A DNA stretch of 63,379 bases, counting the filler, from Reclinomonas americana ATCC 50394 (Eukaryota), in the NCBI GenBank assembly GCA_048213135.1. It is 19 parts of 19 records of this genome, joined end to end, with 100 filler letters (N's around TTAATTAATTAA, not from the genome) between each part and the next. Parts side by side here need not be neighbours in the genome. Positions count along the whole stretch, not along the records: positions 26,956 to 32,455 come from AFZH01023859.1; positions 32,556 to 34,489 come from AFZH01023860.1; 17 more parts are not named here. One strand, 5' to 3'. The position numbers and the translations under genes were made by a program. Positions 1-63,379 of the stretch are shown here, in pieces. Under the pieces are notes generated by a model. It was given only the letters and a program-made list of their open reading frames with translations, searched no databases and was not told where the DNA came from. Numbering within the stretch: the first letter of the stretch is position 1; each line of letters starts with the position of its first letter.

Positions 1-1666
1 TGGAAGTTGAAAGATGAACATGTCTGTGTGTGTATGTGTTGTGTGTGTGTGTGTGTGCGTGTGTGTGCATGTGTGCAGCGCTCCCGATGCCAGGGATCCG
101 GATCGGAGGAGCGAGTGCCGAACTCTCAACAATCGACTTGTTGCTGACGTTGTGTCGACGTCGACTTCGACCGCGAACTAGGGGTACAGCTGTACCCCAG
201 CTGGGGCTGCTGGGAAGAACCCCGTCCCCTTCTTTTTCTGGTCGACCGTACCCCGTACCCGGTGGGTGAAAAATTCCTGCACCCCAGCACCCCTAGTCCT
301 GCGTGCCCCCCTCGTGTTTGCAAGAGAGTGCAGCGGTGAGTTTCGCAGTGCAGACGAGTGTGCAAGAGTGTGCACAAGTGGGGAAGAAGAGAAAGAGAGA
401 GAGAGAGAGCGAGTGAGAGAGAATACACGAGAAATGCAACTCTCATTCTCTCGCCTTCACGCACATGCACACTCTCACTCTCTCTCTCACACACAGCTCA
501 CATACTCTCTTACTTCCTCTCTCTCTCTCTCTGACACACTCATGCACACACGTGCACATATTCACAGCACACGCAGTCTCTTGCTCAACACTCTTACCTT
601 CCACCTCTTCCAACTCTGTCATTCATCTCCCTCTCTCTCTCACACACACACCCTTTCTCGTTTTACATACATACTCTCGCGAGCACATGTACATCTTTCA
701 CAACACTCTTCCAGCTCTTCCCTGTTGCATCTCTCCCTCTCTTTCTCTTTCTCTCTCTCTCACTCATTCTCAGTTACCTCTCTCGCTCGCCCTCTCCCTC
801 TCCCTTTAATCTCTTCCCTGTCGCATCTCTCTCACTCTTTCTCACTCATTCTCAGTTCCCTCTCAGTTTACACTCTCGTTCTCCCGCTCTTCTCCCTCCC
901 GCATCCCTTATATCTCTTCCCTGTCGCATCTCTCCCTCTCTCGCTCTTTCTCACACATTCTCAGTTCCCTCTCTCGTTCTCCCACTCTTCTCCCTCTCCC
1001 TTCTATCCTTCCCTGTCGCATCTCTCTCACTCACTCACCCTTTCTCACTCATTCTCAATCCCCTCTCTCGCTCCCCCACTCTCTCCCCTGTCGCATCTCT
1101 CTCACTCTTTCTCACTCGTTCCCTCTGTCGTTCTCCCACTCTTCTTGCTCCCTCATCCCATTCATGTCTTCCCAGTTGCATCTCTCTCCCTCTCTCACAC
1201 ATTCTCAGTTCCCTCTCTCGCTCTGCCACTCTTCTCCCTCCCTTTTGTATCTTCCCTGTCTCATTCTTTCTCACTCTTTCTCACACATTCTCTGTACCCT
1301 CTATCGCTCTCCCACTCTTCTTGCTCCCTCATCCCTCTCATGTCTTCCCTGCCGCATCTCTCTCCCTCTCTCACACATTCTCAGTTCCCTCTCTCGCTCT
1401 GCCACTTTTCTCCCTCTCCCTTTTATCTCTTTCCTGTCTCATTCTTTCTCACTCCTTCTCAGTTCACCCTATTCACTCTTCCTCTCGTTTTCCCACTCTC
1501 TTCCCTTTTATCTCTTCCTCGTTGCGTCGCTCTCCTTCCCTCATCTTTTCTCACCCCTTCTCAGTTCGAAGTCTCGTTCTCCCTGTCTCCCTATCTCTCC
1601 CTCTTCCCCCTTCTTTTCCCATTGCCCCCTGCCCCTCACCTTCCCCTCCCCCTCCCCTTCACCCAG

Positions 1667-1984
1667 ATGGACAAAACACTCACCAAATCCGCTCGCATCC
1701 TGCGCCTCCTCGGCTCCAACCCACGCGGCCTGACCTCCACTGAACTGTGGCGCGCCATGGGCGGATCATCATCAGCATCACCAACCGCGCAGTCAGAATC
1801 CACCGGCGCCGACGTGAAGAGCAAGCGCCACCTGAAGACGATTCTCTCGCAACTCAAGCTGCGACACGAGGTGCACATGAAAACTCCGGAGTCGTCCTCC
1901 AGTGGAGAGGGCGAGTCGTCTGCGCCGGCGACAACGGGACGTGCGGGATTCCGGTATGTGGCGACGAGGAAGAGCAAGGCGTGA
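1667..1984 (+). CDS. Terminal exon of a small basic winged-helix-like protein, possibly related to plant mitoribosomal mL80
   Basis: A polypyrimidine tract and CAG acceptor at 1666 precede MDKTLTKSARILRLLGSNPRGLTSTELWRAM...VKSKRHLKTILSQLK...FRYV. A likely upstream exon ends at a GTGAG donor near 336. The family call is from motif memory only. Confidence 0.45.
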   Translation: MDKTLTKSARILRLLGSNPRGLTSTELWRAMGGSSSASPTAQSESTGADVKSKRHLKTILSQLKLRHEVHMKTPESSSSGEGESSAPATTGRAGFRYVATRKSKA

Positions 1985-2430
1985 GTGGGTGTCGCAAGGA
2001 GAGTGCTAGAGTGTGGAGTGAATGCGGCGTTTGAGGAGAAGAAGCAGTTGTGTTCTTTTTTTCTGTGTGAGTGCCCCGGAGGCTGCTTTGAGTGGATCTT
2101 CTTTGCCAGTGACGACGGAGCGTGTGGGGTTCCCGGTATGTGGCGATGAGGAAGAGCGAAGCGAGAGTGGAAGTCGCAGAGAGAGCGTTTGAGTGTCGAG
2201 CGAATGCGGCTGTTGTGGAGAAGACTTGTACAGTGGATCGTCTTCGCCGGCTCAACGGGGCGTGTGGGTGCTGTGGAGAGTGTTAGAGTGTGGAGTGAAT
2301 GCAGCGGCTGTTGTGGAGAACAGAGGGTCGTGTTTCTCAATTCGCTGGCGATGACGGGCTACGCGGGATTCCTGGTGTGTGCGTGGGTGGGTGCTGTGGA
2401 GAGCGTTAGAGTGTTGAGTTAATGAGGCCA
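1930..2430 (+). repeat. Degenerate tandem copies of the 3' end of the 1667-1984 gene
   Basis: cgtgcgggattccggtatgtggcgacgaggaagagc...gagtgtggagtgaatgcggc recurs in diverged form at about 2120, 2260 and 2360. Confidence 0.7.
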
Positions 2431-2658
2431 CATTTGAGCAGAAGCAGTCATGTTTCTCTTTCTGCATGACGATGCTCGAGGCCTCTTCTTGTCGATTGTT
2501 TTCACGAAGACGATGGGGCTTGCATAATTGCGGTATGTGCCTGGGTGGGCGTCGCAAAGAGCGGGACACTGGAAAGGAGTTGACAAACGATTTGCCAGAG
2601 GGAGTGCGGCTCGCCTCCTTCTCTCTTCATCTTCTCTCAATTCCTTTGTTCATTTTCT

Positions 2659-5600
2659 TCACTTCCCTTCCATGGCCTGCAACATGTTCTCTCGCACATT
2701 CGCCGTCGAGGCGATGACATACACACGCGACGCCTGTGCTGGCGACAGCGCAATGGAGGAGAAGGTGACCTTGCCGTTGGTGACATTCGGCGCCGGGGTG
2801 ACTGCACCAACGCGAGTGAGTGTAACACACAACAGTGGAAGGACAACAGAGACAGAGTGAGAAGGAGAATATAGAGACAGGGAAAGGGATTGTGAAGGCA
2901 TGGCCATGGAGTGGAAAGGAGAAGAGAGCGGGACGGAGAATTGAGAGTCGTGGAGTGGGAAGGAGAACGGAAACAGGGAATGGAAAAAGATGGGGACAGG
3001 GAGTGAGAAGGAGAAGGGAGACATGGAGTGGGAAGGAGAAAGAAGACAGGGAGTGGGAAGGAGAAAGAAGACAGGGAGAGGGATGTGGCAGCCTGGAGAG
3101 GGAAAGAGAACGGAGACAGGGATGGGGCGGCCTTCTCCGTTCTCGCCCTTCCCTTACCCGCCCTCACACAGTCATCTCAATCAGCTCGCCCCATCCTTCT
3201 CTCCCTATTCGCCCATCTGCTCCCCGCAGGAACCCTCTCTTTCTTTTCCACTGCCTCCCTCGTTTCTGGTTCTTTGCCTCCCTCTTGCCTCCCCTTTCCC
3301 CTCCCTTCCTCACGATTCTCCCTCCCACTTCCTGCCCCCATCCCTTCAAGCTCTCTTTCTGCATCCCTTTCCACTTCCGGTTCCCTGTCTCCCTTCTCTT
3401 TCCCACTCCCTCTCCCCTGTCCCTTCCCACTCCCTGTCTCTCTTTTCCTCTATCTCTCTACACTCCTTGCCTATCCGATCCCTCTCCTTGTCTTCTTTCC
3501 CCTTCACCAACCTGGCGTCGCTTGATGAGCCTGCAACTCAAAGATCTCGTACGCTGACGCCCCGAACTGTGGCGGCAGCAACACCGACAGCGAGTCGATG
3601 CCGTGGTTGTCAAACTGCACAGCAGAGTTTAGCCAGGAGACTGGAAACGGAAGATTGCTTCACCTGCAATACCTTCCAATGCATGTTCAACGCAATGGCA
3701 CTGCGGAAAAGATGGTGAGCAAAATAGGATGAGAGCGAGGGTCAGGGACAAGCTCACCAGCCCTCGTCGTTGTAACCGCCGTTGTTCTTCGTCAAAATCA
3801 CGGTCACAATGACGCACTCATTGGACACCTGCGCAAGATGGGGTTAAATGCCAGCAGATGACATGCCCACTCTCAAAATCAACGAAACAATGGCGGAGGC
3901 GATGCTCTCGTCCGCCTTGTCGCTCTTGACCAACACGTCGGAGCCTTCCATAACATCGCCGACTCGCAGGTACTGGCGAAGACCACGGATCTCAGTGGCC
4001 GCACGCTTCCATTCGGCCCACGAGTCCTGCCACGGAGCGATGAGGAAAAGGCACGCTGACCAGAGGAGTCAAAGTTGCAGACCGCATAGCCGTGATCCAT
4101 CATGGAAATGTCGCTCTGGAACAGCATGATGCCTTTGTTGCCGGCGGCCACCACGCTCATCATTTGGATGCGCAACTCTGATTCGTTGATAGGTGAGAGA
4201 TTACCCTTGAGGCGAGTCAGCGGAAAATATCGCCAGACCTGCAGGATCGGGGTTGCGATACACGTGCCGGCCGAGAACGTCCACTGACCAGCCAGCAAAC
4301 AGGCCCTGACTGTAGGTCCAGGTCGGTAGCTGCATAGGAGAAGGTGAGTTCGACGAATAAGCAACCCTCCATCACTCTCGGCCCGCAGCTCACACCCCTT
4401 TCTGTTCGCCCACAATCCTCACCCAGTCATTTTCTCTGCCTTGCATCGCTCACCTCAACTCGAAGCCCTCTCTCTATATCCACAATCTTCACTCACTAAT
4501 TCCCTCTGCTTTGCATAGCTTACGTCTCACATTCCTCGCTTCCGCCGACCGCCCTCACTCACTTATTCTCTCTGCCTTGCATCACATAGCATCTCTGAAT
4601 CCTCTCCTCCACAAAACTCACCATTCATTCCCTCCGCCGTACATTGCTCTCCTCATCTCACTCCTCTCTCTCGCACCTATTCCCTCTTCCCCGCATCACT
4701 TTCCATCTCACGCCCCTCTCTTTTGCCCACGATCCTCGCTCGCTTACTTTTCCTCCGCCTTGCTTCACATACAATCTCTCAATACTCTCCTCCACCCACA
4801 ATACTCACCCACTCATTCACTCTTCCCTGCATCGCTCTCCTCATCTCACACCCCTCTCTTCCGCCCACAACCCTCGGTTGCTTATTTTTCCTTCGCCTTG
4901 CGTCACTTACCACATCACATCCCTCTCTTCCACCCACAACACTCACCCACTCATTTCCTCTGCCGTACATCGCTCTCCTAAACTCACTCCCCTCTCATAA
5001 CACCCACAATCTTCACCACCCACCCATTCACGGAGACACTCACCGGCTTGTGATTTTCGCGAGTGATACTGCATACCCAGAGATGGTTGAGAACACAGAA
5101 TCATCAGCAGCTCACAAGAGGCGCGTCACGACAGCAAACCGAAGGTAATCGTAAGCACCCCACGGCTGCAGTGGAGAGCAGTGAGAACTGATGTATAAGA
5201 AGCAAATAGGATACGAGCGCAACTGGAGGCGGATGGCCGAATTCCTGAATGTGTGGAGCACAGGCCGCACTGCATCGCGCGCAGGTCAGTAACACGAATG
5301 AACGGGCGACTGAGGATGATGACCACTCCTCACATGTACATGTCCACTGCGACAAGGAGGGGGTTAGCAATCAAGCGCACAGAATACCCACGGAGCGACT
5401 CAGCGCGCAACTTCCTTGAATGTCGGTGATGCCCGAGTACGCCCCCGACATGCGATTGACGTGGCCGCCCTGCGTGGAGAAATGCATCAGAGCAAGCCAC
5501 TTGCTTCAAGCGCATCGGCGGAGGAATGCAGAACCTGGTACGTTGCTGCGAAGACAAGTAAGTTTCGATTGCACATCAACTTGCACACGGAAGACGTGCT

Positions 5601-6481
5601 CACCAAGATCAGGGTACCAGCTGTAGCGTGTCATGGCATCGTGCAGAGTGCGACGCATGTTCTGCAACCAACAAGTGAGCGCGCACAAGCAAGGGATTTG
5701 GCAATGACCAACGCAACATCATCCAAGTGCCCATCGTTCTCGTCGGCCAAGAAGAGCGCGGCGATGCGGCTTCTGTCGTACAGCTGCCCGGCTTGGTTGA
5801 TGGTGTCGGTGAAGGCACTCGGCAGCATCCAAAAGTCGTTCTTCGGCGCCAGCTCGTTGACCAGCTGGGAGGCGGTGATGGAGGTCTTGCAGACGCTGAA
5901 CAGGTGAAGGGGGAATTGGGGAAGGGGGAGAGAAGGGAGAAGAGGGGAAGGAGGGAAGGAGGAGGGGAGAGAGGGAATGGGAGAGGGAAGAGTGGGAGAA
6001 GAGAAGGGGGAGAAGGGGAGAAAGGGAAAGAAAGGGAGAAAGGGGAGAAAGGAGAGAGGGAAGGCGGAGGAAGGGGGAGAGGGAAGGGGAGAGGGGAGGG
6101 GAGAGAAGGGGGAGAGGGAAGGGGAGAGGGAAGGGGAGAGAAGGGGAGAGAAGGGGGAGGAAGGAGGAGAAATGGGGGAACGGGGGAAGGAGAAGGGGAA
6201 AGAATGGGAGGAGAAGGAGCTGTGGGGAGGGGAGGCGCGGGAGAAGGGGGAAGGGGAGAAAGGAGGAGAGACTGCATCCGCGAGGGGGAAGAAAGCGAAG
6301 GAAATGTGGAGCGCGGTTAGCCACAAAGCGCCAACGAATGAAACTGGGATTGAGAAAGGCAGATCTCATGCAACAGAGGAGAAGAGACAACAATTCCAAT
6401 GGCGAGAAACTGACAAGCGATAAATGCGCTGCAGGTGAACATCTGACGTACGGCTTGGTGAAGAGGACTCAACGAGTGACG

Positions 6482-6516
<35 letters not shown>

Positions 6517-8473
6517 GTACCTTTGTGTAACAGGAGACTTACTTGGACGGACTGGTGTCACAGAAAAACGTGTCGACGCCATGGTCGAGCAAAAACTGCA
6601 CGCCAAGTGGTGAGACAGGCACTCATGATCACACGCACAACAGCTCGCTCCCACCACTCTCACCTGATAATTCGTGTCGTTGACGCCGGGAAAAGGGCAC
6701 GACGACGACTCCTGCCACACCTCGATCGGGAAGATCTCCGGAATCACACGCCCGCCATACCCAATCATTGCGGCCGCGTCGGGGAACTGCAGGGCGACCG
6801 TCCACACGGCGCCAAGTGCCTTTTGCTGCGCCAGTGGCAGCCGGAAGACGTACGAGCGCGACGGCTGCAGGGTCGTTGGCTGGAAACTCGGAGACGGCAC
6901 GCCGTCCACCAGCAGCGCCGACATGGTGTGCGGATTGACGTCGCCGTTGAATACGTGTACGACCAGCGTGTGGCGATCGTCATCGGTGGTGACCGAGGTG
7001 ACGGTGAGCTGCGTTAACGTTGTGTGCACGTGAGGAAGAGTTAAGAGGAGGGACGGAGAAAGAGACACTCACCGTGTTGCGGTGAATGAGAAAGGTGCCG
7101 AAGAAGAGCGACTGGCTGTCGTTGGTGGCGTCGCGCACGTCGATGGTGGCCGAGGTGGCCGAATCGTAGAGCGGGAGGCGTGAGTGGAAGGATACCCATA
7201 CGGGTTCGTTGGCGGTGATGTTGGTGGGGAGGACTTTGAGCCTGCGTGATGGGGAAGGGTGAGGGGGAAGGAAGGGGGAGAAGGAGGAAAGAGGGGAAGG
7301 GGGAGTGAAGGGAGAGATTGAGGGGTAAAGGAAGAAGGAAGAGGAAAGGGAAGAGAGAGAGAGAATGACAAAGAAGAAGGGGAGGATGTGGCAGAGGAGG
7401 AGAAGGAAAAAGAGGAAAAGGAGAGTGGTGGTGGAGGAGGACTGCTAAATGAAGGCGAGAGACGAAGTGTGACAGCAGATCGGGATGAGAAGAAATAGAC
7501 GAGTCAAAGAAGTTCTGGTGGAGGGCGAGAATGAACAAGGAGGAGAGGATGTGGTCCAAAGAGAGGAAGAGGAGAAGGAGGAGGAGAAAGAGCAGGAAGA
7601 AAAGAAAGAATGAGCGACTGAGAGACGAAGAGGAAGAAGGAGGAGAAGGATGGGTACAGAAGGAGGAGAAGGAGAAATAGGAGAAGCAAGAGGAAGAGGA
7701 GAGTGGTGGTGGTGGTGGAGGAGAAGCAAGCAGAGAAGGAGCAGGGTCGTTGAATATGAAGGCGAGACAGGACGAGTGGAAGCAGACCGGGAAGAGAAGA
7801 AGCAAGTGCTGATCACAGATGATGGAGGAGGAGGACGAGAAGGAGAGGAAGGAGGAGGAGAAAAGAAGAACAAGCGACCGAGAGATGACAAGAAAGAAGA
7901 CGGGGAGGAGGAGAAGGAGAAGAAGATGTGACCCACAAGGAGGAGGAGGAGGAGGAGGAGCAAGACCAGCAGCATCCCGCCCACCTACTCACCAATCATA
8001 ATCAAAGGGCGCTCCCACTGTCACATTCACCGCCGCATTGTTGATGAGCACACGTCCCACTTGTCCACTGGCAGCGGCCAAGCCCACAATGTGCAGGCGA
8101 CCGCCTTGGGTGGGATCCGGAAGGTGATCTGCAATGCACTCACTCTCAACAAAGAGTGTGCTGATCATGATTGATTAACACGAACACAACAGCACTACTC
8201 ACACTCGGGGTACTCATTGTATGGAAGGAAGAAGTCCTTGCGGTAACTGGAGGCCAGCTGAGGGCCATCAAGGGCGTCACTGTACACAGAGAGTGAGAGA
8301 GTGCATGCGCTAATGCAGTGTGTTGCATCAGTGTGGCGCGCGCGAGGAGACCTTGTGATGCTTGACTGGCCGCGAAGGCGTGGTGGAGGAGGAGAAGGAG
8401 GAGAACAGGCGAGTGTGAGGGTGCAGAGAGCGAGTGAGAGGAGGAGCAGGAGGAGAGGTGCTCGTCGCGGCAT
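2659..8473 (-). CDS. Multi-exon secreted protein, putative glycoside-hydrolase-like (TIM barrel) with beta-sandwich domains
   Basis: Signal peptide MPRRAPLLLLLLSLALCTLTLA at 8473. GT-AG exons give ...IFPIEVW..., AALFLADENDG, GAYSGITDIQGMDMYIAACAPHI, ELRIQMMSVVAAGNKGIMLFQ and end at ...QAMEGK*. The function is inferred. Confidence 0.6.
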
Positions 8474-8536
8474 GACAAAGAAATTGGTTTCCTCGCGATC
8501 GGAATTTTCCGAACAAAGGCAGGGCGATTGTCGACC

Positions 8537-8636
8537 NNNNNNNNNNNNNNNNNNNNNNNNNNNNNNNNNNNNNNNNNNNNTTAATTAATTAANNNNNNNN
8601 NNNNNNNNNNNNNNNNNNNNNNNNNNNNNNNNNNNN
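8537..8636. other. Artificial assembly spacer (first of 18; the others start at 16452, 18262, 19439, 22924, 24252, 25595, 26856, 32456, 34490, 36375, 39088, 45463, 50717, 55501, 57247, 58955 and 62233)
   Basis: Repeated block of N runs around TTAATTAATTAA, which has stops in all six frames. Confidence 0.98.
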
Positions 8637-9046
8637 CTGCAAGGCGCGCGATTGGGGAAGGGAGGGTGGGTGACGACATGCCGGTGACGGGGGTTGCGCG
8701 GAGGGAGCATGAAGATCATGATGAGCGGAGGATACCGGTGACGGCGGCTGCACGGGCCGAGCGCGCTGAAGGTGTGAGGAGGGAGCGTGACGATGATGGC
8801 GAGGAGCGGAGGATACCGATGACTGCTGCTGCACGGGCCGAGCGCGCTGTTCCGCCGCGGAGGGTGATTGCGCAGGTTCGTGGTGGCGCGAGTGGGAGTG
8901 CGAGTCGGTTGTCGGCGTCGTCGGTGCAGAGTCGGATGACGGCGAAGGAGATGCGGTTGGTATTGCAGGATTTGGGGGTGGATTGTTCGGGGTGCTCGAC
9001 GACGTATGAGTTGGAGGAGTTGTTGAGGGCGGTGATGCCGGAATAA
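8637..9046 (+). CDS. 3' fragment of a protein ending in a SAP-like / ARMET_C-like CxxC domain
   Basis: MTAKEMRLVLQDLGVDCSGCSTTYELEELL*, preceded by two copies of ERRIP(V/M)TAAARAERA. The 5' end is in the gap. Confidence 0.55.
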
Positions 9047-9850
9047 GGAGAAGGAAGAGAATAAGGAAAGGGAGGAGTGTGAAAAATGTATGGTTTTGAG
9101 AAAGAAGCGACAGGGTGGGGATTGCGAAGATTGTGTTTCTTCTTGTGCGCACAGCAACACAGCTGCAACATGATCACCATCTTGAGTGAGCACCAGAAGA
9201 GAGACGTCGATGGCTAATGCTGGCGTGTAACCACAAGCATGGATTTTACGACGAATAAGGAATCCGAATGCAGAAAGATTGGTGTCAGAACACACAAACA
9301 AAACACAAAGCCAGGCAACGTGCAAGAAAGTCCGGGAAGGAGCTGATGCACAGTGGAGTGGTTGACGTTGATGATGGTGCTGCTCATGAGCTCGAGAGTT
9401 GTCATGATCATAACAACAGCATTACTAATCCAAACAGCAACACAGCTGCATGATGATCACCATCTTGAGGGAGCACCAGAAACTCAGACATCACGAAAAA
9501 AAAACGAGAAAAAGTCGAGATGGCTACATGTACAATGCTGCGTTTCTGCAAGAGAAACCACGCAGCGGCTCATGACAAGCATGGATTTGACGCCGAATTC
9601 CACAAAGGAAACGAGAAAGATAGCAAGAGGCTCATGGGATCCGGATCCGGAGTTGTCATGATCATCAAAATGTACAAGAAATAGTCCTGACGTCGACGCG
9701 CAGCAAGCGATCCGACAAAAAGAATTCATTTCACCAGCAAACAAGCAACAGCTGTCTTGGTGTTGTCGCGGTAATGTTGCTCACGGGAGCTTTCACTGTC
9801 GTTTGTTGATTCTGACACTGGAACCCTGGAAAAAATTTATTGCTCGGGTC

Positions 9851-12800
9851 ATGGCGGAGAACCTGGAAGTCGAAGGAGAAGTACATTTCGAATTCGTTCG
9901 ACTTTCGATGCTTCCCTGCGAACTCTGCAGTGCATTTGACTTTCCTCTCACTGTCTCATATACAGGACTACCTGCAAAAGGCCCTTCCCGGCGTTCAAGG
10001 GAGTTTCCTCGCTGGAATCCACCCGTCCAATTCATCCGTCGTCACAGGACGATTGATTGTCCCGGCGCGCTCATTCGCTTGCAAGTCCGCGATCTCCCGT
10101 GCACATGCTTCACATTCACCCCCTTGCTCGTGAGAGAACAGACACCCTGCATCATGCGATTCTGGCTGCGCAAACGTGGAAAACATTACATGTGAGTTGT
10201 GACCAGCAGGCAGTCATTGTTCCGACATTGCACTGCTCACCTGGCGCTGTCACAGTGACCCCACCACCGATGGTGTGGTTAACATTCCGTCATGGTATGT
10301 CCGTTTCACGCCTGGAGACGCCGCACTGACGAAGAAGGTGAGCGATGCTTGAAAGGAGCAGGATGTCCAAGTTGTTGCTGCGCTCTGTGTGTCGGTGCTC
10401 TCGCTGCGCTCTGTGTGTCGGTGCTGTCGCTGTGCTCTGGGTGTCGGTGCTATCGCTGTGCTATTGGTGTCGGTGCTATCGCTGTGCTATTGGTGTCGGT
10501 GCTGTCGCTGTGCTATTGGTGTCGGTGCTGTCGCTGTGCTATTGGTGTCGGTGCTGTCGCTGTGCTCTTGGTGTCGGTGCTATCGCTGTGCTCTTGGTGT
10601 CGGTGCTATCGCTGTGCTCTTGGTGTCGGTGCTATCGCTGCGCTCTTTGTGTCGGTGTTATCGCTGTGCTCTGGGTGTCGGTGCTATCGCTGTGCTCTTG
10701 GTGTCGGCGCTCTCGCTGTGCTCTGGGTGTCGGTACTGTCGCTGTGCTCTGGGTGTCGGTGCTATCGCTGCGCTCTGTGTGTCGGTGCTGTCGCTGTGCT
10801 CTTGGTGTCGGCGCTCTCCCTGTGCTCTGTGTGTCGGTGCTGTCGCTGTGCTCTGTGTGTCAGTGCTGTCGCTGTGCTCTTGCTGTCGGCGCTGTCGCTG
10901 TGCTCTCCATGTCGGTGCTGTCGCTGCACTCTTGCGTGTCGGTGCTGTCACTGTGCTCTGTGTGTGAGTGCTGTCGCTGCACTCTTGGTGTCGATGTGCT
11001 CTGTGTGTCGATGCTGTCGCTGCTCTCTGCGTGTCGGTGCTGTCGCTGTGCTCTGCGTGTTGGTGCTGTCGCTGTGCTCTGTGTGTCGGTGCTATCGCTG
11101 TGCTCTGCGTGTCGGTGCTGTCGCTGCACTCTTGCGTGTCGGTGCTGTCACTGTGCTCTGCGTGTCGGTGCTGTCGCTGTGCTCTGCGTGTCAGTGCTGT
11201 CGCTGTGCTCTGCGTGTCGATGCTGTCGCTGCTCTCTGCGTGTCGGTGCTGTCGCTGCACTCTTGCGTGTCGGTGCTGTCACTGTGCTCTGCGTGTCGGT
11301 GCTGTCGCTGTGCTCTGTGTGTCGATGCTGTCGCTGCTCTCTGCGTGTCGGTGCTGTCGCTGTGCTCTGTGTGTCGGTGCTGTCGCTGTGCTCTGCGTGT
11401 CAGTGCTGTCGCTGTGCTCTTGTGTCGGTGCTGTTCGCTGTGCTCTGCGTGTCGGTGCTGTTCGCTGTGCTCTGCGTGTCAGTGCTGTTCGCTGTGCTCT
11501 GCGTGTCGGTGCTGTTCGCTGTGCTCTGCGTGTCAGTGCTGTCGCTGTGCTCTGCGTGTCGATGCTGTCGCTGCTCTCTGCGTGTCGATGCTGTCGCTGC
11601 GCTCTATGTGTCGGTGCTGTCGCTGTGCTCTGTGTGTCGGTGCTGTCGCTGCGCTCTGTGTGTCGATGCTGTCGCTGCGCTCTGTGTGTCGATGCTGTCG
11701 CTGCTCTCTGCGTGTCGATGCTGTCGCTGCGCTCTGTGTGTCGGTGCTGTCGCTGTGCTCTGTGTGTCGGTGCTGTCGCTGCGCTCTGTGTGTTGGTGCT
11801 ATCGCTGTGCTCTGCGTGTTGGTGCTATCGCTGTGCTCTGGGTGTCGGTACTGTCGCTGTGCTCTGGGTGTCGGTACTGTCGCTGTGCTCTGGGTGTCGG
11901 TGTTATCGCTGCGCTCTGGGTGTCGGTACTGTCGCTGTGCTCTGGGTGTCGGTACTATCGCTGCGCTCTGGGTGTCGGTACTATCGCTGCGCTCTGTGTG
12001 TCGGTGCTATCGCTGTGCTCTGTGTGTCGGCGCTCTCCCTGTGCTCTTGGTGTCGGCGCTCTCGCTGTGCTCTGCGTGTCGGTGCTATCGCTGTGCTCTG
12101 GGTGTCGGTGCTGTCGCTGCACTCTTGGTGTCGTTGCTGTCATTCTCCCTCTCCCTCCCTCTCCCTCCCTCTCCCTCCCTCTCCCTCCCTCTCCCTCCCT
12201 CTCCCTCCCTCTCCCTCCCTCTCCCCTCTCTCTCTTCTCTCTTCTCCTTCTCCCTTTCTTTCTCCCTCTCCCCTCTCTCCCTCCTCCCTCTATCCCTTCT
12301 CCCTTCTCACCCTTCTCCCCTTTTCGCCCTTCCCCATATCTTTCCCCTTGATTCAGGTTGGCCGCCTGAGCCAGGACCACGGCTGGAACTTGTACTCGGT
12401 GGGCCGCCTGGTCATGAGCGACGACGGGCACGGCCAGTGGTTCCTCCGCGAGTACTTTTGCCACCCGAAGGCCTACCGCGAGGCCCTGATGGTCATGCGC
12501 CACCACCTCCACGGCGAGGAGGCCGAGGACTACGAGGGCACGACAATGGACACGCAGGCGCACGGCGAGCGACTGCGCCACCGCCGCCCCATGCTCACCA
12601 AGTCGGCACTGGCGACGCGCCGTCGCATGTCCACCACGGGCGGCGGCGATGACGCCACGACGACGACGACACGGCGCATGGCGATGAGCGATGTGAGTCG
12701 TGGTACGACAATGATCGGCCGTCGCGGCACGGGAGGAGAGTTCACGTGGTCGCCGGCGCGGTGGCGCGCAGGCACCACCACCGGCACCACTGCTGGCGGT

Positions 12801-13775
12801 CGGCGATGGCATGATGATGCTGACGAGGACGAAGAGGGTGTGGAGGGTGTGGAGTATGTGGAGAGCGAGATCGAAGAGGATGAAACCGACGAGGAGGAAG
12901 AGGACGACAGTACGGTGCGTCAGACGTGGCGTTCCACGGGGACGACCACGACGGGCGGGGGCCGCCGTCAGATCGCTCACGAGGAGGATGATGAGGATGA
13001 GGATGACACTGCTGGCCGCGTGACGTCGACTCGCGATCGGGTGTATCGCCAGTCGGATGACATGCCGAACCGGCGTCGTCGTCAACTTCAGGGTGACATT
13101 CATGGTCGCGAATGGCACCATCCCACCCAGCTGGCTGGTGCACAGCCGTGGGGCACCATCGGCACACGCCGCAACCAGCCCATCGGCTCCGCCGCGGGTG
13201 GCATGTACGATCGCTCGACCATGACGACGACGACGGGCGTGCAGTACCGTCCCACGGGCACGCAGTACACTGCCAGTGGCAACTGGCGTCGCGGTACTAC
13301 GAAGAGCACCTACACGCGCAGCCGCGATGACGATGCCGATGATGACGACGACAACAAGGGGGAGTGGGTGGGCAATGGCAGCAAGACGCGCCGTCGTATT
13401 CCAATCATGGGCAAGTCGGTTGACACACGCCGTCGCGGCGACGACGACGACGATGACGACGAGGTGATGCGCACGACAGGTACTCGACGACGTGGTATGT
13501 GGTCGACGATGGATCATCAACAGCTCTCGTCCACTGGTGCCACGATGGATCTGCAGGACATCTCCAGCGGCAGCAGCAGCCGGCAGTTTGGCACGGCGGG
13601 ACATACCGGTGGCAGGCGGGGGTATGGAGGCCGCATGACGTCGGCGATGGGTGGGGGTGCCGGGATTGGCAATCGGCAGGCGTTCAAGGTGTCGACGGAC
13701 TGGACGGGGCGCAACAGCGATGACGATGATGGTGATGAGACGAGGCGTCAGTGGGGGTCGACGGTGGCGGCTTGA
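9851..13775 (+). CDS. Multi-exon hypothetical protein: short folded N-terminal domain and a long Thr/Gly/Arg/Asp-rich disordered tail
   Basis: Exons 10048-10084, 10142-10191, 10256-10337 and 12357-13775 splice in frame to TIDCPGALIRLQTPCIMRFWLRKRGKHYIDPTTDGVVNIPSWYVRFTPGDAALTKKVGRLSQDHGWNLYSVG. One upstream junction near 10000 is unresolved. Confidence 0.65.
10378..12140 (+). repeat. Intronic minisatellite with a ~26-bp unit (gtgtcggtgctgtcgctgtgctctgN), roughly 65-70 copies
   Basis: Directly visible tandem array between the donor at 10338 and the acceptor at 12356. Confidence 0.95.
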
Positions 13776-14700
13776 GAGGAGAGGGGAAGGAGAAGGGGAA
13801 GGAGAAGGGGAAGGGAAGGAGAAGGGAAAGGAAGCGGAGGAATGAAATGGAGGAAAATGAGAGAGAGGCAAGGGGAGGGAGAGGCGAGGGGAGGGAGAGG
13901 CAAGGGGAGGGAGAGGCAAAGGGGAGGGAGAGGCAAAGGGGAAGGGGAGGCAAGGGGAGGGAGAGGCAAAGGGGAAGGAGAGGCAAAGGGGAAGGAGAGG
14001 CAAAGGGAAAGAAGGCAAGAGGAAGAGCGGCAAGAGGAAGAGCGGCAAGAGAAAGAGGGACAAGAGGAAGAGAGACAAGAGGAAGAGAGACAAGTGTAAG
14101 AGAGACAAGAGGAAGAGATACAAGAGGAAGAGATACAAGAGGAAGAGAGACAAAGGAAGAGAGGCAAGAGGAAGAGACAAGGGAAGAGAGACAAGGGAAG
14201 AGAGACAAGGGAAGAGAGACAAAGGAAGAGAGACTAAGGAAGAGAGACTAAGGAAAAGAGACAAGAGGAAGAGAGACAAAAAAAGAGATACAAGAGAAAG
14301 AGAGACAAGAGGAAGAGAGACAAAGGAAGAGATACAAGAGAAAGAGAGACAAAGGAAGAGACAAGGGAAGAGAGACAAGGGGAAGAGAGACAAGTGAAGA
14401 AAGCACGAGAAGGAAGCCAGGGAAAGAAGCAAGGGAAAGAGGCAAGGGAATGAAGCAAGTGGAAGAGACAAGTGGAACGGAGGCAAGGGAAGGAAGCAAG
14501 GGAAAGCGGCAAGGGAAAGCGGCACGAAGGAGGCGAGAGAAAGTAGGAAGAGAAAGTAAGAAAAGGGAAAACAGTGAAGAATGAGGCAACTGGGAGAGGG
14601 GAAAGGAAGAAGATTAGCGGAGGGACGATAGAGTAGAGGAGAGGAGCGGAGAAAATTGAGAAGACTGAGAAGAGAAAAGTGAGGTTGAAAGACAAGAAGA
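13776..14700 (+). repeat. Purine-rich low-complexity tract between convergent genes
   Basis: gaggcaaagggga and acaagaggaagagag variants. Confidence 0.85.
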
Positions 14701-14838
14701 AACAGAGAGACGCAGCAGACAAGAAGAAAGATACACATCTGTGCGGCGGCTGCTGGAATGGGCAGAATTCATTGGCGACACCTACCCACAATAACTCTTC
14801 TCTCTCTATTCGCCTTCCCCCTCTTGCACCTCTCGAGC

Positions 14839-16193
14839 TCAATCGTAGATCGGGAAGAAGCACTTGAAGGCACCCTCGCAAAACTCGGCGGGGTTGTTGA
14901 ACCGGCGGTTGCGATTGAGACCGCTGATGGCAGTCATCTCTTCGTCGCTCAGCGCAAAGTCGAACAGTTCGATGTTCTCGCGCAGGCGCGACTCGTGCAC
15001 TGACTTGGGCACGATGCTGGTGCCGCGCTGGAGGCCCCAGCGCTGCGGGGGAGGGAGGGATGGGTGTGGAGAGAGGAAGAGAAGAGAAGGGGGCGGGTAG
15101 ATACCAGCGCAATTTGAGCCGGGGTCTTATTGTGGCGGGCGGCGCAGGTGGTGACGACTTCGGACTGCGGGTGGGTGGGTGAGTTATCGGGTAAGGAGGG
15201 AGGAAGAGAGACACGAGAGACACGAGAGACACGAGAGGCAAGAGAAGCAAGAGTGGCAAGAGAGGCGAATGAGGCAAGAGAGGCAAGAGAGAGGCAAGAG
15301 AAGCAACAGAGGAAAGAGAGGCAACAGAGGAAGAGAGGCAAGCGAGGCAAGAGAGGCAAGGGATGCAAGAGAAGCAAGAGAAGCAAGAGAGGCAAGAGAG
15401 AGGCAAGAGAGGCAAGAGAGGCAAGAAAGGCAAGAGAGAGGCTAGAGGGGCAAGAGAGGCAAGAGAGGCAAGAGAGGCAAGAGAGACAAGAGGCAAGAGA
15501 GGCAAGAGAGACGAGAGAGGCAAGAGAGGCAAGAGAGGCAAGAGAGGCAAGAGAGGCAAGAGAGGTAAGAGAGACAAGAGAGAGGCAAGAGAGGCAAGAG
15601 AGGCAAGAGAAGCAAGAAAGGTAAGAGAGACAAGAGAGACAAGAGGCAAGAGAGGCAAGAGAGACGAGAGAGGCAAGAGAGGCAAGAGAGGCAAGAGGCA
15701 GGGGAAGCAAGCGAGGCAGGGGAGGCAAGAGAGGCAAGCAAAAGTCACCTGCAACACACTCTCCTCCATCTGCGCCCCGCCGAGGGGCACATACGAGCCG
15801 GCGCCCAGCGGCGAGTACGCCGTCACGCGCACTCCCTCCTCGCGGCAGAAACGCAGGAGGCGCTCTTGCGTGAGGTACGGGTGCATCTCGACCTGGTTAA
15901 CGGCCGGCGGAATGTTGGCAAACGATAGCAGCTCACGCAGAATGACGGTGTTGAAGTTGGCCACGCCCAGGTTGCGCACGAGGCCGGCGTTGGCGCACTC
16001 TTCGAGCGCTTGCCAGGTTTCTTGGAGGGGGACTCGCTCCGGCTCCATGCAGGGGTACTCGGCAGTGAGCTGGGGAGGAGGTGAGATGGCGGAGAAAAGG
16101 GGAGGGTGGGCTGGGGGGTGACTCACGTCGTAGAACCATTCCGGAGGGTAGCGCGTTGCGAAGGGGACGAAGCGGAGGGGGACGGGGAAGTGG
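14839..16193 (-). CDS. Aldo-keto reductase, xylose-reductase-like (5' part missing in gap)
   Basis: Exons 16127-16193, 15749-16069, 15105-15164 and 14839-15042 give HFP..RYPPEW, LGVANF, NQVEMHPYL, TAYSPLG, TPAQIALRW, IVPKS and RRFNNP. Confidence 0.93.
15200..15740 (+). repeat. Nonamer repeat (gaggcaaga)n in an aldo-keto reductase intron
   Basis: Visible tandem array. Confidence 0.9.
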
Positions 16194-16551
16194 CTGTGAT
16201 GCGGGGGATGAGATGAGAGGGGGGCAAGGGGAAGGAAACGAGGGAGTGAAGGAGAGATGGGGAAGGAGAGGGGTGAGAAAGAGAGGGGGAGAAGGAGAGA
16301 AGGGAGAAGGAGAGGAGCCAAGGCGAGAGAGAGGGAAGGAGAGGGAGCCAAGGAGAGAGAGAGAGGGAAGGAGAGGGAGTGAAGGGGAGGGAGTGAAGGA
16401 GAGAGAGAGAGAGAGTGAAGTGGGGAGGGGGGAGAGAGAAGTAGAGGCAGANNNNNNNNNNNNNNNNNNNNNNNNNNNNNNNNNNNNNNNNNNNNTTAAT
16501 TAATTAANNNNNNNNNNNNNNNNNNNNNNNNNNNNNNNNNNNNNNNNNNNN

Positions 16552-16595
<44 letters not shown>

Positions 16596-16713
16596 GAGTC
16601 CAGGTGTGGCAAAGCAATGGAGAGATGAGGAAACGAAGGACTGAATGGGCGATTGCCCTCCGACAGGTATCGAAATCTGTGAAGATGGATTATGTGATCA
16701 CGTGCGCAGTTGG

Positions 16714-18701
16714 TGAGACGCAACTCGTGGTGGAAGGGAATGGGTTCGCTGGGAGGCGATTCGTTGGAGGTGAAGATGCGGTCGGCGATGACGTTGGTGC
16801 GGACTAGGAGGGGGTGGGAGGAGAGGGGAATGAGAGAGGGGGAGAGGAATGAGGAGGAGAGGAATGAGGAGGCGAGGAATGAGGAGGAGAGGATTGAGGG
16901 GGAGAGGAATGAGGGGGAGAGGAATGAGGGGGAGAGGAATGAGGGGGAGAGGAATGAGGGGGGAGGAAAGAGGAGGAATGAGGAGGAGAGGAATGAGTGG
17001 TGAGGGAGCGGGGAGAGAAGAGGGTGTGGGAGAAGAAGAGAAGAGAGAGGGGGGAGCGAAGGGGGAGAGAGAGGAGAGAGAGGAAAGCGAAGGGAAAGAG
17101 ACGGAGAAAGTGTGAAGGGAAGAACACAAATCCCGGAAGAGAACGACAGAGGGAGATTGATGAGAAGCGGGGAGTCTATTGAGAAGAGATAAAACTCAGA
17201 AACAGAAAGGGAGAGAAGGGACAGCGGTGGAGGCGAGAGAATGAGAAGAGGTTACGAGAACTAAGATGGGAGGGAGAGAAAAAAAGATGGAAATCGAGAG
17301 TGAGAAGACATAAAGAGAACACAACTGAGAGGAGGACTGAGAATGGAGTGGATACAGTGTGCGAGACGATTAGACAGTAATCGAGAGAGTGATAACATAA
17401 TAAGAGAATACAACTGGGAGGAGGACTAAGAAAGGAGTGGACATAGCGTGCGTGATGACAGCAGAATAAGACTAGAGACAGGAGAGTATTGAAATCAACG
17501 AGATAAACGAGCAAGGAGAAGGCGTGTGACAAGAAATAAAAAGAACACAGTTCGGAGGGAGAGACTGAAGAGAGAGGGAGAAGAGAGAGAAGAAAAATAA
17601 TGATTACAAATGAAGGGACGAGAACGGAATGGGAAAAAGTGCGTGTGAAGATAAAAAGCACAATTCAGCAGAAAACAGAGACATAGAGAAGAAGGACAAG
17701 AGAACGGATAGCCGAAGAATAGAAAAGCGAGAGCGAGAAAGAGAGACTAACGAGAGAAACTCAGAGCGAAGCAGAATCGGGACCAAGCAAGCAGATGACA
17801 GGAAACGGAGGGGGCATTGTGTGGGCGACGTGATGTGAAGGGCATCGAGGAGACACAGACAGAAGACCATCATTCGAGGGGCGAAAGGGAGTGGGAAACG
17901 TGCTCACCTGCAGCGCCGCCGACGTAGGGCATGGCTTCCAGGCCGAATGACTGGAAAACGGAGTCAAAGTCCTCGGCAGAGCGTAGGCCGAAGCCGCGGA
18001 AGACGATGGCGCCGTGGGTGGCGGCCTGGAGGGGGGGGGGAAGTGAGGGTGCAGGGAGGGAAGCAGGGAGAGTAGGATTCATGGGGTGGGTCGTTTTCTG
18101 TGTCTCACAGAGAGGCACAGATAGATAGACAGACAGAGAAAAGGATAGAATGAGTGGGGTGTGCGATGAGAGAATACGTCGTACGAGATCTCGAATGCTG
18201 CTTGCAAAGTGAATGGATGTTCTCTCTCTCACTCTCTCACACCCCCTCTCTCTCTCTCTCTNNNNNNNNNNNNNNNNNNNNNNNNNNNNNNNNNNNNNNN
18301 NNNNNTTAATTAATTAANNNNNNNNNNNNNNNNNNNNNNNNNNNNNNNNNNNNNNNNNNNNCTGTTCACCTGCTGATACAACTGCAATCGATGTGCGGCC
18401 ACCCACTCGCTCAACGCATGCACATCACCGCCGGCTGCGCTCTCAGCAGCGGGAGTAAGAGTCAGCGGGAAGGGTCGGCCGCGTACGATGCGGTCGCCGG
18501 GGACGCGGGAGGCTTCCACGGTGAGAGGCATGCAAAAAGATATTCCGTGAGTGAGACAAACGCAATGCGCCACGTCATGCAAACATCACTCGCTTCTGGA
18601 GTCGCAGCGTGCAGTGCTTGGGCGACGGTACTGGTTGTGGAGGGCGTGTGACTTGAGGTGTGCGCATGCGCTGTCTGTGAGAGTGTGCGAGAGTGCGACA
18701 T
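16714..18701 (-). CDS. TauD/TfdA-family Fe(II)/2-oxoglutarate dioxygenase, clavaminate-synthase-like (partial, spans a spacer)
   Basis: Exons GRPFPLTLTP...LSEWVAAHR, HGAIVFRGFGLRSAEDF...YVGGAA and RIFTSNESPPSEPIPFHHE, with the HxE metal ligands. The start position is uncertain. Confidence 0.85.
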
Positions 18702-18783
18702 GGCGCCAACCCGAACACTCGCACTCTTGTTGTCTCACTCGCTCACCAACAACCCCTCTCTTCGTGCTGTAGCGCAGGCGGGG

Positions 18784-19056
18784 ATGGCGGCGAGTGGCTC
18801 AGGGTCGCGCTCCGTCCTCGACCTTGACAACCCAGAGTTCTGTTGTCCGTGTGTGATTGATGTTGTCAGATGCCGCACTCACGACTCCCTGCTCTGCCGT
18901 CAGGTGTGCCAACTATGTGCGGTTCATGGCGGCCACGTTTGAGATGACCAAGGCACTGCAGCGTGAGTGTCATCATCGCCTTTCAGTCCTGCGTCGCATG
19001 TCGCCGGAATTTGATCCGCGAGAGTGGCTGAAGGGAGAGAAGAAGGCCAAGGCGAG
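18784..19056 (+). CDS. Possible first exons of a divergent hypothetical gene
   Basis: MAASGSGSRSVLDLDNPEFCCP and CANYVRFMAATFEMTKALQ flanked by GT/AG sites; runs into a (GA)n tract and a gap. Confidence 0.3.
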
Positions 19057-19199
19057 GTGGGTGGTAGAAGTTGGATGTTGGGGGCACGAGTGGGATAAAG
19101 GAATGTGCACAGAGACGAGCTGAGAGAATTGCAGTGGAGAGACAGAGGGTAAGAGCCGACATGCATGTAACAACGAATAAAGATGATGGGAATCGGAAA

Positions 19200-19800
<601 letters not shown>

Positions 19801-19870
19801 TATCTCCCTTTTTTCTCTCCCTGTCTCTCTTCACATCTATTGTACTCCTCTCATTCTATCCTTGAACAAG

Positions 19871-21097
19871 AACGCCACAAGGTTGCTTCTCCGTCGGACT
19901 CCCTGCATACTATGGTCCGCTCTACGCTAACCTTTTGTTCACAATGCAGTCATCTTAACCCACGTGGGAAATGTCCACGTTTGGACCCACACAAGCGCCC
20001 TGATATTGAGGCTTATGTCGCCGATCCTGATGGGCATCGATGCAGCACGTGGGACAGCGCAATGTGCTGTGCGGTGTTGGAACATGGTTGCTTCAATGGG
20101 ACGTCAGTTGCTTCTGATGTCGTGGTGAGTGCCTGTAACTCGCTTGTTTCCTTCCTCTTTCCGTGCTCTCATGAGAAGGTGATAGGTTGCTGCCGTGCGC
20201 AATGTTCGCGAACAGGGACGAAATCTCGTGGCGCACTTGCCCACCATGAGCCTCCCAAACCGTGATTTGCGTGCGGGAGTAACAGTACTTATCGACAACC
20301 TCGCCGTGCTTCAGGCCAACCGCATATCCGGTGACTACGACCACGGCGATGTGGAGGCTGCACTCCTGCAATGCACGAATGGTCTGTCAGTTTGTATTGT
20401 TTCGATGAGTATTGACCACATTATATTGATCAACCTTGTTGGGAAACAGCACCGATCTCCACATTCGATGTGGTGGCCCTGGAGGCTCGAGTGCGACGAG
20501 AGGCCGCCGATGCTGCAGGTTTGTCTACTGCCAGCTGAAGTAGTGTGTCCATTGTTGTGCCAAATGTTGCGTTGCAGCACTTGTGCTGAGCCTTCGTGGA
20601 GCCATGGAGCACCGGCTCGGCCAGCAAGACCAAGTGATGCAGCGCATTCTTCAGCTCCTGGAACGGTCCTCTCTCAATGACGAGCAGACGGCCTCACTAG
20701 CTACATTGGTGGGGAAGGCGGAAATGGCAGATGACGCTGGGGGTGCTGAGGTGGCGGTCGCGGCTGAAAACACACTTCGTGCTCTCAATCCAAGTTACTA
20801 CTACCGTTTTCCACGTATTTTTCATCGTTCTGCTGACCATTTCATGCGCACCCTTGCGAAAACCAGGTGACCCAATCTTCCAGTTTGCGCATATCCCACC
20901 GACATCTCTGAAGCGATTCCGTGAGCTGGGACGAGGTGGCTTTGGTGTCATTTATCTCGGTTCTTGGGAGGGTAAGCAGGTGGCCATCAAAGAGCTGCTT
21001 CTGGTAGCGCCCAGTGAGAAGGCTTTGCGGTTCGTTTGTGCGGGAAACATGTAGAGCATTGTCAGATGCATTGATTGACATGCGCGTCACCCTCTCT

Positions 21098-21162
<65 letters not shown>

Positions 21163-22548
21163 ATGTGTGTGTTTGTATGGCACCAGCGAAATCGAGGAAG
21201 AGGGTCGTCTGCTACGGCAGATTGCGCATCCGCACGTGCTGATGTGCTTTGGAGTTTGCCGCGAGGGCCAGCATATATCACTCATTCTCGAGTATGCTGA
21301 CGAAGGGGTTCGTCCGTACTTCTAAATGTGCTGCACTGTCTTTGTTTACTGATTGCTCCTTGTCGCACATCCAGGACCTGGCTGCTGTGATTCGCCGCTC
21401 TGGAACTTCTGCGAAATCTCTGTCTCAGTTGCTCTTGTGGGTGGCGCAGGGTGCGCGTGGACTTGCCCACCTGCACCGTCATGGCATTGTGCATCGTGAT
21501 GTCAAGCCAGCCAACATTTTGGTGTCCATGGCAGATGGAGCCAAGTGAGTAAGTCTTCCGCCAGTTTGCTGATGCACAAAGCTTACTCATGATTCGCACT
21601 TTGTAGAATATCTGACCTGGGTCTTGCGATTGTCAAGACAGAAACGAGGTCAAAAACGCCCGCGAGCGCAGCAGCTTCTTCTGTTGGTGGATCCATTCGA
21701 TACATGGCACCAGAGGTGTTCGGACTGCGTCCACGTCACAGTGACAAAAGCGACGTGTTTGGCCTGGCGTTGGTGATGTTGGAGTGTGTGACCCGCGAGG
21801 TTAGTTGCAGTTGCTGCTGAAATGCACCCATCGTTGGTCTCATGCTGCTGCCTGCAGATACCGTACATCGCCGTCGCAGATGACGACGAAGTTCGAGTTG
21901 CAGTGCGCGCTGGCGAACGTGACGAGATTCCTGACGAGACTCCAAGGCATGAATACGACGCCTTCAAAATTTGAGGTTGAAAAGCACTTACATTGCGACA
22001 TGCGCAGATCATTGGCCAAGTTGATTACGCGTTGCTGGGCGCAGAAGCCAGAGGAACGACCTGGAATGGGGGAGGTCGCGGAGGAGCTGGAGCGCATTGC
22101 CGGCGAGATGGTTAGTCCATTGTTTTGGTGTGAGCGAAATTCAAACTGCAACTGATGCGCTCTGCGACAACTGCTGCATCAGCGTGAAGCGGATGATCGA
22201 CGACTGGAGGAGAAAGCAGCGACGGCGCGTCGCTTGCATGATAACGAAGTTCGCCGCGTGCAAGCACTCTCAGTGGCTGAGGCTGAGCGTGCTCGACACG
22301 AGGAACAACGTCGACTGCAAGTCGACGCAGCTGCTGAGATCGAAAGGGTGAAGCGCGAGAAGGATGAGGCTGACGCGCGTAAGCGAGAGGAAGAGGCGGC
22401 GCAAGTTGAAAGAGAGCGACAACGTGCCAGAGAGGAGGCTGACCGAATAGAGCGCCAGCGTGAGGAAGCTGCTGCACGTCAGCGAGAGGAGGCGGCTGCT
22501 CGCGCGAAGGAACAACGCATACAGCAGGAAAAAGGTTCCCCTCATCAG
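19871..22548 (+). CDS. TKL-like protein kinase with an N-terminal HEPN-like domain and a C-terminal coiled coil (partial, multi-exon)
   Basis: GRGGFG, VAIK, HRDVKPANIL, ISDLGLA, GSIRYMAPE, DVFGLALVM and CWAQKPEERP. Upstream are WDSAMCCAVL and RNLVAH (20219-20236). An E/R/A-rich helix lies at about 22190-22548. Confidence 0.88.
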
Positions 22549-23023
22549 GTCTGTGTTGTTTAGCTTTTGTTTACAGTATCTGTGGTCGCACTGATATGCA
22601 AATTACAGTTGTGCAGAAGATGTGGCCAGCCAGCTGTTCCAGGTCAGAAATGCATCCACCACATGCAAGTTGCGTTAATTAGAGCTTTCTATTTTCTCTA
22701 CATGCATGTACTCATCTATCGAGCTCCCAGTGGGTAAGTTTGCAACTCTTGTGACATACGTAAGATGACTAATACTTGCGTACACGCGACAATGGCGATT
22801 GATGCATGATCATGCAGAAAGTTGAGTATGCTTGTGTGTATATGTGTATGAGAAAGAGAGAGAGAGAGAAGGGAGAAAGAGAGAGGGAGAAAGAGAGAGG
22901 AGAGAAAGAGAGGGAGAAAGAGANNNNNNNNNNNNNNNNNNNNNNNNNNNNNNNNNNNNNNNNNNNNTTAATTAATTAANNNNNNNNNNNNNNNNNNNNN
23001 NNNNNNNNNNNNNNNNNNNNNNN

Positions 23024-23518
23024 CTCTTTGCGGTCGTTTCTGCCTTCTTGCCGCAAGCAATCACGCCAGCCGCGGCCCAGGAAGCGCGTTTTCGCGTCAC
23101 GGTCTCCTGGATGCAGCATGAGATCGAACCGAGACAGCAGTCCCGTCCGACCTCCAGCACCTATCTGGTCACATTGCGGGGCAACACGGTCCACGAGGAA
23201 TTCGTCCACAGGGCCGGCCGCCGCGCCAGGGGTATCCGCCAGGCGTCGCGAGAAACCGCGCTGGGCGAGGACATGAACGGGCGCTTCACAACGAAGTGGA
23301 CCGTCATCAGCCAGAATACGCTTCTGCGCGTTGCCGCGCGGCCTTCGCATACCTTCGCGATCTGGCTGCGAACCGACGGAACCCGCTCATGCACCGCCTC
23401 GGCGGAATGGCGTCTCAAGCCCGGCCACAGCGTGTACGAGACATGGGCCCCCAAGCGGCGTGTGAAGATGCTCTTTTCGGAACCGACCGAGCAGAGCGCC
23501 GAATGCGAGGTCCTGTGA
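23024..23518 (+). CDS. Bacterial secreted hypothetical protein, paralog 1 (5' truncated)
   Basis: Intronless. Signal-peptide remnant ..PAAAQE, and the motif RPSHTFAIWLRTDGTRSCTASAEWRLKPG. Confidence 0.8.
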   Translation, partial: LFAVVSAFLPQAITPAAAQEARFRVTVSWMQHEIEPRQQSRPTSSTYLVTLRGNTVHEEFVHRAGRRARGIRQASRETALGEDMNGRFTTKWTVISQNTLLRVAARPSHTFAIWLRTDGTRSCTASAEWRLKPGHSVYETWAPKRRVKMLFSEPTEQSAECEVL

Positions 23519-23532
23519 AGATTTCCGCGCGA

Positions 23533-24060
23533 ATGCATGACCTTGCCTCGCCGCGGGTCCTCGCGGTCGGCGGCGTGCTCGCGGTCTTGGCTTGCCTGCC
23601 GCAGGCCTCATCCGCCGAAGAGGCGAAGTTCCGCATCACGACGAGCTGGATCGTCAACTATGTCGAGCCCAAGCCCCGATCGGTCATGCAGCAGAACTCG
23701 TATTTCGTTTCCCTCAAGAGCGACGGCACCGTGACGGAGCGGACCGAAACCAGGATCGGAAACGGCTGGCCCGGTGCGAATCTCGTCGAGACCGATACCG
23801 AGCTCGGCGGAAGCGACAGCCGACCGCGCAGAAAGGTCTGGCGGGTGGTCAACGAGACCACGCTCGTCAGGCTCCTTGCGCGCGAGTCTCACACCTTTGC
23901 GATCTGGCTGCGCACCCAAGGGAAGGATTCCTGCACGGCGACGCTGGAGTGGCGCCTGAAACCCGGCTTCACGCTCTTCGAAGCGCCGAAGAAGCCGGGC
24001 AAGCCCGTGGTTCGCTTCGCCGAGCCGAGCTGGCCCACCGCCCGGTGCGACGTTCTGTGA
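23533..24060 (+). CDS. Bacterial secreted hypothetical protein, paralog 2
   Basis: MHDLASPRVLAVGGVLAVLACLPQASSAEEAKF, and RESHTFAIWLRTQGKDSCTATLEWRLKPG. Confidence 0.85.
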   Translation: MHDLASPRVLAVGGVLAVLACLPQASSAEEAKFRITTSWIVNYVEPKPRSVMQQNSYFVSLKSDGTVTERTETRIGNGWPGANLVETDTELGGSDSRPRRKVWRVVNETTLVRLLARESHTFAIWLRTQGKDSCTATLEWRLKPGFTLFEAPKKPGKPVVRFAEPSWPTARCDVL

Positions 24061-24251
24061 GGCGGCATCTCGCACTCGCTGCGATGGCCTGCCTCACCCT
24101 TCTCGGCACCGCTCGCCCTGCCCGCGCCCAGGAGGTTCGTTTCCGGCTGTCCCTGGCCTGGACGATTCCCGAGATCGAGCCGCGGGAAAGGATCAGGCCG
24201 GCGAGCCGCACGATCACGGTCATCCTCGGCAAGGGCGGCGCGGTCAAGGAG
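24057..24251 (+). CDS. Bacterial secreted hypothetical protein, paralog 3 (3' truncated)
   Basis: GTG start overlaps the upstream TGA. RRHLALAAMACLTLLGTARPARAQEVRFRLSLAW..EIEP matches the paralog N-terminus. Confidence 0.75.
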
Positions 24252-24351
24252 NNNNNNNNNNNNNNNNNNNNNNNNNNNNNNNNNNNNNNNNNNNNTTAAT
24301 TAATTAANNNNNNNNNNNNNNNNNNNNNNNNNNNNNNNNNNNNNNNNNNNN

Positions 24352-24801
24352 GCCTGCCCTGCCCTCGCCCAGGAGGCACGCTTCCAGCTCTATCTTTCCT
24401 GGACCGAGCCTGAGATCGACGAAGAACCGAACGAGATCGTCCGGACGATCTATCTCACGCTTGGCAAGGATGGGACGATTACCGAGCAGATTCGTCGCGA
24501 TGGACTCGGGAGACGCCGGCCAGGGCTATCCCAGCAAGGCATCCTTGGCGAGGATGTCGACGGACGGGTGAAGGGGCGCTGGAAGGTCGTGAACGCAGGG
24601 ACGCTCGTGCGTCTCACCGCCGAGCGCTCGCACACCTTCGCCATCTGGCTGACCACGGACGGCAAGGCCTCCTGCTCGGTCAGGCTGGAATGGCGGTTGA
24701 AACCCGGCTTCAAGACCTATGAGCGATGGGACCTGCGCGAGCAGGACACGGTGAGGTTCGCTCAGCCCGTCGTCAACCGGACGTCCTGCTCGGCCTTCTG
24801 A
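24352..24801 (+). CDS. Bacterial secreted hypothetical protein, paralog 4 (5' truncated)
   Basis: PALAQEARFQLYLSWTEPEID, and ERSHTFAIWLTTDGKASCSVRLEWRLKPG. Confidence 0.8.
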   Translation, partial: ACPALAQEARFQLYLSWTEPEIDEEPNEIVRTIYLTLGKDGTITEQIRRDGLGRRRPGLSQQGILGEDVDGRVKGRWKVVNAGTLVRLTAERSHTFAIWLTTDGKASCSVRLEWRLKPGFKTYERWDLREQDTVRFAQPVVNRTSCSAF

Positions 24802-25526
24802 GCCCGGATCAGCATATGCGGGCGGAAGCGCGGGAACAGGTATTCGAAGCTCCGGAACGGCAGCTTCTTCAGGCTCTCCGACGGACTCTGCCAGAGCATC
24901 TCGACCTCGACCGGCTTCAGGCCCGCCTCCCGCAGGCAGGCCTCCAGCTCCGGCCGCGTATATTCGCGCCGGTGAACGTATTCGTGCTCGAAATCGACCT
25001 CGGCGAAGAGATCCTTCGGCAAAGCGACGATCGAGCGGTTGAAGATCAGCTTCAGGATGTTCCGCAGCCGCGCGAAATTGTCGGTCGTGATGAAGATCTG
25101 GCCGTTCTCGGACAGTGCCGAACGCAGCTTGCGCAGGATCGTGGTCGGGTCGATGCGCAGATGTTCGATATTGTCGAACCAAAACACCGCATCGACGCCG
25201 TCGAGCGGGGAGACCCAGTCGGGCGCCGAGATATCGCCGGCGAACATCCCCGCGAAATTGCCGTAGAGATCGCTCTCGATCGCCAGGGTCTCGGCGAAAT
25301 CCACCACGAAGACCGAAGCATCCAGATGCTTCTGGACGACTTCCTCGACGAAAGCGCCACCCGCCCCAAGAGACAGGACGCGAGGACTGCGCCCCAATGC
25401 GCTCAGCGCCATGTTCGCCGAGCGATACTGCCGGTAGAAGCTGCTTTCGAAATAGGACTTCATGTGGAACTTGCGCTTTTCCAGATCGATCGACGACCTG
25501 AATTCATCCGGCGTCAGCGCGTTCAT
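24762..25526 (-). CDS. Bacterial class I SAM-dependent methyltransferase
   Basis: RVLSLGAG motif I, VFVVD, DAVFWFDNIEHL, GQIFITTDN and HRREYT. Confidence 0.85.
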   Translation of the reverse strand: MNALTPDEFRSSIDLEKRKFHMKSYFESSFYRQYRSANMALSALGRSPRVLSLGAGGAFVEEVVQKHLDASVFVVDFAETLAIESDLYGNFAGMFAGDISAPDWVSPLDGVDAVFWFDNIEHLRIDPTTILRKLRSALSENGQIFITTDNFARLRNILKLIFNRSIVALPKDLFAEVDFEHEYVHRREYTRPELEACLREAGLKPVEVEMLWQSPSESLKKLPFRSFEYLFPRFRPHMLIRAQKAEQDVRLTTG

Positions 25527-25694
25527 GCAGCGCAACCTTCCCAAGCAATCTCCGGCAGGCTGATAGCGTGGACAGATTAAATAATTGTCCTCCGNNNNNN
25601 NNNNNNNNNNNNNNNNNNNNNNNNNNNNNNNNNNNNNNTTAATTAATTAANNNNNNNNNNNNNNNNNNNNNNNNNNNNNNNNNNNNNNNNNNNN

Positions 25695-26338
25695 ATGCTC
25701 GCCGCAGCCAGGGACGAATGCCTGAGGATCCGCTGCGCCAGCGCGTTCGCCGCCGGCAGCAGCTCCTCATGCGGCACCACCGCGTTGATCAGCCCCATCT
25801 CCAGCGCCCGCTGCGGTGTGAACGGATCGCCGGTCAGCAGCAGCTCCATGGCGCGTTTGCGCCCGGCCAGACGCGGCAGGCGCTGCGTCCCGCCGAAAGT
25901 GGGCGGCATGCCCAGATTGATCTCGGGCTTGGCGAACATCGCCCGCTCGCTGGCGATGGCGAGTGGCACCGCCTCGGTGACCTCGCAGCCGCCGCCATAG
26001 GCGAGCCCGTTCACCGCCGCGATCACGGGTTTGCCGAAAGCCTCCAGCCGCGCCGTCAGCTTCTGCCCGCGGCGGACGAAATCGCGCACCGCCTGCTCCG
26101 GCCCGGCCGCGACGCTCCGCGAGAACTCGTGGATGTCGCCGCCGGCCGAAAAGGCGCGCTCGCCCGCGCCGGTCAGGATCACGGCCCGGACCGAAGGATC
26201 GATCTCGATCGCATCGAGCAGTTCGAGCAGGCGGTCGATCAGCCCGTAGCTCAGCGCATTCAGCTTCTCGGGCCGGTTCAGCGTCAGCGTCGCGATCGCC
26301 TCGCGCTGTTGAATCAGGATGGGATCATTATCGGGCAT
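25695..26338 (-). CDS. Bacterial enoyl-CoA hydratase/isomerase (crotonase) family, 3' truncated
   Basis: LTLNRPEKLNAL, AFSAGGDI, KPVIAAVNGLAYGGGCE and PEINLGMPPTFGGTQRL. Confidence 0.95.
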
Positions 26339-26392
26339 GGCCTTGGCGTCCTTCCGGTTTCAGGTCGCAGCAAGGCTGCGGCCAAGGCTTGA

Positions 26393-26422
26393 CGATGTAT
26401 ACTCACTGTACGGTATACATCG
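26393..26422. promoter_or_regulatory. Inverted repeat, probable TetR operator
   Basis: Perfect CGATGTATAC-N10-GTATACATCG between the divergent genes, overlapping TTGACG (26389-26394) and ending 4 nt before the TetR ATG. Confidence 0.8.
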
Positions 26423-26426
26423 AGGC

Positions 26427-26855
26427 ATGGCCGAACCCGACAAGCCGACGCGCACCCGCATCATCGAGGCCGCCAGCAAGCTCTTCTATGGCGAGGGCAT
26501 CCGCGCCGTCAGCGTCGATGCGGTGGCTGAGAAGGCCGGCGTCACCAAGCGCACGCTCTACTACCATTTCGAGAGCAAGGACGAGCTCGTCGCCGCCTAT
26601 CTCGAGGCGCGCGACCAGCCCAATCTCAAGCTGATGGCCGGCTGGTTCGACAAGGCCGAAGGCGGGCTGCCGCAAAAGATCGAGGCGATCTTCCAGAACC
26701 TCGCGCGCTCCGCCCGCCATCCGCGCTGGAAGGGCTGCGGCTTCCTGCGCACCGCCGCCGAGCTCGCCAACCTGCCCGGCCACCCCGCAATCAAAAATCG
26801 GCGCGCGCCACAAGGCCGGCTTCGAGCGCTGGCTCGCCAGTGCCTGCGCGACCAC
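26427..26855 (+). CDS. Bacterial TetR/AcrR transcriptional regulator (3' truncated; probable homopolymer frameshift at 26793-26797)
   Basis: TRTRIIEAASKLFYGEGIRAVSVDAVAEKAGVTKRTLYYHFESKDEL and WKGCGFL. Confidence 0.95.
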
Positions 26856-26955
26856 NNNNNNNNNNNNNNNNNNNNNNNNNNNNNNNNNNNNNNNNNNNNT
26901 TAATTAATTAANNNNNNNNNNNNNNNNNNNNNNNNNNNNNNNNNNNNNNNNNNNN

Positions 26956-28434
26956 ACGCGTGTGAGCTGCCCCCACGCGTTCCGCCGGTTCAGGGGAGAT
27001 GATGGCCTCATCGGCAGGCGCTCGGTGTTGGCGAGGGGCAACGCCGCTGGCCTCTGCGGCCGGTGCTGGTCCTCCGACACGATGTTGCACGTGCATAGAA
27101 CTGCGTACCCAGCAACACAGAGGATGATGAGTAAACGGACATCATGCATTCTCGTGGGAATGGTCAAGTATACTAGTCACCTCGCCACAGCGTGTGCACC
27201 GACACCTGGAGCGACCGACGAGGAGTCTCCGGCTGGTCGAGACAGCAGCAAATCACGCAGGCTAAGAAGGCGCCCAATCGCTGCACTCTGCGTCACGCCG
27301 GCGCCTAACTTGGAGACAAGATCGTCGAGCTGTTCCTTGACGGACAGCTCCAAGTTGACGCAGGCTCTGGGGGTCGTGTTCTTCTCCTCCACCGGTTTCC
27401 GGGGACGACCTCGCTTGCGCTTGGCCTCGGCTACGGGGCCAACGGCATCGTCACCGCCGTCAAAGTCGGCGGGCACGGGCACGGCCGCGACCGGCACACC
27501 ATCGTCGCCGGCTGCGACGCCTTGCGCTTCATCTGGCAGCACAGCAGCCGGTGCGAGATCGCCGTCGGCAGCGGCGACGACTGGCTGTAGGGGGACAGCT
27601 TGCGGCGGTTGCGGTGGCTGCCGCGGAGACGAGGGCGCTGGGGCTTGCGGCTCGGCAGGTGCCGGCGGTGGTGGTTGCCGTGCCGGTGGCGGTGACATTA
27701 CAGACGGTGGGGAAATTGGTGGGGCGGCGCCTCGGCGGTTCTTCACACTGGCACTGCGCGCACGGGACGATTCCGACACACTGGACCGTGTGGACCCAGT
27801 GGTGGTAGCGGTTTGCGCGCGAGACGATGCAGGGCGCGGCCGCTTCCGCGCAGGAGACGAGGCCGACCGAGATGATGTTGCCTTCGGCGCCGACCGCTCC
27901 AGTCGCACTGCGAGTGGTGACAAAGGAGCGCTGGCCTCGCCCCCGCGCTCCGCAGACTGTGCCCGCCGTCGTCGCTTGCCCGCCTGCATCCCAACAGGCG
28001 ACATGACAACATCCGCATTGTGCGTGGAGCTTGATCCGCGAGGAGGTCGAAATGGCACAGCGTCGTCCTCCATGGGCAGAGCGCGCGCGGCAGCGTTCAT
28101 CCGCACACTTCCGCCGAGTGTATGGCGCCTCTGTGACGGCTGCTGTGAGGGAGAGTGGTGTGTGAGCACACACGACATTTGCATTTCGCGCCAAGATGAC
28201 GCGGATGACGTGCGGGGTCAGTGGGTGCAATGTTGAGACTCTTTCTGCGTGCACTCCCCAGGCAGAGGTGTTCCTCGTGGAGTGCGAGCACGCCGTGCGT
28301 GCGTGTGCACATGGAAGGGGGGGAGTAGTGGACCGCAATGGGTGGAAATGACCGACAAAACGCACCACAGACTCTTCCGCTGATTCGCAGGCCGCCAAAA
28401 GCACTTCCAGTCCATCACCATGATGTACACTCAT
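26956..28434 (-). CDS. Spliced putative DNA-binding protein with an AT-hook and a ribbon-helix-helix-like segment (3' end in gap)
   Basis: Pro/Ala/Ser-rich disordered region, KRKRGRPRKP (about 27393-27423), then RACVNLELSVKEQLDDLVSKLGAGVTQSAAIGRLL. The exon 1 assignment (MSVHHGDGLEVLLAA) is tentative. Confidence 0.6.
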
Positions 28435-28494
28435 GTTGCAGTGAGCGGCGGCGCGCGGCGATGCGTGGAAGTGACCTTTGGATTTTTCTTGAAT

Positions 28495-31400
28495 TCACCG
28501 AAAATCTGGTGGAAGCGTCCCTTTAATAGAAATCCGACACAAACAAAGAAAGTGAGCGCAGCACACTTGCACAACTATGCACAGTGAGAAACGACTCACT
28601 CTTCTGTGCAGCCTGGCGCTGAACTTGCCGAACGCAAAGTGCTGCGTAAACCACGCGGTCTCCTTGCCTGTCCTGCGCCGCTTTTGCGTGACACGGCCTT
28701 GTGCGTCCACGTGCGTCGTCTTGCGTGCAATGATTCGCGGCACCTGTTTGTTGAAATGGGGGACGATACATCGGCTGAAACGATGCTCTCCCACGAGGCT
28801 GTGGCGAGAAAGAAAGCCAAGAAGCATTAATAAGAAAAGCCGCCCACACAAACGTGCCGACACATACAAAGCACTCGAGCTCCGGGCACAGCGCACGCAA
28901 CAACTCGACAACAAAGTTGTGGAAACCATCACGATCTCGGGCAAGTTGCGCCCACAGAGACCGTCGTAGAGCAGCGAAGTGCTTGGCAATCGTTCGAGAG
29001 GCAAATTTTCCGAACTTTGCCTGCTGGCATTGCAGCTGTTTCAGCCGTTTCCGATACTTTCTCATGTAGAGTCGGCAGAAGGCCTTCCCAATCTCAAGCA
29101 CCTCCACCCCACGACCATCTGAGAGCACGTAGAAAGCAAGAACGATCAGTCCGACAGCTACCACACACGACTGTGGTGCAGTGAAACACTCACCGCGACC
29201 AACGGTGAGGCAAGCGAATGCAAGTCGTATTCCAGGGTCGATCGCGATAATGGACTCGAACTCTGCCATGAGCTGGCACAGCAGGACCTCATAGTCGGCT
29301 CGTGGACGGCCGGCGTCCACTGCCGGCTTGCGCGTCCGTTGGCGAGGTTTCGCTGATGATGCTGAAGCTGCTGCAGGTGGCGCAGAACTTGCGGGAACAC
29401 GGCCACGATCTGTGACCTCGGCACCCGTTGGAGCAGTAGCAGCAGTCGGAGCAGCAGTCGGAGCAGCAGTCGGAGCAGCAGTCAGAGCAGCAGTCGGAGC
29501 AGTCTTAGCAGAACGCGGCAGGTTTTTGCGGTACTCAGTCTCCACGTGCAGACCGTCCAGGGCCGAGAGATGCAGAGCAGCCAACTTGTGGCGAGCGTGG
29601 CGATTAGCCCACGCTCCACGCGCAGCCGCCTGCTGACTGGTGATGACCGAAACTGGTGTGCGCATTGCGTCGTCCCACGCCACTCCGGCGACAAGCACCT
29701 CCCCCAGGTAAGTCGCTCCGTCCAGATCTGCTTTTGCTAGCAAAGCGCGTAGCAGCAGCGCACGGACAAAGATATCGGCGTCCGCGTCTGCGGGGTAGTA
29801 GACTGTATGTGAGAACCGAATACCACTGTTAACCAGCGCATCACCGGCCGGCACACACTCACCTCGCTGTCGACAGTGAACAAGGCGCTCCAGGCATTCG
29901 CGAGCGTGTGCGGACTTGCATTCGTCCTCGAGCCAGAGTATCATATCCTCCCAGATTTCTCCAGAACGCAAGTCAAATGCCGCCGCCGCTCGGCCAACGC
30001 CATCCCCCGTGTACTTCACAAACCACCTTGGCGCGAACGCCGTTGTGTCGATGTGCATGCGGAGTCGCCCGCGCAAATCATTGGCTCGCCGTGGCTCAAG
30101 CAGGAATCGCTGAAGGCAAGCGAGTCGTCGGCATTCAATGGTTTGAATGGCAATTAGCGCTGCAAACCAGGTGATGAACAGCGATTAGTTTGATCATTGA
30201 GGGTCGCTTGCAGTGGGCAAGATATATAACGCGCACCAACTTCAAGCCGGATGGAAGCAAGGCCAACTGCAGCGTCGTCATGATCACAATTGTACTTGAT
30301 CTCGCTGCGCACGCTCTCCGGAGAAGATTCAAGCTCGTCATCGGAGCTGACAGCAACGACCAGGGACCGCAATCCAAGAAGCGCAATGCATCGAATCTGA
30401 GAGACACTCGCTGCGTGCGAAAACACAAAACTTAGCACAAGACGAATTACACATCACTCCGCTTTCCCGTTGTCTCTTCTCTCCGCCATTTCGCACTCCA
30501 TGTCTACTTCATCTTCCTCCGCTCTGCGTCTCTCCCCCCACCTCTCCCTGAGTCCCCAATACCGCTACCACTACGCTCACGTACCAGCAACAGCGTGGCG
30601 AACTTGCAGTGTGTTGGTCAAAGTCGTCATTGCTGTGAGTGCATTTCGAGCAGCGTCCTCCACCAGCCAACCAGCGGCGTGATACCGTACATCGACGTCT
30701 GCTCCTCCGACAAAGAGCGAGAGAACAGAGACATCACGATCGTCGGTCAGCACGCTATGCGGCAGGTGGTGCTCCAGATCCAGATCCTCCTCCGCCGTCA
30801 TCTCCAGCACCTTGTGTCGTGCGTCAAACAGAAGATGTCGCATCCTCGTCAGCCGACAGCCTGCAATAATCGCACGCAACGAGTCGTGCGCCACCGACGA
30901 GACAAACTCCGCAAGAGACAGAGACAGTGGGCAGCCTCGTAAGAACACGCTGTACATCGCCGCACGCGCTGACTTCGCATCCGTGCCGCTGGGTTCAGAC
31001 GCGACAAAATGACTGAGCGCAAACGCAGACGCCTCGGTGGCAACACTCCAGAGTGTCCGGCCAGCTGCAGCGAAGAGCGAAGTCGACAATTGCCGCACTT
31101 CATCACTCGCTACGAGTGTATCAACAACCAGCTTGTCCAGTACCGTGATTAGCAACTCGCGGCTTTTTTCTGTCATGTCGATCATCGATCAACAACGAGT
31201 CAGTGAACAGGGGAATAAATGACGAATCGCACACACACATGCGCGCTGCGTACCCTCCTCGCCCGCGCGGCAACTGCGGCATTCCTTGGCGCACTCCAGC
31301 CGTTGAGTCAAGGCAGTGACTTTACGCGTTCGGATCGCGGACTGTGCGTGCAGCATGCCGGCTGCGTCTTGGTAGACATTGGCCACGGCATCCAGCACTG

Positions 31401-34400
31401 CCGACGACCATCGCAACCAAGCGGTAGTGAATGTGACGCCGGCTTGTGCGCGAGCAGATTCGTGAAGGAAGGTGCGCATTCTGTTTCTAACAGCGGTCCG
31501 AAACGCGACAAAGGCCTCGCCTATCCATCGCACAGTCGAGTGTGAGAAAAATGGCTCTGCATAACACACCTGCAGCAAACAACATACCACACTCAGTCGA
31601 ATGCACGCCATCGATTCCGGTAGCCATGCTGGCGAACAGCAAAGAAGCGGCTACCACTTTTTCGAGTGCGTTGATGCAGCGAAGCGTGTCATCGCGGTGC
31701 TTCTGTGTCAACGGCGTGGTGACGATCCGGTTGACAGCCGACGGCACGACATGCAGCGTCGCACACAGCAGCGTGTGTAGTGACCAGCTGTCGCCCTCGC
31801 TCTCCGCAGCACCGTGGCCAGCAAGCGTGTCGTCGAACCATGGGGCGTTGGTGCCCAGCTGCGCGTGCAACAGTCGGAGACCGTCGCAGAGTTGTTGTCG
31901 CAAATCGGTGCGTGCCGGCATGCAGGCTCCCGCAGGCACACCGGCAGCAGTTGGAGCTCGAGATGGTGGGAGCGAAGGGCTGGCAGTGGCCGGGGCTTGT
32001 CGCAACAGGTCGGCCAGCAACTCGACACAGCGGACGATCCGATCCACGGCACTCGAGCAGGTGTGCTTTCGCGTGAAAATGCTGGCATCGGCGACTCGCA
32101 TCGACAGCTCAAGCAGCCTACGAACGGCCGTAACCGCATCGTGGATGATCTCGACAGGCATGTCGTCAATCTGGTCACCGAGGAGAGCAGAGCGCGAAAG
32201 GCGGGGCCACGGTGGAACGTCGACGTCGGCACCAGATAAGACGTGGAGAATGTGCGTAAACGCAAACAGCTCACGTTGCCTCTCTCCCGTGTCAAACGAT
32301 GAGCGAGCGACACGTGCTGCTGAACCTGCAGGGCACGCGCAGTCAAGTTAGCTACTACTGCGCGAAGAACATGAAAGCAGGAAGTGTCGGCCCAGCAACA
32401 CACACCACCCACCCACACACCTTTCACAAAGCGCAGTGCCAAATCAGCAAGTGTTNNNNNNNNNNNNNNNNNNNNNNNNNNNNNNNNNNNNNNNNNNNNT
32501 TAATTAATTAANNNNNNNNNNNNNNNNNNNNNNNNNNNNNNNNNNNNNNNNNNNNAGCTGTGTGTGTCATGATCAGTGACCACGCGTGAGCAACAATATG
32601 GACGAATGAATGGCACCATACAAACCTCGTGAGCGAGGCGTGTTCTTCTCCTTCTTCTTCTTCGGCGCCTGCACCTGGCTCCCGACTGGTGCAGCTGAAG
32701 TCGACTCGGCTGCTAGCACTTGCGTGCGCATCTCATTGGTGCCGACTGCTGGATCCACCTCGTCGCCATCGGCCTCCCCCTCCTCGAGCTCACCGTCGTC
32801 GTCGTCGTCATCGTCGTCGTCGACACCAAGAGCAGCCGCCACGAGCTCGGCAACCACCACCTCCTCGTCGTCGTCGTCGCTGCTGTCATCCGCCTCGTCG
32901 ATGACCACAGCGGCGACAGTCGGCATCGCGATCGGCAAATTCTCAATGTACCGAAAAAAGACGTCGTCGGCCGTCGAGTACAAGACCGCCAGGTCGGCGG
33001 TCGTATAGAGGTTGCCGATGCGGTCGCTCACCAACTGTGAGGCCAGTGTGTGCTTGACAATCAAGTCAACGAGTTCCTTGATGGATTTTTTCATCCACAC
33101 TTTCCGCTTTTTGCCCTTGATCCGGTCCGCCTTGTTCACTACGGACGCCACAGCTTGACCGATGAGGTGCGCGATCGCTGTCACGGTCTCCTCACAGTCA
33201 CGCCCGTATATCGGTACTGTGACAATATCAACACCGGCGGTGTGCATGTCGTCATCTGTGTGCGATTCACAATTATTCTTCAATCCGCAGTCATCGAGAA
33301 GGACACTGGCAGTAAGGGAAGAGTTCAAACGAACCCATGGCAGTCGGGTCCTCGTCGCCGCCCTTGGCTGCATCTGCCGCTGCATCAGCATCGACCGGAG
33401 CCTCGAGTTTGCATCGTGCCTTGTTCAGCATGCTCAAGATCTTCCTCCAACAGCGCTCTAAACATGCCCAACATCAGCAACAACGCGTCACACGAGCAGG
33501 GCCGGCAGTGGGGAGGGTACTTGCGCAACTGAGTCCGATTCGACCAGCGTGGAAGGCGGAGTGCAGCTGGTGCAGGGAAGACTGGAATCGTTGCAAGACC
33601 TCGCCAGTCACCGCATCGGTTTCGATAAAGGCTGCGCAGCATGCGACAGTGAGGATAACACACTGGAAAATTGACACGAGTGGAGAGCAAATGGTTGCGG
33701 CACCTTGTTGTAGGTACTGCAATCTTACAACGTCCGACAAAATTCGCTCCAATGCGACGCGGGTATCCCGGCAATGTTCAGTGAATTCTCGCACCAACAC
33801 GTCATCGTCGCAGATGGCAGCAAATAGTGGCATGTCGCGCAAACTCTCCTTGAACGGCTGGAAGTCTGCGGGAAAGAGACCAAAGGCAGCACCGAGGCAT
33901 GCAGCATTCTTCGCAGCCCCCCAGAATGAATTCGCTGCACGTGAAGTCAGACAACAATGACACACACTCACACATACACACAGGCACAATGACGCGATAT
34001 CACCAAATTGCAAGAGAACATTCACCTTGCAGTGTTGCAGCCTTGGCGGCGTCGACGGCCTCGTCGGGAGCACCCTCCTCCAACGTGATGACGACGGGCA
34101 CAGGCGCGTTGAGAATCGGCATATACTCTGCATGCATGCATCCGCGTCACGTCCGATTGGTCAGCACGTGGACGACTCACAGATGAAAACATGTTGGCCT
34201 ATAGCTCCAAACAGACCTTCGATCACGGGCATGGCGTTCCGTCTCGCAGTGCATGCCAATTCCGCGCTGTCGACACGGCCTCCCACACGTACGGCATCTT
34301 GCACGAACTTGTCCAACTTAGCCTCCACGTGTAGCAGTGCAGACGAGGCCAGCTTCCACGGAGACGGCGCGGCATCCTCCTGCAAAATGGCATAAGTAAG

Positions 34401-34403
34401 CAA
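28495..34403 (-). CDS. Very large multi-exon protein with a C-terminal Fanzor2/TnpB-like RuvC-I and bridge-helix region (5' end in gap)
   Basis: Removing GT-AG introns 29119-29193 and 28775-28874 gives IIAIDPGIRLAFACLTVGRDGRGVEVLEIG...RKRLKQLQ...RDGFHNFVVELLRALCPELDRCIVPHFNKQVPRIIARK...RRTGKETAWFTQHFAFGKFSARL. The upstream junctions I checked splice in phase, including donor 32625 to acceptor 32326 across the spacer. Confidence 0.72.
29441..29504 (-). repeat. 12-bp coding repeat giving a (TAAP)n linker before RuvC-I
   Basis: About five copies of agcagtcggagc. Confidence 0.85.
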
Positions 34404-34799
34404 CAGGTAGACAGGGAGAGAGAGAGAGAGAGGAGGAGAGAGGAGGAGAGAGAGGAGGGAGGAGAGTAGTAGGGAAGGGGGGAGGAGAGNNNNNNNNNNN
34501 NNNNNNNNNNNNNNNNNNNNNNNNNNNNNNNNNTTAATTAATTAANNNNNNNNNNNNNNNNNNNNNNNNNNNNNNNNNNNNNNNNNNNNGCGTCGGGGCC
34601 ACGGGGGCAATGGGCGCATCGTCTGTGTGGTGGAGGAGAAGGGAGGCGGAGGTGGATGAGATACCGATATTCAAAAAAGCAGATGGTTCCCTCTCTCTCC
34701 CCTATATATCAGTCTTTCTCTGCCACTCCCCTCCCCTCTCCCCTTTCTTTCTCTCTTTCCCTTCCCACTCCCCTCTCCTCCTTTCCCCCCCTCCACGCA

Positions 34800-37700
34800 A
34801 CTGGTGTTGTGAGTGGTCTGAGTGATCGGGCCAGCAGCCGTGGCCGAGTTGGTCGACGTGGCAGTGGCGTACACCTGGTACGTGTACGACGTGTTGGCTG
34901 TCAGCGTCGTGTCGGCAGTGTAAGCGGCGGTGGTCGCCCAGCCAGCCGGCAGGGTCACCGTGCCCACAGACACCGGGGTCGCGCTACCCTGGCCGCGGAA
35001 GATCGTGAACACCGTCACGGCGTTGGAGCCAAGTTCTGCGGAATCGTCCACTGCAGGAAGATGTTGGTGAGGCCGTATTGCGTCACCACCAGTCTGGTCG
35101 GCGGGTTCGGCACGACGCCAGAGGCAGCCGGAGTGGTGAAGTTGATGGCAGTACTGAACGCGCACGTCACCGGGTTGGCGGCAGTGCCAGCCGGGTTGAA
35201 GGGCGACGTCGGGAAGGCAATCGAGAACTGGTTGCTGGCGCAGATCTGCAGGTTGACCGAGGTGCCAGCCGGCAGGCCAGTCACGTCAATGTAGTAGGTC
35301 GACAGGTTGTTGCTCCACGACGCCGCAGCGCCAGTGCCGTTGGTGGACGGGATGGAGCTGGTGTCAATGTTGACGGCAAGGCCGGCAGTGGCAGCAGTCA
35401 CCGACGAGGCGCTGGTGGTCGAGTACACCACACGGTAGGCGCTCACGTTCGGAATCGGCGTCGTCAGGTTGCTCTGCGTGGCGCTCGAGGTGGCAGTGTT
35501 GGAGCCACCGACGCTGATCGGGGTCGAGAAGTTGAGGCGCACGCCAGTCGAGATCTAGAACAGGCGCGAGTACGCCACACCAGTGGGCGCAGCCGGCACT
35601 GCACCGTTGTTGTCGGTGGTGGCCTGGATGGAGCCGGCCGCCGAGGCAGTGGTGTTGTTGTTCACAGTGACGCGGATCTTGGTCGTGTACTGCGTGGCAG
35701 CCACAAAGTTGTTGGCGGTGCCGCTCACAGTGAAGCCGGTGATCTGCTGGTAGAAGCCAGAGGTGTACGAGAACAGGCCGAAGAACGAGGTGGCGATGGT
35801 GCCAGCGCCAGTCGCACCGGTGGTGATGGCAGGCTGGTCAGTACTAGTGCTGGCATTGGTCACCGTGTAGGCGGCAGTCGGCGCAGCGCCAGTGTCGCCC
35901 GTGCCAAAGGTGGCCGGGTAATTGAAGGCGACGACAAACGACGTCGAAGTGACCTGGTCCACAGAGCCAGTGTACGGGGCGACAGTGTAGCAAGTCGGCG
36001 TGGCCGGCGCACCGGACGCCAGAGTCACAGTCACGGCGGTCGAGAAGGTCAGGTTGGCACCGTTGGCACTCGGAGTGCCGCTGCCGTTGTTGTAGGCAGT
36101 CGAGATGGCGCAGCTGGTGCCAGTCAGGCCAGTGACCTTGACGAGCACGCGGTTGCGCGACAGACAGAGCTGCCGGTCAGGATGCTGAAGTCGGTCAGGT
36201 CGGCAATGCTGGTGACCACAGTCACCGCACCGGTGCCGCAGTCCGACTTGACGTACCACGACGGAGCGCCGCCAATCACGCCCACATTGGCCGCCACACC
36301 CTCCCACTCCACCCACGCCGAAGTCGACGTGACGTAGCGCAGGGTCGACGACAGCGTCGGCGCCGCAGTCGACANNNNNNNNNNNNNNNNNNNNNNNNNN
36401 NNNNNNNNNNNNNNNNNNTTAATTAATTAANNNNNNNNNNNNNNNNNNNNNNNNNNNNNNNNNNNNNNNNNNNNCCAGGCCGCAGCCGAGCGGTTCACCT
36501 GCGACTCAGTCCACACATTGATGGTGTAGCCCTGGTCAGTGGAGGCACTGGCGGCCGCAAGAGTGGCCAGAGTCACACCGCGTCACGTGACAGACGACGC
36601 GTCGGTAGCGGTCACAGTGGTGGGACCAGCGTCGCCGATGACGAACGCGCGGTAGGCGGTGGTGCCGGTGGCGAGGTTGGTCGTCTGCAGCACGGTGAGC
36701 GACGTGTTGATGTCCTGGAAGGTGCTGGCAGCAGTGCCGACCGAGGCGTTGGTGGAGAGACCGCCCTGGCCGACGAGGTCAGTCGGCAGCTGCAGCCAGA
36801 CGGTGGCCTGGGTGCTGCCAATGTAGTAGATGGCGTTGGAGCCGGCAGTGGCGGCCGGACCGCGGGCTGTTTAGGAGGGAAGAGGGGAAGGGGAATGACG
36901 GTGAGCATGAAGGAAACAAAGAGAGAGAGAGAGAGAAAAGAGAACGATAATAAAAAGGTGCGCAACTGGTGCAGTCCAGAAGTTGACAATACCGCCAGCA
37001 GTCGGCGAGGCGGCGGCGGAAGCGTTGGTGCTGGCGGCGTTGAAGGCAACCTGCGGCCAGTATTGGCGGCCGGGGAGGAGGCCAGAGAGGGTGACCTGCA
37101 AGCCGTCGAGGTGGGCAGTGGCGGGCTGGTTGCTGTTGGCCGTGGTGGTGAGGCCCCTCGCGACAGCGACGCGCGCACGTTGGCAGTGCCAGTGGCCGTG
37201 AAGGTGTAGGCGCTGGCAGCCGACGAGGCGTTGACGTTGGCCTGGTTCGCGGTGTACGACGCACCACCGGCGGTCAGAGTGATGACGAACGTCAGCGAGG
37301 TGTCGGTGATGTCGATGACCGAGATCGCGTTGGCGGCGGCGAGGGCACCATGGTACCAGCATTGCTGCCGGCACCGGTGGGGACGACACCAGCACCGCTG
37401 GAGGCGACGACGTTGGCAGCGCAGCAGTGCAGCTGCACGGCAGTGCCACTGTTGATCAGAGTCCAGTTGACGCTGACAGTGGCGGTGTCCGACGGAGCAG
37501 AGCGAACAGCCACAATAAACTTGGAAGCGCTGAGGACAGATTGCGTGGAGTTGCCGTCGACGAACACGAAGTCAGTGACAGCCACGCCGTTGCTACCGGC
37601 ATTGGTGCCGGCAAAGATACCGACGGAGAAGACACCACCAACCGAAGTGCCAGTGGCGGCGGTCGCCACCACACCGCGCGCGTTGGGTGGGCGAGCCGAC

Positions 37701-39087
37701 ATTCAGCATCATAAAGTTGTTGCCGACAGTAACAAAGGCGTCCACGGTGGTGATGGCAGTACCAGAGCGGTTGTACCAGACGGCATTGGCGGGCGTAGTC
37801 ACAGCAAGAGAAGTGACGAACACGATGTTGGAGCTGACAGTTCCACTGGTGGCGTTCGTCGCCACAAGATTCACCGTACCGGCCGCAGTGGCATTGAACG
37901 TCACAGTGCCAGTGAGGTCGCTCGCGCCCATCGACAAGGTGCCGGTGGCACCAGCGACGTTGTTGGGGTTGCCGAAAGTGTACGGAGTCGCACCAAAGCC
38001 ACCGTTGCCGATGACCGTGGCGGCAGTCGTGTTGGCCAGGCAGTTGATGGTGGTGCCACCAGTCACCGACCAGCAAGCCACCAGAACCGGGGCAGTGCCG
38101 AGAGTCGGGTTAGCGGCGCGCGGCGTTGAGGGTGAGAGTCTGCTGAGAAGCAACGTCAAGGGCGGCAGTGCCGTCGCCGTTGGCGTTCTGAGCAGTCACG
38201 CGATGCGATACTTGGTGATGTTCGTCGCGGCCAGCTTGGAGATCAACACGTCGACGTGGCCACCAGACACACGGCCAAATTTGCAAAGGTCGCGGTCGTG
38301 CCGGTCACCGGCGAGCCCGTCGGCGTCGAGAAAGCGTTGTACAGCATGCCGCCATTGTTAAACGCCGCAGTCTCCACCTTCCAGCCAGTCATGGCATCGC
38401 CAGTCAGCTGAGGAGAAGTCCACGAGATGAGGCCGCCAGCCGAGGCCGCAGCCACAACAGTCGGCTGTCCGACCTTGTTCGGGGACTGCTTGCCGTCCTG
38501 GGTGGTCACCGTGGCGGTCTGCGAGTAGGGGAGACACACAGAGAGGTGAGCAAGCTGCTTTACACAATGCAATACCACGGACGAAATGCAAAAAAAAGAC
38601 GCAACAGAGCTCCACGGGCCAAAGCCCCACTGGCCCACAGCGCGCGCGCGCACCACGTAGCCGGTGCTCGGCTGCAGGATGCTGGACGAGGAGGTGGCAC
38701 CAGTGCCAGACACCACGCACGTCTGCTGCGAGAACGGGCCACTCGTGAACGGGATGATGGCCGCATTGGCATTGTTGCCGTTGGTGGTCTCAGTGTAGAA
38801 GGTCAACGGGGGCCAGGCGGTCAGCGAGCTGCCAGACGAGCTGCGGATCTGCACCTGGAAGAACGGATTCTGCACCTGGTTGAAGTTGGCGACGTTGCCA
38901 GAGCCCGTGGTGCCAGTCTGGCCGAGCTTGATCGGCGGGAAGAACGACAGCACAAACGACGTGGCCGACGTGTAGCTGATGGCCAGGTTGGTCGGCTGGC
39001 GCGGGGTACCGCCGAGCGGCACCGTCACGACCTGCGACGAGGTGCAGACACCCTCACCGTACGAGTTGACAGAGTGGGCCTGTTGGT
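34800..39087 (-). CDS. Large Thr/Ala/Ser-rich multi-fibronectin-type-III surface protein (internal fragment, several apparent frameshifts)
   Basis: PRQPTNLAISYTSATSFVLSF, LQPSTGYVVRARAVGQWGFGPWS, PNPPTRLVVTQ...LQWTIP and LTANTSYTYQVYA; GT-AG introns. Confidence 0.8.
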
Positions 39088-39187
39088 NNNNNNNNNNNNN
39101 NNNNNNNNNNNNNNNNNNNNNNNNNNNNNNNTTAATTAATTAANNNNNNNNNNNNNNNNNNNNNNNNNNNNNNNNNNNNNNNNNNNN

Positions 39188-39266
<79 letters not shown>

Positions 39267-39537
39267 TTCATCTTCTCTCAAGCGATCGCTCTTCCTCTCA
39301 CCCTCTAACTTCCTACCTCTCTCTTCCCATCTCGCTCCCTCACACGCACTCTCTCTTTTCCCACTTCCCCCGTCCTCTCCTCCCCTCTTTCTCACACTCC
39401 CTCTTCCCATCTTCCCATCTCCCTCTATCTCTCACTCCCTCTCTCTCTTCTCCTCCTCTCTCTTCCCATCTTCCTCTCTCCCCTCCTCCTCTCTCTCCCC
39501 TTTCCCTCTCGCTCACCCACTTCGTTCCCATGAATGC

Positions 39538-42500
39538 AGTCGCGTGGAGCCGTGTGCCTGGACGGATCGCCGGGAGGGTAAGTCATGCCAACTCCCGTCC
39601 TGTCGCGGTCTCGCCATGACATCTGCTCTTCGCAGGTACTACTTCCGCCAGGGTGCCTCCGACAAGTTTGTTATCAACTTCCAAGGTTCGTGATTGAAAG
39701 CGCGAGGGTGTTGTTATCATTTCCACGCACTCATCCGTCTCCACCCACAGGCGGCGGCTGGTGCTACAACGAGCGCGAGTGCCTCGATCGCTCCAAGACC
39801 AACCTCGGTTCCACCAACAACCTGTTGCGTCTGCGCTTCTGCCTCGCTCGCTTTGCGCACCGCGCCTCTCATTCCCTCGTTCACAGGCCCGCCACCATCG
39901 GTGCCCCATCGGCAGCCTGCTCGAGCGAGTTGCGTCGCACCAACTGTCGGTCTCGATGATGCACTGACTGACTGGCGGTGTCATGCAGCACGAATGTCAA
40001 TCCCGATTTCCATGATTTCACGGTGCGCACTGCTCCCTGTCTCTGATTGTTTTCTGCCTGGGCGTATCACCGCCGTCTTGCTTGCTCTGTTTTGAGCTTT
40101 CTCTATCTCCTCTCGACTGCCTTTGCTTGTTTTTACCTTGAGATGTTCTCTCTCTCTCTCACACTCTCTCTCACTCTCTCTCTTTTCTCTCTCTCTCTCT
40201 CTCACGTACATACACCCACACACACAGACGCATCTTCCATTTGTCGCTTTTATGTCTATAGCTCCTTCTATCCTCTCCCTATCCCTTTTTCTCGCCATCT
40301 ATCTCGTATCTCTCTCGCTTGCCTTCCTCTCCCTCTTTCTCTCAATCTCTTTTTTCTCCTTCTCCTAATCTCCCTCTTTCTCTTTGCGTGTCGCTCTCTC
40401 TCTGTCTCTTCTTGTTCTCAGTCACCTTGTGTCTTCTTTCTCTCTGTCCTTCTATCCCTCTTTCTCTCTGTATCACTTTCTCACCGTGTCATACTCTTGC
40501 ACATCCCGCATCTCTTCCTTGTCCATGTCACCCGTTCTCCTTTCTGTTGAGTCTCTTTTAGTCTTCTTCTCCCTCTCTTTCTTCTCTTCCCTGTCCCCTT
40601 CCCCTCCCTCTCTCTCTCCCCCTCACTCTCCCTTCCTCCCTTCTCCTCTTCGCAGATGGTGTTCGTGCCCTACTGTGACGGCGCTAGCTACTCGGGCGAC
40701 AACGCTTCCCCGTCCAACGTCGGCGGAACCAACATTTACTTCCGCGGCGGTCGCATTCTCACCGGTGCGCAGTTGCACACTTTCTCTGTCGCCCTCCTTC
40801 ACGCGCGTCTGACTCGCTGCCGCAGCCATTCTCGACGACCTGGTGTCGAAGCACGGATTCAGCGGCGCTCGCCAGGTGCTGGTCACTGGCGGCAGCGGTG
40901 AGTGGGAAGCGCTGGCGTGAGAAGGCCATTGTATTGACGAATGTTTGTGTGGCGGTGCTTACAGCTGGCGGTTTGGCGGCGTACCTGCACGTGGATTACA
41001 TTGCCTCGCGCGCCTCGGCGTCGGCCGTGGTCAAGAGTGCGCCGGATGGGTGAGTGGGAGAAAGGGGAGGGTAGAGAGCATGCACAGGAGAGAGAGAGAG
41101 TGAGAGGAAGGGAAGTAAGAACGCGGTCGGCATGTGTGACGAGAAGGATAGAGAGGGGGGGGGTGTGTAGAAAGAGAAGAACGGCCCTTGTCTTTGAGGC
41201 CTCTGTTCTGTTGGATTGGCTACATTCTTTCGTCTAAGCTGGAAGATGGAGAAAAGGAAGTGCGATGCCGGACCCCGAACAGGTCTGTCTTCTGTCAGCG
41301 CTCTCTTGATTCGCCTGCGTGGGGAAGAGATTGAGAATGCGAAGAACAAACCCTTTCCTTCGAATTATCGCCTTTTTCAGGCTCACTTGTTCACTGCGTT
41401 TTGCACCTGGATGGGGAAAGAAATTAGCCATGCATGGCCTTTGCAGCTTTTGTAAGTGGACGAGAGATGGAAAAAGAGAAAAACAACCGTCTCCTTTCTC
41501 TCGCGCTCACCTGTTGACTGCATTCTTGCACCTGGATGGGAAAGAGACGGAGAAAGAGAAGTGCGATGCCAGACCCCGAATATGTATCTGTCTTTTTTCA
41601 GCGCTCTCTTGTTTCGCCTGCGTGGGGAAGAGATTGAGAATGCGAAGAACATACCCTTTCCTTCGAGTTATCTTCTCTTTCAGTGCCCACTTATTGACTG
41701 CGTGTTGCTCTTGGATGGGGAAAGAGAATAGCAATGCATGGCCTTTGCAGCTTTTGTAAGTGGACGAGAGTTGGAAAAAAGAGAAGAACAACCGTTGCTC
41801 TCGCGCTCACCTGTTGACTGCATTCTTGCACCTGGGTGGGAAAGAGATTGGGAATGAGAATAGAAATGCACAGTCTTTGCAGCTCTTGTAAGTGGGGAAG
41901 AGATGGAGAGAGAGAAGAACAACCGTCGCCTTTCTCTCGCGCTCACTTGTTTTACTGCGTTTTGCACCTGGGTGGGAAAGAGATTGGGAAGGAGTATAGC
42001 AATGCATGGCCTTTGCAGCTTTTGTGAGTAGACGAGAGATGGAATACGAGTAGGACAACCGTCTCTCTTTTCTCTCGCGCTCACCTGTTGACTGCATCCT
42101 TTCCTTTGGTTTCCTCCCTTCCATGTTATTATTGCCGCGTTTCTCATCGGTTGTTTTCCTGTCTCTCTCGCAGTGGCTTCTTCCAGTACATGCGTGCGTT
42201 GATTTTCCCTGTTTGATGATTACCTTGCTGCCTCGCGCTCATCATTCATTGACAGCCAACGTGCTCAACCAGCCGGTGTACATGAGCGAGATGAACTACG
42301 TGTTCAAGGTAACAACTTTTTACATACCACAGAGTTGCACGCTCTATCTCATTCTACTCCTATTGCAGATGCAAAACGTCACGTCGCACCTTGTCGACAA
42401 CTGCGTCAAGAGGTGAGTGTCGCTGTCCCCCTTGACTCTCGCCATCGCAGTCTCATTGCCTTTCATGTACGTAGCACCCCGGCCGGCGAAGCGTGGCAGT

Positions 42501-43729
42501 GCTTCTGGGCTGAGTTCTCTCTCCCGCTCACCAAGGTGTGTGGCTTGTTGCGCCGAGTGCCATGATGCAGTTTGTTTACTCGCTTGTGTTCAGTCACCGG
42601 TCTTTGTGATCAACTCGCTGTACGATGCGTGGCAGGTGGGTGGGCGACATGCACAATGGCAGGGGGAGAAGGGATGAGAGGAGAAGGGATGGGTGGAGAA
42701 GGGATGGGAATGAGAGGAGAAGGGATGGGAGGAGAAGGGGTGGGAGGAGAAGAGATGAGAGGAGAAGGGATGGGAGGAGGAGGGGTGGGAGGAGAGTGGG
42801 ATAGGAGGAAGAGGAATGCGAGCAGACGGGAGGAGAAGATATGAGAGGAGAAGGGATGTGAGGAGACGGGAGGAGAAGGAGATGGGATGGGAGGAGAAGG
42901 GGATGAGAGGCGATGGGATGGGAGGAGAAGGGATGAGAGGAGATGGGATGGGAGGCGATGGGATGGGAGGAGAAGGGATGTGAGGTGAAGGGATGAGAGG
43001 AGAAGGGATGGGAGGAGAAGGGATGGGAGGAGAAGGGATGGGAGGAGAAGGGATGGGAGGAGACGGGATGGGAGGAGAACGGCGAAGTGACTTGAGGAGA
43101 GGGCCGAAGGATGAGAGTAAAAAGGAGAAGGATGGGACGGGAGGAGAAGAGAGCAGGACATCTGGAACCATGTTTTTGGAGCCCTTCTCCAAGGCATTTC
43201 CTCTCGCTTACTTCGTCTCTCCTTGCCCTTGTCCTCCCGTCTTCCTTCATCTCCTTGCCCTTTTCTTCCCATCCCCTTTGCCCGTGGTCCTTGTTGGGAT
43301 ATTAACCCTCATTTCGTCCCTCACAGATGGGCAACATCTTCATGACCCAGGCACCCGCGTGGAAGGAGTGCGCCGGCAAGCTGGACAGCTGCACCAGCTC
43401 GGAGATCTCAGTCACCAACAGCATTTTCCAAAAGTCGCGTCACCACCCTCTCCCTCTTTCGCCTCCCCTTACTTATTGTCCACTGCAGGCGCATGCTCGA
43501 CCGCGTGCTCACTCAGCTGAGTCCCAAGGACGGCGCCTTTTTGTTCAGCTGCTGGAGCCACTGCCAGAGCTACGGCCCGGGCGGTTTCGACGGCATCAAG
43601 ATCAATGGCGTGTCGGTGGCCAAGGCCCTCGGCGACTGGTACTACGGCCGTGCCTCGCACAACGTGTACGTCGACTGCACGTTGAACCAGTCGTCGCCGC
43701 ACGAGTGCAACAGCTCGTGCTCGGCTTGA
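39538..43729 (+). CDS. Pectin acetylesterase / Notum family carboxylesterase (5' part missing)
   Basis: AVCLDGSPG, GGGWC, VFVPYCDGASYSG, FRGGRI, VLVTGGS-AGG (Ser), NSLYDAWQ (Asp), SCWSHCQ (His) and a terminal CNSSC. Confidence 0.93.
41230..42100 (+). repeat. Degenerate intronic tandem repeat with composite units of about 120-300 bp
   Basis: gctcacctgttgactgcattcttgcacctgg and atgcatggcctttgcagcttttgtaagtggacgagag recur several times. Confidence 0.85.
42670..43080 (+). repeat. 15-mer repeat (gggatgggaggagaa)n in an esterase intron
   Basis: Visible tandem array. Confidence 0.9.
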
Positions 43730-43925
43730 TGAGGAAGAAGGGAGAGGTGCACTCTCCCGCATTTGTCACTCTTTCTTTCGTTGTGCTGCGTGCACGATGC
43801 GTGTTGGTGTTACTCTGTCTCGCAAGTGACAACTTCAGTCGATCTCTTGTGCGTCCTCTTCATGATACCACTCTCCTCTTCCATCGATCACGACGAGTGA
43901 AAATTGAAGTGATGACTCCTTGCTT

Positions 43926-45889
43926 TTATGAGGGTGCGTGTGGTGTGTCGCGTTCAATGTACTCGCGAATGCGAGCGGTGGTTTCGTGGAGGCCGGGGAC
44001 GGCGGGGGAGGCGAGGTGGATGGAGTGGAGGGGGAACCAGCGGGCGTCCTGAGGAGAGGGGAGGGGTGGGAAGGGGATAAAAGGAGAAGGGGATAAAGGA
44101 GAAGGGGGGAAAGAAGAATAAGAGACTTGAAGAATAGTGACTGCAAAGGATGTGAAGAGGGACAAGTTGTGAATAAGAAAGAGAAGAAACCAAAGTGAGA
44201 GGAACAGAGAAGGCGAGGAAGGGAACAGTGACTGGACAGGACGTGCAGAGGGAAAATAATGAAAAAGAATGAGAAGAAACAGGGACAGAAAGTTGGGCGA
44301 GGAAGGGAATAGTGGCTGGAAAGGACGTGTAGAGGGAAAATAATGAAAAAGAATGAGAAGAAACAGGGACAGAAAGTTGGGCGAGGAAGGGAATAGTGGC
44401 TGGAAAGAATGTGCGGAGGGAAAAGTAATGACGAAGAAAGACAAGGAACAGGGACAGCAAGTTGGGCGAGGAAGGGAACAGTGACTGGAAAGGATGTAGA
44501 GAGGAAAAGAAAGGAAGAAGGGAGGGAAGGAAGAAGGGAGAGAAGGAACAGGGAGAGAAGGAACAGGGAGAGAAGGAACAGGGGCAGCATGTCGGGCGAG
44601 GAAGGAAATAGTGACTGGAAAGGAAGTGAAGAGGGAAATGTAATGAAGAGGAAAGAAGAAAGCGAAGTTAGAGGAAAAGAACAGGGACAAGGCGAGGAAG
44701 GGAACAGTGACTGGAAAGGATGTGCGGAGATACGAGAAGTCAAGCATGTGGGCAATGGGTGAAGAAATGACCAGAGAGAACACCAGGGGAGAGCGAGAGT
44801 CAAGAGCCTCCGATGCTCGCTGCTCGTAACCGCTGCACCACTCCCTCTTTTCTTTTCCTCTCACCCTTTCCCTCTTTGACAAACTCAACTGCCGCATCCG
44901 AGGCCGCCTTCACCTCCGCAGCGCCCTCTGGCAACCACGCAATCGAGTGCATCAGCACGTAGTGGTACGCCGGTAATCGGATGGGTTCGCTCAGGTGCAC
45001 CGGCTGGCTGATGGCGGTGGGCGGCACCTGCACGCCGGTCTCCTCGTGCAGTTCGCGAGCGGTGGCCGCGGCAATGGTCTCGCCGAATTCGACGGAGCCG
45101 CCGGGGAGGGCCCAGTGGTTGGTGTAGGGGTCCTTGCCGCTGGGGATGGGGGGAAGGGGGTGGGGAGGGGAAGGAGGGGAGAGAGGAGAAGGGAGGAGAG
45201 GAGAAGGGAGGAGAGGCGAGGCGAGGAGAGGAGAGGAGAGGAGAGGGAAAGGAGAGGGGTGGAGAGGAGAGGAGAGCAGAGCTGGGCAGAGGAGAGGAGA
45301 GGAGAGGAGAGGAGAGGAGAGGAGAGGAGAGGAGAGGAGAGAAAGTGAAGAGAAAGAGAAGAGAGGAGAGAGGAATAGTAGAGAAGAGAAGGGAAGGGAA
45401 GAGAGGAGAGAGGAATAGAAGAGAAGAGAAGAGAAGAGAAGAGACGGGAAGGGAAGAAAGAGNNNNNNNNNNNNNNNNNNNNNNNNNNNNNNNNNNNNNN
45501 NNNNNNTTAATTAATTAANNNNNNNNNNNNNNNNNNNNNNNNNNNNNNNNNNNNNNNNNNNNGAGAAGAGAGGCAAGAGGACGGGATGGGAAGAGATGAG
45601 AGAAGCGAGCAAGGGATGCAGAGGAAAGAGATTGATTCATGGAGGCAAACGCGATCAACATCGACTCCGAGAGGCACAGATGGACGCACCGTCGGACCAG
45701 CAACACCTCCACGCTGATGGGAGACGAGGAATTGAGTGCATGCAACGATTGAGAGACAACTCGTTGCATGGCGGACCTTTTGGTGAGTTCGTTCACTCGC
45801 AGGCAGCCGCATGTGACGCCCAGCACGGGCAGGCGACCCGGTGGGGTCGACGAGAGGCGACGGCGAGCGAGGTGCGCGATCACCAGCAT
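43926..45889 (-). CDS. Nudix hydrolase (spans a spacer)
   Basis: MLVIAHLARRRLSS..PVLGV, VEVLLVRR, GKDPYTNHWALP, the Nudix box GGSVEFGETIAAATARELHEETGV, and ASDAA|DARWF joined across intron 44049-44889. Confidence 0.92.
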
Positions 45890-46259
45890 GTTTGTTGTTT
45901 GTTGAAGGGATTTTGAGTGGGACAGCTCTGATCGAAGGCGATCGGGGACTTGTTGAAGTGTGCCGAAGGGTTCGCGCACGCCAGTGCCTCGTGCATCAGG
46001 TACGTAATCGACTTTATCTTTGTACGCGAGGCTGATAGCGATCATTGGTCGATTTCGAAGTCATGCGTCTTGAGCTGTTCTGCGCAGTCTTTTGTGTGCT
46101 CCGATTGACAGTCATCGCTGGGGGTGGCGACCGAGACACGGATGACGGCGAGGAGGTGAGGTGAGCGGCTGCAGAAAGACAAGGATACCGTGCTTGGTAC
46201 TGCTGAACGTACGCCACACAAAGTACAGCAACCAGCTGAATACACATCCCACATCTCTA

Positions 46260-47720
46260 TTCACCAGCAAACACAACACCAACGAAGACTGGCACGCTCT
46301 TCTTTTCCACCGCCCCTCATTCCTCTAGCGACGAGAGTGAACGCATACAGCCGTCGATCGCTCAGTCTCTCGTCAGCACCCAACGAAACTTTAAAGAGAA
46401 ACTGACACGCCTGCTCTTCGTCTCCATCTCCACCACCTCGACAAGCAGACACAACACCAACGAAGACTGGCACGCTTTTCTTCTCCACCGCCCCTCATTC
46501 CTCCAGCGACGAGAGTGAGCGCTTGCAACCCTCTATCGCTCGGTCTCTCGACAGCACGCATCAAAACTCAGAGGAAAACAGAAACCGACACGCCTGCTCT
46601 TCGTCTCCATCTCCGCCACCTTGACAAGCAATAGCAACAAACAACGAAGAGTGGCACATGGACATTTTGGATCGCCCTCCGTCCCTGCGACAAGAGTGCA
46701 TGCATGCACTCCTCCGTCGCTCAGTCTCTCGTCAGCACCCAACGAGAAGAAAAGAGTAACTAACTCGCCTGCTTTTCGTCTCCTTCCCCCTCCACCCTCA
46801 CACAACCATGACATACAAACACAGCACACAGATGCCTGCTCTTCGTCCAAGTTTGATCGTCATTAATCACACCGATCATATGCTCCCCCTTCTCCATCCA
46901 TCCGCCACCCTCGCTCCTCTTACACCTCCCTCGACAAGCAAACACAGAGACAAGAACGAACACATGAAGTCAATCCACATCGATCTCACACCTCCCTTCA
47001 TCCCCCGCGCTCTCGACAAACACAGCACAGCGACAAGAGTACAAGCCACCAGTTTCCATCCCTCTTTCTCTCGCCTTGCCGCACCTCACACCTCTCCAGC
47101 GATCGCATCCGTGCTCTACATCTCCTTCCTCTCCGTTGCCATATCTCTCGACAGCCAAACCCAGAGGCAAGACTATCGCTCACTCTCGTCCAGAAACAAC
47201 GACTGACTCTTCCTCCATCCTCCTCCCTCTCTTTGTCCGTCCATTATCTCAAACATCAAACACACAGCAAGAGTTAATGCATGCCCTCTTGTGCACCGCT
47301 CACTCTCGTCCAGAAACAACGACTGCCCCTTCTCCCTCGCTCTTTGCCCAGCCATCATCTCTGAATCAAACACACAATAACGAGAGAAACGCATGCCCTC
47401 TCTCCATCCTCTCACCACCCACTCTCGTCCACAAACCAAGACTTCGACAAGAGTAAACGACACCCCTTCCCACCCGCCCGTCATCTCAGAATCAAACACA
47501 CAGACAAGAGTACAAGCTTACTCCTCTCCCATCCAGAACCAATGACTGCCTCTTCCTCCATCCTCCTCCCTCTCTTTGCCCTCTCAATCAAACACACATC
47601 AACAAAAGAAACGCATGTTCTTCTCCATCCTTCTCCTCTCCACAAACATAACACTTGCCTGCAATGATCACACGAGCTCTTCTCTCTGTCTCTCTCCCCC
47701 TCTCTCAACACACACCATCC
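46260..47720 (+). repeat. Degenerate intergenic repeats of about 130-180 bp
   Basis: acaacaccaacgaagactggcacgct and gctcagtctctcgtcagcacccaacga recur; cgctcactctcgtccagaaacaacgactg occurs twice. Confidence 0.7.
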
Positions 47721-48714
47721 ATCCTCCTTCTCTTCATCTCCCACGACAACACAAAAATCACATTGGCTGTCGATGTTATTACGCTGCTTTTTTCCTTCTC
47801 ATCAGTCACTCTCTCAATGGCCTCCCTAAGTGTGTTAGCGTCCTCACACTAGAACGGGCACGGGCCACCGCAGCGGTCGTCGGCGATGTTGACCGTCGTC
47901 GACACAGCGCGCACCTTTTTTTACCAGAGAGAGTGAGCACATGAGCAGAGAGCGTATCACACACACACAGAGGCACGCAACAGTCACTGGCACGGGGTCG
48001 GTCACCTGTGTTCACAAAAAAAAGATGGCGCCATTTCCGTGAGTGTGAGACATGTTCCCCGCCCCACCCCTGTTCTCCACGCACGCAACTGTGACCACGG
48101 CGTCGGTGGGGGCGGTGGGAATTGTTTGCGGCTGCTCCATGGGTGATTGACGCAAAAGGCAGCAAAAAAAAAATGAGTGCGTGCGTGTGAAAATTGGTGT
48201 TCAAATGTGGAAGATGATAATGGTGATTTATTGTGGCCACACACTCTCTCACTGAGTGGAGTTGAGGGCGGGGGTGCTGGGGGGCACAGTGGGGGCTCAG
48301 AAGGGAGCGCCGCCCTGCACGTCGCACATCTGCCACACAGAAACAGATAAATGTGAGCCGACTCTCTCTTCATCATGCACAACAAACAAACACACGAATG
48401 ACACGTCGTGCACTCACTCCTCCACTGCGTCAAACATGCGTGTGTGCGTGGCGAGAGGAGAGGCTGTCATGAAACGCGGAAGAACAACAAGAGTGCTTGT
48501 CCACTTTTGCAAGTGACGCGCAGGGGGAACTGGCATGCCCACACGTAAGCAGAAGAGCGAACCACTGCTCGGTGCAAGGAGTGCGTGCGTGCGTGACAAA
48601 GGGGGAGTGAAAGGGGAGGAACACGCATTTCAAGACCTCGTGCTTTCACTGCTTCTCTTCGCTCTCCTCCTCCGCTGGTTTGCGCAAGAGCGTGTGTGAG
48701 GAAAGGAGGAGAGG

Positions 48715-48796
<82 letters not shown>

Positions 48797-49609
48797 TGAT
48801 GAGCAAAGTATGAGTGTGCGCACACTCCCTCTCTCTCTCTCTCGCCCTCTCTCTGTCTCACACGGACACAGACCAGTCCGCATACACGTACGCGCACAGA
48901 AGAATGCAGGAATACACAGAGAGAGCTGAGAAAACAGTCGTGCCCGTGTGCTCTCTTTTCTCCCTCTTCCTGCCTGCCTCTCTCGCAAACCCTTCCTCCC
49001 TCTCTTCCTCCCCACCTCTACCTCCTGCCCCACTCACACAAGCATAAGTAGCACGTGCGCACACGCACGTGAGGACGCAGGAGTAGATGCAGAGAGAGGT
49101 TTGCGTTCACATTCTCGCGTGCGAGTGCACTCTCGTCGCCTCTCTCTCTCTCCTTCTCCCTCCCTCGCTCGCTCGCACATACATACATACACGCACAGCC
49201 AGAACCAAAGCCACAGCCACAAACGCAGAGACACCGACACTCTCCAACTTGTTGACGCGAATGAACCGTGTCCCTCCCCTCTCCCCTACTCTCTCCTCTC
49301 CGCTCCCTCTCCCTCTCTGCCCTCTCATACGCAACTCGGCTGCCGTGGTGCGCAGAGGCATCGTCCGCAGACGGGGTCGAGGGGGCGTGCGACTGAGGCG
49401 CGGCGCAGTCCGTGGGGATCTGGCAGAAATACTGAGGGGGGAGGGGGTGAGGTGAGTTGAGGTGAGGGGGAGTGGGACGGAGGAGGAGGAAGGCGAGAGG
49501 AGATGAACGCACGTCAATGCTCACAACGACGGTGTTGTCCATGGCGTTCTGATGATTGTGAGAAAATGTGGGATGTGGAGGACCGATGTGTCCCGGACAC
49601 TTCTCTCAC

Positions 49610-50070
49610 ACTCACCGATAAAGGGGTGAAGAGAGACACTGATCAACACCGATCAAGGGTCAAGGGGTGGAGAGAGACACTGATTGCACAAACATACACC
49701 GAACAAGGGGTTGAGGGTTGAGAGAGACACTGATCACACACACACACACATCGATCAAGGGTCGAGGGGTGGATGAGAGAAACAGTATTTGCACGCACAC
49801 GTCGATCAGGGGTTGAGGGTGGGAGACACTGATCACATGCACACCGATCAAGGGGTTGAGGGTGGAGGAAGAGACACTGATTGCACGCACACATACAAAT
49901 CAAGGGTCAACGGGTTGAGAGAGACACTGATTGCACAAGCACACACCGAACAAGGGGTTGAGGGTTGAGAGAGACTGATCACACACACACACACACACAC
50001 ATCGATCAAGGGTCGAGGGGTGGAGGAGAGAAACAGTATTTGCACGCACATCGATCAGGGGTTGAGTGTG
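49610..50070 (+). repeat. Higher-order tandem repeat: ~45-bp subunits in a duplicated ~245-bp block
   Basis: gagacactgat...cgatcaaggg subunits; the block at about 49650-49820 recurs at about 49900-50065. Confidence 0.8.
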
Positions 50071-50168
50071 TATAGGGAAAAGTGAAGTGCTGCATAGAAG
50101 TTGGTGCGCCTCGAGAGACAGCCTTGCTTCATTCTTCTCCGAGGCAGAGCATCGATAAGCGACGGAGA

Positions 50169-51170
50169 TTACAACTCCGAGTCGGCATGCGAGGCGGCGG
50201 CAGCGGCGCGGAGCTCCTCGGCACGGAGGTTCATGTCGCGCTGGCTGTTGGCCTGCGATTTCTTCTCGCACGCCGCGTAGCATTGCTGGTGCCACACCAC
50301 GGCGGCCTCCGTTTGCGCCGCGTGGTTCACCTCCACCTCGTTGATGCACTTGGCAAACGGGCGCGACGACACTTCGCGAGACTTGTGGGCGTATTGGCAG
50401 GCGGTACGGGCATCCAGCGACGATGTCGAGCTCTGCTCGATCGAGCGCGCAAATGTGGTGTCGCACTCGCTCAGGCAGCTGTTGAAGGCGCCTGTGACGC
50501 AGAACACAGTGTGAGCTCGCTGACTTGTGCAGGGTGGATGTGAGCACGCAACTGTGACCAGCAGTTGTGGCGGCCTTGGCGGTGACTTGGTGTACGGAGT
50601 TGATGATGCCGCACGACGAAATGCAGCTACGAGGAGGGGGGAGGAGTGGGAAAGGGAAGGGGAAGGGGAAGGGGGTCGAGGGGAAGAGATGGGCGGGAAG
50701 GAGATGGAGAAGATAGNNNNNNNNNNNNNNNNNNNNNNNNNNNNNNNNNNNNNNNNNNNNTTAATTAATTAANNNNNNNNNNNNNNNNNNNNNNNNNNNN
50801 NNNNNNNNNNNNNNNNCAAGCTCCGCGCGTTCCAGGCAGGCGTGTCGCAGACCGCTGTGAGTAGCGTCGGCGCGCTCACACTCGGCCGAGGCCTCGGTGA
50901 AGGCACTCACGCAGGCCACGTCCGCCTCACCAGCTGGGAGAGCCATCGAAAGTGCAGGTCAGTGGATGGTGGCGAGGCAGAGAGATGCGAAGTGACAGAG
51001 AGAGAGAGGAGGGACTGGTGACTGAGATGCGATATGTTCGCAAAACCGCAGCACACAGCGCAGCACGCGCGCAGTATTACAATACACGCACCGGTAGACT
51101 GTTCACTAGCAATGGCGGCGGCCAGCAGCACGGTGGAAACGAGAAGGAGGAGAGTGATACGAGACAACAT
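50169..51170 (-). CDS. Secreted or ER-luminal Cys-rich (CxxxC) helical protein ending in -DSEL (spans a spacer)
   Basis: Signal peptide MLSRITLLLLVSTVLLAAAIA; CLSEC and CYAAC; C-terminal HADSEL*. Confidence 0.6.
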
Positions 51171-51450
51171 AATTCGCTCTCAGCAGCACAAGGAAAACGC
51201 AAGAAGTTGAGGATTCGAATCTCATGCGTTGTCGCAATATTCGCATCTGCACACAGTTGTCTTTTTTCTTGCTGTGCTGGTGAGAGGGCAGTCTGTACCT
51301 TGTGTCTGATTTTCGCATCTTTCGCATCTCTCTCTTTGTTTTACTTCTCTCTCTCTCTCTCTCTCTTGTCGAATGCTGACAACTGCAACTGTATGGCACT
51401 GCTTACTCGTGTACATCTCACCCTCCTGTGCTCACAGATTCGCATATCTC

Positions 51451-54400
51451 ATGTCTCCTCGTTTCGCATCTTCGCTGGTCGTGCTGGTGCTGCTGCTCCT
51501 GGCCCCCTTCTGCATTGCCGCGTCAGGTGTGTGGAGGCAAGAATGAGTGCATTTTTCCGGCATCCCTGTCACCAAATCTCGGGTTCTCTGTTTCTTTTTC
51601 TCCCCCCTCTCGCTTTCTGCGCCCCTCAATGTTGTTAACCATCTCTTCGCCTTTTCTCTCCCTCGCTCACTCTCTCTTTGCCGCACAGTGTCGCCCTCCA
51701 CACTGACTCTGCCGGCTGGCCTGTCTGTGGCCACGTCGCAGAGTGTGGATCTGACGTTTAGCCCGGCGGCCACCACTGCTGGTGTGCTCAACGTGTACAA
51801 CACTCCCACCTGCTCCGGCCTCGCCCCCACGACGTTGGTGTACACGGCCGCCAATGCTGCGGTCATCAACGTGCAGTTTGTGACCACGCTGGAGACTGGT
51901 AGCACCACGCGCTATCTGTGCTTTGACGAGGATGGTGCCGGCCCGCTGGCTTACCAGAACGTGGCCACGATTTACATTTGTTGCGCATTATGGCGTGCTT
52001 ATATTTCCGGTGTGTTCTACAACCACTCATCACCACGGCGCGTTCACACAGACACCAAGTCCGACTTGAGCACCTCCGTGCTGGCACTTGGTCTCTCCGC
52101 CTTCCCCGTGACTGTCGGCGGTCAGAACTTTGGCTTGCCCTCGACAGCCGGCTTCTTCTTGTCGGCGGCGAGCACGTGCGCGGCGCCCCTGGCCAACTCG
52201 GCCGTCTCTTTCGTGGGAGTTAGCTTCACGACCATTCGCCTCGCCATCTCCACCGCATCCACCTTTGGTCTCGCCTCCACTCAGGCCGCCGCCGATGCCA
52301 CGGGTGCTTGCACGCTCGCCGCTGCCAGTCCTGCGTACCTCTGCGGAACGTTGCGTCCTCTTTGTCACCGCCGCCGCTCGTCACTTGCATTGTCACTGAG
52401 TTGGTGGTGTGCAGGTTCCAGACGACGACTGCCTTTGTCAACATCTCTTTCGGTACCATTACCCTCACGCCGTCCAACCCGAGCGACATTGGCTTCATCA
52501 ACAGGACCGATGTGAAGCTGGGCACGGCGCAGACGCTGACGATCAGTGATGTCAACCTGGCCTTCAATCAGTGCACGCGCTTCAAGGTGGTTCGGTTGGG
52601 TGATAGCTGCTCCACGGATGCCAGTTGCGGAAAAGGGGAAGGGAGGAGGGAGGGGGAGAGAGTGGGAAGGGAGGGGGAGAGAGTGGGAAGGGAGGGGGAG
52701 GGAGAGGGAAGGGGAAAGAAGAGGGAGGGGTTGTGTATGAGAGATTGTGAATGAGGGAGATTGTGAAAGAGAAGGAGAAAGTGGCATTGGAACCGTGAGT
52801 GGGGAAGGAGAGAGAGAGAGAGAGAGCTACGCGAGAAGACAGAGAAAGAAGATAGGGAGAGTACAGTATGAGGGAAGAAAGCGACTGGGAAGAAGGAGTT
52901 GGAAGACAGTCCACTGAGAGTGAAGAATGAGAGAGCAGACAGAGAGAGAAGGCGGAGAGAGAAAGCAAGAGAGAGACTCGGAATGAGAGAGATAGAGAAA
53001 GAAGACTGGGAGAGAGGACTGGGAGAGACAGAGAGGGTGGAGAGAGACAGAGAGAGAGACCGGGAAACTGAGATGGGGAACGGGAGGGATACACAAAGAA
53101 AGATGGCTGGGAGAGAGGACCGAGTGAGAAGTTGATTGGGAGAAAGGTCTGAGAGAGAAGGCTGAGCGACAGGGAAACAGGGAGAAGCTGAGAGTGAAGA
53201 GGACGAGAGTGAAGAGGAGAGAGAAGACGAGAGAGAAGACGAGAGAGAAGACGAGAGAGGAATTCTGGGCTGAGGTGAGAGAGAAACTGGGAAATGGAGA
53301 GTGGGAGAAAGGACTGAGAGAAGGCTGAAAAATGGAGAGCTTGGTGAAGACTGGATACGTCCAAAGCAAGTCCCCTTTCTCATAGTCGACGTCCCCCACC
53401 CACAGGCTCGATTGCCACGGTCGACTCCTTCTCGGCTGCCTCCCTGCCGTCGCTGTGCAACTACAACACCGGCTGCAACTTTTACACCGTCAAGGTGACG
53501 ACGCTGCAGGCTGCTGCGCTGCAGTTCTGCATCGCCCAGAACGCTGGCGCGTGGGTGGCCATTCCGGGTAGCAGTGAAGTCGGCATCACTGGCATTCCGT
53601 CCAACCAGGGCACCGTCGCCTCACCGGCAGTCGTTCCGTGCACCGCTCTCCCTCTCTTCCTTCTCGCCGTTGAAGCAATCACTCACCTGCCTCCACTCGC
53701 AGTTCCTCTCCTCGCCGACTCCCAACACCGTCCGCACCGCGACCATCTCGATCACCTACGCGCAGCCGTTCAACAAGGTGCCGCGGTTCCTGTTCGGTTT
53801 CGCCGCGTACACGGGTGCCTCGCTCAATGGCGCCGTTGCCATCAATACCAACTTTGCGTGTACGGTGTTGAGCAACTTGACGTCGTCCACCGGCAATGCC
53901 ATCAGCTGCAGCTCGGCTGGTGCTGCGACGAGCAGCACCGTGATTCGTTGCGTCTTTGTGTAGGCAAAAAGGGGGGGGTTGCAATACTGCCTTTGACTCT
54001 TGCATCACCAAACTCCCTCTTGCTCTCTCTTCTTTCTTTCTTACTCTCTCTCAATCTCTCTGTCTCTCAGTCTCTCTCTCTCTCTCTCGCATCTCAGTCT
54101 CTCTCCTTTTCTACTCTCTTTCTCTCTCATCTCAGTCTCTCTCTTCACTCACTTTCTCTCCTCCTCTCTCTCTCTCTCTCTATGTCAACTGCTTCCCTCA
54201 GCATGACTGAATCTCTCCCTCTGTGACGCAGAGTCGCTCTCTTTCGCTTGATTCTTCAACATGTGATCCATGCTCTCCTTTTGCCCTGACTTTCTGAATA
54301 CTACAACTGGACTCGGCTCTTCCTCTGTGATGCAGAGTCGCTTTCTTTTGCTTGATTTTCTTAACATCTGGTCTCTCCACTCCATTTGCCCGAATCTCTG

Positions 54401-55240
54401 AGTACTGCAGCTGGACTATGGTTCCTCCTCTACGAGATGTGCAGAGTCCTTCATCACCTGTTCTGTCGCTGTTATTCAAGCGTGCTAAGTTGACACCGAG
54501 AATGTGGTCATTTCTCTCGTTCACACGCGGTTTGAGAGAACCCTTTCTTCTCGGTACTCCTTCATTACCGACGACTGACAACCCATCCTCCTGCCATTTC
54601 CAACTTCTAATGTGATGGTTGTAGGTAGACACTCAGAGGCTTCGGGAGAAGAACGATTAGGAACCAGCTCATCTCAATTTTTTCGTCTCCTATCGTTCAA
54701 CTTTTGTGCACTTGTCCCCCACTTTGCCACTCTTATCTACACGCACTCTTCTTCCTACAACTCAACCATTTACCGAACCTCGCTGTGCAGAGTACCTGGC
54801 ATTCGCGCAGGCAAGCAGCATGGTCAGCGCCAATGGTCTGGTGAGCCGCTCCAACAGCAGCGCCTGGAACTCGACGTCCACCAGCAAGAACAGCACTCTG
54901 GTTGCGTGCCACCTGCAATGCATTTTCTGGCAGTGCGTAGGTCGCTGACTTGCCATGCGAACGCAGACATCGTCGATCAGTCTCGTCGGCACGTATCCGC
55001 TCTCGGCCTCGGTGGCATTCGCGCTGTGCGGCGTGCAGACGCTCCGCGCTGGCTCCACTCCGACGGACTACCGCCCCGATGCGTTCTCCACCACCTACAC
55101 GCCTACGACGTCGGCCGTCTCGCTGGCTAGCCTCGTGCGCGGCAGTACACGTGTGAATGAGCTGCGGTACTCCTATGCCGCAGGCTATGGACTGCTTGGC
55201 TCCACCGCCAATACCAGTGGCTATGTGGTGTATGCGGGAC
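51451..55240 (+). CDS. Multi-exon secreted or surface protein with beta-rich Cys-containing modules (3' end in gap)
   Basis: Signal peptide MSPRFASSLVVLVLLLLAPFCIAAS; exons VSPSTLT...TPTCSG...RYLCFDEDG, SAASTCA..AYLC and LQFCIAQNAGAW; GT-AG introns. Confidence 0.7.
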
Positions 55241-55814
55241 GTGAGTAGGAGAGGGAGAAGGAGAGAGGGGAAGCAGAGAGAGGAAATGGAGAAGAATGGG
55301 AGAAGGAGGAGAAAGGGTAGAAAGAAGGAGAAAGCAAGAAGGAGTAGGAGAGGGAAACGTCCAGGAGGTTGAGAGAAGAGGAAGACTGGAAATAGAAGAG
55401 GGAGAAGAACAAGAAAAGAAGGAAGGAGGATGGAAGGAAGGAGGAGAAGGGGAGCGTCGAGATGGTTGAGAGAAGAGCAAGACAGGAAATAGCAGAGGGA
55501 NNNNNNNNNNNNNNNNNNNNNNNNNNNNNNNNNNNNNNNNNNNNTTAATTAATTAANNNNNNNNNNNNNNNNNNNNNNNNNNNNNNNNNNNNNNNNNNNN
55601 GAGAGAGAGGTTGAAAGGATGAGAAAAAGGGGGAGAAAAGGAAAGGGGAAATAAGAGAAGCATAAAAAGAGAGAGGAGGGAGATGGGAAGAAAGAGTGTA
55701 TGTGAGAGAGAAAGTGGGAGAGAGAGAGAGAGAAAGAGAGAATGGGAAGGAGAGAGAGGAACAGGGGGGTGGAGAAACGGTGAGCTCAAGATACAATAGC
55801 GCACTGTCAAATCA

Positions 55815-58800
55815 CGCAGTACGCACTGACTGTGAGCACGGACGTCGAAACCTGGAACAGCGAGCTTACGCCAGTGAACTGGATGCTGTGGATAGCAACT
55901 CTCAAAATCAGATAATGTGACCAACGACTTCCATCGACAACCACTGACCACACAGAGTACTGGCCCGCGGCAATCGTGTTGTCCGTCGCCACGGTCTTGA
56001 GTGTGTTCGTTGAGCTGACGTTGTTGAGCGTGTAGATTGGCGAGCCGGCACAAGCTGTGCCAGCAACCAACTTGACCACGTCAGTGTTCAACAAGCCAAT
56101 GCCCGTGACGAGCACGTTGACGTTGGCCGTCTCGGCGTACATGGTGGACGGCGAGAAGGAGGTCGCGGTCGCTGGGAAAAAGGGGAGTGAGTCACAAAAC
56201 ATCACGCGTGATACAGAACTCAAGTAGCACACATACCGACATTGAGCGAGCCGCCGACCTTCACCGCTGCACCAGTGCCGGTAAATGTCACACTGCAAGT
56301 ACGACGAGTGAGCTACAGAGGGTTGCGCTGTCAATGCACCGAATCGCAACAGACCAGACAGAGTACACGGCGGCATCAACCGATGTGTCGGTGACCATCA
56401 CCAGCAAGCGAGCGCCGGCCACACCGCCGAAAGAGCTGAAGCTCAACGAGTGCGACGTTGCGCCAGCGCAGGTGGCGCCAAGCACGAGGTTCACTGTATC
56501 GGTGTTGAGCAGACCGTGGCCAGTGACGGTCAGCAGGAGGCCTGCAGTGTTGGCAATCATGGCGGACGGCGTGTACGAGTCGGCAGAGGGAGCTGAAGAA
56601 GGACAAGGAGATGAGTCAACTGAGAGGAAAGGTTGGCGAAGAAGAGAGTACATCCGTACCAACAACAATTGTTCCACCAGGGACGAGGTTCAGTGAGCCG
56701 GTGCCGCCAAACTGCACACTGCGATGGCAACGCAAGGATGATGAGCGCACAGATGACGCTATCATTGGAATGAGAGGACACGCGAACCACACAGAGTATG
56801 TCGCCGCAGGCAGATTGCCGTCAGTGACGGCAGTGTACGTGCGCGCGCCCGGCGAGCCACCAAAAGCGCTGAGGGTGAGCGCGAATGCAGGCGATCCGGA
56901 ACAATCGGCGCCGGTGACCAGCTTGACAACGTCGACATTGGTCAGACCCTTGCCGGTGACCGTCACTGCCGAGTTGAGAGTCTCGGCGACGATCGTCGAA
57001 GCGGAGAAGGAGGTGAGGGAGGCGGCTGTTGGAAGGGGAAAGAGGGGAAAGAGGGAAAACAGGGAAAACAGGGAAAAGAAGGAAAAGAGGGAAAAGAGGG
57101 AAAAAAAGGAAAAGAGGGAAAAGAGGGAAAAGAGAGAGAAGAGGGAAAAGAGAGAGAAGAGGGAAAGAGGGAGAAGAAGGAAAGAGGGAAAGAGGGAGAA
57201 GAGAAGAGGGAGGGAGAAGGAGGGAGAAGGGGGGGAAGGAAGGGAANNNNNNNNNNNNNNNNNNNNNNNNNNNNNNNNNNNNNNNNNNNNTTAATTAATT
57301 AANNNNNNNNNNNNNNNNNNNNNNNNNNNNNNNNNNNNNNNNNNNNAGACAGACAGCCCTCGTCTCTCTCTCTCTCTCTCTCTCACTCTCTCTCTCTCTC
57401 ACTCACTCTCTCTTTCCCTCCCTTCCTCTCCCTCCCACCCTTCCCCCACTCGCAACGCACCACACAACATACGACCCGGCGGCCACCGTGCTGCCAGTCG
57501 CCGCAACATCTTCCGTGGACGACGACGACACAAAGCTCAGCGGGAACGTCACTGCACCCGTGCAACTGCTGCCTTGCACCAACTGAATCACGTCGCTGCT
57601 GTGCAGCCCATGACCCGTCACGGTGATGTTAACGGCGGCGGTTTCAGCAGTGGCAGTCGCAGGTGTGAACGACGAGGCCGAGATCAACTCGCCTGTGGCA
57701 CGATAAGTGAGGAAGGCGAGTGTGGTGTCGAGGACCACTCACTCCCCTCGTCACTCACCGACTGTCAACGAGCTGGTCGACACTTGGGTGAGAGTGGAGG
57801 AGCCATTGAAGCCAATGCTATTGCGAGAGGGAGATCAGCACTCTCGCAGAACACAACAGACAAAGCAAGGAACGAGTGAACGCACCACACGACATACAAG
57901 CCAGCCGTCACCGTGTTGTCTGTGACGCACGAGTCCACAGTGCCAGTGGAGGAGCTGACGGTGAGAGTGAACGAGGTGGAGCCCGAGCAGTTGCTGCCGA
58001 GAACGAGCTTCACCACGTCGTTGGTGGACAGACCGGTGCCGGTGATGCTCACTGCCTGGCTGGCGGTGAGTTCCGTAATCATGCCCGGACTGAACGACGT
58101 TGCGGAGAAGCTGGGAACTGCGGGAGCAAGGAGAATGGGTGGGGAGAGGAGAAGGTCAAGGGGGGAGAAGAGGGGAGAGGAGAAGAGGGGAGAGGAGAAG
58201 AGGGGTGACAAAAAGAGGGAAATGGAGAAGAGAGGAAGATGAACAGGAAATGAGGGAATAGGGGATGAGGGGAAGAAGGGATGAGGGGAAGAAGGGAAAA
58301 GGGAAAAGGGAAAAGGGGAGAGGGGAAAGGAGAAGATCAAAGCAACGCACTGGCGGTGAGGGTCTGACTGGTCACTTGGCTGGGAGAACCGGAGCCGCCA
58401 AACAGAACGCTGATGCATAAAAACACACACGCTTAAGCATCTTGGAAAGCACAAAGTTGATTGAAGGACACATAAGCACGCACCAGACAGCGTAGGTTCC
58501 TGCCGTCACCGTGTTGTCAGTGGTGTACACCACAGTTCGCGCACCTGCCGAGCCGGCAGCGGCGCCAGTGGTGAGGTTGAAAACGGTGGAACCGGAGCAA
58601 TTAGTGCCCTGGATGAGGCGCGCAGTGTCGCTGGTGGTGAGTCCGTGGCCGGTGATGGTGATGCCGGCGCCGCTCGTTCCGGCGGTGATGCTGGAGGGGG
58701 TGAATCCGTCGGCGGAGGCGACTGCGCGGGGGGAGAGAGGGTGAGGGAAAGGGAAGAGGGAAAAGGGAAAAGGGAAAAGGGAAAAGGGAAAAGGGAAAAG

Positions 58801-59083
58801 GGAAAGGGAGAAGGGAAAAGGGAAAAGGGAAAGGGAGAAGGGAGAAGGAAGGGGGAGAAGGGAGAAGGAAGGGGGAGAGGGAGAGGGAGAGGGGAGAGGG
58901 AAGAGTGGGATATTGGGAAAGGGAGTGGGAGAGGGAGAGGGAGAGGGAAGGGGGNNNNNNNNNNNNNNNNNNNNNNNNNNNNNNNNNNNNNNNNNNNNTT
59001 AATTAATTAANNNNNNNNNNNNNNNNNNNNNNNNNNNNNNNNNNNNNNNNNNNNTGAAGAACAATAGACAATAGTGAACAGAC

Positions 59084-59128
<45 letters not shown>

Positions 59129-63379: not shown

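Follow-up and report, generated by a model that had tools for sequence, protein, structure and literature searches.

A spliced, C-terminally truncated Fanzor-like gene that may be a nuclease-incompetent remnant

Does a eukaryotic gene that resembles a Fanzor, but ends before the zinc finger and the last part of the RuvC domain, encode an RNA-guided protein that no longer cuts, or is it what is left of a mobile element? This question is raised by a minus-strand gene on a 5.5-kb contig of eukaryote-like sequence, which is part of the window that we analysed (a 63-kb stretch of DNA made of 19 contigs of 1–8.5 kb, chained by linkers). The initial annotation had read the gene as Fanzor-like, lacking the zinc finger and RuvC-III, and so as a possible nuclease-dead, RNA-guided binder. 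Orphan sequence is the rule in this window, because only 2 of the 20 long open reading frames (ORFs) from the other contigs carry a Pfam family.

We found that the 3′ end of the gene is built as the initial annotation had described. On the minus strand, a GTGAGT donor at 28599 follows directly on the codons for ...FSARLHRR (one of 5 GT[AG]AG sites on that strand of the contig). Left unspliced, the frame runs into a stop at 28497-28495, which closes an ORF of 181 residues (28495..29040), and splicing from this donor to the nearest in-phase acceptor AG (28522-28521) adds a short last exon that encodes a 29-residue peptide and ends in TGA. Likewise, the zinc-finger and RuvC-III motifs that had been noted as missing are absent downstream. 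Scanned between 28900 and 26956, the three frames of the minus strand had no match to [TS]SxxC, CxxC-x(5-40)-CxxC, DxN[AG][AGS]xN or NA[AS]xN, an absence that cannot be called more than chance, and the same scan returned 7 isolated CxxC. The sole CxxC-x(5-40)-CxxC in the window lies at 30827-30994, upstream and out of frame. For a RuvC-III aspartate of the RD.NA..N type, we obtained no match with a regular expression and no significant match with a tail profile. Downstream ORFs gave no TnpB-type family in Pfam (E<=1), NCBIfam (E<=10) or PHROGs (E<=1), and from 28630 to ~27650 there was no coding signal on either strand. Thus, the claim of a nuclease-dead protein holds in this form: if the protein is a Fanzor/TnpB relative, its end falls where a zinc finger would be expected to start, and the RuvC-III aspartate is missing, which leaves the RuvC site incomplete and means that the protein would not be an active nuclease.

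Two candidates for the missing end were set aside. Past the TGA, a cysteine and an R.ANxxK sequence at about the right distance looked, by eye, like a decayed zinc-finger/RuvC-III remnant; it was dropped when a Fanzor tail profile, run over the sequence read through the stop (entered as X), found no domain. A marginal profile match on another contig (55784-55912; E 0.038, 8.3 bits) was taken as noise because it has no Fanzor-like context.

The truncated end belongs to a longer gene. Our spliced model joins nine minus-strand exons into a single open frame of 1081 codons (Table 1), interrupted by 8 GT..AG introns of 31, 84, 174, 77, 75, 75, 76 and 79 nt. Six of these eight introns measure 75-84 nt and seven are at most 84 nt long, and the last one (79 nt) is in line with its neighbours (75, 75, 76 and 77 nt). 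Among random codons of the same composition, the probability of remaining free of stops is 5.6e-7 over 441 codons, 1.5e-8 over 553 codons and 4.8e-16 over 1081 codons; the longest ORF among 200 shuffles had 333 codons, compared with the 553 observed. A codon model chose the annotated frame in all exons tested, both in leave-one-out (8/8) and when trained on the opposite half of the gene (4/4 and 4/4). The cross-training also showed that the Fanzor-like exons have the same codon usage as the upstream exons. For exon D, frame 1 scored +0.106 (cross-trained, +0.039), as against -0.096 and -0.378 for the other frames. Exon E, which has only 30 codons, gave an ambiguous coding score (-0.234 and +0.152 with two training sets); it encodes no cysteine, a TS dipeptide and the sequence IFGEF, in which the glutamate could be a relocated one.

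Table 1. Features of the gene and its 3′ flank, in order along the minus strand
Feature	Position	Strand	Description
Exon U1	31588..32347	-	5′ partial, helical; frame picked in leave-one-out and cross-training
Intron U1/U2 (candidate)	31587-31557	-	GT..AG, 31 nt
Exon U2	31254..31556	-	Gene model; leave-one-out and cross-training
Exon U3	30585..31169	-	Helical-repeat-like; gene model
Exon U4	30237..30410	-	Gene model
Intron U4/A	30236-30160	-	77 nt, phase 1; joins U4 to A in frame
Exon A	29863..30159	-	Start of the Fanzor-like part; RFLLEP...
Exon B	29194..29787	-	RuvC-I-like AIDPGIR and a 12-nt tandem repeat
AIDPGIR (RuvC-I-like)	29245-29225	-	In exon B; Asp codon at 29239-29237
Exon C	28875..29118	-	Helical linker after RuvC-I; gene model, codon tests
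Exon D	28600..28798	-	Frame 1; LVGEHRF; ends in ...FSARLHRR
Intron D/E	28521..28599	-	79 nt; GTGAGT donor at 28599
Exon E	28431..28520	-	29 codons and TGA (28433-28431)
3′ flank (proposed omegaRNA interval)	28143..28430	-	No coding signal on either strand, no excess RNA structure
Downstream open frame	27177..28217	-	346 codons; S/P/A/R-rich

The Fanzor-like part makes up only the last five exons, after ~600 residues of helical-repeat-like sequence. That these upstream residues are spliced in frame to the Fanzor-like part was absent from the initial annotation. The start of the gene probably lies beyond or near the end of the contig. The candidate intron between U1 and U2 is unusually short and may instead reflect an indel or an assembly error. 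A protein language-model look-up with U3 returned HEAT/TPR-type alpha-solenoid families as the nearest clusters (scores of 0.92-0.93, with a weak recognition value of 1509). If the Fanzor-like part were instead nested in a host intron that starts at the U4 donor and closes below 28430, there would be many candidate in-frame acceptors to choose from. Within exon B, the tandem repeat (29426-29514) encodes a T/A/P-rich stretch.

Is the 3′ part derived from a Fanzor? The initial annotation had identified it as such, and no alignment statistic shows this identity: its basis is the order of the motifs and one language-model look-up. From these sequence features, we consider Fanzor ancestry of the last five exons probable, with considerable room for error. 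In the look-up, which used the 553-residue ORF, 27 of the 30 nearest clusters carried DUF8286 (top scores of 0.95, 0.94 and 0.94). These clusters are named ‘transposase fragment’ and come from Nucleocytoviricota and Mucoromycota, and in one of them, with 643 members, PF07282 is present in 11% of the members. The scores are weak evidence because the recognition value (2012) is below the tool's mark of 2300. By eye, the order of the motifs, and roughly their spacing, resemble a giant-virus Fanzor family that we fetched (~630 residues), the invariant positions of which are D455, H518, D530, G535, E583, C590, C593, C607, C610 and D617. At the start of exon A, RFLLEP... resembles the N-terminal strand of TnpB, a likeness seen by eye and without statistical support. 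LVGEHRF in exon D, again judged by eye, has a glycine at the canonical RuvC-II glutamate site. Passages of Jiang et al. describe glycine or proline at this site in Fanzors, as well as host-like intron densities (PMC10530073); the rule applied here to the RuvC-II glutamate comes from the same source and from PMC13565253. The motif logic of the initial annotation was correct for Fanzors, and the glutamate of IFGEF in exon E has no zinc finger after it. When the whole window is translated in six frames, the pattern [IVL]D[PLV]G[IVL][RKN] occurs once; since a degenerate six-residue motif can arise by chance, this is no strong signal.

Sequence comparisons did not add to this. For the 553-residue ORF, neither phmmer over 1.84 billion proteins nor a word-seeded sequence search gave a match; Pfam, NCBIfam, PHROGs and PDB gave nothing significant, and PF12323, PF01385 and PF07282 were not matched. 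A 72-sequence profile of the giant-virus Fanzors scored -2.4 bits against the spliced translation (hmmsearch) and <=0 bits throughout the six frames of the contig. With hhalign, the only stretch that aligned to this profile was AIDPGIR (probability 1.7%, P 0.03), the profile family having been fetched with a pattern for that same RuvC-I motif; a run with -glob gave an end-overlap alignment, which is meaningless and was discarded. Comparisons of the profile with shuffles gave z values of -0.4 and 0.86, or of 0.09 and 0.79 with a reduced alphabet. No relative was confirmed in protein-seeded scans of viral and metagenome contigs, and a degenerate pattern for 10 residues that include the RuvC-I-like motif had 0 matches in metagenome and genome contigs. 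These negative searches weigh little because Fanzors are usually recognised through their C-terminal TNB domain, which is missing here; all 120 relatives, among the matches listed, carry PF07282. A single-sequence AlphaFold2 model of 28877-30160 had a mean pLDDT of 37.2.

We then considered the surroundings of the gene. With Pfam, no transposase family was found on the contig, nor were there terminal repeats; the only inverted repeat on the contig is a low-complexity 21-nt pair (28144-28164 and 32399-32419), which is CA/TG-rich, shows no target duplication by eye and was rejected as transposon ends. The remaining 18 contigs of the window (~58 kb) contained no further copy. Nor does anything point to an omegaRNA within 28200-28780, where the initial annotation had placed it: folding equalled that of shuffled sequences (z of 0.19 for 28200-28780 and of -0.16 for 28150-28440), and Rfam had no match in the proposed interval. 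The downstream open frame encodes an AT-hook-like KRKRGRPRKP and a two-helix C terminus; in a structure model of its 97-residue tail, the two helices (residues 34-56 and 61-76, pLDDT ~70) were the only ones. Coding signal in this frame is limited to 27640-27180, with none in 28142-27660. It matched no family, and its C-terminal 117 residues had no homologue. This frame could be a gene in its own right or an alternative 3′ exon, the latter if the 28599 donor were spliced to an acceptor at 28143/28142. The acceptor at 28142 is in frame, would define an intron of 457 nt and leads into 321 open codons, and its polypyrimidine tract is the best (0.75); both the acceptor and the frame behind it had escaped the initial annotation.

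How, then, should the locus be read? We tentatively favour a C-terminally truncated, nuclease-incompetent remnant derived from a Fanzor. Exons 30159-28431 would encode a very divergent Fanzor/TnpB-like part, with a WED/REC-like region, the RuvC-I aspartate and the glycine at the RuvC-II site; the TNB zinc finger and the aspartate of RuvC-III would be gone, with the frame now closing 29 codons past the 28599 donor. The 3′ end may have been lost after host-type introns had entered the Fanzor gene, more probably through deletion or rearrangement than through slow decay; there is no coding signal in the ~900 bases after the end of the reading frame. The remnant would now sit at the 3′ end of a longer helical-repeat gene, or be spliced onto it, and would presumably have no function. 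Because its RuvC active site cannot be completed, the protein would not be a nuclease. Decay is expected of a remnant, but the Fanzor-like part keeps 441 codons and four introns intact, which fits a very young truncation and continued selection (exaptation) equally; a simple transposon relic would not account for the in-frame splice to the ~600 residues upstream. It is also possible, although doubtful, that the gene is a long, mostly helical, lineage-specific orphan unrelated to TnpB and Fanzor, whose motif likeness is due to chance. In favour of such an orphan, all tests by sequence, profile or shuffling came out negative; the IDPG-type motif stands alone in the six-frame window and could be a product of chance, the upstream 600 residues resemble a generic alpha-solenoid, most long ORFs of the other contigs have no Pfam family either, and the language-model recognition value was below threshold. 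However, an unrelated protein is unlikely to reach a set of clusters, 27 of the nearest 30, that is tied to PF07282-bearing ‘transposase’ proteins of giant viruses and fungi. Several motifs also agree, by eye, with the Fanzor family in their order and roughly in their spacing, and the searches that came back negative lean on the TNB domain, the very part that is missing.

If Fanzor ancestry is accepted, the truncated protein could have been put to use rather than left to decay, which we regard as unlikely. A WED-REC-RuvC module with a helical-repeat N terminus would have been kept by selection as a nuclease-dead, nucleic-acid-binding Fanzor derivative, possibly one that is led to DNA, like the TldRs, by an RNA produced from its own 3′ region, and in one variant the 28599 donor would also splice to 28142 and add an AT-hook and a two-helix tail. 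The open frame and canonical splice sites are intact through all Fanzor-like exons, the catalytic end is gone without a recognisable remnant, codon usage equals that of the upstream exons, and there is neither a transposon hallmark nor a second copy in the window; moreover, C-terminally truncated TnpBs (TldRs) are described in parts of PMC10705468 as still binding guide RNA and DNA. The in-frame 28142 acceptor, with its polypyrimidine tract and open codons, would suit the variant. A young truncated copy would be just as intact, however, the proposed RNA interval yielded no structure signal or Rfam match, and the Fanzor ancestry is itself unproven; for the variant, the 457-nt intron is atypical among introns of which 7 of 8 are at most 84 nt long, and the stretch 28142-27660, beyond the acceptor, has no coding signal. 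That the protein is an exapted RNA-guided binder, as the analogy with TldRs would have it, is quite improbable, and we give no more credence to the fuller picture of a eukaryote-made, nuclease-dead and possibly RNA-guided binder, a TldR counterpart in which a truncated Fanzor was spliced onto a helical-repeat protein with an optional AT-hook tail. Least credible of all, and very improbable, is an active Fanzor in which assembly errors conceal the zinc finger and RuvC-III, or in which these lie in an unrecognised exon. The assembly is fragmentary (contigs of 1–8.5 kb), and the frame change upstream calls for either an indel or an oddly short intron of 31 nt, but no motif was found in any of the three minus-strand frames over the 1.64 kb between the 28599 donor and the contig end at 26956. 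Since the scan covered all three of these frames, a frameshift could not have masked the motifs, and the other introns are ~75-174 nt long.

The likeness to known Fanzors, the TnpB homologues of eukaryotes and giant viruses (Fanzor1 and Fanzor2), is mixed. Similar to these, the locus is a spliced gene of eukaryote-like sequence with host-like introns (as parts of PMC10530073 describe for Fanzors), it carries an IDPG-type motif like that of RuvC-I and, by eye, a glycine at the canonical RuvC-II glutamate site, its language-model neighbours are Fanzor-type ‘transposase’ clusters, and the order of its motifs resembles that of the giant-virus family. Unlike Fanzors, it has no TNB zinc finger, no RuvC-III aspartate and no glutamate placed six residues ahead of such a finger; none of the TnpB/Fanzor models showed significant similarity to it, nor were there transposon ends or a transposase on the contig, and ~600 extra N-terminal residues are spliced on. 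A further comparison is the CSB-PiggyBac fusion (PMC2268245), a host-transposase gene made by exon capture. The in-frame junction from U4 to exon A is similar, whereas the captured part here is truncated, its transposon origin is putative and the junction is a predicted one.

The closest functional parallel would be the TldRs, TnpB-like nuclease-dead repressors of bacteria and phages; bacteria have repeatedly made such RNA-guided regulators from TnpB, according to passages of PMC10705468. The same passages describe a degraded RuvC site, removal of the zinc-finger/RuvC part by C-terminal truncation, and a non-transposon setting (PMC10705468). This architecture is matched here in principle, and C-terminal truncation is indeed a known trait of bacterial TldRs (PMC10705468); the protein ends at 28431, a truncation that counts towards a TldR-like protein only if TnpB ancestry is accepted. 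TldRs differ from this locus in being bacterial, with clear TnpB homology, an adjacent guide-RNA gene and a promoter target, whereas the 3′ interval of the locus has no RNA signal. In the portions concerned, the authors of the TldR work expect eukaryotic Fanzor examples (PMC10705468), and a 2026 review gives Cas12 and TldR as the only domesticated forms (PMC13565253). We found no eukaryotic case of a domesticated Fanzor in the literature searched, which comprised titles and abstracts, with subscription journals outside its scope. Because its ancestry is unproven, the locus as it stands cannot carry the claim of a eukaryotic TldR, and it would otherwise be an ordinary truncated mobile-element gene. 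A Fanzor-like module that is spliced, open and cleanly cut short, and that is joined to a host-type protein, would make a eukaryotic candidate of the TldR type.

The Fanzor-like part of the gene is encoded by the last five of nine minus-strand exons (U1-U4, then A-E), whose introns are all bounded by GT..AG (8/8) and measure 31, 84, 174, 77, 75, 75, 76 and 79 nt. Spliced together, the exons give a frame of 1081 open codons with a partial 5' end. At this base composition, the probability of meeting no stop is 5.6e-7 over 441 codons, 1.5e-8 over the 553 codons of the open reading frame (ORF) read without splicing and 4.8e-16 over 1081 codons; the longest ORF among 200 shuffles had 333 codons, compared with the 553 observed. 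In leave-one-out tests, a codon-usage model built from the exons chose the annotated frame in 8/8 of them. Training on U1-U4 recovered the correct frame for A-D (4/4), as did training on A-D for U1-U4 (4/4), and the score was ambiguous for the 30 codons of exon E. The frame change between U1 and U2 (31557-31587) is bridged only by the 31-nt in-phase GT..AG intron, whereas the other seven are 75-174 nt, and this intron could instead be an indel or assembly error. Exon B contains a 12-nt tandem repeat (29426-29514; unit CAGCAGTCGGAG on the plus strand, approximately six copies), and the T/A/P-rich stretch that it encodes separates the REC-like part from the RuvC-I-like motif.

Coordinates of the exons and of other open reading frames discussed
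Feature	Position	Strand	Source or remark
Exon U1	32347-31588	-	derived gene model
Exon U2	31556-31254	-	derived gene model
Exon U3	31169-30585	-	derived gene model
Exon U4	30410-30237	-	derived gene model
Exon A	30159-29863	-	derived gene model
Exon B	29787-29194	-	derived gene model
Exon C	29118-28875	-	derived gene model
Exon D	28798-28600	-	derived gene model
Exon E	28520-28431	-	derived gene model
346-codon open frame	27177-28217	-	S/P/A/R-rich, mostly low-complexity; AT-hook-like KRKRGRPRKP
ORF with Aldo_ket_red (aldo/keto reductase) domain, E 5.6e-19	14237-16450	-	Pfam
ORF with GEVED domain, E 4.9e-18	61246-62232	-	Pfam

The 3' end proved to be as the initial annotation had described it. 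A GTGAGT donor starts at 28599 on the minus strand, directly after the ...FSARLHRR codons; the unspliced frame stops at 28497-28495; and the nearest in-phase acceptor, across a 79-nt intron, adds 29 residues before a TGA at 28433-28431, a small last exon that is backed by the regular intron size. The frame proposed for exon D was also favoured by codon usage (+0.106, versus -0.096 and -0.378 for the other frames). Downstream, the reported lack of ExxTSxxCxxCG and DxNxAxNI was borne out by motif and family scans, both of which were empty: between 28900 and the end of the contig, the three frames of the minus strand hold seven lone CxxC but no [TS]SxxC, paired CxxC or DxNAAxN-type motif, and the downstream ORFs match no TnpB-type family in Pfam, NCBIfam or PHROGs. 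The C-terminal end expected of a Fanzor is cleanly absent, with no recognisable remnant, while the adjoining 441 codons and four introns are intact. If Fanzor ancestry is accepted, the conclusion stands that the encoded protein would be nuclease-dead, because two parts needed for RuvC cleavage, the zinc finger and the RuvC-III aspartate, are absent; the ancestry on which this claim depends found no support from alignment. The sole TnpB-like zinc-finger pattern in the window (CxxC-x9-CxxC-x4-DxDA; 30827-30994, minus frame 0) was rejected, being out of frame with U3, at chance level against a tail profile (E 0.84) and on the wrong side of RuvC-I.

Coding signal is absent on both strands from about 28630 to 27650 and present from 27640 to 27180 in minus frame 2, where a 346-codon open frame, possibly a gene in its own right, comes to its end. 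Family scans of this frame and a homologue search with its C-terminal 117 residues were empty. Its C terminus is modelled as two helices (pLDDT about 70) that follow a short hydrophobic stretch, a predicted layout reminiscent of ribbon-helix-helix proteins. An acceptor at 28143/28142, in phase with the 28599 donor, opens 321 codons of this frame, and its polypyrimidine tract (0.75) ranks first among the candidate acceptors. We nevertheless rate this splice low as an alternative 3' end, because its 457-nt intron is far above its neighbours in length and coding signal is missing from the initial 480 bases of the resulting exon.

Nothing was found in support of the omegaRNA that had been proposed for this region. 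The minus strand of 28200-28780 folds at -195.8 kcal/mol against a shuffle mean of -197.1 (z 0.19; 53/100 shuffles as good or better), the fold of 28150-28440 is likewise ordinary (z -0.16; 72/200 shuffles as good or better), and Rfam gave no match on the gene's contig at E<=1; these are weak tests, and an omegaRNA may still be encoded here. No transposase family was found, and tblastn, blastn, profile and motif searches of the other 18 contigs turned up no second copy. The sole inverted repeat (28144-28164/32399-32419; 21 nt, 86% complementary, CA/TG-rich) brackets almost the whole gene, shows no target-site duplication by eye and is probably low-complexity chance.

The gene's contig (26956-32455; 5500 bases, GC 0.594) is one of 19 in the window, which range from 1.0 to 8.5 kb and from GC 0.50 to 0.68 and are joined by N44-TTAATTAATTAA-N44 linkers. 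Contigs at 23024-26855 (GC 0.61-0.68) carry genes that look bacterial by eye, including a TetR-like regulator and an enoyl-CoA-hydratase-like ORF, and the remaining contigs are mostly eukaryotic-looking or orphan; given this juxtaposition, the bin is probably mixed. Pfam matched only 2/20 long ORFs from the other contigs, the rest having no known family, and no tRNA or Rfam family was found in the whole window.

Exon U4 joins exon A in frame through a 77-nt phase-1 intron, so that about 600 residues precede the Fanzor-like part. In the language-model look-up, exon U3 lies nearest to HEAT/TPR-type alpha-solenoid families (scores 0.92-0.93), a weak placement with a recognition value of 1509. Fanzors of this arrangement are absent from the portions of the literature consulted, and the arrangement suggests either that a host gene captured a mobile-element ORF as exons or that the entire protein is of some other kind.

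Direct searches with the 553-codon ORF (28523-30184) gave no notable match in Pfam, NCBIfam, PHROGs or PDB, and none in a word-seeded search of 5.8 billion proteins or an exhaustive phmmer search of 1.84 billion representatives. As a comparator, we scanned viral contigs (IMG/VR) with a short RuvC-I pattern; Fanzor-type proteins some 630 residues long are encoded at 5/8 loci (L001, L003, L004, L006 and L007), of which two lie on giant-virus MAG contigs. One of these proteins has 307 relatives; PF07282 occurs in 120/120 of the relatives listed, and PF12323 and PF01385 in many of them. Against the resulting 72-sequence profile, six-frame pieces of the gene's contig all scored <=0 bits and the spliced translation -2.4 bits, with no excess over shuffles (z -0.4, 0.86; with a reduced alphabet, z 0.09, 0.79). 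In hhalign the AIDPG motif alone aligned, at a probability of 1.7%, which is circular because the comparator was fetched by the same motif. The comparator locus has a GC of about 0.20, which weakens the profile tests on a GC-rich query, but the results were negative all the same.

By contrast with these searches, a protein-language-model look-up placed DUF8286 in 27/30 nearest clusters (scores 0.95, 0.94 and 0.94), described as 'transposase fragment' of Nucleocytoviricota and Mucoromycota; in one cluster of 643 members, 11% carry PF07282. The recognition value, 2012, is below the tool's 2300 mark and is weak evidence by its own calibration. A literature search for DUF8286 returned no publications. 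In the proteins of the five Fanzor-type loci, some 200 residues at the N terminus form a conserved extension with no Pfam match in precomputed annotations, which may be DUF8286.

One reading of exons A-E, an orphan protein without TnpB/Fanzor kinship, accords with the empty searches, but a TnpB-linked landing would be unlikely for such a protein, and we regard it as a tentative alternative. Because PF07282 was present in every relative listed, Fanzors may be detected mainly through the C-terminal domain, which is absent here; the negative searches therefore count only modestly, and we consider Fanzor ancestry reasonably probable. A hidden active nuclease, at odds with the empty downstream scans, is highly improbable.

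The clean C-terminal loss beside 441 intact codons and four introns fits an old loss followed by selection, as expected of an exapted functional module, but it equally fits a young copy truncated by deletion. We consider exaptation unlikely, with about half of that small probability falling on an RNA-guided module. The reading that we favour, although it falls somewhat short of an even chance, is an inactive, C-terminally truncated Fanzor-derived remnant: a young copy would have had its 3' end removed by deletion, with frame and introns still intact. Base rates favour it, including that no eukaryotic dead Fanzor regulator emerged from the literature search or is named in the available text of a 2026 review (PMC13565253). 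The observation is real, and the eukaryotic TldR-type reading first proposed is possible, with the truncated architecture in its favour and no support beyond it; the locus is a lead rather than a discovery.

The comparator's invariant residues, which include D455, H518, D530, G535, E583, C590, C593, C607, C610 and D617, match the Fanzor arrangement, in which, in the available text of two papers, a Glu lies directly ahead of the zinc finger (PMC13565253, PMC10530073). In the query, the order of the motifs as judged by eye is that expected of a Fanzor, which speaks for the ancestry: RFLLEP-type sequence opens exon A, AIDPGIR closes exon B, and exon C has a His with an Asp about 15 residues on, a short way ahead of the Gly in LVGEHRF of exon D. 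LVGEHRF is followed by an aromatic-rich stretch, ...ARLHRR and then exon E with IFGEF and a TS dipeptide, and its Gly falls, again by eye, at the site where the canonical Glu is replaced in Fanzors by Gly or Pro.

Follow-up and report, generated by a model that had tools for sequence, protein, structure and literature searches.

The window analysed here is a stretch of 63,379 nucleotides of DNA from Reclinomonas americana ATCC 50394. On its minus strand, 15 exons with GT-AG at every junction (34379-28431) were joined into a single partial gene model, vA, of 4,569 nt. It encodes 1,522 aa and has one stop, at its end (TGA, 28433-28431). Exons 1-6 (34379-34217, 34127-34026, 33934-33704, 33631-33521, 33457-33335, and 33255-32626) and exons 7-11 (32325-31588, 31520-31254, 31169-30585, 30410-30237, and 30159-29863) are followed by exons 12-15 (29787-29194, 29118-28854, 28798-28600, and 28520-28431). 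Exons 1-13 amount to 4,266 nt (1,422 aa) with no stop, and in leave-one-out tests the codon model chose the frame of vA in 13 of 13 exons. Even without splicing, the frame is free of stops over 553 codons (30184 to 28526). The chain of open reading frames exceeds chance. An earlier sequence-only reading had described an exon chain of about 1,500 aa with the inspected junctions in phase and its start missing, and this description was borne out.

No start codon was found for vA. Its 5' end reaches an assembly gap linker immediately upstream of exon 1 (34490-34589, read by eye), in which the start codon was probably lost. An ATG at 34619-34617 reads into this gap. A second linker, N44-TTAATTAATTAA-N44 (32456-32555), lies inside intron 6, where further exons may be missing. 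The junction from 32626 to 32325 crosses this linker; hence, exons 1-6 and 7-15 are on different contigs, linked by scaffolding only.

Exons 1-11 (29863-34379, minus strand) encode an N-terminal region of no known family that is predicted to be helical. Pfam at E<=0.1 returned no family for these exons except a single chance-level match, and no relatives of exon 9 appeared among longer proteins or metagenome contigs. For exon 7, the ESM Atlas gave HEAT/TPR-type leads only (0.83-0.89). Two acidic tracts (32899-32861 and 32824-32759) and two basic patches (33118-33086 and 32662-32645, the latter KKKKEK) were located, in keeping with the acidic tract and KKKK patch noted earlier.

Exon 12 (29194-29787, minus strand) is a single stop-free exon of 594 nt that combines non-Fanzor sequence with a TAPTAA linker of low complexity (29503-29426), the basic patch PRQRTRKP (29347-29324), and a RuvC-I motif. 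The first in-frame stop lies beyond the Fanzor-like part. The motif, ESIIAIDPGIRLAFAC, has its DPG at 29239-29231, where the sequence-only reading had placed it. It opens a Fanzor2/TnpB-like segment of about 93 aa (aa 1318-1410; 28904-29257, minus strand), supported by a subgroup HMM, broad profiles, and hhalign, in which the RuvC-I strand is followed by a hairpin, helices, and the conserved His helix RDRDGFHNFVVE (28927-28904). The 75-nt intron 12 (29193-29119), predicted from splice signals independently of the profiles, interrupts the segment. Of the fusion to an unknown domain set that had been proposed, what is seen is a Fanzor-like segment sharing an open frame with a large region of no known family.

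Two canonical introns had been assigned to the terminal part. The model has introns there, but their number is three, and the pair at exon 13/14 is not the simplest canonical one. That pair, GTATGT (28867) with CACAG (28799), yields a different frame. The frame given earlier for exon 14 (28600-28798) was the best by the codon model (+4.6 vs -5.8 and -19.8), and it requires either a GAG acceptor at 28786 or the donor GTTTGT at 28853, with an intron of 55 nt. None of the other 12 introns has a GAG acceptor, and none has an AAG acceptor like that used at the junction into exon 15. No junctions in the model are weaker than these two, and the low-complexity linker stands between the host and the Fanzor-like parts. 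Both features would suit a real Fanzor-like remnant lying as a separate dead element downstream of the host gene, or in its last intron or 3' UTR, with no fusion protein; the joining frame would then be an accident of GC-rich sequence and splice-site choice. We consider such a gene-model artefact unlikely, because the non-Fanzor part and RuvC-I share one stop-free exon, the frame is open across the boundary even without splicing, codon-model scores stay positive across exons 11-13, and the surroundings of the segment showed neither element ends nor terminal repeats.

The Fanzor-like similarity was scored with purpose-built profiles. The first was made from 46 DPG-bearing ORFs out of 122 loci obtained by a pattern scan of viral contigs. 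PF07282 was present in all 46, and the closest solved structure to the set was mimivirus Fanzor2 L79 (PDB 9b0l; E 7e-53). The second was made from 109 of 120 database proteins. The reference sets matched 9b0l at E 7e-53 and 9e-16. When the C-terminal peptide was spliced in three versions, the first profile scored 16.1, 14.2, and 12.0 bits (E 3e-7 to 6e-6 for one target); none of 20,000 shuffles reached 12 bits, the maximum being 10.1. The second scored 16.4, 14.7, and 13.4 bits. Reversed-model controls gave 0.4-1.9 bits. The region ranked first among the 963 six-frame ORFs of the window, and within the window the match is beyond chance. The best pairwise phmmer score was 19.0 bits, compared with 6.7 for reversed decoys. 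An HMM of the nearest subgroup (16 loci, picked post hoc as the best of 155) gave 21-23 bits, with 0 of 20,000 shuffles at 21, and 17 bits against the entire 1.5-kaa protein; the segment aligned with positions 225-308 of its 434 at 21 bits. By hhalign, two separate collinear blocks were obtained, one of 19 columns over RuvC-I (E 3.1e-5) and one of 28 columns over the His helix (E 5.5e-5). Compared like for like, scores rose on removal of intron 12 from 9.4 to 13.6-15.0 bits for the broad profiles and from 15.7 to 23.0 for the subgroup, a gain of 4.2-7.3 bits. The motif spacings fell inside the family ranges.

Part of this evidence would also be expected of an orphan protein in which I-I-A-I-D-P-G-I-R and basic helices arose by accident and give low scores against a family that is itself basic and helical. 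Since many stretches of DNA were read, a match of this strength would be expected to turn up by accident somewhere among them. The 20-aa motif supplies 10-12 of the 12-16 bits, and the locus had been picked for the same motif. Exon 13 alone was marginal with the broad profiles (score reached by 153-301 of 20,000 shuffles) and no better than reversed decoys in pairwise comparison (7.8 vs 7.2), and exon 14 was without significance. The full-length profile gave only 3.6 bits against the full protein. With the cutoff relaxed to E<=10, Pfam, NCBIfam, and PHROGs still gave no TnpB family match, and there was no match among PDB sequences or among 1.84 billion representative proteins. Nevertheless, two independent profiles scored at levels that no shuffle attained, the pairwise score stood well above its decoys, a second collinear block was present with fitting spacings, and an intron predicted by splice signals alone brought 4-7 bits on removal; accidental resemblance is accordingly rather improbable. 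Homology of the C-terminal segment with the RuvC-I region of TnpB/Fanzor2 proteins of the DPG type is probable, with support over no more than about 93 aa (29257-28904).

In the spliced peptide of 28600-29300, the first half alone gave a significant RuvC/TnpB match, and did so with purpose-built profiles only. Exon 14 holds a candidate 'LLPxF' strand, IVPHF (28767-28753), with its Pro at 28761-28759 as reported earlier, and a candidate 'SHYxFxxRL' helix, QHFAFGKFSARL (28644-28609), both at spacings within the family range. The peptide previously read as LDRCIVPHF stood in its IVPHF part, the whole reading FSRCIVPHF. A broad sub-profile showed weak similarity for exon 14 (p about 0.004-0.006). 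Against the nearest subgroup, exons 14-15 scored -0.2 and -0.4 bits, values reached by 20-23% of shuffles, and the proposal that 'VPHF' is RuvC-II gained no statistical support from this subgroup or from hhalign. Exon 15 (28431-28520, GRFHQIFGEF...), which depends on the AAG acceptor, has the sole candidate alternative Glu (28496-28494), followed by 20 aa and the TGA.

Neither a CxxC...CxxC zinc finger nor the RuvC-III Asp is present in the spliced tail, no remnant of either appeared in any frame of 26956-28620, and the tail does not satisfy the published Fanzor regular expression. Upstream, no WED/REC similarity was found by HMM or hhalign; for the 282 aa preceding the RuvC-I motif, the hhalign probability against Fanzor2 WED/REC was 0.2%. 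With WED/REC, the zinc finger, and the RuvC-III Asp missing, the protein would be unable to act as an RNA-guided nuclease. The domesticated or strongly elaborated RNA-guided protein suggested earlier, its WED/REC equivalents hidden in the N-terminal region, could draw on the unknown fold of the large upstream region, on the kept DPG Asp and 'RD..H' helix, and on mimivirus Fanzor2, where residues beside the His (mapped here by alignment) touch the guide-RNA pseudoknot (PMC11832414, in excerpt), but it is highly improbable given these absences, the termination of the frame, the low-complexity linker of about 100 aa before RuvC-I, and the lack of a conserved family around the gene by which a guide RNA could be defined.

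DPG is described as a Fanzor fingerprint in the available part of PMC10711439, and the position of the canonical RuvC-II Glu as occupied by Pro or Gly in that of PMC10530073; hence, both traits that had been named as Fanzor2 features are in print. As in Fanzor2 and DPG-type IS607 TnpB ('pro-Fanzor', TnpB2), for example mimivirus L79 ApmFz2 (9b0l), the DPG RuvC-I, hairpin, and conserved-His helix align. Unlike in these proteins, demonstrable kinship is confined to the segment, which lacks WED/REC, zinc finger, RuvC-III Asp, and a provable alternative Glu, and which lies inside a protein about 1,500 aa long, with no transposon ends found. Eukaryotic Fanzor genes with introns (Jiang et al. 2023, PMC10530073, in the excerpted text) likewise have spliceosomal introns within the nuclease coding region and basic NLS-like patches. 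They are described there as complete, transposon-associated nucleases of about 400-1,000 aa, whereas here a fragment ends a far larger, unrelated ORF.

TldRs, which serve bacteria as RNA-guided repressors, are exapted TnpB homologues whose nuclease is dead (PMC10705468; review PMC13565253; both in part). The present tail resembles them in its probable TnpB derivation, presumed loss of nuclease capacity, and context outside a transposon. According to the sections of PMC10705468 available, however, TldRs keep the guide-RNA-binding body and a guide RNA, and what they lose is limited to catalytic residues or a short stretch at the C-terminus; the present tail has no RNA-binding half. Like the CSB-PiggyBac fusion (PMC2268245, in extract), a case of host gene-transposon exon capture, the locus would have a coding fragment of a mobile element that forms the in-frame 3' end of a host gene. 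For CSB-PiggyBac, transcripts, protein, and conservation are reported, compared with genomic sequence alone for the present case.

On balance, we favour, with some reserve, a truncated DPG-type TnpB/Fanzor2 remnant in frame at the end of an intron-rich eukaryotic gene that is large and otherwise unrecognisable, and with which it would be co-transcribed. Most likely, the tail is a dead piece of a mobile element that a host gene has trapped. It would have kept the first RuvC strand with the catalytic Asp, the beta-hairpin, and the helices up to the conserved His helix; the remainder of the five-stranded RuvC core was possibly kept too, which is more doubtful. The WED/REC half, which holds the guide RNA, is missing, as are zinc finger and RuvC-III Asp. 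At present the segment may serve as a non-catalytic C-terminal tail of a probably nuclear helical protein, with residual nucleic-acid contact at most. Its source may have been a Fanzor2 copy, truncated at both its 5' and 3' ends, that came with an IS607-like element or with a giant-virus insertion and would have landed at the 3' end of the host gene and been captured into its reading frame; its introns may have been acquired later or been there already. The closest individual relatives were ORFs on viral contigs, TnpB-like and about 430 aa long; some of these contigs measure 330-369 kb.

We somewhat favour the reading that the large gene at 34379–28431 on the minus strand is an orphan host gene whose 3′ end carries a truncated TnpB/Fanzor2 remnant of the DPG type, in frame and dead as a nuclease. 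Fifteen exons with GT–AG borders could be chained over this interval. Exons 1–13 sum to 4,266 nt, that is 1,422 codons without a stop, and exons 1–15 give 4,569 nt and 1,522 aa with a single terminal TGA at 28433–28431. When a codon model was trained on the other exons, it agreed with the model frame for all 13 exons tested. The introns are 63–174 nt long and show no similarity among themselves. The start codon is absent, because exon 1 opens at an acceptor just below the assembly gap at 34490–34589.

Eighteen identical linkers (44 N, TTAATTAATTAA, 44 N) recur every 1–6 kb, e.g. at 8537–8636, 32456–32555 and 34490–34589. Short contigs have been scaffolded into the window, and genes that cross a linker are therefore only provisionally joined. 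The gap at 32456–32555 lies in intron 6, hence exons 1–6 and exons 7–15 are on different contigs, and further exons may be missing between them. Exons 7–15, which are contiguous with the Fanzor-like tail (exons 12–15), encode ~1,070 aa.

The exon 13/14 junction is ambiguous. With the strongest splice pair, GTATGT at 28867 and CACAG at 28799, exon 14 falls into a frame disfavoured by the codon model (score −5.8, vs +4.6 for the frame adopted in the sequence-only reading of this locus). The latter frame requires either the donor GTTTGT at 28853, giving a 55-nt intron, or a GAG acceptor; the version with the GAG acceptor was rejected because none of the 12 other introns uses one. Exon 15 needs an AAG acceptor, which is also seen in none of the 12 others. 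It may be that a host gene and an adjacent dead element have been falsely chained. The unusual acceptors and the unsettled junction speak for this, the codon-model support through exons 11–13 and the unspliced open frame of 553 codons speak against it, and we consider it unlikely.

All of introns 1–12 (28868–34217) are in phase 1, 11 of the 12 falling after a first-position G, and every exon between exon 1 and exon 13 has a length that is a multiple of 3 nt. With three phases equally likely, 12 introns of the same phase would be very unlikely by chance. Introns 11 (29788–29862) and 12 (29119–29193) are each exactly 75 nt, in frame and stop-free; a 553-codon ORF (30184–28526) therefore reads through them, and retention would keep the frame.

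Profiles of the family were built from viral contigs, which were scanned for members with the motif E-x-Y-T-[ST]-K-x-C-x-x-C-G. The scan gave 122 loci; 54 had a motif-bearing ORF of at least 250 aa, and the cores of the 46 that also had the DPG were made into a profile, A1. PF07282 was present in all 46 members and PF01385 in 40. The best structural match of A1 was the mimivirus Fanzor2 L79 (9b0l; E 7e-53), and TnpB and Cas12f structures came next. With A1, 120 proteins were retrieved from a protein collection, and 109 of them formed a second broad profile. The Fanzor pattern DPGx(120,160)ExxxxxxCxxCx(12,18)CxxCx(4,8)D, as printed in PMC10711439, was found in 29 of the 54 motif-bearing viral ORFs and in 89 of the 120 database proteins. 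A subgroup profile was made from the alignment of the nearest subgroup (A2; 15 ORFs from 16 loci), which was chosen post hoc on exons 12–13.

Against the spliced C-terminal peptide, the A1 HMM scored 16.1 bits (GAG acceptor), 14.2 bits (donor 28853) and 12.0 bits (third splice version), with E-values of 3e-7 to 6e-6 for one target. None of 20,000 shuffles reached 12 bits, the maximum being 10.1, and the unspliced ORF ranked first among 963 six-frame ORFs of the window. The second profile gave 16.4, 14.7 and 13.4 bits across the three versions; reversed-model controls gave 0.4–1.9 bits. The DPG (GAC CCT GGA), which lies at 29239–29231 as had been reported, aligned with the DPG columns that are invariant in the profiles. 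In pairwise phmmer comparisons with 155 family cores the best score was 19.0 bits, and 6.7 for reversed copies. The top five relatives were TnpB-like ORFs of ~430 aa on viral contigs, with visible blocks such as IVAIDPGVRTPFACF against IIAIDPGIRLAFACL and RRRLYRQHQRVRDIYH against RRSLWAQLARDRDGFH. The subgroup profile scored 21 bits against the tail, a value reached by none of 20,000 shuffles, and 17 bits when the whole 1.5-kaa protein was the target; its alignment was confined to profile positions 225–308. By hhalign, the RuvC-I block matched A1 over 19 columns (probability 73%, E 3.1e-5) and the His-helix block matched A2 over 28 columns (66%, E 5.5e-5).

Intron 12 was called from its GTGAGT...CAG signals, independently of its keeping the frame. 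In a like-for-like comparison, its deletion lifted the broad-profile score from 9.4 to 13.6–15.0 bits and the subgroup-profile score from 15.7 to 23.0. Significant similarity runs from RuvC-I to the His helix only, at 12–16 bits with the broad profiles and 21–23 with the subgroup profile. A full-length, 600-position profile gave 3.6 bits against the full protein.

These scores have to be weighed against chance resemblance, that is, a host sequence which merely happens to contain the motif. Ten to twelve bits derive from 20 residues around the DPG, the very motif behind the choice of this locus. Exon 13 alone scored 1.7–2.7 bits with the broad profiles, which is marginal (matched by 153–301 of 20,000 shuffles), and 6.0 bits with the post-hoc subgroup profile (13 of 20,000). 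In pairwise comparisons it reached 7.8 at best, no better than the 7.2 of reversed decoys. Everything past DPGIRLAFA scored 4.4–4.7 bits with a broad sub-profile (77–128 of 20,000 shuffles). Many windows were read for such features, and one coincidental match as large as this would be expected among them. Given the shuffle controls on the whole peptide and the gain on removal of intron 12, we regard a chance origin as quite doubtful. The segment at 29257–28904 on the minus strand, which spans the RuvC-I strand to the His helix and is split by intron 12, is probably homologous to Fanzor2/TnpB. The sequence-only reading had assigned a giant gene to this family. The assignment is probably right for this one short segment and is weak or without support for the remainder; what had been observed in the sequence was largely right.

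General database searches were also made. Pfam, NCBIfam and PHROGs searches of the C-terminal pieces gave no TnpB, RuvC, resolvase or other relevant family, even at E ≤ 10, and PF01385 in particular had no Pfam match. Weak matches to PT repeat, BUD22, DUF2852, HAM1_N, TrbL and phrog_33379 were judged to be chance. The 148-aa and 66-aa pieces matched nothing relevant among PDB sequences. With the 553-aa read-through ORF (30184–28526), phmmer found no match among 1.84 billion representative proteins, and a word-based search with exons 12–13 found no relatives among longer proteins; the 'orphan' status of the C-terminal third derives mainly from the former search, the word searches having covered longer proteins. 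AlphaFold2, run without an alignment on the unspliced 148-aa piece, returned an all-helix model with a pLDDT of 53.5, which is uninformative.

The ESM Atlas gave an OrfB_IS605 cluster as a lead, at rank 29 with a score of 0.90. Of the nearest 30 clusters to 28868–29311, 14 belonged to one DUF8286 family set. DUF8286 (PF26935) is present on 25% of the listed cluster's members, mostly from Mucoromycota; in the tail it had no Pfam match, and no mention of it was found in the literature searched. The 'IDPG' motif resembles that of RuvC, Ydc2 or poxvirus-A22-type resolvases. A resolvase origin of any of these types was rejected because there was no Pfam match, and because the ~85–95 aa from the hairpin to the next candidate strand suit TnpB better.

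PMC10711439 describes the Fanzor fingerprint as the DPG and a Glu six residues ahead of the first CxxC, then another CxxC and finally the RuvC-III Asp. PMC11832414 lists REC, WED, RuvC and zinc-finger domains for Fanzor2, with the triad Asp324, Glu467 and Asp501, and places the WED and REC, which hold guide RNA and DNA, at the N-terminus. In our alignment the triad maps to subgroup positions 232, 368 and 400–402. When the tail was examined for these parts, the published regular expression was false in all three splice versions. CxxC pairs were absent, with 0–1 CxxC in the tail, and PF07282 (TNB zinc finger) was unmatched there by Pfam. The RuvC-III catalytic Asp, with its DRD...NI helix, is absent as the frame ends first, and the three frames of the next 1.6 kb (26956–28620) held no remnants of a zinc finger or RuvC-III. 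Similarity to WED/REC was not detected: full-length profiles aligned solely from RuvC-I onward, and hhalign of the 282 aa upstream of RuvC-I against WED/REC gave a probability of 0.2%, though a very diverged fold could escape sequence methods. The ~100 aa upstream of RuvC-I form a low-complexity linker.

No terminal repeats were found, a single 14-nt inverted pair being present in 27000–30300. Profile scans and self-BLAST, the latter given no weight because it missed a visible 12-nt tandem repeat, gave no second copy in the window, and none of 20 neighbouring ORFs matched a transposase family in Pfam. A functional RNA-guided protein, which the sequence-only reading had proposed from the DPG and the RuvC-II Pro, is unsupported and very improbable, since WED/REC, the zinc finger and the RuvC-III Asp are all missing.

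In Fanzors, Pro or Gly takes the position of the canonical RuvC-II Glu (PMC10530073), and an alternative Glu lies ~45–50 residues past it (PMC10530073, PMC11832414). The Pro of IVPHF is indeed at 28761–28759. IVPHF was the best local alignment to 'LLPxF'; the alignment was not significant, and the frame of exon 14 hangs on the choice of splice junction. The spacing from the Asp to this Pro is 107–116 aa (family range 69–124), and to the candidate Glu 169–178 aa (family range 118–188). The only candidate for the alternative Glu (28496–28494) is followed by no Cys, and the frame stops 20 aa on. Exons 14–15 scored −0.2 and −0.4 bits with the downstream portion of the subgroup profile, values that 20–23% of shuffles reached; as exons 12–13 had served to pick the subgroup, this test is clean. 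For exon 14, hhalign gave a probability of 0.2–0.7%. It is plausible but unproven that VPHF corresponds to RuvC-II and GEF to the alternative Glu.

No Pfam family matched exons 1–11 or the 5′ half of exon 12. Exon 9 had no relative among longer proteins or metagenome contigs, and exon 13 had none in metagenome contigs. The ESM Atlas leads for exon 7 (0.83–0.89) were only to alpha-solenoid families (LINES_N, TPR_DOP1, HEATR5A, Tra1, exportin-like). Acidic tracts occur at 32899–32861 and 32824–32759 and a basic KKKKEK at 32662–32645, where they had been noted earlier. Solenoid leads, acidic tracts and basic patches together suggest, without showing, a nuclear helical-repeat protein.

According to PMC11832414, Asp397 and Lys401 of the mimivirus Fanzor2 contact the guide-RNA pseudoknot, and in our alignment these two residues flank the conserved His of the aligned helix. 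A TnpB/Fanzor2 remnant in a host gene would thus retain the Asp strand, the hairpin and a helix whose counterpart in the mimivirus protein contacts the pseudoknot. The remainder of the five-stranded sheet may perhaps also be retained. Everything needed for guide loading or for completing the active site would have been lost. TldR has an intact guide-RNA-binding WED/REC/RuvC scaffold and an adjacent guide RNA, whereas the tail described here is without detectable WED/REC. In Fanzors the guide (omega) RNA is specified by the 3′ end of the nuclease gene, and that portion is missing here.

Fanzors are RNA-guided nucleases borne by transposons or viruses, and bacterial TnpBs have repeatedly become host tools (Cas12, TldR). 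A Fanzor piece read in the frame of a large host protein would be a candidate first step of host capture. The capture of mobile-element fragments by host genes is of a known kind, and the Fanzor source would be what is new here. A stronger version, to which we give a low probability, is that selection has kept the RuvC core of a Fanzor2 in a nuclear helical-repeat protein that is at least 1,000 aa long, where it would serve as an exapted, non-catalytic domain at the C-terminus. If true, this would be the first case in eukaryotes of a cellular protein exapting a Fanzor fragment; none was described in the literature searched, and the TldR authors anticipated eukaryotic cases (PMC10705468). The present evidence mainly illustrates how a dead nuclease fragment may extend a host reading frame and gain introns. 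Its importance is slight unless the fusion proves, from transcripts and orthologues, to be both produced and conserved.

Some features of the surroundings may be noted. Directly downstream on the same strand is a Pro/Ala/Ser-rich ORF (27180–28217, minus strand), probably the next gene, which has no Pfam family and contains KRKRGRPRKP, AT-hook-like by eye. The sole Pfam match among the 20 neighbours tested was a GEVED domain (E 5.2e-18) in the ORF at 61246–62280 on the minus strand. Long arrays of tandem repeats (periods 26 nt and 9 nt) occupy 10260–12000, 15177–15760 and 19247–19830. A (GA)n/(CT)n pair makes a 178-nt inverted repeat of ~95% complementarity, and simple repeats rich in CT/GA stand beside many of the linkers.
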